Assembly: GCA_964016885.1 (NCBI GenBank)
Contig: OZ024746.1
Location: 71,052,001 to 71,116,000, forward strand
Source of the DNA: Eledone cirrhosa
Lineage: Eukaryota
DNA length: 64,000 nucleotides
Reading direction: 5' to 3'
A program made the translations under genes and the position numbers. Shown here piece after piece: positions 1 through 64,000 of the stretch (position 1 is its first letter; every line of letters starts with the position of its first letter). The notes beneath the pieces were generated by a model. The model saw only the letters and a program-made list of their open reading frames with translations, searched no databases and was not told the DNA's origin.

Positions 1-317
1 CCCAAAATGCCGTGTTTCTTAGCTATATTTTAATATTATGTTTAAATATATATTCATACTGAATATATGATCTTGGTGCGTAACTCATTTAGCCTATAAG
101 TAAATCTAGTGCTGTTTTCCAACTCTCTCGTATGTAAACTTGATCCAAGGATGCATTTTGATATTTTGTGGTGATTAGTCGAAATTAAAAGGCTATGACG
201 CGACACTCAAAGACTGTTTGAATCGTTATTAAACAGGACCCGGGTACTTTTTCAACACGAAGACCCATTTTTAGCTAAAAACGTAAAAAGATGACAATTA
301 AGGCTATCAGTGTCGTA

Positions 318-500
318 CTGGCAGTACCGGTAGAGGGTCGGACGCCATTCTTTGCAGCATAGAGTTACGGCCCTTGTCATTCTGAGTTCAAATCCCGCTG
401 AGGTTAACTTTGCCTTTCATCCTTACGGGGTCGATAAAATAAAGTGCCAATAATGCAGTGGGTAATTGCTGGCCTTGTGCCAAAAGTAGAAACAATTATT
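318..500 (+). mobile_element. tRNA-derived SINE, main family of this window (octopod-type)
   Basis: A-box-like TGGCAGTACCGG, B-box GAGTTCAAATCC, central GCCTTTCATCCTTACGGGGTCGATAAAAT, tail GGCCTTGTGCCAAAAGTAGAAACAATTATT; about 25 copies in the window. Confidence 0.85.
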
Positions 501-544
501 TATTGAGTTTCTAATTTAGACCAACAATTTTTTTTATGGTGGTC

Positions 545-1525
545 GGGAGTGAGATGATGAAATCCACTGTAGTTCTCAACTGATACTTTATTTTATCGAC
601 TCCGGAAAGCTGAAAGGCAAAGTTGGTCTCAGTTAGATTGGAACTCAGAACGTAGAAAGTCGTAACTAAGCATTTTTGTGTCACGTTCTACTGCCAATTT
701 ACCGTTCTATTTTTAGTTAATAATGGTTTCTGATATAGGCACAAGGCCAGCAATTTCGTGGGTGGAGGGTGGGGGGAGTCGACTAAATCTATCCCAATAT
801 GTTACTGACACTTTATTTTATTTACCCTGTAAGGATGAAAGGCAAAGCTAACCTCAGCGGGATTTGAACTCAGAACGTAAAGGGCCGTAACACTATGTCG
901 TGTAGCATGTTGTCCGACGCTCTACCGGTACTGCCAATCGACCGCCCTATTTTTAGCTAACAATGATTCCACACTAAGTACAAGGCCAATAAATACGGGG
1001 AAGGGAAAAGTCGATTAAATTGAATCTACTACAACCTTGAAATGTCGAAAGATGAAGTTGACTTCGGTGGGATTTGAACTCAGAACGTAAAGGGCGGAAA
1101 CATTTTGTCTGACGCTCTAACGATTTTATCAACCCATCACCTCCCGGAACCACAAAATTATAAGCAAAAATACATACAAGTACAAGAAATATTGTATTTA
1201 ACTGACTTTTTTTTTACTCAGTGCGAATCTTATCTGAAGTCGCTTCAATGTCCCATCATAAGTTGTGACATATTAATACAAGATTGTAGATTTATTAGAA
1301 TAGAACAATGGTTTCTGATTTAGGTACAAGGCCAACAATTTTGAGTGAGGAGAAATTTGATTTAACCGAACCCAGTGTGTTACTGGTGCTTTATTTTATC
1401 GATCCCGCAATGAAGAAAGGCAAATCTAACCTTGGTGGGATTTGAATTCAGGGCGTAAAGGGACGTAACTATATGCCGTGAGGCATGTTGTCCGACGCTC
1501 TACCGATACTGCCAATTCACTGCCC
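545..1525 (-). mobile_element. cluster of four older, diverged copies of the main SINE
   Basis: Repeated reverse-complement B-box (GATTTGAACTCAGA) and central domain at about 545-715, 722-950, 960-1140 and 1308-1525; longer subfamily with an extra segment before the tail. Confidence 0.75.
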
Positions 1526-1594
1526 TTGTCTGTTCTTTTTTGTTCTCAGAAGTAGCCGTACTCGGACACCTGTTGGCTTTCTCTATGTATGTAT

Positions 1595-4589
1595 GTTCTG
1601 GTTTTATAATTTCACAATTTTTTTTTTGCCAATAGAGAGAGTCGGTTTCTAACATAGACACAATTCATTGGAATTTACACAACATCAACTAGGTAGATGT
1701 GTATGCATGTCTGCATGCATGCATGTGTAGATATGGATGTGTATGTTTTGAGTTGTATGTGTGCATGTGTATATGCTTTGTATCTGTACATGTGTATATG
1801 CAGTTATTAGATGCAACGTTTTTGGAATGTTTTACATATTTTTACTGTTCCATTAATGGATTGTACTTGTAATTTCCTAACTAGTTGTGTTCTTTCTGTT
1901 CCTGTGAAGCCCAGCTTCTCAAGATTTGTTTTGAGGCGGTTACTAACATATCCCAGTGCCCCAATAATCACAGGCATAAATCTGAAGATATAATCAGGTG
2001 GAGTATCTGCAGATTTCTCATCAGTTCTGCATAAATATTCTCCTTTTCGCTAATCTTTGATATATATTGGCATCTGCTGGGCAGCTAACTTCCACTACTG
2101 TGCATGCTTTCTTCTCCCTGTCCCATATCATTATATCTGGTCTGTTATGCCTGCATTTTATTGGGGTTTTTACTGGAACATTCCACCAGTACTCTTTCAT
2201 ATTATGTATAAATGTATGTCTTCCACATTGCTGTAGCTTTTAATGTGTTTATTATCGGGGCTATCTTTTCTACGGATTGCATTGTACAGTGTTTTGGCCA
2301 CTACATCATGCCTCATAGGTAGATAGTACCGCGATGACATCTTTGGACAGCTGCTTATGACATGGGTGACATCTTCGATGTTAATTCTGCAGAGTCTGCA
2401 TTTGTTATCACGTCTAGGTGTTTTGCTGCATCCCTGTCTCTTTTGTGAATCAGGTATTTCGTGTTGATTTTCTGTTCTTGGATTGCAAAAGCGTATCCTT
2501 CAAAGTGGGAGCCAATATAGCGATTGTTGGTCCAAGATAGACTACTTTTCTTATCTATATTACTCTCACTCTGGAGCTTCCTGGCAACATATCCATGCAT
2601 GATTTTTTGTTGATAACCATGCAGTTTTTCATCCATGGATTCACTGCGATACTGCTGAGCAACTTCCCTGGGTGTGAGTTTTTGATTATCACCCAGGGAA
2701 TACCTCTCGAGGAGTTTCTTCCCAACTCTCATGGTCTTATCTTTTTCATGCAGATAGATTTGCTCGAGAGACGGGCTCCTACGCTTTGAGGTTCGTAGAT
2801 GTTGTCGGAAGGATATGATGCGACATTCAAATGCTGTCTGGACTGATGTTAGGCCTCTGCCTCCCTGCTTACGTTTCAAGTAAAGGCGGGCTATGTCACT
2901 GTTGATGTGGAAGTTTCCGGTGTTGTTTAGTATTATTCGAGTTCTAGCATCAATCGCTCGGATTTCGTCTATCGTCCAATTGAGTATTCCAAACGTTGGT
3001 GTTAGGACAGGCACAGCAAACATATTGTGAGCCACTGTTTTGTTTTGCGCAGAGAGTTCCGATGACCATATCTTTCTTAATCGGGTGTAGTATTCCTTAG
3101 TTACGCGTTCCTTATTACGGATACCATTATAGGATATGTTCTCATCTATCCCCAGGTATCTGTAGCAGTCCTCATCAGATATTGGTGAAACAGTTAGGCC
3201 ATTGATGACAATGTTGCTAGATTGGGTTGTTGTTTTCCCTCGCTTTACAGTCATATATGAGCATTTACCTTGACCAAACTCCATTCCTATATCCTTTGAG
3301 AATGTTGTAACCAGGTCAAGATTTTTCTTCATCCCATCCATGTTCTTGGCATAGAGTTTCAGATCGTCCACAAAGAAATTATGGGTTAGGTTCGTATTTC
3401 TGTCTTCCTGTGAGCCAATGATGTATCCTTCACATTTCTTGAGCAGAAAGGACAAATGATTTAATGACAGAATGAATAATATCACAGAGAGACTGTCTCC
3501 CTGAAATATGCCCCTGCGATATTTTATTTTATCAGTGAAAATAGAGTCCTCTTTCTCTGTCTTTAACTTTAGGATAGTAGCCCAAGAAGAAGACAGCTTC
3601 TCTATGGCTCTGAAAATAATGTCTGGGACTTTAGCAAGTCGGAGGGCCTCTATCATCCAAGAGTGGGGAATAGAATCAAAAGCATTCCTGTAGTCCATCC
3701 AGACTGTAGCCATATTCCTCCTAAGTTGTCGCACCTCCGACATCGCAGTTTTGTTGATTAGGAGTTGTTCAGCACAACCCAAACCCCTTTCTTTCCAGCT
3801 GCTTGTTCATCTGTGATGATTTATTATTTTCACAGTGATCTTGGCGGAATAAGTTCAGGCAGGCTGTATACATCTTATACATCAGGTTCTGGCATGCAAT
3901 GGGTCGGTAGTTTTTGCCAGGTGGGTGTCTTTGTTCTTGGGGACCAGTAATGTTTGTGCTAATGTCAACCATTCTGGTATAAGTGTATCTCCCTTAAGAA
4001 CTTGTTGGTAGAGGTCGGTAAGATATCTCCGATAGAATATCAGTTTTTTTGTACCAGTAGCCGACAATCATGTTTCTTCCTGGTGTTTTCTTATCTTCGA
4101 GTTTTCCTATCACAGTCTCAAGTATTTCGTATGTTTTTGTTGTGGTGTAGGAGCAATAGTTCTTTTGGATTTCTTTTAGCCACACTGCATCTTGGTTGAA
4201 ATTCTTCTTTTCACCCCATGTTTTTTTTTCCAAAAGGAATCTATGTCTTTCTGGGATGGGGTCTCAGTGACACTTATTATTTTGCCTTTCATATATCTAT
4301 AGACTGATGTTTGGTTTCGTCTGAATCTTTTATTAAGCACTTTTCTTTCATCTACCTTCTTCAGGTATCGGCGTTTTTCGCTCACAGCTCTCAATTCTTG
4401 TTAGAGGGTGATCAGCTTATATTGAAGAGTTCTGGTTCTACTGTTACCAAACATCGTCTCTATTTTATTTTTCACTCTTTGTTGGTGAGGAGTGAAGTTT
4501 TTTTGTGTTTGTTTGCATGTAAGGAGCATTGTCACATATCCTATGTTTTTTCGTAGGTCAGCAATCTTTTTTCCTATTTTAGTTATATA
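1595..4589 (-). mobile_element. R4/Dong-clade non-LTR retrotransposon, 3' part (RT + CCHC + RLE endonuclease), frameshifted
   Basis: RT motifs GIFQGDSLS and FFVDDLKLY; downstream frame gives CRLCRINIEDVTHVISSC, RHD and HNRPDIMIWD...VEVSCPAD; 3' UTR abuts (CATA)n. Confidence 0.88.
2355..3782 (-). pseudogene. reverse transcriptase ORF fragment of the R4/Dong element
   Basis: 475 aa ORF with WMDYRNAFDSIPH, QGDSLS, FVDD and YRYLG; frameshifts on both sides. Confidence 0.88.
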
Positions 4590-4879
4590 CTAATAGAATG
4601 GCCTGGCGTTGCTCGGGATTTGCTCTAGGGTTCTTATATATTTGATATATATTTATCCTTATCGAGCCTCGTGAAATAAATACGTTTGTTTATATTTTGT
4701 TATTGTGTATGCAAAAATATCTGTACACGAATATATAATTATATATATATAAATATATATATTAAAATAACAGATTAAAGTTTAAGCAAAGAATCGCTGC
4801 TTTCACCCTTAACGGGATCTTCTGAAATTAAAAAAATCAATCTGTGAACGCAGAAGTAAATATTTCGAAAAACGGTACA

Positions 4880-4941
<62 letters not shown>

Positions 4942-5265
4942 TATATATATATATACATATATATACACACACACATATAGCGTCATAATGTCGTAATGCA
5001 GACAGCCAGACATACAGACAGATATAAGGGCGCAACGTTATATCTATGTATCTATCTAAAAAGAAAGACTAAGAATTATAGAGAGAGATCGCTAAATCGC
5101 CTAATGCGGCCCTAGAGCATTGAACATTTAAAATATGTTTTGCTCAAAACACTCACAGGACCATAAGTATTACATGTGTAAAGTTTGAAAACAATCGGTT
5201 GGGTGGTTCTCGAGTTTTAGGGAGTCAGACAGACAGACAGACATTCTCTGTTTTAGATATATAGA
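4590..5265 (-). mobile_element. non-autonomous Helitron-like element A, inserted in the Dong LINE
   Basis: Minus strand starts TCTATATATCTAAAAC, has (CTGT)n near the 5' end, and ends CCCGAGCAACGCCAGG hairpin + TTAG; layout of Lep1-like Helitron derivatives. Confidence 0.65.
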
Positions 5266-6163
5266 CTAGCAGAAAACCACCCGGTGGGCGGTTTTCTGCT
5301 AGCAAATCTAGTGTATATACTGATATTGTTGAGATTTGGATGAGAAATGTTTTCGGCACCACATGTTCACCGTCTCTCGGTGTGTCTTTTATGCATGTAT
5401 AAATATATATGTTATCTATACGGTGAAATCTTTGAAATAAATATATGTTAAAACGAAAAAGGAGAAAATAAATAACTGGCGGTTAGAAAAAAATATTCCT
5501 ATGAAATTTTAATCATACCATTAGGTATGAATAAGGAAATATTTTTTTTATTATCAAAACAAATGTTCAAAAGTTAAACTTCAATTTTTTGAATTATTTC
5601 CAATTTTTTCATGAAATTGAACACTGGATATTGGCTGCTGGAAATGGAAATTAAATCGTATTTAATTGTATTTAAATTTCTAACCTTATTTTATTATTTA
5701 TATTTTTTTAATAAGAAATAAAAAAAAACAACAAAAAAAAATTGAAGAAAAAAATTGAACAAATCAAGCGTAGGTTATGGAACTGCGCAATCTGATTAAT
5801 AAATTACCTCATCAGCAGCAACCTTCTTCAAATGGTCCTTATTATCAGCAGCAACAACCACAAATTCAATGGCAACCTTCTTCGCATGGTGTCAAGTCAG
5901 AACCGCCTCGAACTGGTTACCTCTGGCTTGTGCAAGGTGTCTCTATAGCAACCAGCGATTCCCTCGGCCTCAGTGACCAAAGTCAGTGGAGAGGGGAAGG
6001 TAATGTTTCTGTAGCACGTGTTTTAGCGTCTATTCACTCTCTCTCCCTCTCGCTATCCCCCTCTCGTAGTCTGTCTCTTTCTTTCACTCTCACTCTCTCT
6101 CTATGCACGTGTTTCCACTGTCGGACAGACAGACAGAAATTGCTGGTTATATATATAAGTAGA
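5266..6163 (-). mobile_element. non-autonomous Helitron-like element B
   Basis: Minus strand starts TCTACTTATATAT, has (CTGT)n, and ends in a GC hairpin + CTAG (5266-5302). Confidence 0.6.
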
Positions 6164-6182
6164 TGAGTTTTAGATATATAGA

Positions 6183-7280
6183 TGATGGTATTTTTGGTGG
6201 TGTTTTGTTCTTGTTAATATCTCTGCTATCACCAAGATAATGATTCACTGTCGTTGCTAAGATATATAAACAGGCGTTGATTTGCCAAAATGTTGGGGTT
6301 TTTATCCGTTGTAAATATTCATACCCTATTTCGTCAATAACACGTAATATTTCATTATTTGGTTTTTATTAAATATTGTTGTTTTAATACGTTCAGCAAG
6401 AGAAATACATGAATTAATTTTCTCTCTGGAAGATTTCGTTGAGGGAAATTTTCAATTGTTTATACTTTTGATTATTATCATTATCGATAGTATTTTCCAC
6501 AACAGTCGAGGTAGACTCGGATGGTACACGTGGTGTCAAATTTCTTGGATTATTATTATTATTTCTTCGATTATTATTAGTATCGATAGTGTTTTCCCCA
6601 GCATTCGTGGTAGACTTAGATGGTACACGTGATGTCAAATTTCTTACAGGCATAGTTGTCAAGGCACTGTTCGACCTGGCTGCTAGGAAGTCTAGTAGCA
6701 TGGCGACCTGTAGCACGTGTTGTTGATTCCATGTTTGTTGTGGGCGACTTATAATTAATAATATTTATCTTATTTTTACGTTCAACAAACGTCGCTTGTT
6801 GGCGTAATTGTTTCGCTGTGAAGTGATTTAGCTCTGGGTGTATTTCGTCCCAGTGTAGCTTCATTCAGTTCATATAGCCAATGGAGGATTGTTTTTTGCC
6901 ATTTTATAACAATTAAATAAATCATCATTAAGTTCGCAACTCTAAGAGAAATGCGATTTATAATTTCAGTTTCTTCTGTAGCTACAACTGAATAAATTTT
7001 GTTTACCTTTCTCGTTTTTCTTCGGTACTCCACTGATGTTGTTGATGTTGTGTTCAGCCATGCTGTTTGTAGCAAATCCTTGTAAAATGAATTATGTATT
7101 TAGTCGGATATCTCTACGAATTCGAATAAAAGGTGTCTTCAGTAGATATAGTTAGAAGAATATCCAGTTATTCAACATAACTGTTAGTTGTGGCATTACT
7201 GTCGGAGATAGTATTCATCTTAAATTTAATGAATAGTCTCCGACACCAAAATATGCGACTGATCGCGTTGACTGACTATA
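6183..7280 (-). mobile_element. 5' part of the R4/Dong element (N-terminal region)
   Basis: Fragment MKLHWDEIHPELNHFTAKQLRQQATFVERK resembles R4/Dong N-termini; same strand and collinear with 1595-4589. Confidence 0.65.
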
Positions 7281-7286
7281 TAGCAA

Positions 7287-7381
7287 TAATTGTTTCTACT
7301 TTAGGCACAAGGCCAGCAATTACCCAGTGCATTACTAGTACTTTATTTTATCGACCCCGTAAGGATGAAAGGCAAAGTCAA
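7287..7381 (-). mobile_element. 5'-truncated main-family SINE
   Basis: Reverse complement of the central domain and tail. Confidence 0.85.
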
Positions 7382-7399
7382 ATGTATGTATGTATATAT

Positions 7400-7707
7400 G
7401 TTCTTCTTTTTCGTAAATATCATCTTGGTTAAGAGAGTGGGACTGGCTTTGTGCAGTGCCTTTGCTCACTATAAAAGCTTCACGGCGCAGGCATTGCTTT
7501 ATATCTGGAGATCTCTCTGCACTTGTCGTCACATGGTACCATGGGCCCAGCACTATGTGTCAATAATTGTCACAAGTGTAGTGTTTGTACCAGAGTTTTC
7601 AAGTCGCTGGCTGGACTAAAAATAACACTCGTTTAGCGCATCGGTAAGGGTTCTCCTACATGGATATAAAGTAGTGGCCGTACTCGAAAACGAGTTGGCA
7701 GCCACTG

Positions 7708-7708
<1 letters not shown>
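7400..7708 (+). mobile_element. RTE-derived non-autonomous element, family A, 5'-truncated
   Basis: Near-identical to 21212-21598, 27185-27790, 56479-57087 and 63007-63514; encodes C2H2 remnant HKCSVCTRVFKSLAGLK; followed by (TATG)n. Confidence 0.8.
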
Positions 7709-7739
<31 letters not shown>

Positions 7740-7860
7740 TGTATGTATGTATGTATGTATGTATGTATGTATGTATGTATGTATGCAGGAAGGTATGCAT
7801 GTATGTACGTATGTATGTACGTATATACGTATGTAGGTATGCATGAATATATGTATGTAT

Positions 7861-7976
7861 GTTCTTGTTTTATTATTTTTACCAATAAAGAAACAGCTGC
7901 TTTCTAACACATAAACAAGGCTCTTTTATTTGAATTTAGACAACGTCAACTAAGTAACTATGTGTGTCTAAGTAAT

Positions 7977-8034
<58 letters not shown>

Positions 8035-8037
8035 TGT

Positions 8038-8099
<62 letters not shown>

Positions 8100-8420
8100 G
8101 TATGGTTGTCATTGTATATGCGATTCCATATATTTTGAGTTATATGTGCACATACACATGTGTTTCTGTATCTATACGTGTGTATATGCAACCATTACAT
8201 GCTAAATTTTTAGAATGTTTTACACATTTTTGACAGTTCCATTAAAGGACTGTATATGTAATTTCCTAATTAACTGTTCTCTTTCTGGTTCTATGGAAGC
8301 CAACCCCTCAAGATTTGTGCTGAGGCAGTTAGTAATATATTCAAGCACCGCTGTGATCACAGGTACACATCTAAAGCTATAATCATGGTCGAGTATCTGC
8401 AGGTTCCTCATTAGTTCCGC
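7861..8420 (-). mobile_element. R4/Dong 3' fragment (second subfamily) in a (TATG)n array
   Basis: AELMRNLQIL...YSFRCVPVI...LIRKLHIQSFNGTVK matches the C-terminus at 1810-2030; (TG)n expansion in the 3' UTR. Confidence 0.75.
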
Positions 8421-8932
8421 ATGTATGTATGTATGTATGTATGTATGTATGTATGTATGTATGTATGTATGTATGTATGTATGTATGTGTGTGTGTGTAT
8501 GTGTGTGTGTGTATGTATGGATGTATGTATGTATGTGTGTGTGTATGTGTGTGTGTGTATGTATGTATGTATGTATGTATGTATGTATGTGTGTATGTAT
8601 GTGTGTGTGTATGTATGTATGTATGTATGGAGTCAACGGCCATCCAAAAGTGTGTAAATATGTATACACACATGTACATATGTATGTATATGTATATGTG
8701 TATATACATGGGTGCTACCTTTGTCAGGGCATTCTTCTAGGAGAAGGTAACTCAGGAGACCGGGATAACTCCGATATAAAACCTGCGGCTCAGTAGTTAC
8801 CGATGATGTTGATCTTTTCTTCTTTTCGGGTTATAGCTACTGTCGCTCAGAGAGTGGGATTGGCTCAGTACACAGTCTTTCTTCACTTTAAAAAATATCT
8901 TCACGCACAGGCATTGCATGATAGAATTAATT

Positions 8933-9120
8933 AATTGTTTCTACTTTAGGCACAAGGCCAGCAATTACCCAGTGCATTACTGGTACTTTATTTTATCGAC
9001 CCCGTAAGGATGAAAGGCAAAGTCAACCTCGGCGGGATTTGAACTCAGATCGTAAAGGGACGTAACTATGCTGGAAAGCATGGCGTCCGACCCTCTACCG
9101 ATACTGCCAATCCACCGCCC
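8933..9120 (-). mobile_element. full-length young SINE with target-site duplication
   Basis: Flanked by a direct repeat of about 19 bp (CATGATAGAATTAATTAAT); empty site visible near 21100-21120. Confidence 0.9.
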
Positions 9121-9150
9121 ATGATAGAATTAATTAATAATTATTAATAA

Positions 9151-9421
9151 TTGTTCCTGCGTTGGGCACAGGGCCGGCAATTGCCCGGTGCATTGCTGGT
9201 GCTTTGTTTTATCGACCCCGTAGGGATGAAAGGCAATGGTAGATTGGCAGTATCGGTAGAGAGTCGGACGCCATGCTTTGACGCATGAAGTTACGGCCCT
9301 TGCCATTCTGAATTCAAATCCCGCCGAGGTTAACTTTGCCTTTCATCCTTACGGAGTCGATAAGGTGGAGTACCGGTGAGGCGTTGGGTGGTTGCTGGCC
9401 TTGTGCCAAAAGTAGAAACAA
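9151..9421. mobile_element. inverted SINE pair (inverted 3' half + forward full copy), A-to-G hypermutated
   Basis: 9151-9236 is complementary to about 9336-9421; flanked by AATTATTAATAAT on both sides. Confidence 0.9.
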
Positions 9422-9480
9422 TTATTAATAATGGTATATCGTGCAATGGCCATACTCGATAACGAGGGGGCAGCCATCAT

Positions 9481-10291
9481 GTATGTATGTGTGTATGTAT
9501 GTATGTATGTATGTATGTGTGTATGTATGTATGTGTGTGTGTGTGTATGTGTATGTATGTATGTATGTATGTATGTGTGTGTATGTATGTATGTATGTGT
9601 GTGTGTATGTATGTATGTATGTATGTATGTGTGTATGTGTGTGTGTATGTATGTATGTATGTATGTATGTGTGTATGTATGTGTGTGTATGTATGTATGT
9701 ATGTATGTATGTATGTATGTATGTATGTATGTGTGTGTGTATGTATGTATGTATGTATGTATGTATGTGTGTATGTATGTATGTATGTATGTATGTATGT
9801 ATGTATGTATGTGTGTGTGTGTGTGTGTATGTATGTGTGTATGTGTGTGTGTATGTATGTATGTGTGTATGTATGTATGTATGTATGTGTGTATGCATGT
9901 GTGTGTGTGTATGTATGTATGTATGTATGTATGTGTGTATGTATGTATGTGTGTGTGTGTGTATGTATGTGTGTATGCGTGTATGTATGTATGTATGTAT
10001 GTATGTATGTATGTATGTATATATGTGTGTGTGTATGTATGTATGTATGTATGTATGTATGTATATATGTGTGTATGTGTGTGTATGTATGTATGTATGT
10101 ATGTATGTGTGTGTGTATGTATGTGTGTGTATATGTGTGTGTGTATGTATGTATGTATGTATGTATGTATGTATGTATGTATGTATGTATGTATGTGTGT
10201 ATGTATGTGTGTATGTATGTATGTGTGTATGTGTGTGTGTATGTATGTATGTATGTATGTATGTGTGTGTGTATGTATGTATGTATGTGTA

Positions 10292-10324
<33 letters not shown>

Positions 10325-10382
10325 GTGTGTATGTATGTATGTATGTATGTATGTATGTATGTATGTATGTATGTATGTATGC
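9481..10382. repeat. (TATG)n/(TG)n compound microsatellite
   Basis: Direct inspection; similar arrays at 7709-7860, 8421-8627, 26760-27184, 62111-62635 and 63520-63735. Confidence 0.97.
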
Positions 10383-11647
10383 ATGGTGTTTACATCCGAT
10401 ATCGAACCTCAGGCAGCATATTTAACATCAGGCGCTTTGCTGCGAAGACAAAAGTATTTACATCAATCATAAGAGACCTCTTGTATGCAGATGATTGCGA
10501 TCTTGTAGCGCACACAGAGAGTGATATGCAGCACATTTTGAATGCATTTTCTGATGCTTGCACTGCCCTAGGATTGACTGTCAGTCTCAAGGAAACCGTC
10601 GTCATGTACCAACCTGCCCCTGGTAAGCAGTACACTGAACCAAACATCTATGTGTATGGCAAACGACTTGGAGTGGTTGATCAGTTTGTCTACCTGGGAA
10701 GCACTGTCAATCGATACAGCAACCTTAGGATTAGGAAAGCAAGTGATGCTTTCGGAAAGCTAGAAAGGCGACTCTGGGGTCGGCGAGATATATGCAGGAG
10801 GACAAAGGTGAAGGTGTACAGGGCATGTGTGTTCTCTTGTCTTCTTTATGCCTGCGAGACCTGGGTCACATATCGACACCACCTTAAGCAATTGGAGCGT
10901 TTCCATCAGATGTGTCTCAGACGGATCCATGGCGTTCACTGGAGGGACCACATCAGTGATGTCGAGATTTTGGAAAGCTCTATGTGTGACAGTATAGAAG
11001 CTCTTGTGCTTAAGCAACGACTCCGTTGGAGTGGTAACCTTGCCAGGATGAAGGATTCTAGAATACCAAAACAACTCTTTTATGGAGAGTTGGTTAAAGG
11101 AAAACGACCGCCACATAAACCAAAAAAGAGGTATAAGGATTCCTTGAAAGCCTCTTTGAAAGACGCTCACATCTCTGCTGATACATGGGAGAATATTGCT
11201 GCTGATCGTAATAAATGGAGAAAGACTGTATATGAGGGAAAAGTTGCCTTTGAGGCATCTCGAATCGCATACGAGAAAGTAAAGCGGGATGTGAGGAAGG
11301 GCATTGCTGTTGCACTTCCAGACGGCGAGGGTCCTCCTATGGTGCTGACATGCAGCGTCTGTGCGAGACTCTGCCTAAGCAAAGCTGGACTCGAAAGTCA
11401 TCTTCGCAGTCATATAGTAAGACCAGTGGTTGACTACCAGGCTGCTGTTGGAGATGCTACTCATCATGCTTGCCAAACATGTGGTAGAGAATGTAAATCA
11501 GCAGGAGGGCTCAAGCGACATGCAAAAGTACACGAACTCCAACCACAGCCGACTATTCCCAGTGAATGTTTTGGTTGCCGACTCTGTGCAAGACATTTTA
11601 GATCATTGGCTGGGCTAAAAAGCCACATTCGATCGCAGCGCTGTTAG
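10383..11647 (+). mobile_element. 5'-truncated RTE-clade LINE (RT C-half + three C2H2 zinc fingers)
   Basis: DLLYADDC, FVYLGS, LLYACETW, RLRWSG and PKQLFYGEL motifs typical of RTE/BovB-like ORFs; open to the stop at 11647. Confidence 0.92.
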
Positions 11648-11655
11648 TTGCTATC

Positions 11656-11689
<34 letters not shown>

Positions 11690-12134
11690 GCTTATGTGTG
11701 TGCGTGTGTGTGTATATATATATGTATATGTATATTATTATTGTTGTTGTCGTTATTATTATGGCTGTTATGATTATTATTATTATTATTGTTATTAATG
11801 TGTGTGTGTGTGTGTGAGTGTGTGTGTGTGTGTATGTATATGTGTATATATACATACATATATATATATATATTTTTTTTTTTTCTTTTTCTTTTTATTT
11901 ATTTATTATTATTATTATTATTATTGGCGACCTACGTAGTAAATCGTATCATCGTGAGCTCCGCAAAGGTTTGTTATTTCCGTTTGTTAAAAATTGTCCT
12001 TTATGGAAAATTTTATTGTTAACTGTTTATAAGCGCACATACATTGTTTTCCGAAAAGGACACCCAAAAAGATTGGGGCCTTGTGCCCAAAATTTAAACT
12101 TTTATGATTATCAAAACATTTCTTTGAAAAAAAA

Positions 12135-14130
12135 ATGGCTAATTCACCACTGCACCAAGCAGCTGAAAGCCTTTCTCACAAATTAACACCTCACACCGAC
12201 ACCACCATTGTAAATGTTACTACGTTTGCCAACACTACAAAAAATATAAGCAGTAGCAATATTTTAAATTTGTCTCAGGCAGACATTCATTTCCCGCCAT
12301 TACCAATGACTGCAGGTGTTAAAGCCTCCACCACCACCACCACCACCGCGACAACCACCACCCCACCACCACCGCGACAACAGAAACAAAAGAAGAAAAA
12401 ATTAAATTAACTCGTGATGTCGAAATGAAATCAAGCAAAATGGACTCTTCCCCACCAAAGACGACTGACGTCACCACCACCACAACTGAAACTAAAATTA
12501 ATATTAACACAAATAACGATAGCAACAACAACAACAATGACATTATAAAAACCACCCTCAGTTTTGCCAGAGTAGCAAAACAGTTCGAAGCATTTACGGT
12601 AAATCAGGAGGATTTAGAAAATGCCAAACAAATGGTAAAGAAAGATGGGTACAGGGTCAGCCTCACCCCCCCACCTAATAAAATGGAGCATCGGCGCCTA
12701 TGCACCGTGTCGTATCGAACAATAAATGTAAAATCGCGCCGAGTGGAACGGGTATCCGAGTCCCAAATCAAAAAAGCTTTGGGACATGTGTGGGCAAGAA
12801 AAACCCACATCAGACGTGGGCAGAAGTATGGAACCGTGGACGTGTTCTTTGAAACACCAGAGGAGGCTAGAGAACACTCCATGGCCCCATTAAGAAGTGA
12901 CGACTTCACACTCGCCCCAAGCTATTGTGGCCAGAGACTCGTAAAGATCAGGGTGACCCACGTTCCACCGGCCATCGAAATTCCCTGGCTAATAGCGGCC
13001 GTCCTCGCCGGCATCGAAGCCAACACAAAAATAATAGCAATAGCAAAAGAAAAGCAGGAGAACTGGTCCGGATCTGGGATGGAGCTCCTGATCCAAGCGG
13101 ACCAAAAAAGCATTGAGGAGATCCCAGAGGTAATAGACCTCACTGACGGCAGCCACCTCACGGTAATTGTCGAGGGCAGAAGACCTAGGTGTGTCGTTTG
13201 TGGTGAAGGAACCCACCTAAGGGCTTTCTGCCCTCAGGCTAAAAGGTTGAGGCCACCTCTCGTACCCACCCCAGTGACACAACCATCAACACCACCAGTA
13301 GCAGAGATGGCAGCAACAACTGTAGCAGCAACAACAGAAGCAACTATAACAGCAACAACCCCAGCAACAATAGCAAAACCAACACCACCACCACCACCAG
13401 CAAAACCAACACCACCACCACCCAACGCTTCAGAACTAGCACCAGCGCCTACACCATCCACCACGCCACAACCAAAACTAACGCCTGTGGAGGATTTTCC
13501 ACTCCCCGGCCTATCACAACTGGAGACAGATTGTGACGAGGAGGAGTGGGAAACGATATCCGGAAAAAAAAAGAAACCAAAAAAGAAAAAAATTCTCTTC
13601 CTTCCCCCTCCAAAAACAAAATACAGAGGGAAACAAATAAACTAAGAAACAAAAAAGTTAGGACAGATATGCCACCATCCACACCAGCATCACCAACCCC
13701 ATCAACCCAAACACCAACACCATCACCATCATTAACCCCAACACCACCATCACCTACACCACAAAAGTCACCAAAATGCGAAACAGAAACAAACCCACAA
13801 CAAACGCAAACAAAACAAAACAACCAAAACGATACACACTACACAGCATTAAATTTGAACAACAAGCAATTATTACACTACATCCAACACAACACCAGCA
13901 TCACAGAAAAAGACTACACAACAACCCCAAAATTCACACCACCTCCACACATACAAATCACTCGCATCACACAGAAAACGTACATGACACTAAAAAAAAA
14001 ATTCCCCAAAGACATCAGAGACTTCCGACAAGCACTCTCCAGGAGGATTTATAAGGACATCCTTCCTGAGGAGGCCACAAGCAGTGAAAAGGATGGAAAA
14101 ACCGTCCTTCCCCTACGAGAAGTAAGGTAA
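12135..14130 (+). CDS. Tx1 ORF1 (gag-like zinc-knuckle protein), two frameshifts
   Basis: ORFs 12135-12410, 12425-13645 and 13546-14130 join via shifts in an (ACC)n/C run near 12360 and A runs near 13565-13592; CVVCGEGTHLRAFC knuckle. Confidence 0.8.
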
Positions 14131-14164
14131 GTGGTCTTTCCCATCTTTTCCACTCCTTTTCAAC

Positions 14165-17100
14165 ATGACCTCACTCAGAATAGGCAGCATAAATGCGCGT
14201 GGCTTGGGGTCGTCATGGAAGCAGGGTCACCTGCTCAACGACCTCAGGTCACTAAACATAGATGTAGTGGCCATCAGCGAGACCAGAATCTCCGAAGCAC
14301 AGGCTTTCGCACCGATCTTCGGCGGCTACGATGTGTACGCATCTCCCAGCCGTCCGGGATCGGGGGGGAGGAGTTGCTGTGCTTTTTCGGAGAGGTTTGG
14401 ATCTTGCCATACGGGCCATCTTCCTGGACCCAGAAGGTAAGTTGGTGGTGCTGGACGTGACCAGCGGAGACGGGCAAGCTTTCAGGTTAGTGGCCGTCTA
14501 TGCCCCGACAGGAGCAGGGCGGCCTGATTTCTTCCGGCGTCTGGAGACCTTTCTTGGAACGTCCCGCTCTTTAGTGTTAGTGGGCGACTGGAACGGGATC
14601 TTAGATGCACGCTGGGATTGTGTGGGATTAGTGGATAGGGAAGGAGGGTGCAAGAGTCTCACCAACCTGCTCAGACGTTTTGAACTGTCTGACAGGTACC
14701 GAATGGATTTCCCGAATGTACCAATGTGGACTTGGACAAATCGCATAGGGTCATCCAGATCATATCTAGATAGAGTATTTTGTAGGGAAATAGATAGGTC
14801 TAGCATAGGCTGTCCACAATTCAAGATAGTCAGCTACACGGACCACAAATTCGTGATCTGTGTGCTTGACTTAGATAGGCTTCATAGACGAGGACCCGGC
14901 TACTGGAAGCTAAACGCGTCCTTACCAGCGCGCAAGGCCTACAGAGACCGGATTAGCGAACTAGTTAAGCGGGCGTTGACGGGGGCCATCGTCAACAACA
15001 AGTGGTGGTTTGCTCTGAAAAGAGCAATTAGAATAGAGTCCATTAGGTTTAGTAAGACTTTAGCAATAGAGAAAAATAGAGCAGAGGGAGAATTAGTTAG
15101 AAAATTAGATGAGGCGCTTAGCAAAGGCATCGCGACCGACGTACTTGCGGCGAAATTGGCCCTTGACCAATTCTTCAATGCAAAGCACGAAGGCTGCGTT
15201 GTCAGAGCTAGGGTGCGTGCTCTCAGACACGAGGGGACGAAAGCCGTTCAATGGGCCCGAGTGGCGGAGGCGCGTCGTGGCAACAAAGCCACGATCCGGT
15301 CTTTGGTGGACCACGACGGGCGCATGCTACTCGATCCCGGGCAAATGTGTGAAGCTTTTCAGCGACACTTCGCTCAACTGTTCGGGGGCAGTGGCGGGCC
15401 GGATCGAGGGATGGACTTTAGTGTCTACCTCGACGGACTGCCGCGGCTTTCGGCCACTGAGGCGGAGTGTTGCGAAAAGCCGATAACAACCGCTGAAGTA
15501 CGGGATGCAATGACTAGTTGCACAAGGGGTAAATTGCCTGGTTTGGATGGTCTGCCCTATGAACTTTACGTACAAATGCCAGACTTGTTCGGAGGCCTCT
15601 TGGCGGACGTCTACTGCAACTGGCAACAGAACCGGAGAATTCCCAGCTCTGTGAGCCGAGGAGCGGTGGCGCTGCTGAGAAAGGATCCGAACAAGGGGGA
15701 TAACATAGATAATTATAGGCCCATAACTCTGCTAAACACAGAGTTCAAGATTTTGGCCAAGGTGCTAGCAAAGAGGTTGGCGCTTGTCGTTGGTGGTCTG
15801 GTGGGAGAGGCACAGACATGCGCCATTCCCGACAGATCCATCCACGACAACCTCCACCTCATGCGATACATCGTAGAGAGGGTAGCTAGGGAACCTGGCA
15901 CGGGTGGGTCTTTGATCAATTTAGATCAGTCGAAAGCCTTCGATAGGGTCAACCATCGTTACCTAGCGGCAGTCCTGAGGGCGGCTGGCTTTGGGCCCGT
16001 CTTCAGAGGCTGGATCGCTGCCATGCACAGCGACATCTGCTCTGTAGTGAGAGTGAACGGTCACCTTTCGGAACCGTTCAACATCATGCGCTCGGTCCGC
16101 CAAGGATGTCCCCTCTCGTCCCTATTGTACCTATTGACTCTCGAGCCATTACTGCACAAACTGGAGACGTTGGGGGGCGTCCCGCGCGAACTAGGATGCG
16201 GAAGATCCGTGTCAGCATATGCCGATGATGTCACCGTAGTGGTGTCGAACGCCAAACACATCGAGGCGATCGGCACTACACTAAGAGAAAACGAAGCGGT
16301 GACAGGAGCAATGATCAACCAGGAAAAGTCAGTGGGCCTGCAGCTCGGCACCTGGAGAGGCAGGTCCATGCCGTCCAACAGCGTCGTCGGGCGCTGGACG
16401 GACGGACCGGTTAAATTGCTAGGGGTCTGGTTCGGTCCAGACCTCCAGACGGACAACAACTGGGACGAGGTGACGAGCAGGGTGGCTTCTCTCACCCAGA
16501 AATGGGCCGAGAGGAAGCTATCCCTGAAAGGTCGAGCGGAGGTGGCTAACGCGTACATCGCGTCCGTCATCTACTACCGCCTGACCGTCGTACCTTGTCC
16601 TAAGCCCCGCCTGACTGCGCTGGAGCATTTGCTCTTTCGCTTCTTGTGGAAGGGACGCGCTCCGATGGTCAGGCGGTCCATCTGCTGTCAACACCCGCTA
16701 CGTGGAGGGCTGGGCATGCCGTGGCTGATGATGCGCAGACACGCGCTCAGGCTACGACATCTCCACCTCTTCCTCGACGGTGATCAGGTGTGGTCGCCGT
16801 TTGCTAGACACGTTTTTCCCCAGCTCGTCTCCTTGACGGAGCTGCAGTCCTGGGTCAAGCGAAGACCGAGAGGGAGCGCTTGGAGACTGGAATGCCTTCA
16901 GGCGCTCACAGCCCTCGACCAATCGGGCAATGTGATCGGTGGAAACTCCACCTTGGCGTTCTATAGGGGATTAGTGGAGGGGAAGAGCGACGACGTACTT
17001 GGAGAAACTCTAGGCGTCGACGAAAATCAACTAGCCAATCTCTTCGGAAGGACTTTCGGGCCGGGGCCTATGGACAACTTCCAGAAATCCCTGGCCTGGC

Positions 17101-17585
17101 AGTGCTACCGGGGTGCTTTGCCAGTTCGGGATAAACTTTACAGGCATGGAGGTGCCGTCAGCCGGGCATGTCCGAGATGCGCACAGGGCGACGAAACCGT
17201 CCTGCACGCACTCGTCCAGTGTCCGAGCATTGCTGACTTGTGGGTTTATGTCGAACACCTGCTGTCACGTGTAGGACGGATCCAGCTATCAGCTGAGTCC
17301 ATCGTGAGGATTGCCCCGCCCTCTTCCTTTAGCCGGGAAGGGCAGGCAGTTTTTATCTGTCTGGTGGCCATGGCGAAAGAGATAGTATGGTGGACACGTT
17401 TGAAAGGGCTGAAGACGAGCACTTACCTCTTCGGTGATGCCCTGATTAACTTTTTCAAATTTCATCTGAAAAGGAAAATCAGGGTAGAGAGGGAAGTGCT
17501 CTCTGCCCAGCATTTTGTTGAAAGATGGGTGAGAGAAGCAAGTATGGCCCGAATGAATGGGCCTTCTCTGAGTATGTGTCTGTAA
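14165..17585 (+). CDS. Tx1 ORF2 (AP endonuclease + reverse transcriptase + zf-RVT), one frameshift
   Basis: MTSLRIGSINARGL, GDWNG, YTDH, YRPITLLN, RQGCPLS, AYADD, CPRC...HALVQC; frameshift in the G run near 14362-14372. Confidence 0.92.
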
Positions 17586-17819
17586 ATTAAAGGTGGAAAA
17601 CTGGGAGAGGGCACTTGCCCTGGTGGTCAGGGCCACTGTGGTCTTTTAATGGGCTTTCTCCACAAATGTCCCTCGGAAGTCTCCCCCCTATTGGGGAATT
17701 TTTCTTTGTATTTTATTTCATCCTCTGTTTTTTTTACACGCAGAAATGCCCATTTGTACCGTCCTGTATTGTCCTGTACTGTCCTTAATGTCTACTTTAT
17801 GTAAACATTATTATTATTG

Positions 17820-17910
17820 TTGACTTTGCCTTTCATCCTTACGGGGTCGATAAAATAAAGTACCAGTAATGTACTGGGTAATTGCTGGCCTTGTGCCTAA
17901 AGTAGAAACA

Positions 17911-17915
<5 letters not shown>
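17820..17915 (+). mobile_element. 5'-truncated main-family SINE at the Tx1 3' end
   Basis: Central domain + tail + (ATT)n. Confidence 0.88.
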
Positions 17916-17942
<27 letters not shown>

Positions 17943-17964
17943 CATTATTTTTTTTTTCTCTTTC

Positions 17965-18030
17965 TCGTGCAATGGCCATACTCGATAACGAGGGGGCAGC
18001 CATCATCATGTATGTATGTATGTATGTATG
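17965..18030 (+). mobile_element. RTE 3' terminus, probable continuation of 10383-11655
   Basis: TCGTGCAATGGCCATACTCGATAACGAGGGGGCAGCCATCAT + (GTAT)n; the RTE upstream breaks at ATCGTG (about 11655). Confidence 0.65.
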
Positions 18031-18525
18031 GGGTAAACGGAAAGGACATGTGAAGGAAGGCTGCAGAATGTTTGAAGAAAGACGTCTTGATTATGAAAAA
18101 CTTAAATGTTAGCTTCGAAAATGCCAGAGTATGAACCTCAATAAGAACACATGGAGCTGGAGTTGTGAGGTGTGTGGTCGTTTACTGCTCTCTAAACCTG
18201 GGTACATCACTCATTTAAAATTACATAAAAAAACCAACTGTATGCAGCTCTATCCCCGCAATGCTAGGTGAGACATGAGTGGTGTGCAAAAAGATCTGCA
18301 AATCAATCTCTGGTCTTAAAAAGCATAGATACATACTTTTTACGGTTTCCTCTTAAAACATTGTTTTTCCTTTTGCCCTGTTCCCGTTCTTTGTCTTGTC
18401 CTCTGTTAATTTTCTTATGTTATTCACTACTAATATGGCTTACGTGTTATCTCTTCTCCTCACCCATATATATATATATGTATATATATATATAAGATCA
18501 AAAGATGGTTAAAAGAGTTCCATGT

Positions 18526-18590
18526 ATTTTATTATGCGCATTTCAAAAACAAATATCATCATGCAATAACATTTGCGTTTTCGTCAGATA
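18526..18590 (-). ncRNA. minimal type I hammerhead ribozyme motif (Penelope pLTR type)
   Basis: CUGACGA - long stem II - GAAA - palindromic UGCGCA - UA; stem I only about 3 bp. Confidence 0.6.
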
Positions 18591-18614
18591 TACATATGCA
18601 TATATATATATATG

Positions 18615-18645
<31 letters not shown>

Positions 18646-18801
18646 GTATATATTGTTATGCTTTGGGAGGGTCATGTTGCCAATAAGAAACACACGCACC
18701 AGTTGCTTTCACTTCAATTTATTATAAATAAAATTTATTTAGGAATTTATAAATTTCCGGTTGGTTGGTTGGTTCCACAACCAGACGATTGTTCATATAT
18801 T

Positions 18802-18844
18802 GTCAAAGTTCTTTCGTCACACATTCTGTGACCTCTTCAGTGAC
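18802..18844 (-). ncRNA. minimal hammerhead motif, same family as 55904-55946
   Basis: GUCA CUGAAGA G GUCACA..UGUGAC GAAA GAAC UU UGAC. Confidence 0.65.
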
Positions 18845-19057
18845 TGGGGATTCTTTTCTTTGTTTTTGTGCCTCTCCTTTGTTCTGTTCTACGCCATCTT
18901 GTTTTTGTGTGTGTTGTGTGCTTAGTTTGCGCATATGTTACATTATATATAGCCGACTGAATACGCACGTGTTTTTTTCCTCCTTTTTTCTTCACTTTCC
19001 GCCGTCCCTTCCTCTTATCGCTCTTTACTTTCTATATATCTTCTATTTCTAACTCTA

Positions 19058-19093
19058 TCTTCTGATGAAGGACTAGTGTCCAAAACGTTAGGA
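19058..19093 (+). ncRNA. degenerate hammerhead (G12 to A)
   Basis: UCUU CUGAUGA A GGAC UAGU GUCC AAAA CG UU AGGA. Confidence 0.5.
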
Positions 19094-19824
19094 CTCTCTT
19101 CTTACTATTTATGCGTTAAACTAATATTTTCCTTCCATGTACTTTGCTGTTTGTTTCGCACATTTTGTTATTTCTGTTTATTTTTTAAACCCCCCCCCCC
19201 CCCCCACCCCCATACACACATACACATACATATATATATATTCATACATACATTATCAGTATTTTCTCGAAACAGTTTAAGATGTGACGGTGTAGATGTA
19301 TGTATACGTAATGCTGAGAAGTAATCAGCCAGATTACATTCATAGAGATAGACATATACACCCCCCCTCTCTCTCACACATACACACATATATGCACACA
19401 CACACTCTACATATCATATGTATTATTATTATTGTCGTTGTTGTTATTGTTGTTGTTGTTATTATTACTATTATAATTATTATTTTGTACATATATGTCA
19501 GTGAGGGGGTTTATGTGCTGTAGCTAGGATACCAGGACTACAAAGACATAAATAAAAAAAATAGAAGAGAAACTAAGCAGCCAGCCTAGTTTGGTTGGAG
19601 GAAGTTTGTGCCTTTTACAGTGAGAGCAACAGCCGTTAATAACTGTAATTAACAGGTTAATTAGTATAGGAGTACGATGACTAATGAGATCATATCTCGC
19701 AGTTGTTCAAAGTTTCTCAAGCTTCAACAGTAATGGTGGTTAAAGTTCGAGAAATATCATATTTAGTTAGTTAGGGGCTGGCTGGGCTCTCGCTGGGGAA
19801 AGACAATAATGTCCATCTTATTCG

Positions 19825-20700
19825 TACTCCTCTGTCCATCATTGTCACTTTTAGTACCTAGATAGAGATTGTCAATGTATGTGACATCACATCCACCACA
19901 CTCCTCTCTACATCATTGTCACCTTCAGTACATGGATAAATTCCAGGTCAATCTGCTACTGCAGGTTGTCAATGTATGTGACATGACACCAACCACATTC
20001 TTCTGTCTATCATTACCACCTTCAGTACCTGGATAAATTCTAGGTCAGCATACTAGATACAGCCGGTTGTCAATGTATGTGACATGACATCCACTACACT
20101 TCTCTGTCCATCATTGCTGCCTTCAGTACCTGGATAGAGGTTGTCAACTTGTATGACATGACATGACATCCACCACACTCCTCTTCGTTATCTTCAATAC
20201 CTTGTGTTATGTCCTTATGGATAAAAGAATACACTACAACAATGTAATAACAATATAATCGAAACAAACGGCAATAACCACACGTAACGGAACAACAATC
20301 TTTTGAGAACCAACAATCTAACACGCTAACTCGAACTGTGAGCTTGAACTCCAACTTTGACTATCAACACACGAACTGTGGAACTAGTACCAACTTCCCC
20401 ACTTACTCAGGCCGCTACTATTTATATGTAGTGGTCCTACCCATTCTCGCCATGGGAGTCGCCGTACTCTCGCACAACACCTTGATAAATTCCAGGTCAG
20501 TATTCTACTTCAGGTCTATGTGAGATGACATCCTTCACACTTCTCCGTTCAGGATTACCAATATTCTGCCACGATCTCCATCAAACCTTCTCACCGTTTC
20601 CCACAAGACTTGCATCAGTTACTGGATAGATTTTAGGCCTGTATTCTGTCTGTTTTAGTTTGCCAATGTATGTGACATGACGTCCACCACATATTTCCTC
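19825..20700. repeat. degenerate minisatellite (about 65-100 bp units)
   Basis: Recurrent TTGTCAATGTATGTGACATGACATCCACCACA...CTTCAGTACCTGGATA. Confidence 0.8.
20205..20479. mobile_element. solo LTR
   Basis: Termini TGTT...AACA, 5-bp TSD CCTTG on both sides, interrupts a minisatellite unit; TATAAATA on the minus strand near 20420. Confidence 0.65.
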
Positions 20701-20869
20701 TCCGTGTCTTAGACATCACAGAATCGGATGTCGTGAACAGTGCCCTGATAGACGTAGTGGGTATTCTCTGATCTTCTCCCTTAATTTTGTGAGGTTTTCG
20801 CTTGTCAGGTGCTACTGCCACTTCACAGTGAGAGCCACCCAACTAGCACCTTTGTGTTGTACATAATTT

Positions 20870-21990
20870 TTTCTGTTAAACCACTGAGAGTGAAGGACCC
20901 CTAGCCTTTGTCAGCGCATTCTTCTAGAAGGTAACTCAGGAAACTGGGATAACTCCGACATAAAACCCGCGGCTCAGTAGTTACCGATGATGTTGATATT
21001 TTCTTCTTTTGGGGTTACAGCTTCTGTTGCTCAGAGAGTGGGATTGGTTCAGTGCACAGTCTTTTCTCACTTTAAAAAAGATATTCACGCACAGGCATTG
21101 TACGATAGAATTAATTAATAATTATTAATAATGTTATATGTGCAATGGCCATACTCGATAACGAGGGGGCAGCCATCATGTATGTATGTATGTATGCGTG
21201 TATGTATGTATGTCAAGGCAGAATTCTAGGAGAAGGAAAACTCTGATATAACACCTGCAACCCTGATGGTATCCAATGATGTTGACTTGCTCTTCTTTTT
21301 GGTAAATATCATCTTGGTTAAGAGAGTGGGACTGGCTTTGTGCAGTGCCTTTGCTCACTATAAAAGCTTCACGGCACAGGCATTGCTTTATATCTGGAGA
21401 TCTCTCTGCACTTGTCGTCACATGGTACCATGGGCCCAGCACTATGTGTCAATAGTTGTCACAAGTGTAGTGTTTGTACCAGAGTTTTCAAGTCGCTGGC
21501 TGGACTAAAAAGTCACACTCGTTCAGCGCATCGGTAGGGGTTCTCCTACATGGATATAAAGTAGTGGCCGTACTCGAAAACGAGTTGGTAGCCACCATGT
21601 ATGTATGTATGTATGTATCCAATAGTTTTTTTTTTTTTTTTTTTTTGTGGAGTGAGAGACTCCTAATCTTCATTAAGACATCTCTCTAGGAGGAGGTCAC
21701 TCTAATATAAAACCTGCAACTTCGTTTGCATCCAATGATGTAGACCAGTTCTTCTTTTTGGGTAAATGCATTCGATGTTCAGAGAGTGGGATTGGCCCCG
21801 TGGAAAGCTTTTCCTCACTTAAAAAAATCTTCTAGCACAGGCATCGCTTGATATGAGATATTTTTTTTGCGATGATGTCATTGCTGGCTATAGGCAAGAC
21901 CCTAAGGAAGTATAAAAAGCCACGTCCGTGATGCTCATGCTTAAGTATTAAGTGATAGCATTACTCGAAATCGAGGTGCAGCCATCATGT
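20870..21990 (+). mobile_element. three head-to-tail RTE-derived elements (B 20870-21180, A 21212-21598, C about 21680-21990)
   Basis: Each has a TCTAG(GA)GAAGG-like motif, GATGATGT..TTCTTCTTTT and AGAGAGTGGGA, and ends CTCGA..CGAG..AGCCA(C/T)CAT + (GTAT)n. Confidence 0.78.
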
Positions 21991-22065
21991 ATGTATGTAA
22001 GTATGCATGTATGTATCTATATATATAAACTTACATATACATACATACATTATACATACATACAT

Positions 22066-22102
<37 letters not shown>

Positions 22103-22289
22103 TTGTGTGCGTGTGTGTATGGATATATGTATATAGTATGAGAGTGGTATGCATATCCCCATTATTATTTCCATTATTAATATCAAGGCAGATAGGCCCA
22201 AAGGAGACACAAAAAAACAACAAAAAAAAAACAACAACAACAACAAAAGATAACTTAAAATGTCGTTCTAACCGGTTGTTGTTTTAACA

Positions 22290-22920
22290 ATGGGTGAATC
22301 TAACAATAGCTAGAACAACAGTAACAACAACAATATCAACTGCATTAACAACAACAATAATAATAGTAACAACAATAGCAATGATATCAGCAATAATGAT
22401 ACCAATAACAACAACAACAGTAATACCACCAACAACAATAGTAACATGGACAGCAAGAACAAAAATAACGACCACAACACCAGGTCAAGGAGGAGGCCTA
22501 TAGGTTGTCACTCCGACAGCTAGAAATAGCAGCCGAATGTTTGCTTGAAATAAAGAGAGGATGGTCATGACTGGAATGTCCTTGTTTATAGATCTACTGA
22601 TTCCCAGCTCACCTGGGGCTAAACAACAACAACAGCAGCACCACCAACAATAATGACAATAGCAGTAGCAAAAGCAACAACAGCAGCAACACCAACAACA
22701 AAAACAATAACAACAACGACAATAGCAACAACAATAACAACAACTATAGCAGCAACAGCAACAATAACAATCAGAATAGCAACAACAACAACTACAACAA
22801 TAATAACAATAGCAACAGCGACGACAACGACAACAACACCAACAGAAATAACAACAACAACAACAATAACAATCATAACAGCAACAACAACTAGTAACAA
22901 CAACAATGATAACAATACAA
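22290..22920. repeat. (AAC/AAT/AGC)n microsatellites around an old interspersed repeat (about 22500-22620)
   Basis: Direct inspection; the repeat resembles those at 36240-37340. Confidence 0.85.
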
Positions 22921-23465
22921 AGAAGCATGTTAACGAAGAAAAAATAACAAAATGTCCGCCAAGAACAAAGAAGTGGGCTGGGTTTGTTAGAAAACCTATT
23001 CGGCGAATTTGATTAAAGAGTTAAATCGAGGAAAATATGTCATGTGAATATTTCTTTCTTACGTAAGCACAAAGCCAATATATTTCAGGTAGGGTGTTAA
23101 TGGACTATATCATCTCCAGTACTTTACTGGTACTATATTTTCTCAACCACGGAAAGATGAAAGGCAACGTTTACCTCGGCAGTATTTGAATTCAGAACTC
23201 AAAGAGGAAAACTAGATGTCGCAAATCATTTTGTTTCTAATATAAGTACAAGGCCAGAAATTTAGTGCAACGTGTTCAATTGATTATATCATCTTTAGTA
23301 TTTGACTCGTACCATATTTTATTTTTAACTCTATATTCAACAGAGATATGGCGTCAGATTAAATGAAACAATATCTTATATAGCACAGTCATGGTTTGAT
23401 AGTTAAAAAGTTCGCTTCACGAATATATATATATATAAATGAAATCAGAGTTTTTCGAATATTAA

Positions 23466-23840
23466 TAATTGTTTCTACTTTAGGCACAAGGCCAGCAATT
23501 ACCCAGTACATTACTGGTACTTTATTTTATCGACCCCGTAAGGATGAAAGGCAAAGTCAACCTCGGCGGGATTTGAACTCAGATCGTAAAGGGACGTAAC
23601 TATGCTGGAAAGCATGGCGTCCGACCTTCTACCGATACTGCCAATCCACCTATTAATAATTGTTTCTACTTTTGGCACAAGGCCAGCAATTACCCAATGC
23701 ATGACTGGTACTTTATTTTATCGACCCCGTAAGGATGAAAGGCAAAGTCAACCTCGGCGGGATTTGAACTCAGATCGTAAAGGGACGTAACTATGGTGGA
23801 AAGCATGGCGTCCGACCCTCTACCGATACTGCCAATCCAC
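23466..23840 (-). mobile_element. two tandem young SINE copies
   Basis: Near-identical units of about 190 bp separated by TATTAATAAT. Confidence 0.9.
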
Positions 23841-23940
23841 CTATTAATAATGATATTCGATACCCTCTTTAAAGCCATGTCAGTAGAAAAACTCTGATTA
23901 CATTTATTGTATTCAGCCATATAGAACGATAAACTATTTG

Positions 23941-24038
<98 letters not shown>

Positions 24039-24065
24039 ATACATATATATATATATATACATATA

Positions 24066-24097
<32 letters not shown>

Positions 24098-24129
24098 AAT
24101 AACTTCAGGTTTAATTTCATTGAGCGGTA

Positions 24130-25380
24130 CCTTGGGGTAAGTATCTTCAAACATAGCCTCGTATCAGCTAAAGCCTGGCGAAATTATCGATAAAGTCCTC
24201 ATTGCTTAGGTCATTCATTGACAGAGTGTTACCATTACCCGGCTCATATACCTGGAAATGTTCCCAGTCCGATTCTAGCTGCCATAAACATCTGCCAAGA
24301 CCAGACCAAACAGGTCTGACTGTATGTATAAACCTTGTAGGGCGGACCATTCAAACCAGGCAATTTACCTCTCACTCAACTAACCACTAACTGCTGACCG
24401 AAATATCTCAGCTGCAGTTATTGGCCCTTTTCCACACTCTCCGCCCCGTTTATCCGATATCAGCGATATATCATTGAGACAAGGTAGGTATTAAGGTGTA
24501 TCACCACCTTTGATCCATTACCGCCTGCTTTCGCACAAATCTGAATTATTAAAAAGCCGCAAATAGCCGCATAACATCGTGTAGGATACGTCAGTTCCGG
24601 TTCATCAAAGACAAAATTATGTTATTGTTATTACTCTGTGACTCGAGGGCGGCGGATTGTCAGTATCGGTAGAGGGTCGGACGCCATGCTTTGCAGCATA
24701 GAGTTACGGTCCTTTATGATCTGAGTTTAAATCCCGCCGAGGTTAACTTTGCCTTTCATCCTTACGGGGTCGATAAAATAAATAAAGTACCAGTCACGCA
24801 CTGGTCTTGTGCCTATATAAGAAACCGTTATTACTCTGTGACTCTGCCAACAAGGTCTGTAGAGAGGCTTTCGTTCACTTGTGTCGGAGAGTAAGCAACG
24901 CACACGCCTTAGCTCTGACAAAGCAATTTTCGTATTTCGCTTTGAAGAAAGATGGTCGCGGGTCTTTCACACGGCTAGCCCGTCAGTGGCGATACTTTTC
25001 CGAATAACCTCTTCTAATTTGCTTACTAGCTCCCCTCTTCATCTTTAATCTATTTTTTCCTCTTACTATTTCTTTACTAAATCCTATCGATTCTACTTTA
25101 ATCTCTGCCGTCAAAGCGACCTCATCCTCACTGGCCGCTAAACTGATTTACTAATCCGCTCGCTGTTAAGTCTTTATGCACCAGGAATGATGTGCTGAGC
25201 TTCCAGTAATCGAGTCCCTTGTCTACAGGTTTTATCTAGGCCGACTGAGTTGGTAACAAATGTATGGTCTGTGTAACCGACCGGGTGAAAATGGGGTCAC
25301 TCTACACTACCCCTTTCCAATGACCTAACTGAAATATTCCGGATATGACCAGAGTGACTTGTTACGATTGGTCCATGTCT
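24130..25380 (-). mobile_element. old Tx1-like ORF2 remnant with a SINE inserted at about 24645-24830 (+)
   Basis: Minus-strand GKLPGLNGPPYK near 24330-24370 aligns to GKLPGLDGLPYE of the intact ORF2; many stops. Confidence 0.6.
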
Positions 25381-25459
25381 AATATCTGGTGCATTCAGGA
25401 AGTCTAATGTCTATCTCTATTACATAACAAGAACAACAAAACCTATAATTATTACTGCC

Positions 25460-25553
25460 TCCTCCCCCCTCCCCCTCCTCCTCCTCCTCCTCCTCATCAT
25501 CATCATCACTACCATCAACACCACGTTCAGCATCGTCATCATCAACTGTTCTA

Positions 25554-25603
<50 letters not shown>

Positions 25604-25698
25604 AACAACAACAACAACAACAACAACAAAAACAACGGCAGCAGCAGCAACAACAACGACAACAACGACAACAACAACAGCAGCAGCAGCAGCAGCTA

Positions 25699-25752
<54 letters not shown>

Positions 25753-26410
25753 TATCACCACCACCACCACCACCGACACCATCTTCTCATCACTACCACC
25801 ATCATCATCACCAGCACTACCAACACAACCACCATCATCAACAAGATAGCTGTTATTATCGATCTAAAAGTATCGATCTGTCAGCATTTAATTGTTACCA
25901 TCCGCCGGTGATTGCTATATTTGGCGGATGATATGACCACTCCCCTATTTCACTGTACACTCATAACACCAACACCACCACCACCACCACTAACACCACC
26001 ACCGCCGCTGCCGCCGCCACCATTGCCACCACCACCACTACGACCATACCACCACCACCACCATCGCCACCACCACAATACCACCACCACCACCTATACC
26101 ACCATACCACCACCACCACCACCACTACGACCATACCACCACCACCACCACCATCACCACCACCACCACCACGACCACCACGACCACCACCTCTACCACG
26201 ATACCACCACCACCACCACCACCACTTCTACAACCATACCACCACCACCACCACCACCACTTCTACCACATACCACCACCACCACCACCACCACCACAAC
26301 CACCACCACCACCACCACCACCACCACCACCACCACCACCACCTCCCCCGCCGCCAAGACGACCAACTTGGCGCAAAGTCAATGACCTTGGATGCGCACT
26401 AGTTTTTGTT

Positions 26411-26456
<46 letters not shown>

Positions 26457-26460
26457 TATG
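25460..26460. repeat. compound trinucleotide microsatellites (CCT, CAT, GAC, AAC, ACT, ACC, AGT)
   Basis: Direct inspection. Confidence 0.95.
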
Positions 26461-27003
26461 TATATATGCGTGTATATGTGTGCGTGTGTGTGTGTGCGTG
26501 CGCGTGCATGTCTGTGTATTCATCATACACATAAAAAAATGTATTCTTACGTGCATATATGCACATTATTAAAAACCTGTATACATACATATCATAAATG
26601 CACGCACACTGTTCCATACGTACAACTGAGCGCATACACATGCTCAACATTGCAGGCACACACAGATACAAGACACACAGGCACACATAAGCACAACATA
26701 GCAAATACACACACACACACATACACATGCACACAAATTTACACACATATATACACATGCATACACACACATGCATGCATGCATACATACATACAGACAT
26801 ACATACATAATACATACCTAATACATACATACATACATACATACATGTACGTGTATATATATACATTCAAACATACATACACACACACACACACGTACAT
26901 ACATACATACATACGTACATGCCCACACACGTAATTGCATACATACGTACGCAAATACATGCATATATTCATGCATACATACATACATACATACATACAT
27001 ACA

Positions 27004-27037
<34 letters not shown>

Positions 27038-27184
27038 CGTACATACATACATACATACATACATACATACCCACATATATACATACATATATACATACAT
27101 ACATGCGTACATACATACATACATACATACATACATACATACATACATACATACATACATACATACATACATACATACATACAT

Positions 27185-27790
27185 GGTGGCTGCCAACTCG
27201 TTTTCAAGTACGGCCACTACTTTATATCCATGTAGGAGAACCCCTACCGATGCGCTGAACGAGTGTGACTTTTTAGTCCAGCCAGCGACTTGAAAACTCT
27301 GGTACAAACACTACACTTGTGACAATTACTGACACATAGTGCTGGGCCCATGGTACCATGAGACGACAAGTGCAGAGAGATCTCCAGATATAAAGCAATG
27401 CCTGTGCCGTGAAGCTTTTATAGTGAGCAAAGGCACTGCACAAAGCCAGTCCCACTCTCTTAACCAAGATGATATTTACCAAAAAGAAGAACAAGTCAAC
27501 ATCATTGGATACCATCAGGGTTGCAGGTGTTATATCAGAGTTTTCCTTCTCCTAGAATTCTGCCTTGACAAAGGCTAAGGGGTCATCTCTCCCGGTGGTT
27601 TTGGATGACCATTGACTCTTAAGAGCTCCTTTGCCCTTTGACAGGTTTTGTTTTTAGTCCTGCAGGATGTCCAGTCACCCTCCTCACCAAGAAACCTTGG
27701 TGGGGTTGCCAGTTTAGTCGCCAACGACCCGACCATGAGACAGGTTGTACTGGGATACATGTTACCAGTAGCACCAACTGGTGACCTGAC
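27185..27790 (-). mobile_element. full-length RTE-derived non-autonomous element, family A (about 605 bp)
   Basis: Same ends as 56479-57087; flanked by (CATA)n. Confidence 0.88.
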
Positions 27791-28405
27791 ATAACATACA
27801 TACATACATACATACCCACATATATACACACGTACATACATACACATGTCAGTTCTACTGCATTCGTCTTTCTAATGGGTGATAGCTCCATACTGTCTCT
27901 GCCTATATTCCATATCATTTCAGCAATGTGTCCGTCCGCTACTTATATAACATATATAATATGACTGAACTCTGAAGAAACGTGGGTAAGACATGCAGCT
28001 AAGACATGTAGTTAAGACACGAGTGTATAGTTATGTTTAAGACATGCGTTTATAGGATGTCCGTAGATCAACGAAAAAAAAGTTTTCAGTCTGTTGCAAG
28101 AGAACTTATATTTTTAGCCAGATGACCTCGGAGCGTCTTGAGTGCTCTACCGGTTACAAGTAGAAGGGAACGTATATCCGTATGTAGTTGACGGACGAGA
28201 GAAAAAAGTACTCAATACCGAAGTAGAGTTCTAAATATTCATTTATTATGGCTAACCCCAGAGTAACAAGAATCACTACTTACCCAAAGTTGTAAGGGAA
28301 TCATTCTGTCATTACCATAACAGAAGTCCGTCGAGCTTTTGATTGAGTTGATCAATCGCGAAACGCTTGTCACACCTTAATAAATGTAATAAACACCTCG
28401 TCCTT

Positions 28406-28780
28406 ATCGGTAGAGGGTTGGACGCCATGCTTTCTAGCATAGAGTTACGTCCCTTTATGATCTGAGTTCAAATTCCGTCGAGGTTAACTTTGCCTCTCAT
28501 CCTTACGGGGTCGATAAAATAAAGTACCAGTAATGTACTGGGTAATTGCTGGCCTTGTGCCTAAAGTAGAAACAATTATTATTATTATTGGTGGATTGGC
28601 AGCGTCGGTAGAGGGTCGGACGCCATGCTTTGACGCATAGAGTTACGGCCCTTGCCATTCTGAGTTCAAATCCCGCCGAGGTTAACTTTGCCTTTGACCC
28701 TTACGGGGTCGATAAAATAAAGTACCAGTAATGTACTGAGTAATTGCTAGCCTTGTGCCTAAAGTAGAAACAATTATTAT
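28406..28780 (+). mobile_element. two tandem SINE copies
   Basis: Match to main family; (ATT)n tails. Confidence 0.9.
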
Positions 28781-28886
28781 TATTATTATTACACTCTGCT
28801 TAGTACAACACCAATATAACCTACTGGAAACTACGTATCAAGTGTTCACTCTGGTGAACCTACAGTAACTGGACGTTACAACCACA

Positions 28887-28964
<78 letters not shown>

Positions 28965-29111
28965 AGGAGGTGAGTTTTATTGTAGTACAATAAAGCAATG
29001 CAGATATCGGATAAGTAGCACTCTACAGTTTGTGGGACTGGAGTATAAATAATATAAGATCAAAAGATGCATAATAAAATACATGGAACTCTTTTAACCA
29101 TCTTTTGATCT

Positions 29112-29375
<264 letters not shown>

Positions 29376-29463
29376 ATACTTTGGGAGATAAAGAATCTTG
29401 CCAAACAAATTCAGAAACTCTTTTAACCATCTTTTGATCTTATATATATATATATATATATAT

Positions 29464-29563
29464 ATAGGAAAATGTTAGACCCCGACGGCAGAGCTCAAGC
29501 TGTTTCCAGAAATAGCCGTCGAAACGACTTGAGATCTGCCGTCGGGGTCTAACATTTTCCTAT
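29464..29563. repeat. 100-bp fold-back palindrome next to (TA)n
   Basis: ATAGGAAAATGTTAGACCCCGACGGCAGA...TCTGCCGTCGGGGTCTAACATTTTCCTAT. Confidence 0.9.
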
Positions 29564-29639
29564 TACCCACTCTACTACCCTAAGTATTGAATACTCTGGT
29601 GCGTTATGGTCCATCTGGTTCCTTACCACACCTCCCTCG

Positions 29640-29706
<67 letters not shown>

Positions 29707-30703
29707 ATTGTTTCTACTTTTGGCACAAGGCCAGTAATTATCCACTACATTACTGGTACTTTATTATATCGACCCCGTAAGGATGAAAGGCAAAGTTAAC
29801 CTTTTATGGAAAAAGAAGAATCAGTGATGCATCGGAACACAATTTATTACGTATTACAATTGTTTCACCGGCGAACAGCTCGAGGTGCGATCTGTTTGTG
29901 GATCGAACCTGACTCTGGAATCGAAAGTTCCTCAGAAACGTCTAGTGATTTCGAAACAAATCCTTTTTTTGTTGGACTCCGACCCTTAGAATTTCTGTCA
30001 TCTGCCATCATCCTGTTTGTGTGGCCCGTCAATTGGTCAAGAGTTCGAGACGTCATCTGTATCTTTGGCCATTCAAGTCTGCCCACTGACCATTCCATTC
30101 AGGCATGAGTTGTCACTCACCTTAATTCTGTCGCCAGAATTACTGCTAGATTATCAAGGGGTTATGAACTGCCTTGCCACTCCCTAGCTTGCCCTTCGCC
30201 CGACACCTATACACCCACACACACACGTGTGCTCACACATAGACAGACATTCCTGGCTCCTGATCGCTAATATGTCAATGTATTTTTGTCTTGTGTTTCA
30301 TCTCTCTCTCTCAATCTCTCCCCCTCTCTCTCCCTCTCTACCCCCTTTCTCTCTTTTCTTTATATAAATACCATTTATGTTCGATGACTTAACTAATGGG
30401 TAGATCTGAATATCCCGGTTAGCAAATCATATTGTAATAATCTAAAGCACTCGACGTAAGGCAAATCATCCATCTTAGATGTGGTATCTCGTGGATGGTG
30501 CAGGAACAGAGTAAAATATTCAAAAGACAACAAAAGCCCTTGTGATGTCTTTATAAATATATATATATGCAGAGGTTATATTTAATTTGTTGGGATTCAA
30601 CAAGCTTAAACATTTTTTTTAACTGATAAAAAGCACTCAACAGATTTGTGGAGTAAATATACAATATATTAACAAATGGAAACTATATTTATAAAACCAT
30701 ATT

Positions 30704-31007
30704 TATTTTATTATACATATTTCAAGGGCCACCAAGGCAAATTAGGGTGCGCTTTCATCAGATAAAATACAATACAGAATTAGTTTTATAAATAAATATT
30801 GACATACCCTGAAAAAAAGACAACCTTAACGGTTGGAGCTTCCTGGATAGCTATCCAGGAAGCTATCCAGGATAGCTATCCAGGAAGCTCCATCCGTTAT
30901 TTTCAGGGTATGTCAATATTTATTTATAAAACTAATTCTGTATTGTATTTTATCTGATGAAAGCGCACCATAATTTGCCTTGGTGACCCTTGAAATATGT
31001 ATAATAA

Positions 31008-31011
<4 letters not shown>
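30704..31011. mobile_element. Penelope-like inverted pLTR palindrome with a hammerhead on each arm
   Basis: Arms 30704-30813 and 30901-31011; hammerheads at 30704-30769 (-) and 30946-31011 (+): UAUUUUAU CUGAUGA stem II GAAA UAUGUA UA AUAAAAUA. Confidence 0.75.
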
Positions 31012-31059
<48 letters not shown>

Positions 31060-31194
31060 ATTTACATATACATAAAGTCACAGATATATATGTGGCAACC
31101 GGTCACGATGTGGCTCAATGAAGAATTAATAAATTAAATAATTGGGAGAGGAAATGGTATATATTTTATCTAATAATTCTAAGGACATGATTTA

Positions 31195-31232
<38 letters not shown>

Positions 31233-31499
31233 ATACTTTGGGAGGGTCATGTTGCTAATAAGAATCTTGCTAAAAAATTCAGAAACGAGATATATATATA
31301 TATAATGTAACACGGGCTTCCTAACAGTTTTCGTCCACCAAATTTCACCCAGAAGACATTAGATAAAACTACAGTAGAAGACTGTTGCCATAGAGTTCTA
31401 CGCGGTGGTAGTGAAATAAAAACTTGTTTGTGCGCTGCGAATTTTTGCCATAAAAATTAACAAAGAACATTAAAAATGAAAGAAAACAAAAATGTGACC

Positions 31500-31830
31500 A
31501 TCTTCCCGTTCCGACACTTGCACCGACACTTTCTGCAGCCGCAACCTGGTGCAATCTGCGACTGACCCAGGTTCTGCTGAGGGGGTAAAACTTCTCAAAT
31601 ACCAGTCGATCTCCAACAGGTTTGCGGTCGTACTCTTGGCAATGGAGACTTCTGGTGTCCTCGGTCCCAGGGCTACCTCCTTACTCACCACCATAGGCGC
31701 TGAGCTGGCCAGCCGCAGGTGTGAGCCCCGCGAGTTGGAGTGGATTTTCCAGCGCGTCTCCCTTGCCGTCCTCCCGGGAAACGCCTTCTCCATTCTGTCC
31801 GCCGGGGCTGGGTGGGCCCCATCGCGTACC
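31500..31830 (+). mobile_element. CRE-like RLE retrotransposon 3' fragment
   Basis: AEGVKLLKY...AMETSGVLG...EPRELEWIFQRVSLAVLPGNAFSIL; shorter homolog at about 37700-37800. Confidence 0.65.
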
Positions 31831-32049
31831 GTTGTAGTTGTTGTAGAAGAAACAGGAAGAAAACAACTGGAATGCTATACTATTACATTACTTGCCAAAT
31901 GAATGTCAGAGTGGTATGTCATTGCAGGGTTTAAACTCTGTTGAGATATCTGATAACTTCTGTTCTATTTGGGAGGGATACTTAATCAGGACAATAGTAC
32001 AACGATTCAGACGGAATACTAACGACCATTGCACCACATAAATCTGTGA

Positions 32050-32345
32050 AGGTATGCGGCTTAGTGTGTTAGGGTGTTCGTCTCACGATTCCATGTTGCG
32101 CGCAGTGTCCTTGAACAAGACACTTAATTTCACCTGTATTCAGCTGATAAACAGGTGTTGTATCGAGTTGTACCTGTAATTCAAAGGGCTACACTGTGTC
32201 ATGCTGAATCTCCCTGAGAACTACGTTAAGACTACACGTGCCTGTTGAATGCTCAGCCATCTGCACGTTAATTCCACAAGCAGGCTGTTCTGCTACTTGA
32301 ACAACTGAAACACTCGTCATCGGAACCAACGGAGGTCCAACACAC
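32050..32345 (+). mobile_element. second tRNA-derived SINE family (CORE-like)
   Basis: GGCTTAGTG A-box, GTGTCCTTGAACAAGACACTT core, tail GCACGTTAATT..CAGGCTGTTC; homologous to 37960-38250. Confidence 0.7.
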
Positions 32346-33182
32346 ATAACTCTCTAATTGCCATCTTTGACGGCTGAAGAGAACATTTGCTTTATCTGCG
32401 TATTGAGTACTTCTCTGTTAATTGTTAGATATTTAACACAAGACAAAAATACAATGTCTAGTATTCACTAGCTACCATTGCATCGCATGACTTGGTGTTA
32501 GATACGTAGAAGAATATCAGATCTTTGGAGTAAAAAATGGTACCGATGAAGGACTACTGGGATGTAATTGTACCAGCAAGCTAGGTTGTTGCTCTGCCGA
32601 GAAAATTCTTAAAATCATGCACTATGACCTAAATAAAAAAACGACGAGAATGGATCAGAGATAGACATGAAATTTCATTGGAGTTTTGGATTTAATGAAA
32701 TCTATAGAAAGTTTATTGAAAGTCCCCAAGACTGTTATATGGAGATGATGAAAGACGACTGGGAGGTAAAATGGTCCAACTACTCGGAATACAGTGCGAA
32801 GCAGTTGCATTAGTAAGCTACTATAGCGAAATTATGATTTGGTGAATTTTGTTATTGTACGAAACTACAGTGTATTTATGTATCTATTTACTAGAGACTG
32901 TAGGAAGTCACCCTCGACTTCTTAGTTCTCGCTCCACCACAACGATGTTCACCTAGCGATTGCTAGCCTTCTCTCGCCAATTTTCGTCTGCCGTGGCTCT
33001 ATTCTCTTACCCTCTCGCATTCTCTTCACACACATATTTAACCTGTCACTCTTTTTCATGCTTACAGGTTTGGTATATATCTCAATTGACACAGTTCATT
33101 CTGCCCAATTCTTCACATCGTAACATCTCTACACTTATACCATGTAGTGTACAAACTTTGCTTATTTCCACGCATTATAATT

Positions 33183-33570
33183 GTGGATTGGCAGTATCGG
33201 TAGAGGGTTTGACGCCATGCTTTCCAGCATAGTTACGTCCCTTTACGATCTGAGTTCAAATCCCGCCGTGGTTGACTTAGCCTTTCATCCTTACGGGGTA
33301 GATAAAATAAAGTACCAGTAATGCACTGGGTAATTGCTGGCCTTGTGCCTAAAGTAGAAACAATTATAATTATATTTCTGCCCGGTGAATTGGCAGTATC
33401 GGTAGAGGGTTGGACGCCATGCTTTCTAGCATAGTTACATCCCTTTACAGTCTGAGTTCAAATCCCGCAGAGGTTAACTTTGCATTTCATCCTTACGGGG
33501 TCGATAAAATACAGTACCAGTAATGTACTGGGTGATTGCTGGCCTTGTGCCTAAAGTAGAAACAATTATA
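33183..33570 (+). mobile_element. two SINE copies, the second with a TSD of about 20 bp
   Basis: AATTATAATTATATTTCTGC repeated around 33383-33565. Confidence 0.9.
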
Positions 33571-34074
33571 ATTATATTTCTGCTATACTAACACCTTGTG
33601 GTTCAATGTATTGCCAACTCAATTAATAATTATTTTCCTAATAACACAAACCATCAAACGACTTGAACGTCGTTTCAAATCTCAAATTGATGAATAAATA
33701 ATTCTACTTTTACTTAATAAATGCTTTCATGATTCTCTCTACACATTCCGTCAATATCAATGAGATTTTTCCGAGGACTTAAAACTTGTTAACCATGTGT
33801 TCTTGGGTATAACCCAATTTACCCAAATAACTTCAAATGCTTCAACCAAACAACAACCAAGTCCTCTCAGAAACATATATTGAATCACTCATACATATAT
33901 TCAATCTAACAGTTATACAATTCCTCATCTCGTCGAAAAGAAATGTGTAGCTCTGCCGAGCAAAATCAACCACCAAAACCCGTACACCGGTTGTTTGAAT
34001 GCCTTTCTTCAAAATCACTGGAAAGCAAGCGATGTGGTGGTTGACAATGAGCTAGAAGGATAGAAAGGAGTCTG

Positions 34075-34615
34075 GGGCTGTGCTACCTGTGTTTCATTAA
34101 CAGAGGATGAAATCACTGACAAACGTGCAGGACGATGGAAATGAAACTGGAGCCGTGCCGAACTGTGTCTCATTGACAGGGGATGCGATCACTGACAAAG
34201 AGGAAGAAGGAAGAAAGAGGCTGTGGCCATGCTGAATTATGTCTCATTAACAGGGGATGTAGTCACTGACAAAGAGGAAGGAAGAAGGAGGCTGTGGCCG
34301 TGTAGTACTGTGTCTCATTGACAGGGGATGCGATCACTGACAAAGAGGAAGGAAGAAGGAGGCTGTGGCCGTGTAGTACTGTGTCTCATTGACAGGGGAT
34401 GCGATCACTGACAAAGAGGAAGGAAGAGGGAGGCTGTGGCCGTGTAGTACTGTGTCTCATTGACAGGGGATGCGATCACTGACAAAGAGGAAGGAAGAGG
34501 GAGGCTGTGGCCGTGTAGTACTGTGTCTCATTGACAGGGGATGTAGTCACTGACAAAGAGGAAGAAGGATAGAAAGGAGGCTGGGGCCATGATGAACTGT
34601 GTCTCTTTAACAGAA
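34075..34615. repeat. 71-bp minisatellite, about 8 units
   Basis: TGTCTC starts at 34311, 34382, 34453 and 34524 (period 71); edge units diverged. Confidence 0.92.
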
Positions 34616-35002
34616 GACTGTCCTTAAAGTGACGCAGTAGCAGTAGTCGCAACAAAATGTACTCTGTATGGCTAAACCAGAAAGAAGTGTTTGATGCTGT
34701 CTTTCACTGAAGGGGACTAGACTAACGACAGTCTAAGGAAAGAAGGGCTGTGGCCATGACTCTTTTCAATGTCTAGGATTGAAATCCCATAGTGACCTCC
34801 TTGGGTGGTAGGTTAATCCGTCTCCAACAACAACAGCACCATAAACATCATAATCACCACCACCATCATCATCATCATCATATCGGTATCGGCAGCTGCA
34901 GCAACAATAACTGCAAATCCACAACCATTGCCTAAAGAGTAGCAGTAGTACAACTACCATCAACACCACCACCACCACCACCACCACCAGTAGTAGTAGT
35001 TT

Positions 35003-35038
<36 letters not shown>

Positions 35039-35175
35039 CGCCACCCTCCTCCTCCTCCTCCCCCTCATCATCATCATCATCATCAGTAGCAAAGAGCAGT
35101 AGCTGTGGCAGCAGCAGCAACAGTAGCAGAAACAAGTATAACAGGAGCTTCACCACCACAACCTGAACAACATAT

Positions 35176-35206
<31 letters not shown>

Positions 35207-35390
35207 CCACCATCACCAGCAGTAATAACAGCAGCATCCCCATCATCATCATCATCATCATCACCACCACCACCACCACCACCACCACCACCACCACCAG
35301 TATACAATGTAGTTCTCTATTCCAACTCCTGCTGCTGTCCTATCTGCACGTCCATTCAGCTGCCGGTAGTGTGTGTCAGCTGTAACTCAG

Positions 35391-35430
<40 letters not shown>

Positions 35431-35499
35431 CGCATATATATATAATATATACGCATATATATATATATACGCACATATATATAAATACACACACGCACG

Positions 35500-35543
<44 letters not shown>

Positions 35544-35772
35544 ATACATACGCACATATATATAAATACACACACACACATATATATATATGCACACATA
35601 CATATACACACATACATATACATACACATACATGTCCAGGCATAAGAAAAGCCACTCTAAATATATGTATAGATTTTGTGTGTGTTTATAAGTCTAGCTT
35701 ATACACACCTCACCCCCCCCCCATATATATATATATATATATACACACGTATATATATATATATATACACAC

Positions 35773-35859
<87 letters not shown>

Positions 35860-36027
35860 CGTATATATATATATACACATACATACACATATATATATAT
35901 ATATATATAGAAAAAGAAAGAGAGAGAGAGAGAGAGAGAGACTACGTCCAGCCATATGACCGACCACTCACTACTCTATATACTACTACAACACAACGTT
36001 GTGATTACATTTTCATTGTAATGACGT

Positions 36028-36075
<48 letters not shown>

Positions 36076-36209
36076 ATGGTGGTGGTGCTGATGGCAATAG
36101 TAGTGGTGTAGGTGCTACTTTAAAAACATACTCCGAGTAGAACCGATTACTAACTAAGAAAGGTGAGTTGTATATTCCGTTTTTTTCCCCCCCTTTGCTG
36201 TGGTGGTGA

Positions 36210-36239
<30 letters not shown>

Positions 36240-36243
<4 letters not shown>

Positions 36244-36426
36244 GAGCTCCATGTCAACCTATCCACCTGATTGTGTAAACCTATGATCTATGATCATAAG
36301 TATTCTAATTGTGACCATCACGTTTTATTATTATTTTCTTGCTAAAACTATACAGTAGTGATTTGAGTGAGATTTGGTTACTATTTCTAGCGATCACACA
36401 TAAGGTCCTGTTTTTCAAAGACATTT

Positions 36427-36473
<47 letters not shown>

Positions 36474-37340
36474 CAACCCTAATTCTAGACTTGTGTAATT
36501 GAAGGAGATTTGGTTGCTATTCCTAGCTAACCAAGTGACCACACAGAGGTTCTGTCTTTCATAGAAATTAATTATCATTGCTGATGTCATTGATACTAAA
36601 GTCGTTTCTTTTGTTGTTTAACCCCAGGTAAACCCTGATTGAGCAGACCTATAATCACAGGTATTCCAACCGTGACCATCACGTATCATTTTAGTGCTAT
36701 TTACAACAACTACATTGTTCGATGTCTTTTCTTTTACCTGTTTTTCTTTTCTCTTCTAAGACAGTAGTGTAGTGATTTGAGGGAGATTTGGCTGCTATTT
36801 CTAGTCGGTTCAAGCGATTACACAGGGTTTCACAGAACATTAACTGTTATTATTTAACCCCAGGTCAATCCCGATCGAGGAGTAGGGATTTGAGGGAGAT
36901 TTGGCTACGATGTCTAGCTGATAAAGCGAGTACGTAGAGCCTTCATTTACCATGAAAAGATTTTTTGTTGTTGTTTAGCTTGATAAAGGAGACATTTCAA
37001 CTGTGACCTTCCGTCTTTTTTCTGATCATAGCGAGGGAGACCTTACGTTTGACATGTTAGAAACAACAGCTAAGTCTCCCATAAATCATATACTATCGTT
37101 TTAATGTTTAAAAATAAAAAAATGTTTTAATTCAAAGTCTGTTCTGATCTAACCAATCATATGATAAAAGACATTCCAGCATTTGCATTCCCACGTAATC
37201 TTTTAAGAATGCATTTGTTTTTACCACCTGTTGATACATATATATGGATAAAAGATCAATGGGATTTCGAGAAGAGATTTCGCTGCTCTTTCTAACAGGT
37301 CGAGCAGCGATGTCGTGGAGAGTCCCATGACAACTCGTTG
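36240..37340. repeat. cluster of old interspersed repeats tied to (GTT)n
   Basis: Recurrent AACCCCAGGT..CCTGAT..GCAGACCTAT and GATTTGAGGGAGATTTGGCTGCTATTTCTAG. Confidence 0.6.
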
Positions 37341-37959
37341 TTGTTATCGTTGTTGTCGTAGTTTGGGAGGTGGATTGGCAGAATCGGTAGAGTGTCGAAC
37401 CAAATACTTTGCAACTTATAGTTACAGTTCTTTACATTTTAAGTTCAAATTCCACTGAAGTCAACTTTGTCTTTGAAGCTTCCAAGGTCGATACAATTAG
37501 TACCAGTCAAGTTTTGGGGGTCGATTTAATCGATCCCCCCCCCCACCCTGCTCGTCAAATTGCTGGCCTTGTGCCAAATGTAGAAACAATTATTAACTAC
37601 AGTCAACCGTTGTCATCGTTGTTGTGGTTGTTGTTGGTGTCCTCGAGCCTGTTGTGGTAGTTGCTATCGTTGTTGTGTTTGTTGCCGTTGTTGTTGCTTG
37701 CAATGGCTCTTCCAGTGCATCTCCCTTACCATCCACCGGAGAAACGTCTTCTCCATTCTGTCCGCCGGGGCTGTCTGGCACGTGGGACCCCATTTGCTCA
37801 CCATACAGAGAGATGGGGGGGGGGGGGGGGGAGAGAGATGGAGGCGATGACAGTGGTGGGAGTTCGGCCCGTCCACGTTTGGACCACATATAGAGAGTGA
37901 AATTGTGGCATGGCATGTGGATATGCGCTTGTTAATAAAGTTGTTGTCATATGAAAAAA

Positions 37960-38250
37960 AACACGTGGTTTAGTGGTTAAGGTGTTTGGCTCACCATTGT
38001 AAGGTTGTGTGTTCGATTCCCGGACCAGGTGATGCGTTATGCCCTTGAGCAAGACACTTTATTTCATATTGCTCTTGCATACACAGTTGTACCTGGAATT
38101 GAAAGAATCAGCCTTCCCGAACACTGTGCCATGCCGAATCTTCCCGGGAATTATGTTATGGGTGCACGTGTCTATGGAATACTCAGCCACTTGCACGTTA
38201 ATTTCACGAGCAGGCTGTTCAGTTGTCGTCGGAACCGACGGAGGACCAAC
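37960..38250 (+). mobile_element. CORE-like tRNA SINE
   Basis: TGGTTTAGTGG A-box, GTTCGATTCCC B-box, CCTTGAGCAAGACACTTT core. Confidence 0.75.
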
Positions 38251-38262
38251 ACACACACACAA

Positions 38263-38354
<92 letters not shown>

Positions 38355-38439
38355 CCGTTGTGAATGTTGATGCCGTTGCCATCGTCAACGTTTTTGTTAT
38401 AGTTGTTGTTACTGATATTGGTGTTGTTATTGTCATCAC

Positions 38440-39295
38440 TGTTGTTGTTGTTGTTGTTGTTGTTGTTATAGTTGTTGCTGTTGTTGTTGTTGTTGTTGTA
38501 GTAGTTGTTGTTGCTGTTGTTGTTGTTATAGTTGTTGTTATAATTGTTGTTGTTGCTGTTGTTGTTGCCGTTGTTATTGTTGTTGTTGTTGCTGTTGTTA
38601 TAGTTGTTGTTGTTGCTGTTGTTATAGTTGTTGTTGTTGCTGTTGTTGTTGTTATAGTTGTTGTTGTTGTTGTTGGTGTTGTTATAGTTGTTGTTGCTGT
38701 TGTTGTTATAGTTGTTGTTGTTGTTGTTGGTGTTGTTATAGTTGTTGTTGCTGTTGTTGTTATAGTTGTTGTTGTTGTTGTAGTTGTTGCTGTTGTTGTT
38801 GTTATAGTTGTTGTTGCTGTTGTTGTTATAGTTGTTGTTGCTGTTGTTGTTGTTGCTGTTGTTGTTGTTGTTGCTGTTGTTGTTGTTGCTGTTATAGTTG
38901 TTGCTGCTGTTGTTGTTATAGTTGTTGTTGTTATAGTTGTTGTTGTTATAGTTGTTGTTGTTATAGTTGTTGTTGCTGTTGTTGTTGTTGTTGCTGTTGT
39001 TGTTATAGTTGTTGTTATAGTTGTTGTTGCTGTTGTTGTTATAGTTGTTGTTGCTGTTGTTGTTATAGTTGTTGTTGTTATAGTTGTTGTTGCTGTTGTT
39101 GTTATAGTTGTTGTTGTTATAGTTGTTGTTGTTATAGTTGTTGTTGCTGTTGGTGTTGTTGTTGCTGTTGTTGTTGTTATAGTTGTTGTTGCTGTTGTTG
39201 TTATAGTTGTTGTTATAGTTGTTGTTGCTGTTGTTGTTGCAGCTTTTTTTGCAGTTTGTTGTTGTTGTTGTTGCTATTATTGTTGTTGTTGTTGT
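38440..39295. repeat. (GTT)n array with GCT/ATA interruptions
   Basis: Direct inspection. Confidence 0.97.
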
Positions 39296-39410
39296 CGTAT
39301 GAGCAGCATGCTTTAGTTACTGCTGGAAGGCAAGAGGTAGGTGAAACAGCTTTTACTAAAACTAGTGAAATACACAGCAGAAATAGACTTCAGATTGACA
39401 CCTGATATCT

Positions 39411-39448
<38 letters not shown>

Positions 39449-39495
39449 ATGTATGTATGTATGTATATTTATATGCGTATATCTATCTACCTAAC

Positions 39496-39596
<101 letters not shown>

Positions 39597-39651
39597 ATAT
39601 ATATATATTAATTCAAAATATTAACAAAATAGATATTCTTGTGATCAAGTA

Positions 39652-39787
39652 TATTTTATTATACATATTTCAGAGGTACTGAGTTAAGTTCAACAGTACG
39701 TCCTCATCAGATAAAATAAGATGATGCATGACATACCCTGACATAGTAGATGGTTAAGATTCAGTCATGACTGAATCTTAACCATCT

Positions 39788-39792
<5 letters not shown>
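39652..39792 (-). ncRNA. hammerhead motif (39652-39718) beside a perfect 50-bp palindrome (39743-39792)
   Basis: UAUUUUAU CUGAUGA GGACGUACUG..CAGUACCUCU GAAA UAUGUA UA AUAAAAUA; decayed + copy at about 58396-58450. Confidence 0.7.
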
Positions 39793-41855
<2,063 letters not shown>

Positions 41856-41911
41856 AGCGGCGATGAATTAGTTTTGCGAGGTTTTTTATATGAAATCGTG
41901 TGTCGAAACAG

Positions 41912-42839
41912 ATATTGTTATATTTGGGGAGGGTCATATTTGCGTAATATTGCCAGAATTAATAACAGAACACACTCACTGTTTGGTTGGTTTTCGCTTC
42001 TCGCTGTCTTTTATATATATATATCTGCGATCTAACTTACTCGGTCCTCAATGTTGCCATTGACTGACCGGTGGTCAAAAATAAAATAATACAGATACAA
42101 TATAGACAAACACATATATATATAGTTTACATAAATCTTTCGTTGCACATCTGCAACATCGTCAGTGGTGTTATATTCATTGTTCCTCCTGTTGTGTTGT
42201 ATGTCTACGCCATTTTTTTTGTTCAGTCCGTCTATATATTTATTTATTTGTTTGCTTGTTTGTTTATCTTATTTTATTTTGTCTTCTTTGCGCATGCGTT
42301 TGCGTGTGTGATGTGTGACTAGTGTGTATAGTGTTGTGTCTGCTGGGTGACTAGTGTGTGTTTATGTGCTTGTGTATGTATTTATTTATCTTATTTTATT
42401 TAATTTAATTTACTTATTTATTTATACTTCTCTTAGGTCAGTGTTGTTTGTTTGCATGCGCAAAGAAGACAAAATAAAATAAGATAAACAAACAAGCAAA
42501 CAAATAAATAAATATATAGACGGACTGAACAAAAAAAATGGCGTAGACATACAACACAACAGGAGGAACAATGAATATAACACCACTGACGATGTTGCAG
42601 ATGTGCAACGAAAGATTTATGTAAACTATATATATATGTGTTTGTCTATATTGTATCTGTATTATTTTATTTTTGACCACCGGTCAGTCAATGGCAACAT
42701 TGAGGACCGAGTAAGTTAGATCGCAGATATATATATATAAAAGACAGCGAGAAGCGAAAACCAACCAAACAGTGAGTGTGTTCTGTTATTAATTCTGGCA
42801 ATATTACGCAAATATGACCCTCCCCAAATATAACAATAT
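41912..42839. mobile_element. inverted repeat with 386-bp arms (Penelope-like pLTR pair) carrying hammerheads
   Basis: Arms 41912-42297 and 42454-42839, 156-bp spacer; CUGACGA U GUUGCA GAUG UGCAAC GAAA GAUU UA at about 42581-42622 (+), mirror at about 42129-42170 (-). Confidence 0.75.
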
Positions 42840-42931
42840 ATATAATATATATATATATATATTATATATAATATATATATATATATATTATATATATATA
42901 TATATTATATATAATATATATATATATATAT

Positions 42932-43020
<89 letters not shown>

Positions 43021-43054
43021 TATATTATATATATATATATTTAATATAAAAATA

Positions 43055-43103
43055 GCTTCTACAGGACTAGAACTGTTTCATTCGGGAGAAATCATCAGGA
43101 AGC
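43055..43103 (-). ncRNA. type I hammerhead motif (identical core at 58546-58596 +)
   Basis: GCUUC CUGAUGA UUUCUCCCGAAU GAAA CAG..CUG UA GAAGC. Confidence 0.7.
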
Positions 43104-43143
43104 CTTACTTACTGTGGTTACTCCCGATTGAACCCGGGATAAA

Positions 43144-43214
<71 letters not shown>

Positions 43215-43350
43215 AACGTAAAATAAGAAAATTATAGTAGTTAGCTTACTTACTTAAATTTCACTCCAACTAATTCTCTTCCATCCACTGAATATATGTT
43301 TGTATAAGTTCCCTGTGTCCACGCATCGCTAGGTATCTTAGCTGAGAATG

Positions 43351-43422
43351 ACTCCCTGATGACGAAAAGGTTTCTCCGTGTTCTACATGTATATTCCCTT
43401 TCAGAAACTAATTAGTTGGAGT
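43351..43422 (+). ncRNA. minimal hammerhead within inverted repeat 43206-43479
   Basis: ACUCC CUGAUGA..GAAA CUAAUUAG UU GGAGU. Confidence 0.65.
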
Positions 43423-44273
43423 GAAATTTAAGTAAGTAAGCTAATTACTATAATTTTCTTATTTTACGTTTTTCATATAATTGTTCTGCATCCCCTTGCA
43501 TTGATCCACAAAGTTACTAAGACAAAACCTATATATTTGCTTGCATAGGTATACATCTGTATATATATGTTGGTAGATATACTAATTCTTTATTTATATA
43601 TATATATATAACCGGTGGGGGGGGGGGGCAGAACGAAAACTTGTTGACGAAGTAAATTCCACTCTTCTATCTTCCAAAAAACCAATTAACTTGCAGGCCC
43701 CTGCAAATGGATATTGTTGTTGATTTCGGATTTACAGAAACCTAGTGGAAATATTATGTAATATCTCCACGATGGTCAAGGTAATTGTCAAAATTTTCCT
43801 GAGTTGGTTTTTTCGTTTTCTGGTCCTAGCGGCTCGCTTGCCGGTTGCTGTCTTCAATTTGCATAGCTGTCTAAACGTAATGTTATAACTCTAAGGTAAA
43901 ATTTCTTATTGAGTGCTTTAACTGCACTTTCCGACTGCATTCGTGAGCTTGCCTGCAGCCAGAGCTTCGATTATACTTTACTACCTTCTTGTATATATAT
44001 ATAATTCAAATTCAAAAGATATATTTAGAGACAGAGATAGAAATTGAGATGGGGGGTTTGTAGTTTTTCTCAAAGATGTGAGAAAAAGCACAAACCCTCC
44101 ATCTTAATTCTACTTTTGAAAAGCACAAGAACTGCGAAACCGGTAAAGGAACCAAATAAATATATTAAAAAAAAAAGACTCCAGTTGCATTTTCGATTTC
44201 ATCTTTTTTCCTTATACTTTCACTCGTGTAGGACACCTATTTTTATTTCATTTTGTAAAAAAAAACCCCTCAC

Positions 44274-44304
<31 letters not shown>

Positions 44305-44629
44305 GTAAAAGAATGAAGAATAACATGGTCGGCTGTACAAAGGGGTTTATTTACAGTATTAACAATTGTTTCTTTAATCAGGTGAGTCTAAAAGCCGCCG
44401 ATCGTTAGAAGTTACGTCACTCGACCATACTTACAGTCCATACCCGTTCAAATCGTCAGAATACCGGTGCGTATATAACGCAGGGCACTGGTATTTATAG
44501 ATACATCGTAGAATAACATAAATGAAAAAAACAATAATAATAATAATAATAATGTTACTGATAATAATAGTAGTAGTGGTAGTAGTCATAGTTGTAATGG
44601 TGAGTAGATAGTAATGACAGTAACAATAA

Positions 44630-44818
44630 TAATTGTTTCTTCTTTTGGCACAAGGCCAGCAATTATCCCAGTACATGACTGGTGCTTTATTTTATCGACC
44701 AGGTAAGGATGAAAGGCAAAGTTAACCTCGATGGGATTTGAACTCAGATCATAAAGGACCGTAGCTCTATGCTGGAAAGCATGGCGTCCAACCCTCCACC
44801 GATACTGCCAATCCACCG
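44630..44818 (-). mobile_element. main-family SINE with TSD CAATAATAATT
   Basis: Family match and flanking direct repeat. Confidence 0.88.
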
Positions 44819-44859
44819 CACAATAATAATTACATGACAATAATAATAACAATAATAAT

Positions 44860-47800
44860 GATTTCATTTATTGGCTACAAGGGCCTATATATAGGGGACA
44901 ATACAAAAGACTGGGACAGTGGGGGTTTACATATACAACGTGTAAATAATATAAATAACAATAACAAAGTAACAAGAAAATACAAGAAGACCTATTGGGG
45001 AATTTTTCTTGTATTTTCTTTTTACTTTGTTATTGTTATTTATATTGTTTACACGTTGTATATGAGAGGGAAACCTTGACGGACCGATCGGGAGATCTGA
45101 AATGGTTCCGAGAGGTGGCCATTAACTTTGACCACCGAGCAGATGCTGCAGTGCATTGCAGTGATCCAGCTTCTGAAGACGGGGCAGAAGCTAGCCGCCT
45201 TGAGGACAACCTCCAGGTACCGATGGTCGACCCTATAGAATGCTTTCGATTGATTTAAATTGATCAGAGCCCCACTGAAGCCAGGTTTACACCCTACCCT
45301 CTCTATGATGTATCGCATCAGGTGGAGGTTGTCGTGTATGGACCTGGTTGGGATTGCGCAAGTTTGCGCCTCCCCAACCAAATCCTCGACGACAAGCGCT
45401 GACCTCTTCGCTAACACCTTGGTCAAAATCTTAAACCCTGTGTTGAGCAAAGTTATGGGCCTGAAATTATCTGTGTCCCTCTTGTTCTCGTCTTTCCTTA
45501 TCAGCGTCACTACGCCCCGGCTCACAGAACTGGGAATACGGGTTTTATTACCACGCTACGCCTCTGCCACGCGGGCCCATCGAACAGCTTTGGTTCCCTC
45601 GTTTCTCAGAGCACGCGCCTTAGCTCTGACAATGCAACCTTCGTGTTTCGCATTGAAGAAATGATCTAATGCCATTCTCGCCGCTAGCACGTCAGTTGCA
45701 ATGCCACTACCAATAGCCTCGTCTAACTTATCTACCAGCTCCTCCTCCTTTCCATTTTTCTTTAACGCTACTTCTTTGCTAAACCCTTTTGACATTACTC
45801 TAATCTCTCTTTTGAGAGCCCCCCCCCCCCCACCATCTATTGTTGACGACTCCCCCTGTCAACTTTTTCTTAATTAAATTGTAAGCCTTACGTGTCGGAA
45901 ACAACATGTTCAGCTTCCAGTAACCAGGTTCTAACCTACGCGTCTTATCTGGGGTAACCATACAGATCACAAACTTGTGATCTGAATAGGCGACCGTATG
46001 TAATCGTGGACACCCTATACTATCCTTATCCCCTAATCTAATTAGAAACCTATCTAAGTACAATCTAGATGTCCCTAAACGAATTGTCCAGGTCCACACT
46101 GGCGCATTAGGGAAATCTAATCGGTACCTGTCAGACAGTTAGAACTGGCTGATCAGGTACTTGAGGCTTTTGCACACCCCACTCCTATCGGATACTCCCA
46201 CACTGTACCAGCGTGCGTCTAAGATGCCGTTCCAGTCCCCCCCCCCGCTAACAGTAAAGGGAGAGACATACCCAGAAAGGCTTCCAAGCGGCTAAAGAAA
46301 TCCGGCCGTCCTGCCCCGGTAGGGGCGTAGACGGCCACCAGTCTAAAGGCACCACCTTCGCTATTGTTCACGTCCAGGACTACCAACGTACCGTCTGGGT
46401 CCCGGAAGATCGACCTTACCTCGAGATCCAGGCTTTTCCTAAACAGCACTACCACCCCACCTCCCATTCCCGGCCGACTAACAGATGCGAAGATTTGATA
46501 CTCGTCGAAAATAAGAGCTAGTGCACGCGTGTCGGAAATCTTGGTCTTGCTGACGGCAATTACATTCATTTGTAGAGACCCGAGGTCGTTGAGCAGGTGA
46601 CCCTGCTTCCAGGACGATCCCAGGCCTCGAACATTTAAACATCCTACTCTTAATATGGCCATGTTGGCAGGCTAAAAGAGAGAGGAAAGGTTTACTTAAC
46701 TCCCGTGCTCTTGTGAAGGTCGGGTGGTTCGACCTCCATAGTTGGTGGGGTTTCTTTGAGGAACCCCTTTAAAAGCCTACTTGAGGCTTTTACACTGGGT
46801 GTTCCCACGTCGTTGAGGAAGCCCTCCCTAATTGTTTTATAATTGGTTAGTGCCATTCGCGCCAGTAAAAGTGTTTGTGGCACCTTGAAGGTGCAGTTGT
46901 TAAACGCCTCCCCCTCTTTCTCTATTTCCTTGCTTCGTGTTATGAGGTTCAGTACTTTTGTGTTCGATTTCCTCACTAACACGAAGTTAGGTGTTGTTGT
47001 GGTTGTAAGTTGTTGCTGTGTACGTTTTCTTTTAGGTGTTTGTGTTAGTGGTAGTGTTGTTGGTGGTGGAGATGGTGTTTGTATTGACGGTTGTTTTTGC
47101 GGGGAGGGTGTTGTAGTATGTGTGTCTGTGTTTGGTGTGAATGTGTCTTTTTTGTTTGCTGTTTGTGTTGGTGTGTGAGATTTCTTCTTGTGTTTTCTTT
47201 TTTGTTTTTTTTGGCTTTTGGTGTTCCTCCTCATCTTCGCTCAGTGATTAAAAGGTTTCTGTGTTTGTGTCAGATGTAAGTGGGAGTGCGTGTATGGGTG
47301 TGTGTGTTTCAATGTGTGTGTGTGTTCGAGAGTGAGGGAGCGGGAGAACTTCTTTGGAGTGGCCCCTGGGTGGTCTTGGTTGTCTTTGCAGTTGTTGTTG
47401 GTTCTGCTGGTGTTGCTGCTGCAGAATTTGTTGTCGGTGTTGTTATTTCACGATGAAGTCCCGGTGTCGGCAGCAGCGGAGACTTTTGACCACTTGCATT
47501 TTTCAACAGTAAATGCAGAAGGCTCGCAAGTGTGTTGTTTCGCCGCAACTGAAACAGTGCGGCCTTTTGACTTCAGCCATCACTTGTAGAGCCGTCCCGT
47601 TTTGGAGGCGGATCTGCTCCGGGATTTTCTTTATTTCTTCAGGTTTGATCTGGAGATACTTCTCCAGATCAACCCCGGACCGGTCCTCTCTTCCCGTCCT
47701 GGTTACCTCTATTGGGACGGCATCTGACCCCTCCACAATCACGCATCCCAAGAGCCACCACATATCTAGTCCAGGTGGAATCCTGGGAATGCGGACTCTA

Positions 47801-48897
47801 ATTGTTCTTTTTCCCTTGCTGGTTTTGAAAGGGGTCGTCGAGTGCTTCAAAGCGAGGGCCTCCGACTTAAACAGCACCGAGATGGTGCCGTATTGTTGAC
47901 CCCTCACTACGTACTCTGTATCTCCTCTGATGCACCTCAGCGCAGCCTCGACGTCTGCTTGGGGAGAGTTTGTGGCTCTTTTCGTCTCAGCTGAGATGCA
48001 TCTGAAGACCAGAGTTCTCATCTCCACCGCTTCTATGGCCTCTACCGGGACAGTTAAGTTGGCCCAGGTTTGCTCCTGTTTGATGAGCTTCCATGCCTGG
48101 GCCAACTTTGTTTCCTTGTTTGTCAAGTCCATGTTGAAGCATGGCCCTTTCTTGGCTTTTGCTGCAGCGAAAGTGTTCTTGTTGCTGTCGTTCTTGTTGG
48201 TGTTGTTGCTGTTATCACTGTTACAGTTAGTTATATCTTTGGTGCTGTCGCCATTTATGTTCTGGTTACTGGTGTTAATTTCGTTGTTGTTTTCCTTGAT
48301 ATTGTTGCTGCTGCTATTGTTATTGTTGCTGTTTCTGTTGTTGTGGCTGTCACTGTTGTTGGTATTGTTGTCTTTGTTGTCGTTCTTTCTGTTGTTGGTG
48401 TTGTTGTCATTATTGCAGTTGTTGTTGGTTTTGATGTCGTTGTTGTTGGTGCTGTTGTCGTTCTTGTTCACGACTGTTTTTCTTTTTACTGTTTTTGGTA
48501 ATGTCGCTGTTGATGGTGTTGTCATTTTTGTTTTCACTGTTGTTGGTGCTGGTGTTGGCGATACTGCCTGATGTGTTGTTTCATTTTAAAATTGTTGCTG
48601 GAGGGGCAGCGTTATTAATCTCAAAGTTTGTCTCGCTGTCGCAAGACAACAAAGTCAAAGTTAGCGGGCATGCCTCCGCCATCTTTTTTTTTTTTGATAA
48701 AAATTTTCTTTTAAACACACAAAGTTTAAATATTTGGGCCAAAAGGCCCAAATATTATGGGGAGTCCTTTCTTGGGGGCAAAGACTAAAGTCTTATTTCC
48801 TGTTTGAAACAAAACTATTAATGACAAACGTATTTCAAACTGTTGAGCAAAACAAACTTACGAGTTCACGATAGTACGTCCATTCGCTTCAACGACC
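44860..48897 (-). mobile_element. second Tx1-clade LINE, internally deleted and decayed
   Basis: ORF1 with CFSCGETTHLRAFC; ORF2 pieces MAILRVGCLNVRGL, YSDHK and FRPITLLN...RQGFPL, then a jump to the 3' UTR; both ends in (AAT)n. Confidence 0.9.
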
Positions 48898-48905
48898 AAT
48901 AATAA

Positions 48906-49069
48906 TAATTGTTTCTACTTTTGGCACAAGGTCAGCAATTACCCAGTACATTACTGGTACTTTATTTTATCGACCCCGTAAGGATGAAAGGCAAAGTTAA
49001 CCTCGGCAGGATTTGAACTCTATGCGCCAAAGCATGACGTCCGACCCTCTACCGATACTGCCAATCCAC
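48906..49069 (-). mobile_element. SINE inserted at the Tx1 5' end
   Basis: TSD ACGACCAATAATAATAAT. Confidence 0.85.
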
Positions 49070-49688
49070 GACCAATAATAATAATAACATGAAAAACGTG
49101 GGGGAAGAAATAATGTGCTAGGCGAAATACTTGTCAGTCGTAGACTGGTGTATTGGCGCCATTCTAATATAGGGGATTAAATTCATGAATGGGTGAAATA
49201 AAGAATAACAAGTGAAAAAAAATAATAAATGATAAAAATAAAAAGTAAAAGATAAAGAATAGGAGATAAAAATAAAGAATAAGGAGTAGAAAACAAAATA
49301 AAAAATAAAAATAAAAATCAGAAAACGATAAATAAATAAATAGAGAATAAAACGTAATAGAGACAATGATAACATATAGGTGATTAAGGTTGAGGTAATT
49401 TGAATGTTTTAATTAATGGAGGTGATTACCTTAAACGATATCTTGCCACAGTCGGGATGGGTAGCAGTAAACTATGGTACAGGCCTAAGTGGGTCATTGT
49501 TTGGCTGAGAGGGTGAAGTGACTAAGCGAATTTCGTCAACTTCCTTCGGACATGCGCCTGCGCAGACTGGTGGGGGTGAATTGGTACTCACAGAGGAACG
49601 GATGAAGAACCCAAAAGCACACACTTTGTCCGTTCCCATGTCGATTCAATTTGGATTGCCTCGGAAACATAACCTTATTATGTAACAA

Positions 49689-49762
49689 GCTGTCTGATGA
49701 TGTCACAACACTCGCACACAGAACAGTGTGGCCAGTGTCGTCATTGAAATATATATCACAGC
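49689..49762 (+). ncRNA. minimal hammerhead motif
   Basis: GCUGU CUGAUGA long imperfect stem II GAAA UAUAUA UC ACAGC. Confidence 0.65.
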
Positions 49763-49889
49763 ATTATTATTAAAGGACTTGAACATCTGAAACTACTTCG
49801 CTTTTCCTTATTCGATATTTACTCCGTCACTCCTATGTGGAATAAGTACGTTGAGTGCTTGAATTGAATTGCATCAATATTTACCCTAA

Positions 49890-49927
<38 letters not shown>

Positions 49928-49960
49928 TTAATATAGATGAGATTCTACAGGACTAGAACT

Positions 49961-49997
<37 letters not shown>

Positions 49998-50185
49998 GAG
50001 TGAAAGAAACCACTATTATATATATATATTGGCTATAACACACACACACACTTCATTCTCCTTTGATATTTGATATTGGCTATAATAAACGCATTTTATT
50101 CTATTTTATTCATTTATTTATTTTTTTTTTTACCTCTTCATTTTATTGTATCGTATCTTATTATTTTATTATTTATTTTATCTTA

Positions 50186-50628
50186 GGTGGTGGATTGGCA
50201 GTATCGGTAGAGGTTCGGACGCCATGCTTTCCAGCATAGTTACGTCCCTTTACGATCTGAGTTCAAATCCCGCCGAGGTTAACTTTGCCTTTCATCCTTA
50301 CAGGGTCGATAAAATAAAGTACCAGTAATGAACTGGATAATTGCTGGCCTTGTGCCTAAAGTAGAAACAATTATTTATTTTATCTTATTTTTTTATATTT
50401 TATTTCTTCATTTTACCTTATCTTATTCCATTATCTGTTTGGTGGATTGGCAGTATTGGTAGAGGGTCGGACGTCATGCTTTGACGCATAGAATTACGGC
50501 CCTTTCCATTCTGAGTTCAAATCCCGCCGAGGTCAACTTTGCCTTTCATCCTTACGGGGTCGATAAAATAAAGTACCAGTAATATACTAGGTAATTGTTG
50601 GCCTTGTGCCAAAAGTAGATACAATTAT
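50186..50628 (+). mobile_element. two main-family SINE copies
   Basis: 50186-50373 and 50441-50628. Confidence 0.88.
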
Positions 50629-51032
50629 CTGTTTGGCACCCCCCACCACGTGAAAGGGTGGTAGGATTGATGCCAACCCCAACACACTCATTCTTCTAAA
50701 GACATCAGCAGTAGAACTAAGGCTGACCTGCCAGCTGACCCCTAACACCAATAAACACAAGGGAGGAGGTCAGCTGTACTTAACAAAAACAACCACAACA
50801 GATTGTCTTGCCCCGGAAAAAAATTTCTATAGACTTTTGACTGAGGAATGTTCTCACAACTGACCAATGGGAGGAGAGAGTGTCCTATGATGCCGAAATT
50901 CGTTTGTTCGAATTCATATGATTCCAGTTCCTCAGAGAAATAACAACCCAACCAGGAGCTGGACATATCGGAGTATTGACGGAGTAAAACACTTTAACAA
51001 CATGTGTACCTGTCTCTACCACACCAATTCGA

Positions 51033-51087
51033 ACTGCCTGAAGAGGTCACAGCCAATGATGGCTGTCACCGAAATATATATAGCAGT
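51033..51087 (+). ncRNA. well-preserved minimal hammerhead ribozyme
   Basis: ACUGC CUGAAGA GGUCACAGCCA AUGA UGGCUGUCACC GAAA UAUAUA UA GCAGU. Confidence 0.8.
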
Positions 51088-51157
51088 ACATCTTTAATAA
51101 ACGAAGCCAAATCTTAAATATTTGACTTAATTACTTTATTTTATATATATATGTATA

Positions 51158-51235
51158 CAGGGTGTCCTCAAAAATGTATACACACTTCAAGAGCATTCTA
51201 ATAAATATGTGTATACATTTTTTTATGACACCCTG
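51158..51235. mobile_element. tiny Tc1/mariner-type MITE
   Basis: TA-CAGGGTGTC..AAAAATGTATACAC / GTGTATACATTTTT..GACACCCTG-TA. Confidence 0.75.
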
Positions 51236-51312
51236 TAAATATATATATATATATAAATGGAAAAAATGAAACGAAATTTCATTTCTCACTCACTCTTAGT
51301 ACGGCTGTTACT

Positions 51313-51933
51313 TAAATATAAGTATGTATACGCACATACATATATGTATACAGACGTACAGTAGTATGTATATATATATACATACATGCACACATATATA
51401 TATGTACGTATAGATTTACCGAGCATTTATTATAATGCTCGGTTTGTTTGTAAACAAACATCCCGAATTAAGCCGTACAGTGTTTAGCAACCATCGTTGC
51501 CCTTTTGTTCAACACTCACAAAGGAACGATGTACTAGTTTCAAGCTTATTAGCTATCGTCAGCACCGTATACCTTCCTGCCAGATGATTGAAAGTCTGAA
51601 AGTATATACTTTCCTTATGCATATTAACGTTAATATGCATAAGGAAAGTATATACTTTCAGACTTTCAATCATCTGGCAGGAAGGTATACGGTGCTGACG
51701 ATAGCTAATAAGCTTGAAACTAGTAAATAGTTCCTTTGTCAGTGTTGAACAAAGGGGGAACGATGGTTGCTAAACACTGTACGGCTTAATTCGGGATGTT
51801 TGTTTACAAACAAACCGAGCATTATAATAAATGCTCGGTAAATCATATATATATGTGTGCATGTATATATATATATACATACTACTGTACGTCTGTATAC
51901 ATATATGTATGTGCGTATACATACTTATATTTA
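51313..51933. mobile_element. spacer-less palindrome of about 620 bp with a hammerhead on each arm
   Basis: Centre 51628/51629; ACGGUG CUGACGA UAGCU AAUA AGCUU GAAA CUAG UA CAUCGU at 51526-51568 (-); mutated mirror at about 51689-51731. Confidence 0.78.
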
Positions 51934-52884
51934 TATATATATATATATATATTGGAAAAGTAAATAACAACAACGAGTGCAGTTACGAAAGGTGTTTGTT
52001 ATTAGGTTCACACTTGAGAGTGGGGGGTATATATTTATGTATTCATTAAATTGGTGTTTAAGTGTTTGTGCGTGTGTCTGAATGTATAAGATACATTTAA
52101 TGTTGCTGTAACATTAAGTTATAATTTGAAAAAGAAACAAATAACGATTGTTATTCTCTTCGTACACAGAAAAACGTGGAAGAAGCGATTGCCTTTGCGT
52201 GTGCGATGTATTTGATTATCTTGGTCATCAACCGATTGAACATTGCAGTAACTTCATCGTTTGTTTAATTATAGCTAATCTCAAATGAATGTAAATATGT
52301 TAGAAATTAGATATCTATTTGCACATAAAAAAAAAAAAAGTATTTCAAAGTTACTAATTATTTTTAAAAACAAGAAATGAAGCGTAGTGTTGAGGATGGG
52401 CTGTGCTCCGCTCGTCTCTGACATCATAGGCCATTTCTTTCGGTTTGGAAAAGAGTTACAAGTCTTGAAACATCATCAAATATAAAGTAAAATTGTAAAT
52501 TTTTTATTATTTTTTTTACTTTACTCTAGTTTTCATTCTTGTATTTTCAATTTGCATTACACTGGCTTTACCCAAACAATTCTAACAACGTATCTATCTT
52601 ACAATGCTTCATATAAACTATACTATTTTGATCTCACGCGCCTGCTAGATTGAATTGACTATCCTGTTGAAAATATTTAGCCATTCTTCGAAAAAGGGAT
52701 GGAACACCGAAATATAAGATATAAATTAGTAGTGTAAAATGTTTTGTTTGTTTTACTTTATTATAGTTTTTCTTGTATTTTTAACTTGCATTGTACTGGT
52801 TTCTCCCAAACAATCCTAACCACATATGTCAATGATTTATTTAAACTCTACTAAAATGTTATATTATTGTTTCTACAGATGGCA

Positions 52885-53915
52885 GGTGGATTGGCAGTAT
52901 CGGTAGAGGGTCGGACGTCATGCTTTCCAGCATAGTTACGTCCCTTTACGATCTGAGTTCAAATCCAGCCGAGGTTAACTTTGCCTTTCATCCTTACGGG
53001 GTCGATAAAATAAAGTACCAGTAATGCACTGGGTAATTTCTGGCCTTGTGCTAATAGTAGAAACAATTATTGTTTCTACAGATCTTAAATTATCAGTTAA
53101 GGATGGGTTTACACTGGTTTTTGTAGGACACGGTCACTACATTTACGTTGCTGCTGTTGTTGTTATTATCATTAGGGCGGTAGATTGGCAGTATCGGTAG
53201 AGCGTCGGACACCATGCTTTGCAGCATAGAGTTTACGATCTGAGTTCAAATTCCACTGAGATTAACTTTGCCTTTCATCCTTACGGGGTCGACAAAATAA
53301 AGTACCAGTAATGCACTGGGATAATTTCTGGCCTTGTGCCAAAAGTAGAAACTGTTATTATTCAATGGGGCTCTAGACACGGTCTCTAAACGCTTTACGT
53401 CTTTTATCAAAAGACTTGGGATCCCTGACTTCATAGGCAGTGCTCAAATGTCTACCATCAGCAGTACTGTTAGAGTCCTGCGCGATATATGAACCCCTGA
53501 GACCAGTGATCTGAGGCCAATTAACACTTCATATAGCAACCGATTGCGAGAGAAACCATACAAAAAGAAAAAAAAAATCATTATTAAGGTTGCCCGAGCG
53601 GTGAATTGGCAGTATAGGTAGAGGGTCGGACGCCATGCTTTGTAGCATAGAGTTATGACCCTTTATGATCTGATTTCAAATCACGCCGAGGTTAACTTTG
53701 CTTTTCATCCTTACGGGGTCGATAAAATAAAGTACCAGTCACGCACTAGGGTTGATTTATTCGACTTTCCTCTCCCCCAAAATTGATGGCCCTGTACCTA
53801 TATAAGAAACCATTGTTAAGGTTGCCCTTTCATCCTTACAGGGGTCGATAAAATAAAGTACCAGTAAAGTACTGGTTAATTGCTGGCCTTGTGCCAAAAG
53901 TAGAAACAATTATTA
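52885..53915 (+). mobile_element. cluster of main-family SINEs
   Basis: 52885-53070 (TSD ATTATTGTTTCTACAGAT), 53175-53360, 53597-53815, 53824-53915. Confidence 0.85.
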
Positions 53916-53924
53916 AGGTTGCCC

Positions 53925-54350
53925 TCTCCCCTCTCGTCGCTTTTGTATGTATTGACTCTAGAGCCCTTAACTTCTTCAGGATTCACTTGAAAAGGAAAAT
54001 CAGGGTAGAGAGAGAAGTCCTGCTTTCCAACCAGTTTGTTGAAAGGTCAGTGAGAATGGCGAGTATGGTCCGAGTGGATGGGTCTGCCTTGAGTATACGC
54101 ATGTAGACTGTAAATCAACTGGGATGGGGAACTTGCTCTAGCGGTGACCGTAGCATGTTGTGGGCTTTCTCCACGAGTGACCCTCGGAGACTCCGCCCTT
54201 TTAGGGAATTTGTTGTTTGATTTTTAAAAATGTTTATTTTTTTAGTCTCTGTTATAATTTTTATCTTATATGAAAAAGCCCCACACTGTACTGTTCTATG
54301 CCGTCTTTAATGTTTTCTTAATGTCAGCCCTGTGTGGCTAATAAAGAAAT
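53925..54350 (+). mobile_element. Tx1 3' fragment, followed by a SINE (54361-54565)
   Basis: ALNFFRIHLKRKIRVEREVL matches the ORF2 C-terminus; 3' UTR ends AATAAAGAAATTATTATT. Confidence 0.85.
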
Positions 54351-55175
54351 TATTATTATTAAATTGGCAGTGCCGGACAACATGCTTTGAGGCATAGAGT
54401 TACGGCCCATTACAGTCTGAGTTCAAATCCTACCGAGGTTAGCTTTGCCTTTCATCTTATGGAGACGATAAAATAAAGTATCAGTAACGCTCTGGGGTCG
54501 ATTTAAACGACTTTCCCCTCTCCCAAAATTGCTGGCCTTGTGCCTAAATCAGAAACCATTATTATTTTCCTTGGGTATCTGTATATTCACATACACCCCA
54601 CCGGGCCTCAACCAGAGGCGGGTGATGGTTTGTTATGACACATTTTTCAACTCCAAAGTTTGTTTACATACATTGTTTGTTACAAATAGAAACAATTATT
54701 ATTAAACCTTTTAAAGAACCACTTGAAGAGGAAAACAAGGGAGGTTCTGCTATCTAGTATATTTCACAATGGGTGGCTGAGGGCGACGAGAATAACGAGG
54801 TTGATTTGGCCTACTTTGACTGCGCTTTTCTGAGACAGGAGGAAAAGAAACTGAGAGAAAAGACTTTCAATGTATTCGTGATACTGAGTAATCCGGAACT
54901 TTGTGTGGAGTTTTCGCCTCAAATTACTCTAGGGAGCTTTTCTCTATACTAGGGATTGTTTCTTGTAAGATATTTATTGCTAAGTTTATTGTTTTTGGTA
55001 ATTTTGGCTCTTTTTACTCAATGTAAAGGGATGAAACTATACGTCGCAAAACATGTTATCCGATGCTCTACCGATATTGCCAATCCACCACCCTTACAAT
55101 AATAATTTCTTTTATTGGTCATAAGCTAGGTAACACAGGTATCGTTTTGAAACTTTCAATTATTTTGTGTTATTT

Positions 55176-55819
<644 letters not shown>

Positions 55820-55900
55820 CATATATATATATGTATATATATATATATATGTATATGCATATATATACATATATATATATATGTATATATATATATACAT

Positions 55901-56100
55901 CCAGTCACTGAAGAGGTCACATAATGTGTGACGAAAGAACTTTGACAATATATAAACAACCATCTGGTTGTGGAACCAACCAACCAACCGGAAATTTATA
56001 AATTCCTAAATTTATAAATTTATTATAATAAATTGAAGTGAAAACAACTGGTGCGTTTGTTTCTTATTGGCAACATGACCCTCCCAAAGTATAACAATAT
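55901..56100 (+). mobile_element. Penelope-like pLTR fragment with hammerhead at 55904-55946
   Basis: Reverse complement of 18651-18847; ends ATGACCCTCCCAAAGTATAACAATA like 42813-42839 and the pieces near 29370 and 31228. Confidence 0.65.
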
Positions 56101-56156
56101 CGGTTTCAACACACGTTTTCAGATAAAGAATCTTGCTAAACAAATTCAGAAACGAA

Positions 56157-56283
<127 letters not shown>

Positions 56284-56299
56284 CATATATATATATATG

Positions 56300-56446
<147 letters not shown>

Positions 56447-56478
56447 GTATGTATATATATGTATATGTATATATATAT

Positions 56479-57084
56479 GGTGGCTGCCAACTCGTTTTCG
56501 AGTACAGCCACTACTTTATATCCATGTACGAGAACCCCTACCGATCCGCTGAACGAGTGTGACTTTTTAGTCTAGCCAGCGACTAGAAAACTCTGGTACA
56601 AACACTACACTTGTGACAATTATTGACACATAGTGCTGGGCCCATGGTACCAATGTAACGACAAGTGCAGAGAGATCTCCATATATAAAGCAATGCCTGT
56701 GCCGTGAAGCTTTTATAGTGAGCAAAGGCACTGCACAAAGCCAGTCCCACTCTCTTAACCAAGATGATATTTACCAAAAAGAAGAACAGGTCAACATCAT
56801 TGGATACCATCAGAGTTGCAGGTGTTATATCAGAGTTTTCCTTCTCCTAGAATTCTGCCTTGACAAAGGCTAAGGGGTCATCTCTCCCGGTGATTTTGGA
56901 TGGCCATTGACTCTTAAGAGCTCCTTTGCCCTTTGACAGGTTTTGTTTTTAGTCCTGCAGGATGTCCAAAGTCACCCTCCTCACCAAGAAACCTTGGTGG
57001 GGTTGCCAGTTTAGTCGCCAACGACCCGACCATGAGACAGGTTGTACTGGGATACATGTTACCAGTAGCACCAACTGGTGACCT

Positions 57085-57087
<3 letters not shown>
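56479..57087 (-). mobile_element. full-length RTE-derived element, family A
   Basis: Near-identical to 27185-27790. Confidence 0.88.
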
Positions 57088-57129
<42 letters not shown>

Positions 57130-57372
57130 GCATATATATATATATATATATTAATAAAAGATCATAGGCCATATTCAATTGGTTTAGGTATATTTAAAAC
57201 TCGGTTATACATATTTCACTAAGCACTATCAATTAACCTCAGCTCGTCAGACGGCAAAACTTAAAATAAACATAGAAGGTTTCTAAGAAACCTTTAAATT
57301 TGGAAAAATCTAATAATTTCCCCGAAAAAAAATTTTTCTGGGAAATTATTAGAATTTCATGATACAGGGGCC

Positions 57373-58145
<773 letters not shown>

Positions 58146-58269
58146 TGCCACTTTGACGAATCAAAGAAAGGAATAAAAAGAATAGAACCTAAAACATATT
58201 TTCTGTGCTATTTCCAACTTCACCTTTTCTCTATAACCACAATTTTGTATAGACCCTTACTTCCCTTTT

Positions 58270-58328
<59 letters not shown>

Positions 58329-58490
58329 TACTTTGATATATATATTTACTACCTTGATTAAATCTTAGCCAGGGTATATATTGTCATGTATCATTATATT
58401 TTGTCTAATGAGGACGTACTGTTGTACCTCTGAAATATGTATAATAAAATTTAATTGATCAAAAGAACATCTATTTTATTAATATTTGTA

Positions 58491-58526
<36 letters not shown>

Positions 58527-58684
58527 TATATATAAGTTTATCCCGGGCTTCCTGATGATTTCTCCCGAATGAAACAGTTCTAGTCCTGTAGAAGCCATTT
58601 CTATATTAAATATATATATATATATATATATGTAAAAATATTTTTGAAACAGCGAGTGGGTTTGAAATTATTAGAAATGTAAGC

Positions 58685-58970
58685 TATCGCCGTATTTTGA
58701 CTAAAGAAATTAAAGAAATTATTTAGCCTGATAGTGGGGTTAAGAACCCTCGGAGAAATGGAAAAAGATGAGTATTGACGTACATGGGAGTCGAACCCAC
58801 ATCTTTGGTTATCCGGACCACTGTGCTACCATTTACACCAACACATCACCTATGATGTGTTGGTGAAAATGGTAGCACAGTGGTCCGGATAACCAAAGAT
58901 TTCTCCGAGGGTTCTTAACCCCACTATCAGGCTAAATAATTTCTTTAATTTCTTTAGTCAAAATACGGCG

Positions 58971-58973
<3 letters not shown>
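58685..58973. mobile_element. fold-back element containing a tRNA-like cloverleaf (58776-58847, -)
   Basis: Inverted arms; cloverleaf with TGGTGTAAATGG and GGTTCGACTCCC boxes followed by TTTTT. Confidence 0.65.
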
Positions 58974-59030
<57 letters not shown>

Positions 59031-59968
59031 CTTTGTGCGTGTTTTGTGTCTACATCTATCCTGGGCCGATTACTGGATTTTTTTAATGGTGTTGGTGGAG
59101 CTACCTTTGATATCTGGCTTGGGTCAATTACAAGCTTTGCATGTGTATATATGCTTACGTGTTAGAATACCTACCTAAGCCGATTATCAGTTGTGCCGGA
59201 CGGGATATTATGCATATTAATTAAAACATACACACACACACACACACAAAACATATACATATATATATATATATACATACACATATATATATATATATAT
59301 ACATGAAAAGCGGGAAGTAATTTGTTCACACATGTAATCCGTTCTGTTAATCTTATAACATTAACACTTGTCTCCTACCTTTCTATCATCTTTGTATTCC
59401 TCTTTATTTACCTCCTCCTCCTCCACCCTCATCTTTATCCTCCTCCTAAGCTGTCAGCTACCAAGGCCACATTCCGCCGTAACACCATCACTAGAACGAA
59501 CACACTGGATAGGTTCATAGGTTGTGAACTGACGAAAAATACTGACGTTTCAGTCCATGCTCTTCGTCAGACACAAAAGTGTTTTATCTCTATGATTAAG
59601 AAATTTATGCTCGAAATACTAGAATTCCTGTTACTCGTCCCAATAGAAATATTTATTTTTTTGTTGCACGAGCCGACTATTTTAGGAGGTACTCTTTAGT
59701 TAAATCATGTAAATCCACAGTTGGTCTAAGAGCTGATGATGTATATACATGTTTGTGTGATCTTTTCTCGACTATTTTCTCCCTCTTTTCCTTTCCTCCT
59801 ATCACTTTTGCGAGCCAACACACTTCTAGCCAATGATTTCTGTCCTTTCAGGTAAATTTTACCCGACCCTATCATTGACAGAACTTTGTTCCTTGCGTTG
59901 AGTTCTCATTATTCTACGAATTCTAATACACTCGCGCTTCAAACTCGATATTCGAGATAACTTTGTTT

Positions 59969-60106
<138 letters not shown>

Positions 60107-60224
60107 ATATATATTTGAGTTAGAAACTCAAAATGGTCTCTTACAATTAAATAGCTCAAAGAAAGAAGTTTTTCTGAGCCGTGTAATATAATTGAATATA
60201 CAAGAGAGGTAAACACACATATAA

Positions 60225-60540
60225 ACATACATGTGTTCGAATTGTAAAGGACCAAGTTCACTAGGGTGAAAAAATACTAACTATAACAATATGGTTTGCC
60301 AGACTTAATTTAAAGTAATAAATCAAGAAAAAGAAGAACAAACCTATATTGGGCAACTGCCTGAAACACCTAGACAGCTATAGCAGCTATAGGAGCTGTC
60401 TCGCAAATTATTAATCGAAGGAATCACCAACTTTTTCTGCTCTTCAGTAGGTGTAAAAATTAGTAATCCTTCCACTTCTAAGTATATCAGAAGACTGAAT
60501 AGTGTGCGAATATGAAAAAACGCACATGTCTTCAGAGCCT
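60225..60540 (+). pseudogene. decayed Penelope-like GIY-YIG endonuclease remnant
   Basis: Manual translation SNCKGPSSLG..NMVCQT..EEQTYIGQ..KLVIL..LN follows the motif order CNC..CPL..VYQ..TYIG..EKL.I..LN; many stops. Confidence 0.45.
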
Positions 60541-60919
60541 AGCGTGTCTCATAAACATATGCTGCTAAAAATAGCAGCAGGGTTTACACGACATTTAAAT
60601 TAGTTCAACGAGACGGAGCCGACAATATCAGATATTGAGTTAGAAACGAGACACGCTTTATATAACCTACACCAACCAACACCAACCTACACCAGTCTAT
60701 CCAATACACACAAGCACAACCAAACAGCATTAACCCACACCATCCTACCAACCTATCCAACCCACACAAACCAATCATATCAACAACGACAAACTGCCAA
60801 ATAATTAAACATGCAATCAAATCAAATCTAATCAAATCAAAACTAATTAAGAAATATATGAAAAAAAAACAAAAACAAAAAAACACACAAAAAATATCAG
60901 CAATAATTACATCACTAAA

Positions 60920-61041
60920 AGCAGCCTATAATAATATCAATATCATCATTATCAGTAACAGTAACAAGATCAACAATATCCAACAATATCATCATCATCA
61001 TCACCATCACCATCCTCACCATCACCATCATCACCATCACG

Positions 61042-61120
<79 letters not shown>

Positions 61121-61207
61121 CCACCATCACCATCATCACCATCACCATCATCATCATCATCATCATCATCATCACCATCACCACCATCACCACATCATCA
61201 CCATCAC

Positions 61208-61263
<56 letters not shown>

Positions 61264-61639
61264 CCATCATCATCATCAACATCATCATCAACATCATCAT
61301 CATCATCATCATTAAAACAACAACAACAACAATATTAACGACAACAATATCATCGTCATCATCATCATCATTGCCATCATCATCATCATCATCATCGTCA
61401 TCAACGGTATTAACATCATCAGCAATAATATCACCAACAGCAACAATAACATCATCATCAACATCATCAGTAACAACAGCATCAACGATATCAACAACAA
61501 CAGCATTAGCAATAACAACAGTAACAACATTAACAACAATAACAACAATAACAACATTAACAACAATAGCAACATTAACAACAATAACAACCACAACTAC
61601 AGTAACAACAACAACAATAGCAACAACAGTAACATCGTC

Positions 61640-61689
<50 letters not shown>

Positions 61690-61782
61690 CGCCAGAAACA
61701 ACAACAAAAACAATAACAACAGTAGCAACAACATTAACAACAATAATATAACAACAACAACATCATCAACAACACCAGTAAT

Positions 61783-61819
<37 letters not shown>

Positions 61820-61930
61820 GTAACGACAACGCCAGAAACAACAAGAACAACATTAGCAACAATAATATAACAATAACAACAACAACAACAACAGTAACAA
61901 CAACAGTAACATCATCAACATCAACAAGCA
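60920..61930. repeat. (CAT)n and (AAC)n microsatellites
   Basis: Direct inspection. Confidence 0.97.
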
Positions 61931-62638
61931 ATATTAAATAACCAATATATGTTGGTGGTGTGTTGTTATTATCGATCTGCTGGTCCCAATAATTCTATAA
62001 AATGGACGTCTCTGCTAACAGATTGCTAACTCTCCAATTTCTAAATATACATCACAATATTCTTGATGTGTGTCTGATGCCAACATGGCCGCCTTAAGCG
62101 GATATTAAGGATGTATGTATGTATGTATGTATGTATGTATGTATGTATGTATGTATGTATGTATGTATGTATGTATGTATGTATGTATGTATGTATGTAT
62201 GTATGTATGTGTGTGTGTATGTATGTATGTATGTATGTATGTATGTATGTGTGTGTGCATATGTATGTATGTGTCTATGTATGTGTGCATGTATGTATGT
62301 TTGTATGTATGTGTGTGTGTGTATATGTATGTATGCGTCTATGTATGTGTGTGTGTATGTATGTATGTGTATGTATGTATGTATGTATGTATGTATGTAT
62401 GTATGTATGTATGTATGTGTGTGTATGTGTGTATGTATATATGTATGTATGTGTGTGTGCGTATGTATGTATGTATGTATGTATGTATGTATGTATGTAT
62501 GTATGTATGTGTGTGTGTGTATGTGTGTGTATGTATGTATGTATGTGTGTTTGTATGAATGTATGTATATGTTTGTATGTATGTGTATGTATGTATGTAT
62601 GTATGTATGTATGTATGTGTGTGTGTGTATGTATATTA

Positions 62639-63003
62639 TCTGGTTTTATAATTTAACAAAGTTTTACCAATAGAGAGAGAGTCGGTTTCTAACATAGACA
62701 CAAGACTCTCTCATTGGAATTTACACAACATCATGTATGTATGCATGCATGTGTAGATATGGATGTTATTGTATGTATGGATGTGTATGTTTTGAGTTGT
62801 ATGTGTGCATGTGTATATGCTTTGTATCTGTACATGTGTATATGCAGTTATTAGATGCAAAATTTTTGGAATGTTTTACATATTTTTACTGTTCCATTAA
62901 TGGATTGTATTTGTAATTTCCTAACTAGTTGTGTTCTTTCTGTTCCTGTGAAGCCTAGCTTCTCAAGATTTGTATTGAGGCAGTTACTAACATATCCCAG
63001 TGC
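62639..63003 (-). mobile_element. R4/Dong 3' fragment
   Basis: Near-identical to 1595-1960; 3' end abuts (CATA)n. Confidence 0.88.
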
Positions 63004-63006
63004 AAC

Positions 63007-63514
63007 CTGGTAACATGTATCCCTGTACAACCTGTCTCATGGTCGGGTCGTTGGCGACTAAACTGGCAACCCCACCAAGGTTTCCTGGTGAGGAGGGTGA
63101 CTTTGGACATCCTGCAGTACTAAAAACAAAACCTGTCAAAGGGCAAAGGAGCTCTTAAGAGTCAATGGCCATCCAAAATCACCGGGAGAGATGACCCCTT
63201 AGCCTTTGTCAAGGCATAATTCTAGGAGAAAGAAAACTCTGATATAACACCTGCAACTCTGATGGTATCCAATGATGTTGACTTGTTCTTCTTTTTGGTA
63301 AATATCATCTTGGTTAAGAGAGTGGGACTGGCTTTGTGCAGTGCCTTTGCTCACTATAAAAGCTTCACGGCACAGGCATTGCTTTATATCTGGAGATCTC
63401 TCTGCACTTGTCGTCACATGGTACCATGGGCCCAGCACTATGTGTCAATAATTGTCACAAGTGTAGTGTTTGTACCAGAGTTTTCAAGTTGCTGGTTGGA
63501 CTAAAAAGTCACAC
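63007..63514 (+). mobile_element. RTE-derived element, family A (ends clipped)
   Basis: Reverse complement of 27185-27790. Confidence 0.85.
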
Positions 63515-63737
63515 AATGCATGTATGTGTGTGTGTGTATGTATGTGTGTGTGTATATATGTGTGTGTGTATGTATGTGTGTGTATGTATGTATGTGTGTG
63601 TACGTATGTATGTATGTGTGTGTGTATGTATGTATGTGTGTGTATGTATATATGTATGTGTCTATGTGTGTGTGTGTATGTATGCGTGTGTGTGTATGTA
63701 TGTGTTTATGTATGTATGTGCGTATATATGTATGTTA

Positions 63738-64000
63738 TGTCGGGTCACTCTTGAGTGCTACTGGTAACATGGAACTCAGTACAACCTGTCGCATGGTCAG
63801 GTCGCATGGTCAGGTCGCCGGCAACCCCACCAAGTTTAGTTGGTGAAGAGGGTGATTTTGGACACCCTGCAGGACAAAAAACAAAACCTGACAAAGGGCG
63901 GAAGAACTTATAAGAGTCAACGGCCATCGAAAAGTGTGTAAATATGTATATACACATGTACCGCGCGGTTAAACCACTGGGAGTAAAGGACCCCTAGCCT
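63738..64000 (+). mobile_element. 5' part of RTE-derived element, family B
   Basis: 5' region homologous to family A; continues into sequence shared with 8628+ and 20870+. Confidence 0.75.

What the first reader, a model, noticed from the sequence alone, without database searches (positions are those of the whole stretch)
9151..9421. Fossilised A-to-I RNA hyper-editing: an ADAR-edited SINE hairpin apparently written back into the genome
Seen: compared with unedited copies (8936-9020, 17820-17915), the left arm has A-to-G at 9159, 9164, 9171, 9176, 9183, 9187, 9195, 9201, 9206 and 9223, and the right arm at 9364, 9365, 9367, 9368, 9375, 9378, 9383, 9390 and 9391. That is 19 A-to-G changes against about 5 other changes in the stem. 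All are on the + strand although the arms point in opposite directions, they are confined to the mutually complementary stem (the loop 9237-9335 lacks them), and none has a 5' G in the unedited sequence. Established: ADAR edits dsRNA, disfavours a 5' G, inosine is copied as G by reverse transcriptase, and coleoid cephalopods edit RNA heavily. Inference: a + strand transcript (matching the orientation of the host RTE derivative 8628-9480 and of the forward SINE) folded, was hyper-edited and retrotransposed, making edits heritable. The clean SINE at 8933-9120 would have inserted later.
Basis: partly seen in the sequence, partly recalled or inferred. Interest (0 to 1): 0.92.

Follow-up and report, generated by a model that had tools for sequence, protein, structure and literature searches.

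The report
RNA edits fossilised in retrotransposon copies
A small retrotransposon carrying a SINE hairpin was copied into this genome five times, each copy with its own set of A-to-G changes of the kind the RNA-editing enzyme ADAR makes, so normally transient RNA edits appear to have been written into heritable DNA.

Summary
Observation confirmed. In the stem of the SINE hairpin, 18 of 63 A read G against 1 of 62 T>C, and 0 of 39 A outside it are changed. One listed site, 9164, is an ordinary subfamily variant. Four more copies of the same RTE-tailed host plus hairpin lie on other contigs. They carry 21-34 A>G each, always on the host's sense strand, with ADAR-like neighbour bias. The edit patterns show no tree signal, so each copy probably came from a separately edited RNA of one source, which I did not find. 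A later SINE insertion that would out-pair the hairpin today is unedited, as are six single-locus SINE hairpins. The same signature marks antisense SINE pieces in the 5' UTR of a Dong/R4-like LINE (12 of 30 copies sampled) and of an RTE-like LINE. Raw reads did not settle the G alleles. Precedents exist for retroviral A>G and for APOBEC edits in LTR elements; ten searches found no report for germline non-LTR copies. This scan noted the same phenomenon in two other genomes.

The parts
8630..8932 (+). 5' part of the non-autonomous host element (host A), 5'-truncated and with an internal deletion; its 3' half matches sequence upstream of an RTE-like ORF
   Evidence: host positions 153-238 and 327-539 of the L005 copy match here. 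Host positions 250-539 lie upstream of the RVT_1 ORF in C016/C135.
8917..8935 (+). Left copy of the target-site duplication of the later SINE
   Evidence: repeated at 9120-9138
8932..9116 (-). Later, unedited full-length SINE inserted after the host landed (internal control)
   Evidence: 0 A>G against consensus, 52 A on +. Absent from the four sister copies. Pairs with the whole right SINE in today's fold.
9120..9138 (+). Right copy of the target-site duplication; A/T-rich SINE insertion hotspot of host A
   Evidence: 39 genome matches of SINE tail plus host flank
9148..9236 (-). Left arm: 5'-truncated SINE (3' half) in antisense, 9 A>G on + (9159, 9171, 9176, 9183, 9187, 9195, 9201, 9206, 9223)
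9238..9424 (+). Full-length SINE in its own sense. Its 5' half (9241-9332) is the unedited loop; its 3' half is the right arm with 9 A>G (9364, 9365, 9367, 9368, 9375, 9378, 9383, 9390, 9391)
9428..9480 (+). Host 3' end, shared with an autonomous RTE-like LINE
   Evidence: same 3' end follows the RVT_1-bearing element in C016 (16080-16124) and C135 (18419-18457); RVT_1 E=1.7e-17
9480..9900 (+). (GTAT)n tail or target microsatellite (read to 9900; it runs further)

Best explanation
Two SINEs inserted head to head into the A/T-rich hotspot of one copy of a non-autonomous RTE-derived element (shown from the anatomy). Its sense transcript folds into a stem of about 100 bp (predicted). ADAR deaminated 30-60% of the stem adenosines (inferred from the signature). 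An RTE-type reverse transcriptase copied the edited RNA by target-primed reverse transcription, reading I as G (inferred from the shared 3' end, tail and variable 5' truncation). This happened at least five times in cells that pass DNA to offspring, each time most likely from a differently edited RNA molecule of one source locus. The window copy later received another SINE, which stayed unedited. The structure has no function of its own; it is a record of editing on a retrotransposition intermediate.
For: Five copies on five contigs, 3 on + and 2 on - of the assembly, A>G always on host sense: 18/63, 23/63, 26/63, 21/63, 34/55 stem A; T>C 1/62, 0/62, 0/62, 0/62, 0/59; outside the stem 0/39, 0/39, 0/39, 0/37, 1/39. 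Pooled 5' neighbour U 59/99, C 21/59, A 40/121, G 2/28; 3' neighbour G 25/48, C 27/55, A 45/111, U 25/93. Published hADAR1 order is 5' U>A>C>G, 3' G>C~A>U (PMC3113232 section 9). 16 shared-but-not-fixed sites need 25 steps on the best tree against 16 for a perfect tree; fixed-margin null mean 25.75, P=0.37. 22 other changes are private to single copies. G>A background 16 of 388 is too low to explain 26 A in 80 site-copies as reversions. Controls: the 34 other host matches with a SINE at the same site show no cluster; six single-locus inverted SINE pairs have 0-3 A>G; the later SINE has 0. Replication in other hosts on the LINE sense strand. The genome encodes A_deamin domains over the Pfam cut-off on C1, C6 and C25.
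Against: Raw DNA reads did not confirm the alleles at this locus. The read lay was swamped by ordinary SINEs and no listed piece covered the edited arms. The 0.45 word share is uninformative because 104 of 271 31-mers occur in non-family loci. No unedited source was found. Counted by site, the 5'-G depletion is not significant (2 of 6 against 38 of 57, p=0.18); the pooled p=8e-5 treats related copies as independent. The 5' order is U>C~A>G rather than U>A>C>G. 11 sites are fixed in all five copies and could have been inherited from an already edited source. With five copies the tree test has modest power. Human L1 RNA showed no editing in a cell assay (PMC5224506, passages).
Confidence: 0.88

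Rival explanations
1. Same enzyme, different history: one or two edited founders were fixed and copied, with further editing added in successive rounds, rather than five independent edits of an unedited source.
For: 11 of 40 edited sites are G in all copies. Four sites separate the window copy from the other four, and three are shared by L003 and L005 only. No unedited source is in the assembly. In the Dong/R4-like family the edits are largely fixed and amplified.
Against: No tree signal (25 steps against null 25.75; gains-only 29 against 29.9). 60 of 120 site pairs are incompatible, 39 of 78 without CpG-revertible sites. Nine sites at 4/5 and four at 3/5 are what highly edited sites would give, which also accounts for about as many at 5/5 (my arithmetic).
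Confidence: 0.3
2. Assembly artefact: G alleles were put in by polishing with edited RNA reads or by consensus error.
For: No direct read confirmation here. A star-like pattern would also follow if five unedited loci were each overwritten by their own RNA.
Against: Present-day RNA through this locus would pair the later SINE with the whole right SINE, yet the later SINE and the right SINE's 5' half carry no A>G. Edit strand follows the retroelement, not the locus. Post-integration SINEs beside edited ones are clean. Two C>T changes sit directly 5' of edited G (9178 in L005, 9374 in L002), as CpG decay of genomic G would give (weak, 2 cases). Contigs of three public runs give depth over 9160-9199 at 90% likeness or more, but the table does not show which family they are.
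Confidence: 0.04
3. ADAR, or another deaminase, acted on DNA: on the DNA strand of an RNA:DNA hybrid or on an extruded DNA hairpin.
For: ADARs deaminate dA in DNA/RNA hybrids in vitro (PMC5389660, abstract). In the LINE families most edited pieces are antisense SINE with no inverted partner inside the three LINE copies tested.
Against: Here both a sense and an antisense SINE arm are changed on one strand and only where they pair with each other. Six single-locus hairpins are unedited. 66 of 67 flagged pieces lie in multi-copy retroelement hosts on host sense, and the 67th has LINE sequence downstream on that strand. That sample was partly chosen on edits.
Confidence: 0.05
4. Ordinary SINE subfamily variants or neutral drift.
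For: True for 9161 and 9164. Pairs of the same G occur in ordinary copies, and L008 has the 9390-9391 pair.
Against: Ordinary copies have the unedited base in 68-88 hits per column, with at most 6 exceptions. Non-flagged pieces average 0.5 A>G and 0.8 T>C (428 of 495). The two arms would need opposite-strand variants.
Confidence: 0.02

Closest known systems
ADAR-linked A-to-G hyperediting in avian retroviruses (RAV-1, Felder et al. 1994; avian leukosis virus, Hajjar and Linial 1995), as cited in review PMC8586724 (passage; the originals were not read)
   Same: Clustered A>G from RNA editing preserved in DNA through reverse transcription
   Different: Here the carriers are non-LTR elements, the dsRNA comes from inserted SINEs, and the copies are fixed and in part amplified in an animal genome assembly
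APOBEC DNA editing of LTR retrotransposons (PMC4866542, passages; PMC2873906, passages)
   Same: Strand-biased deaminase clusters fixed in genomic retroelement copies
   Different: G>A on cDNA by vertebrate APOBECs, LTR elements only, reported absent from 19 invertebrate genomes; here A>G, limited to dsRNA, in non-LTR elements of an invertebrate
A-to-I editing of transcribed repeats in coleoids (PMC9068888, abstract and passages)
   Same: Repeat-directed editing in all tissues, proposed as a defence against transposons
   Different: Reported at RNA level only in the passages seen; here edited RNAs completed retrotransposition
ADAR1 restriction of human L1 (PMC5224506, passages)
   Same: ADAR meets a LINE RNP
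   Different: No editing was found in more than 2.5 kb of L1 RNA and restriction was editing-independent; here editing is dense but limited to SINE-derived duplex

Membership tests
ADAR hyper-editing signature | Clustered A>G far above T>C on one strand | tested here: met
   18/63 against 1/62 in the window; 21-34 against 0 in the sisters
ADAR hyper-editing signature | Confined to double-stranded RNA | tested here: met
   0/39 outside the stem; all 18 sites opposite U
ADAR hyper-editing signature | 5' G depleted, 5' U preferred; 3' G preferred | tested here: met
   Pooled 5' G 2/28, U 59/99; 3' G 25/48, U 25/93. Second set 5' G 4/40, U 64/109. Per-site test not significant (p=0.18).
ADAR hyper-editing signature | Changed strand is the transcribed strand | tested here: met
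   Host sense in all five copies and in 66 of 67 flagged pieces, host sense set by RVT_1 ORF and tail
ADAR hyper-editing signature | Organism encodes an ADAR-type deaminase | tested here: inconclusive
   PF02137 matches over cut-off on C1, C6 and C25; ADAR was not told apart from ADAT1 or ADAD, and germline expression was not tested
ADAR hyper-editing signature | Inosine in RNA of an unedited source locus | not testable with these tools
   No source found; no RNA raw reads of this species were listed
Genomic (not artefact) variants | G alleles in raw DNA reads at this locus | tested here: inconclusive
Non-autonomous RTE-derived non-LTR element | 3' end shared with an autonomous LINE, simple-repeat tail, variable 5' truncation, dispersed copies | tested here: met
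Non-autonomous RTE-derived non-LTR element | Partner LINE belongs to the RTE clade by RT phylogeny | not tested
   RVT_1 found; Pfam gave no endonuclease hit on the fragment scanned; the clade name rests on recalled motifs
Dong/R4-like LINE (family B host) | RT followed by CCHC and PD..D endonuclease motifs, (TAA)n tail | tested here: inconclusive
   RVT_1 E=1.4e-12, zf-RVT below cut-off; motifs and tail visible; the name is recalled, no phylogeny run
APOBEC-edited retroelements | G>A clusters on the sense strand of LTR elements | tested here: not met
   Changes are A>G on sense in non-LTR hosts

The most novel reading that the evidence does not exclude
ADAR editing of retrotransposition intermediates is a recurrent germline mutation process in this genome. 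Whenever a SINE in a LINE or LINE-derived RNA forms dsRNA, in cis as here or apparently in trans with SINE RNA in LINE 5' UTRs, the edited molecule is still copied and sometimes amplified. Each genomic copy is then a single-molecule record of past germline editing, with on the order of a hundred such loci.
Probability: 0.6. Interest if true: 0.9.

Novelty: new variant of a known kind. Interest (0 to 1): 0.8.

Why it matters
It shows a direct RNA-to-genome route for A-to-I edits in an animal lineage thought to edit heavily. It implies ADAR acts in germline or early embryonic cells, and that heavy editing does not by itself stop non-LTR retrotransposition. The idea that repeat editing defends cephalopod genomes becomes testable by comparing copy numbers of hairpin-bearing and empty hosts. 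The edits fall in non-coding SINE pieces, so no effect on phenotype is shown.

Tried and rejected
Raw-read check: one search listed runs holding up to 0.45 of the words, which is no evidence. One search was swamped by ordinary SINE contigs. Unedited source: the exact junction gave 4 hits, all edited; 2 mismatches gave 2 more, both unrelated single-locus SINE arrangements; the left-arm subfamily motif gave 33 hits, none an unedited host hairpin; the right arm plus host flank gave 39 hits, 5 of them family. A source with a further insertion at the junction is not excluded. A sense-edited pattern found only 4 family copies among 31 hits, the rest weak. A cis partner inside three family-B LINE copies was not found. 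Rfam: 29 matches, none near gathering score. Rejected: reversion from a fully edited founder (G>A 16 of 388), DNA hairpin mutagenesis (six clean pairs), and subfamily variants. Literature: ten searches (listings and abstract starts) gave no report of ADAR-edited non-LTR copies fixed in a germline genome. Subscription journals are mostly missing from that library, and the Hajjar and Linial paper was not held. No supplements were read.

Full report
Observation. The stretch is a head-to-head SINE pair: a 5'-truncated antisense copy (9148-9236) followed by a full copy in its own sense (9238-9424). The + strand folds into a stem 9140-9240 / 9333-9432 (-160.6 kcal/mol, z=-12.7, 0 of 100 shuffles). 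I built a reference from 90 ordinary SINE hits in the window and fetched loci. Against it the stem has 18 of 63 A read as G and 1 of 62 T as C (p=2e-5); 0 of 39 A outside the stem are changed (p=8e-5).

Host. The pair lies in an A/T-rich hotspot of a short element (8630-9480) ending in (GTAT)n. An empty copy lies at 20875-21179. Its 3' end is the 3' end of an autonomous RVT_1-bearing LINE, and part of its 5' region lies upstream of that LINE's ORF. It is therefore a non-autonomous derivative; the clade name RTE is from recalled motifs. The genome is 3.0 Gb. RTE and Dong-R4 LINEs and SINEs are listed as recently active in Octopus vulgaris (PMC13282606, passages), which fits an octopus-like source but does not prove one.

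Five copies. A DNA search of the genome (40 of 3822 candidates scored) found four more host-plus-hairpin copies on C1, C2, C3 and C17, with different flanks and 5' ends. An exact junction pattern gives 4 hits; the fifth copy has a 19-nt junction deletion. Their stems carry 23/63, 26/63, 21/63 and 34/55 A>G, no T>C, and 1 A>G outside the stem in all. The changed strand is the host's sense whether the copy lies on + or - of the assembly. Pooled neighbours are 5' U 59/99, C 21/59, A 40/121, G 2/28 and 3' G 25/48, C 27/55, A 45/111, U 25/93. This is close to hADAR1's 5' U>A>C>G, 3' G>C~A>U (PMC3113232, sections 7-9). The copies are not independent, and counted by site the 5'-G depletion is 2 of 6 against 38 of 57 (p=0.18).

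History. Forty stem sites are G in at least one copy; 11 are fixed and 16 are shared by 2-4 copies. Those 16 need 25 steps on the best of all rooted trees, against 16 if tree-like and a fixed-margin null mean of 25.75 (P=0.37, 1949 samples). The 22 other differences are private; only three A/G columns (9241, 9262, 9355) are shared. That is about 1.3% private divergence per copy (my arithmetic), so the copies are young. Reversion cannot supply 26 A in 80 site-copies when G>A runs at 16 of 388. The simplest reading is a star: one source locus, and a separately edited RNA for each insertion. Whether the 11 fixed sites were already G in the source is open, because no unedited source turned up.

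Controls. 34 other genome matches of a SINE tail at the same host site show no cluster (several are duplicates of one insertion). Six single-locus inverted SINE pairs, three inside host A, have 0-3 A>G. The SINE at 8932-9116 has a target-site duplication, is absent from the sisters and has 0 A>G. In today's sequence it would pair with the whole right SINE (-359 kcal/mol), whose 5' half is also unedited. The G alleles therefore predate that insertion and do not come from present-day RNA. Direct read evidence was not obtained.

Wider pattern. A two-edit antisense pattern has 230 genome matches. Of the first 30 loci, 10 were flagged as clusters: 1 of this family, 7 in the 5' UTR of a Dong/R4-like LINE (family B) and 2 upstream of the RTE-like LINE sequence (family C; a third member is L016). 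L115 is a borderline family-B copy. A family-B pattern has 30 matches. In the 20 fetched, the founder piece has 4-7 A>G on the LINE sense strand, and most other SINEs beside it are clean. Sampling by a LINE motif, not by edits, gave 221 matches. 12 of the first 30, all on C1, carry a piece with 6 or more A>G, from at least four founder insertions, and none carries a T>C cluster. That extrapolates roughly to 90 loci. Over everything fetched, 67 of 495 SINE pieces were flagged. 66 have a host motif nearby with A>G on host sense; the other has LINE sequence downstream on that strand. This set holds duplicates and relatives and was partly chosen on edits. Neighbour bias repeats in 14 B and C pieces (5' U 64/109, G 4/40). 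No inverted partner lies inside three family-B copies, so their duplex partner, upstream read-through or SINE RNA in trans, is inferred only.

Mechanism. Shown: anatomy, strand, confinement, dispersal, order of insertions, and deaminase domains in the genome. Inferred: transcription, folding, ADAR catalysis, I read as G by the LINE reverse transcriptase, and germline timing. ADAR on DNA:RNA hybrids (PMC5389660, abstract) does not explain two opposite arms changed on one strand.

Comparison. ADAR-linked A>G hyperediting is known in avian retroviruses (review PMC8586724, passage). Deaminase footprints fixed in genomes are known for APOBEC on LTR elements and were reported absent from invertebrates (PMC4866542; PMC2873906). 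Coleoid repeat editing is described at RNA level (PMC9068888), and human L1 RNA was found unedited (PMC5224506). Ten searches gave no report for germline non-LTR copies, within a library that lacks most subscription papers. Unchecked notes of this scan describe the same phenomenon in two other genomes; I count them as leads, not support.

Verdict. A real feature and a new variant of a known kind. Confidence in ADAR editing followed by retrotransposition is 0.88; interest 0.8.

Noticed in passing
G000:C1:94077409 and 29 more matches; L213-L242: Antisense SINE pieces with sense-strand A>G clusters in the 5' UTR of a Dong/R4-like LINE; at least four founder insertions; edits largely fixed and amplified; no inverted partner found inside the LINE
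   Followed up: partly
L016:1351-1500, L135:1419-1569, L136:1454-1602: Third family: an edited antisense SINE (11-18 A>G) upstream of host-A-like sequence that in two loci leads into the RTE-like ORF
   Followed up: partly
L175:2511-2559: A sense-oriented SINE fragment with 6 A>G upstream of the RVT_1 ORF of a different LINE family; possible fourth case
   Followed up: no
window 9120-9147 and 21104-21132; L065-L110: The host's A/T-rich site is a strong SINE target: many independent insertions of different subfamilies and lengths at the same spot
   Followed up: partly
L005:1599-1600: The most edited copy lost 19 nt at the base of the loop, between short G/T-rich repeats that include edited positions; possibly a template switch during reverse transcription
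   Followed up: no
L074, L081-L085, L106-L109: One host-plus-SINE insertion recurs with near-identical flanks on C3, at 170-210 kb spacing on C5 and on C211: a segmental or tandem duplication, or a haplotype duplicate
   Followed up: no
window 14268-17582 (+) and 2358-3806 (-): Long open frames resembling LINE ORF2 fragments (1105 and 483 aa stop to stop)
   Followed up: no
L064:1180-2085: Tandem array of nine 103-nt SINE-derived units
   Followed up: no
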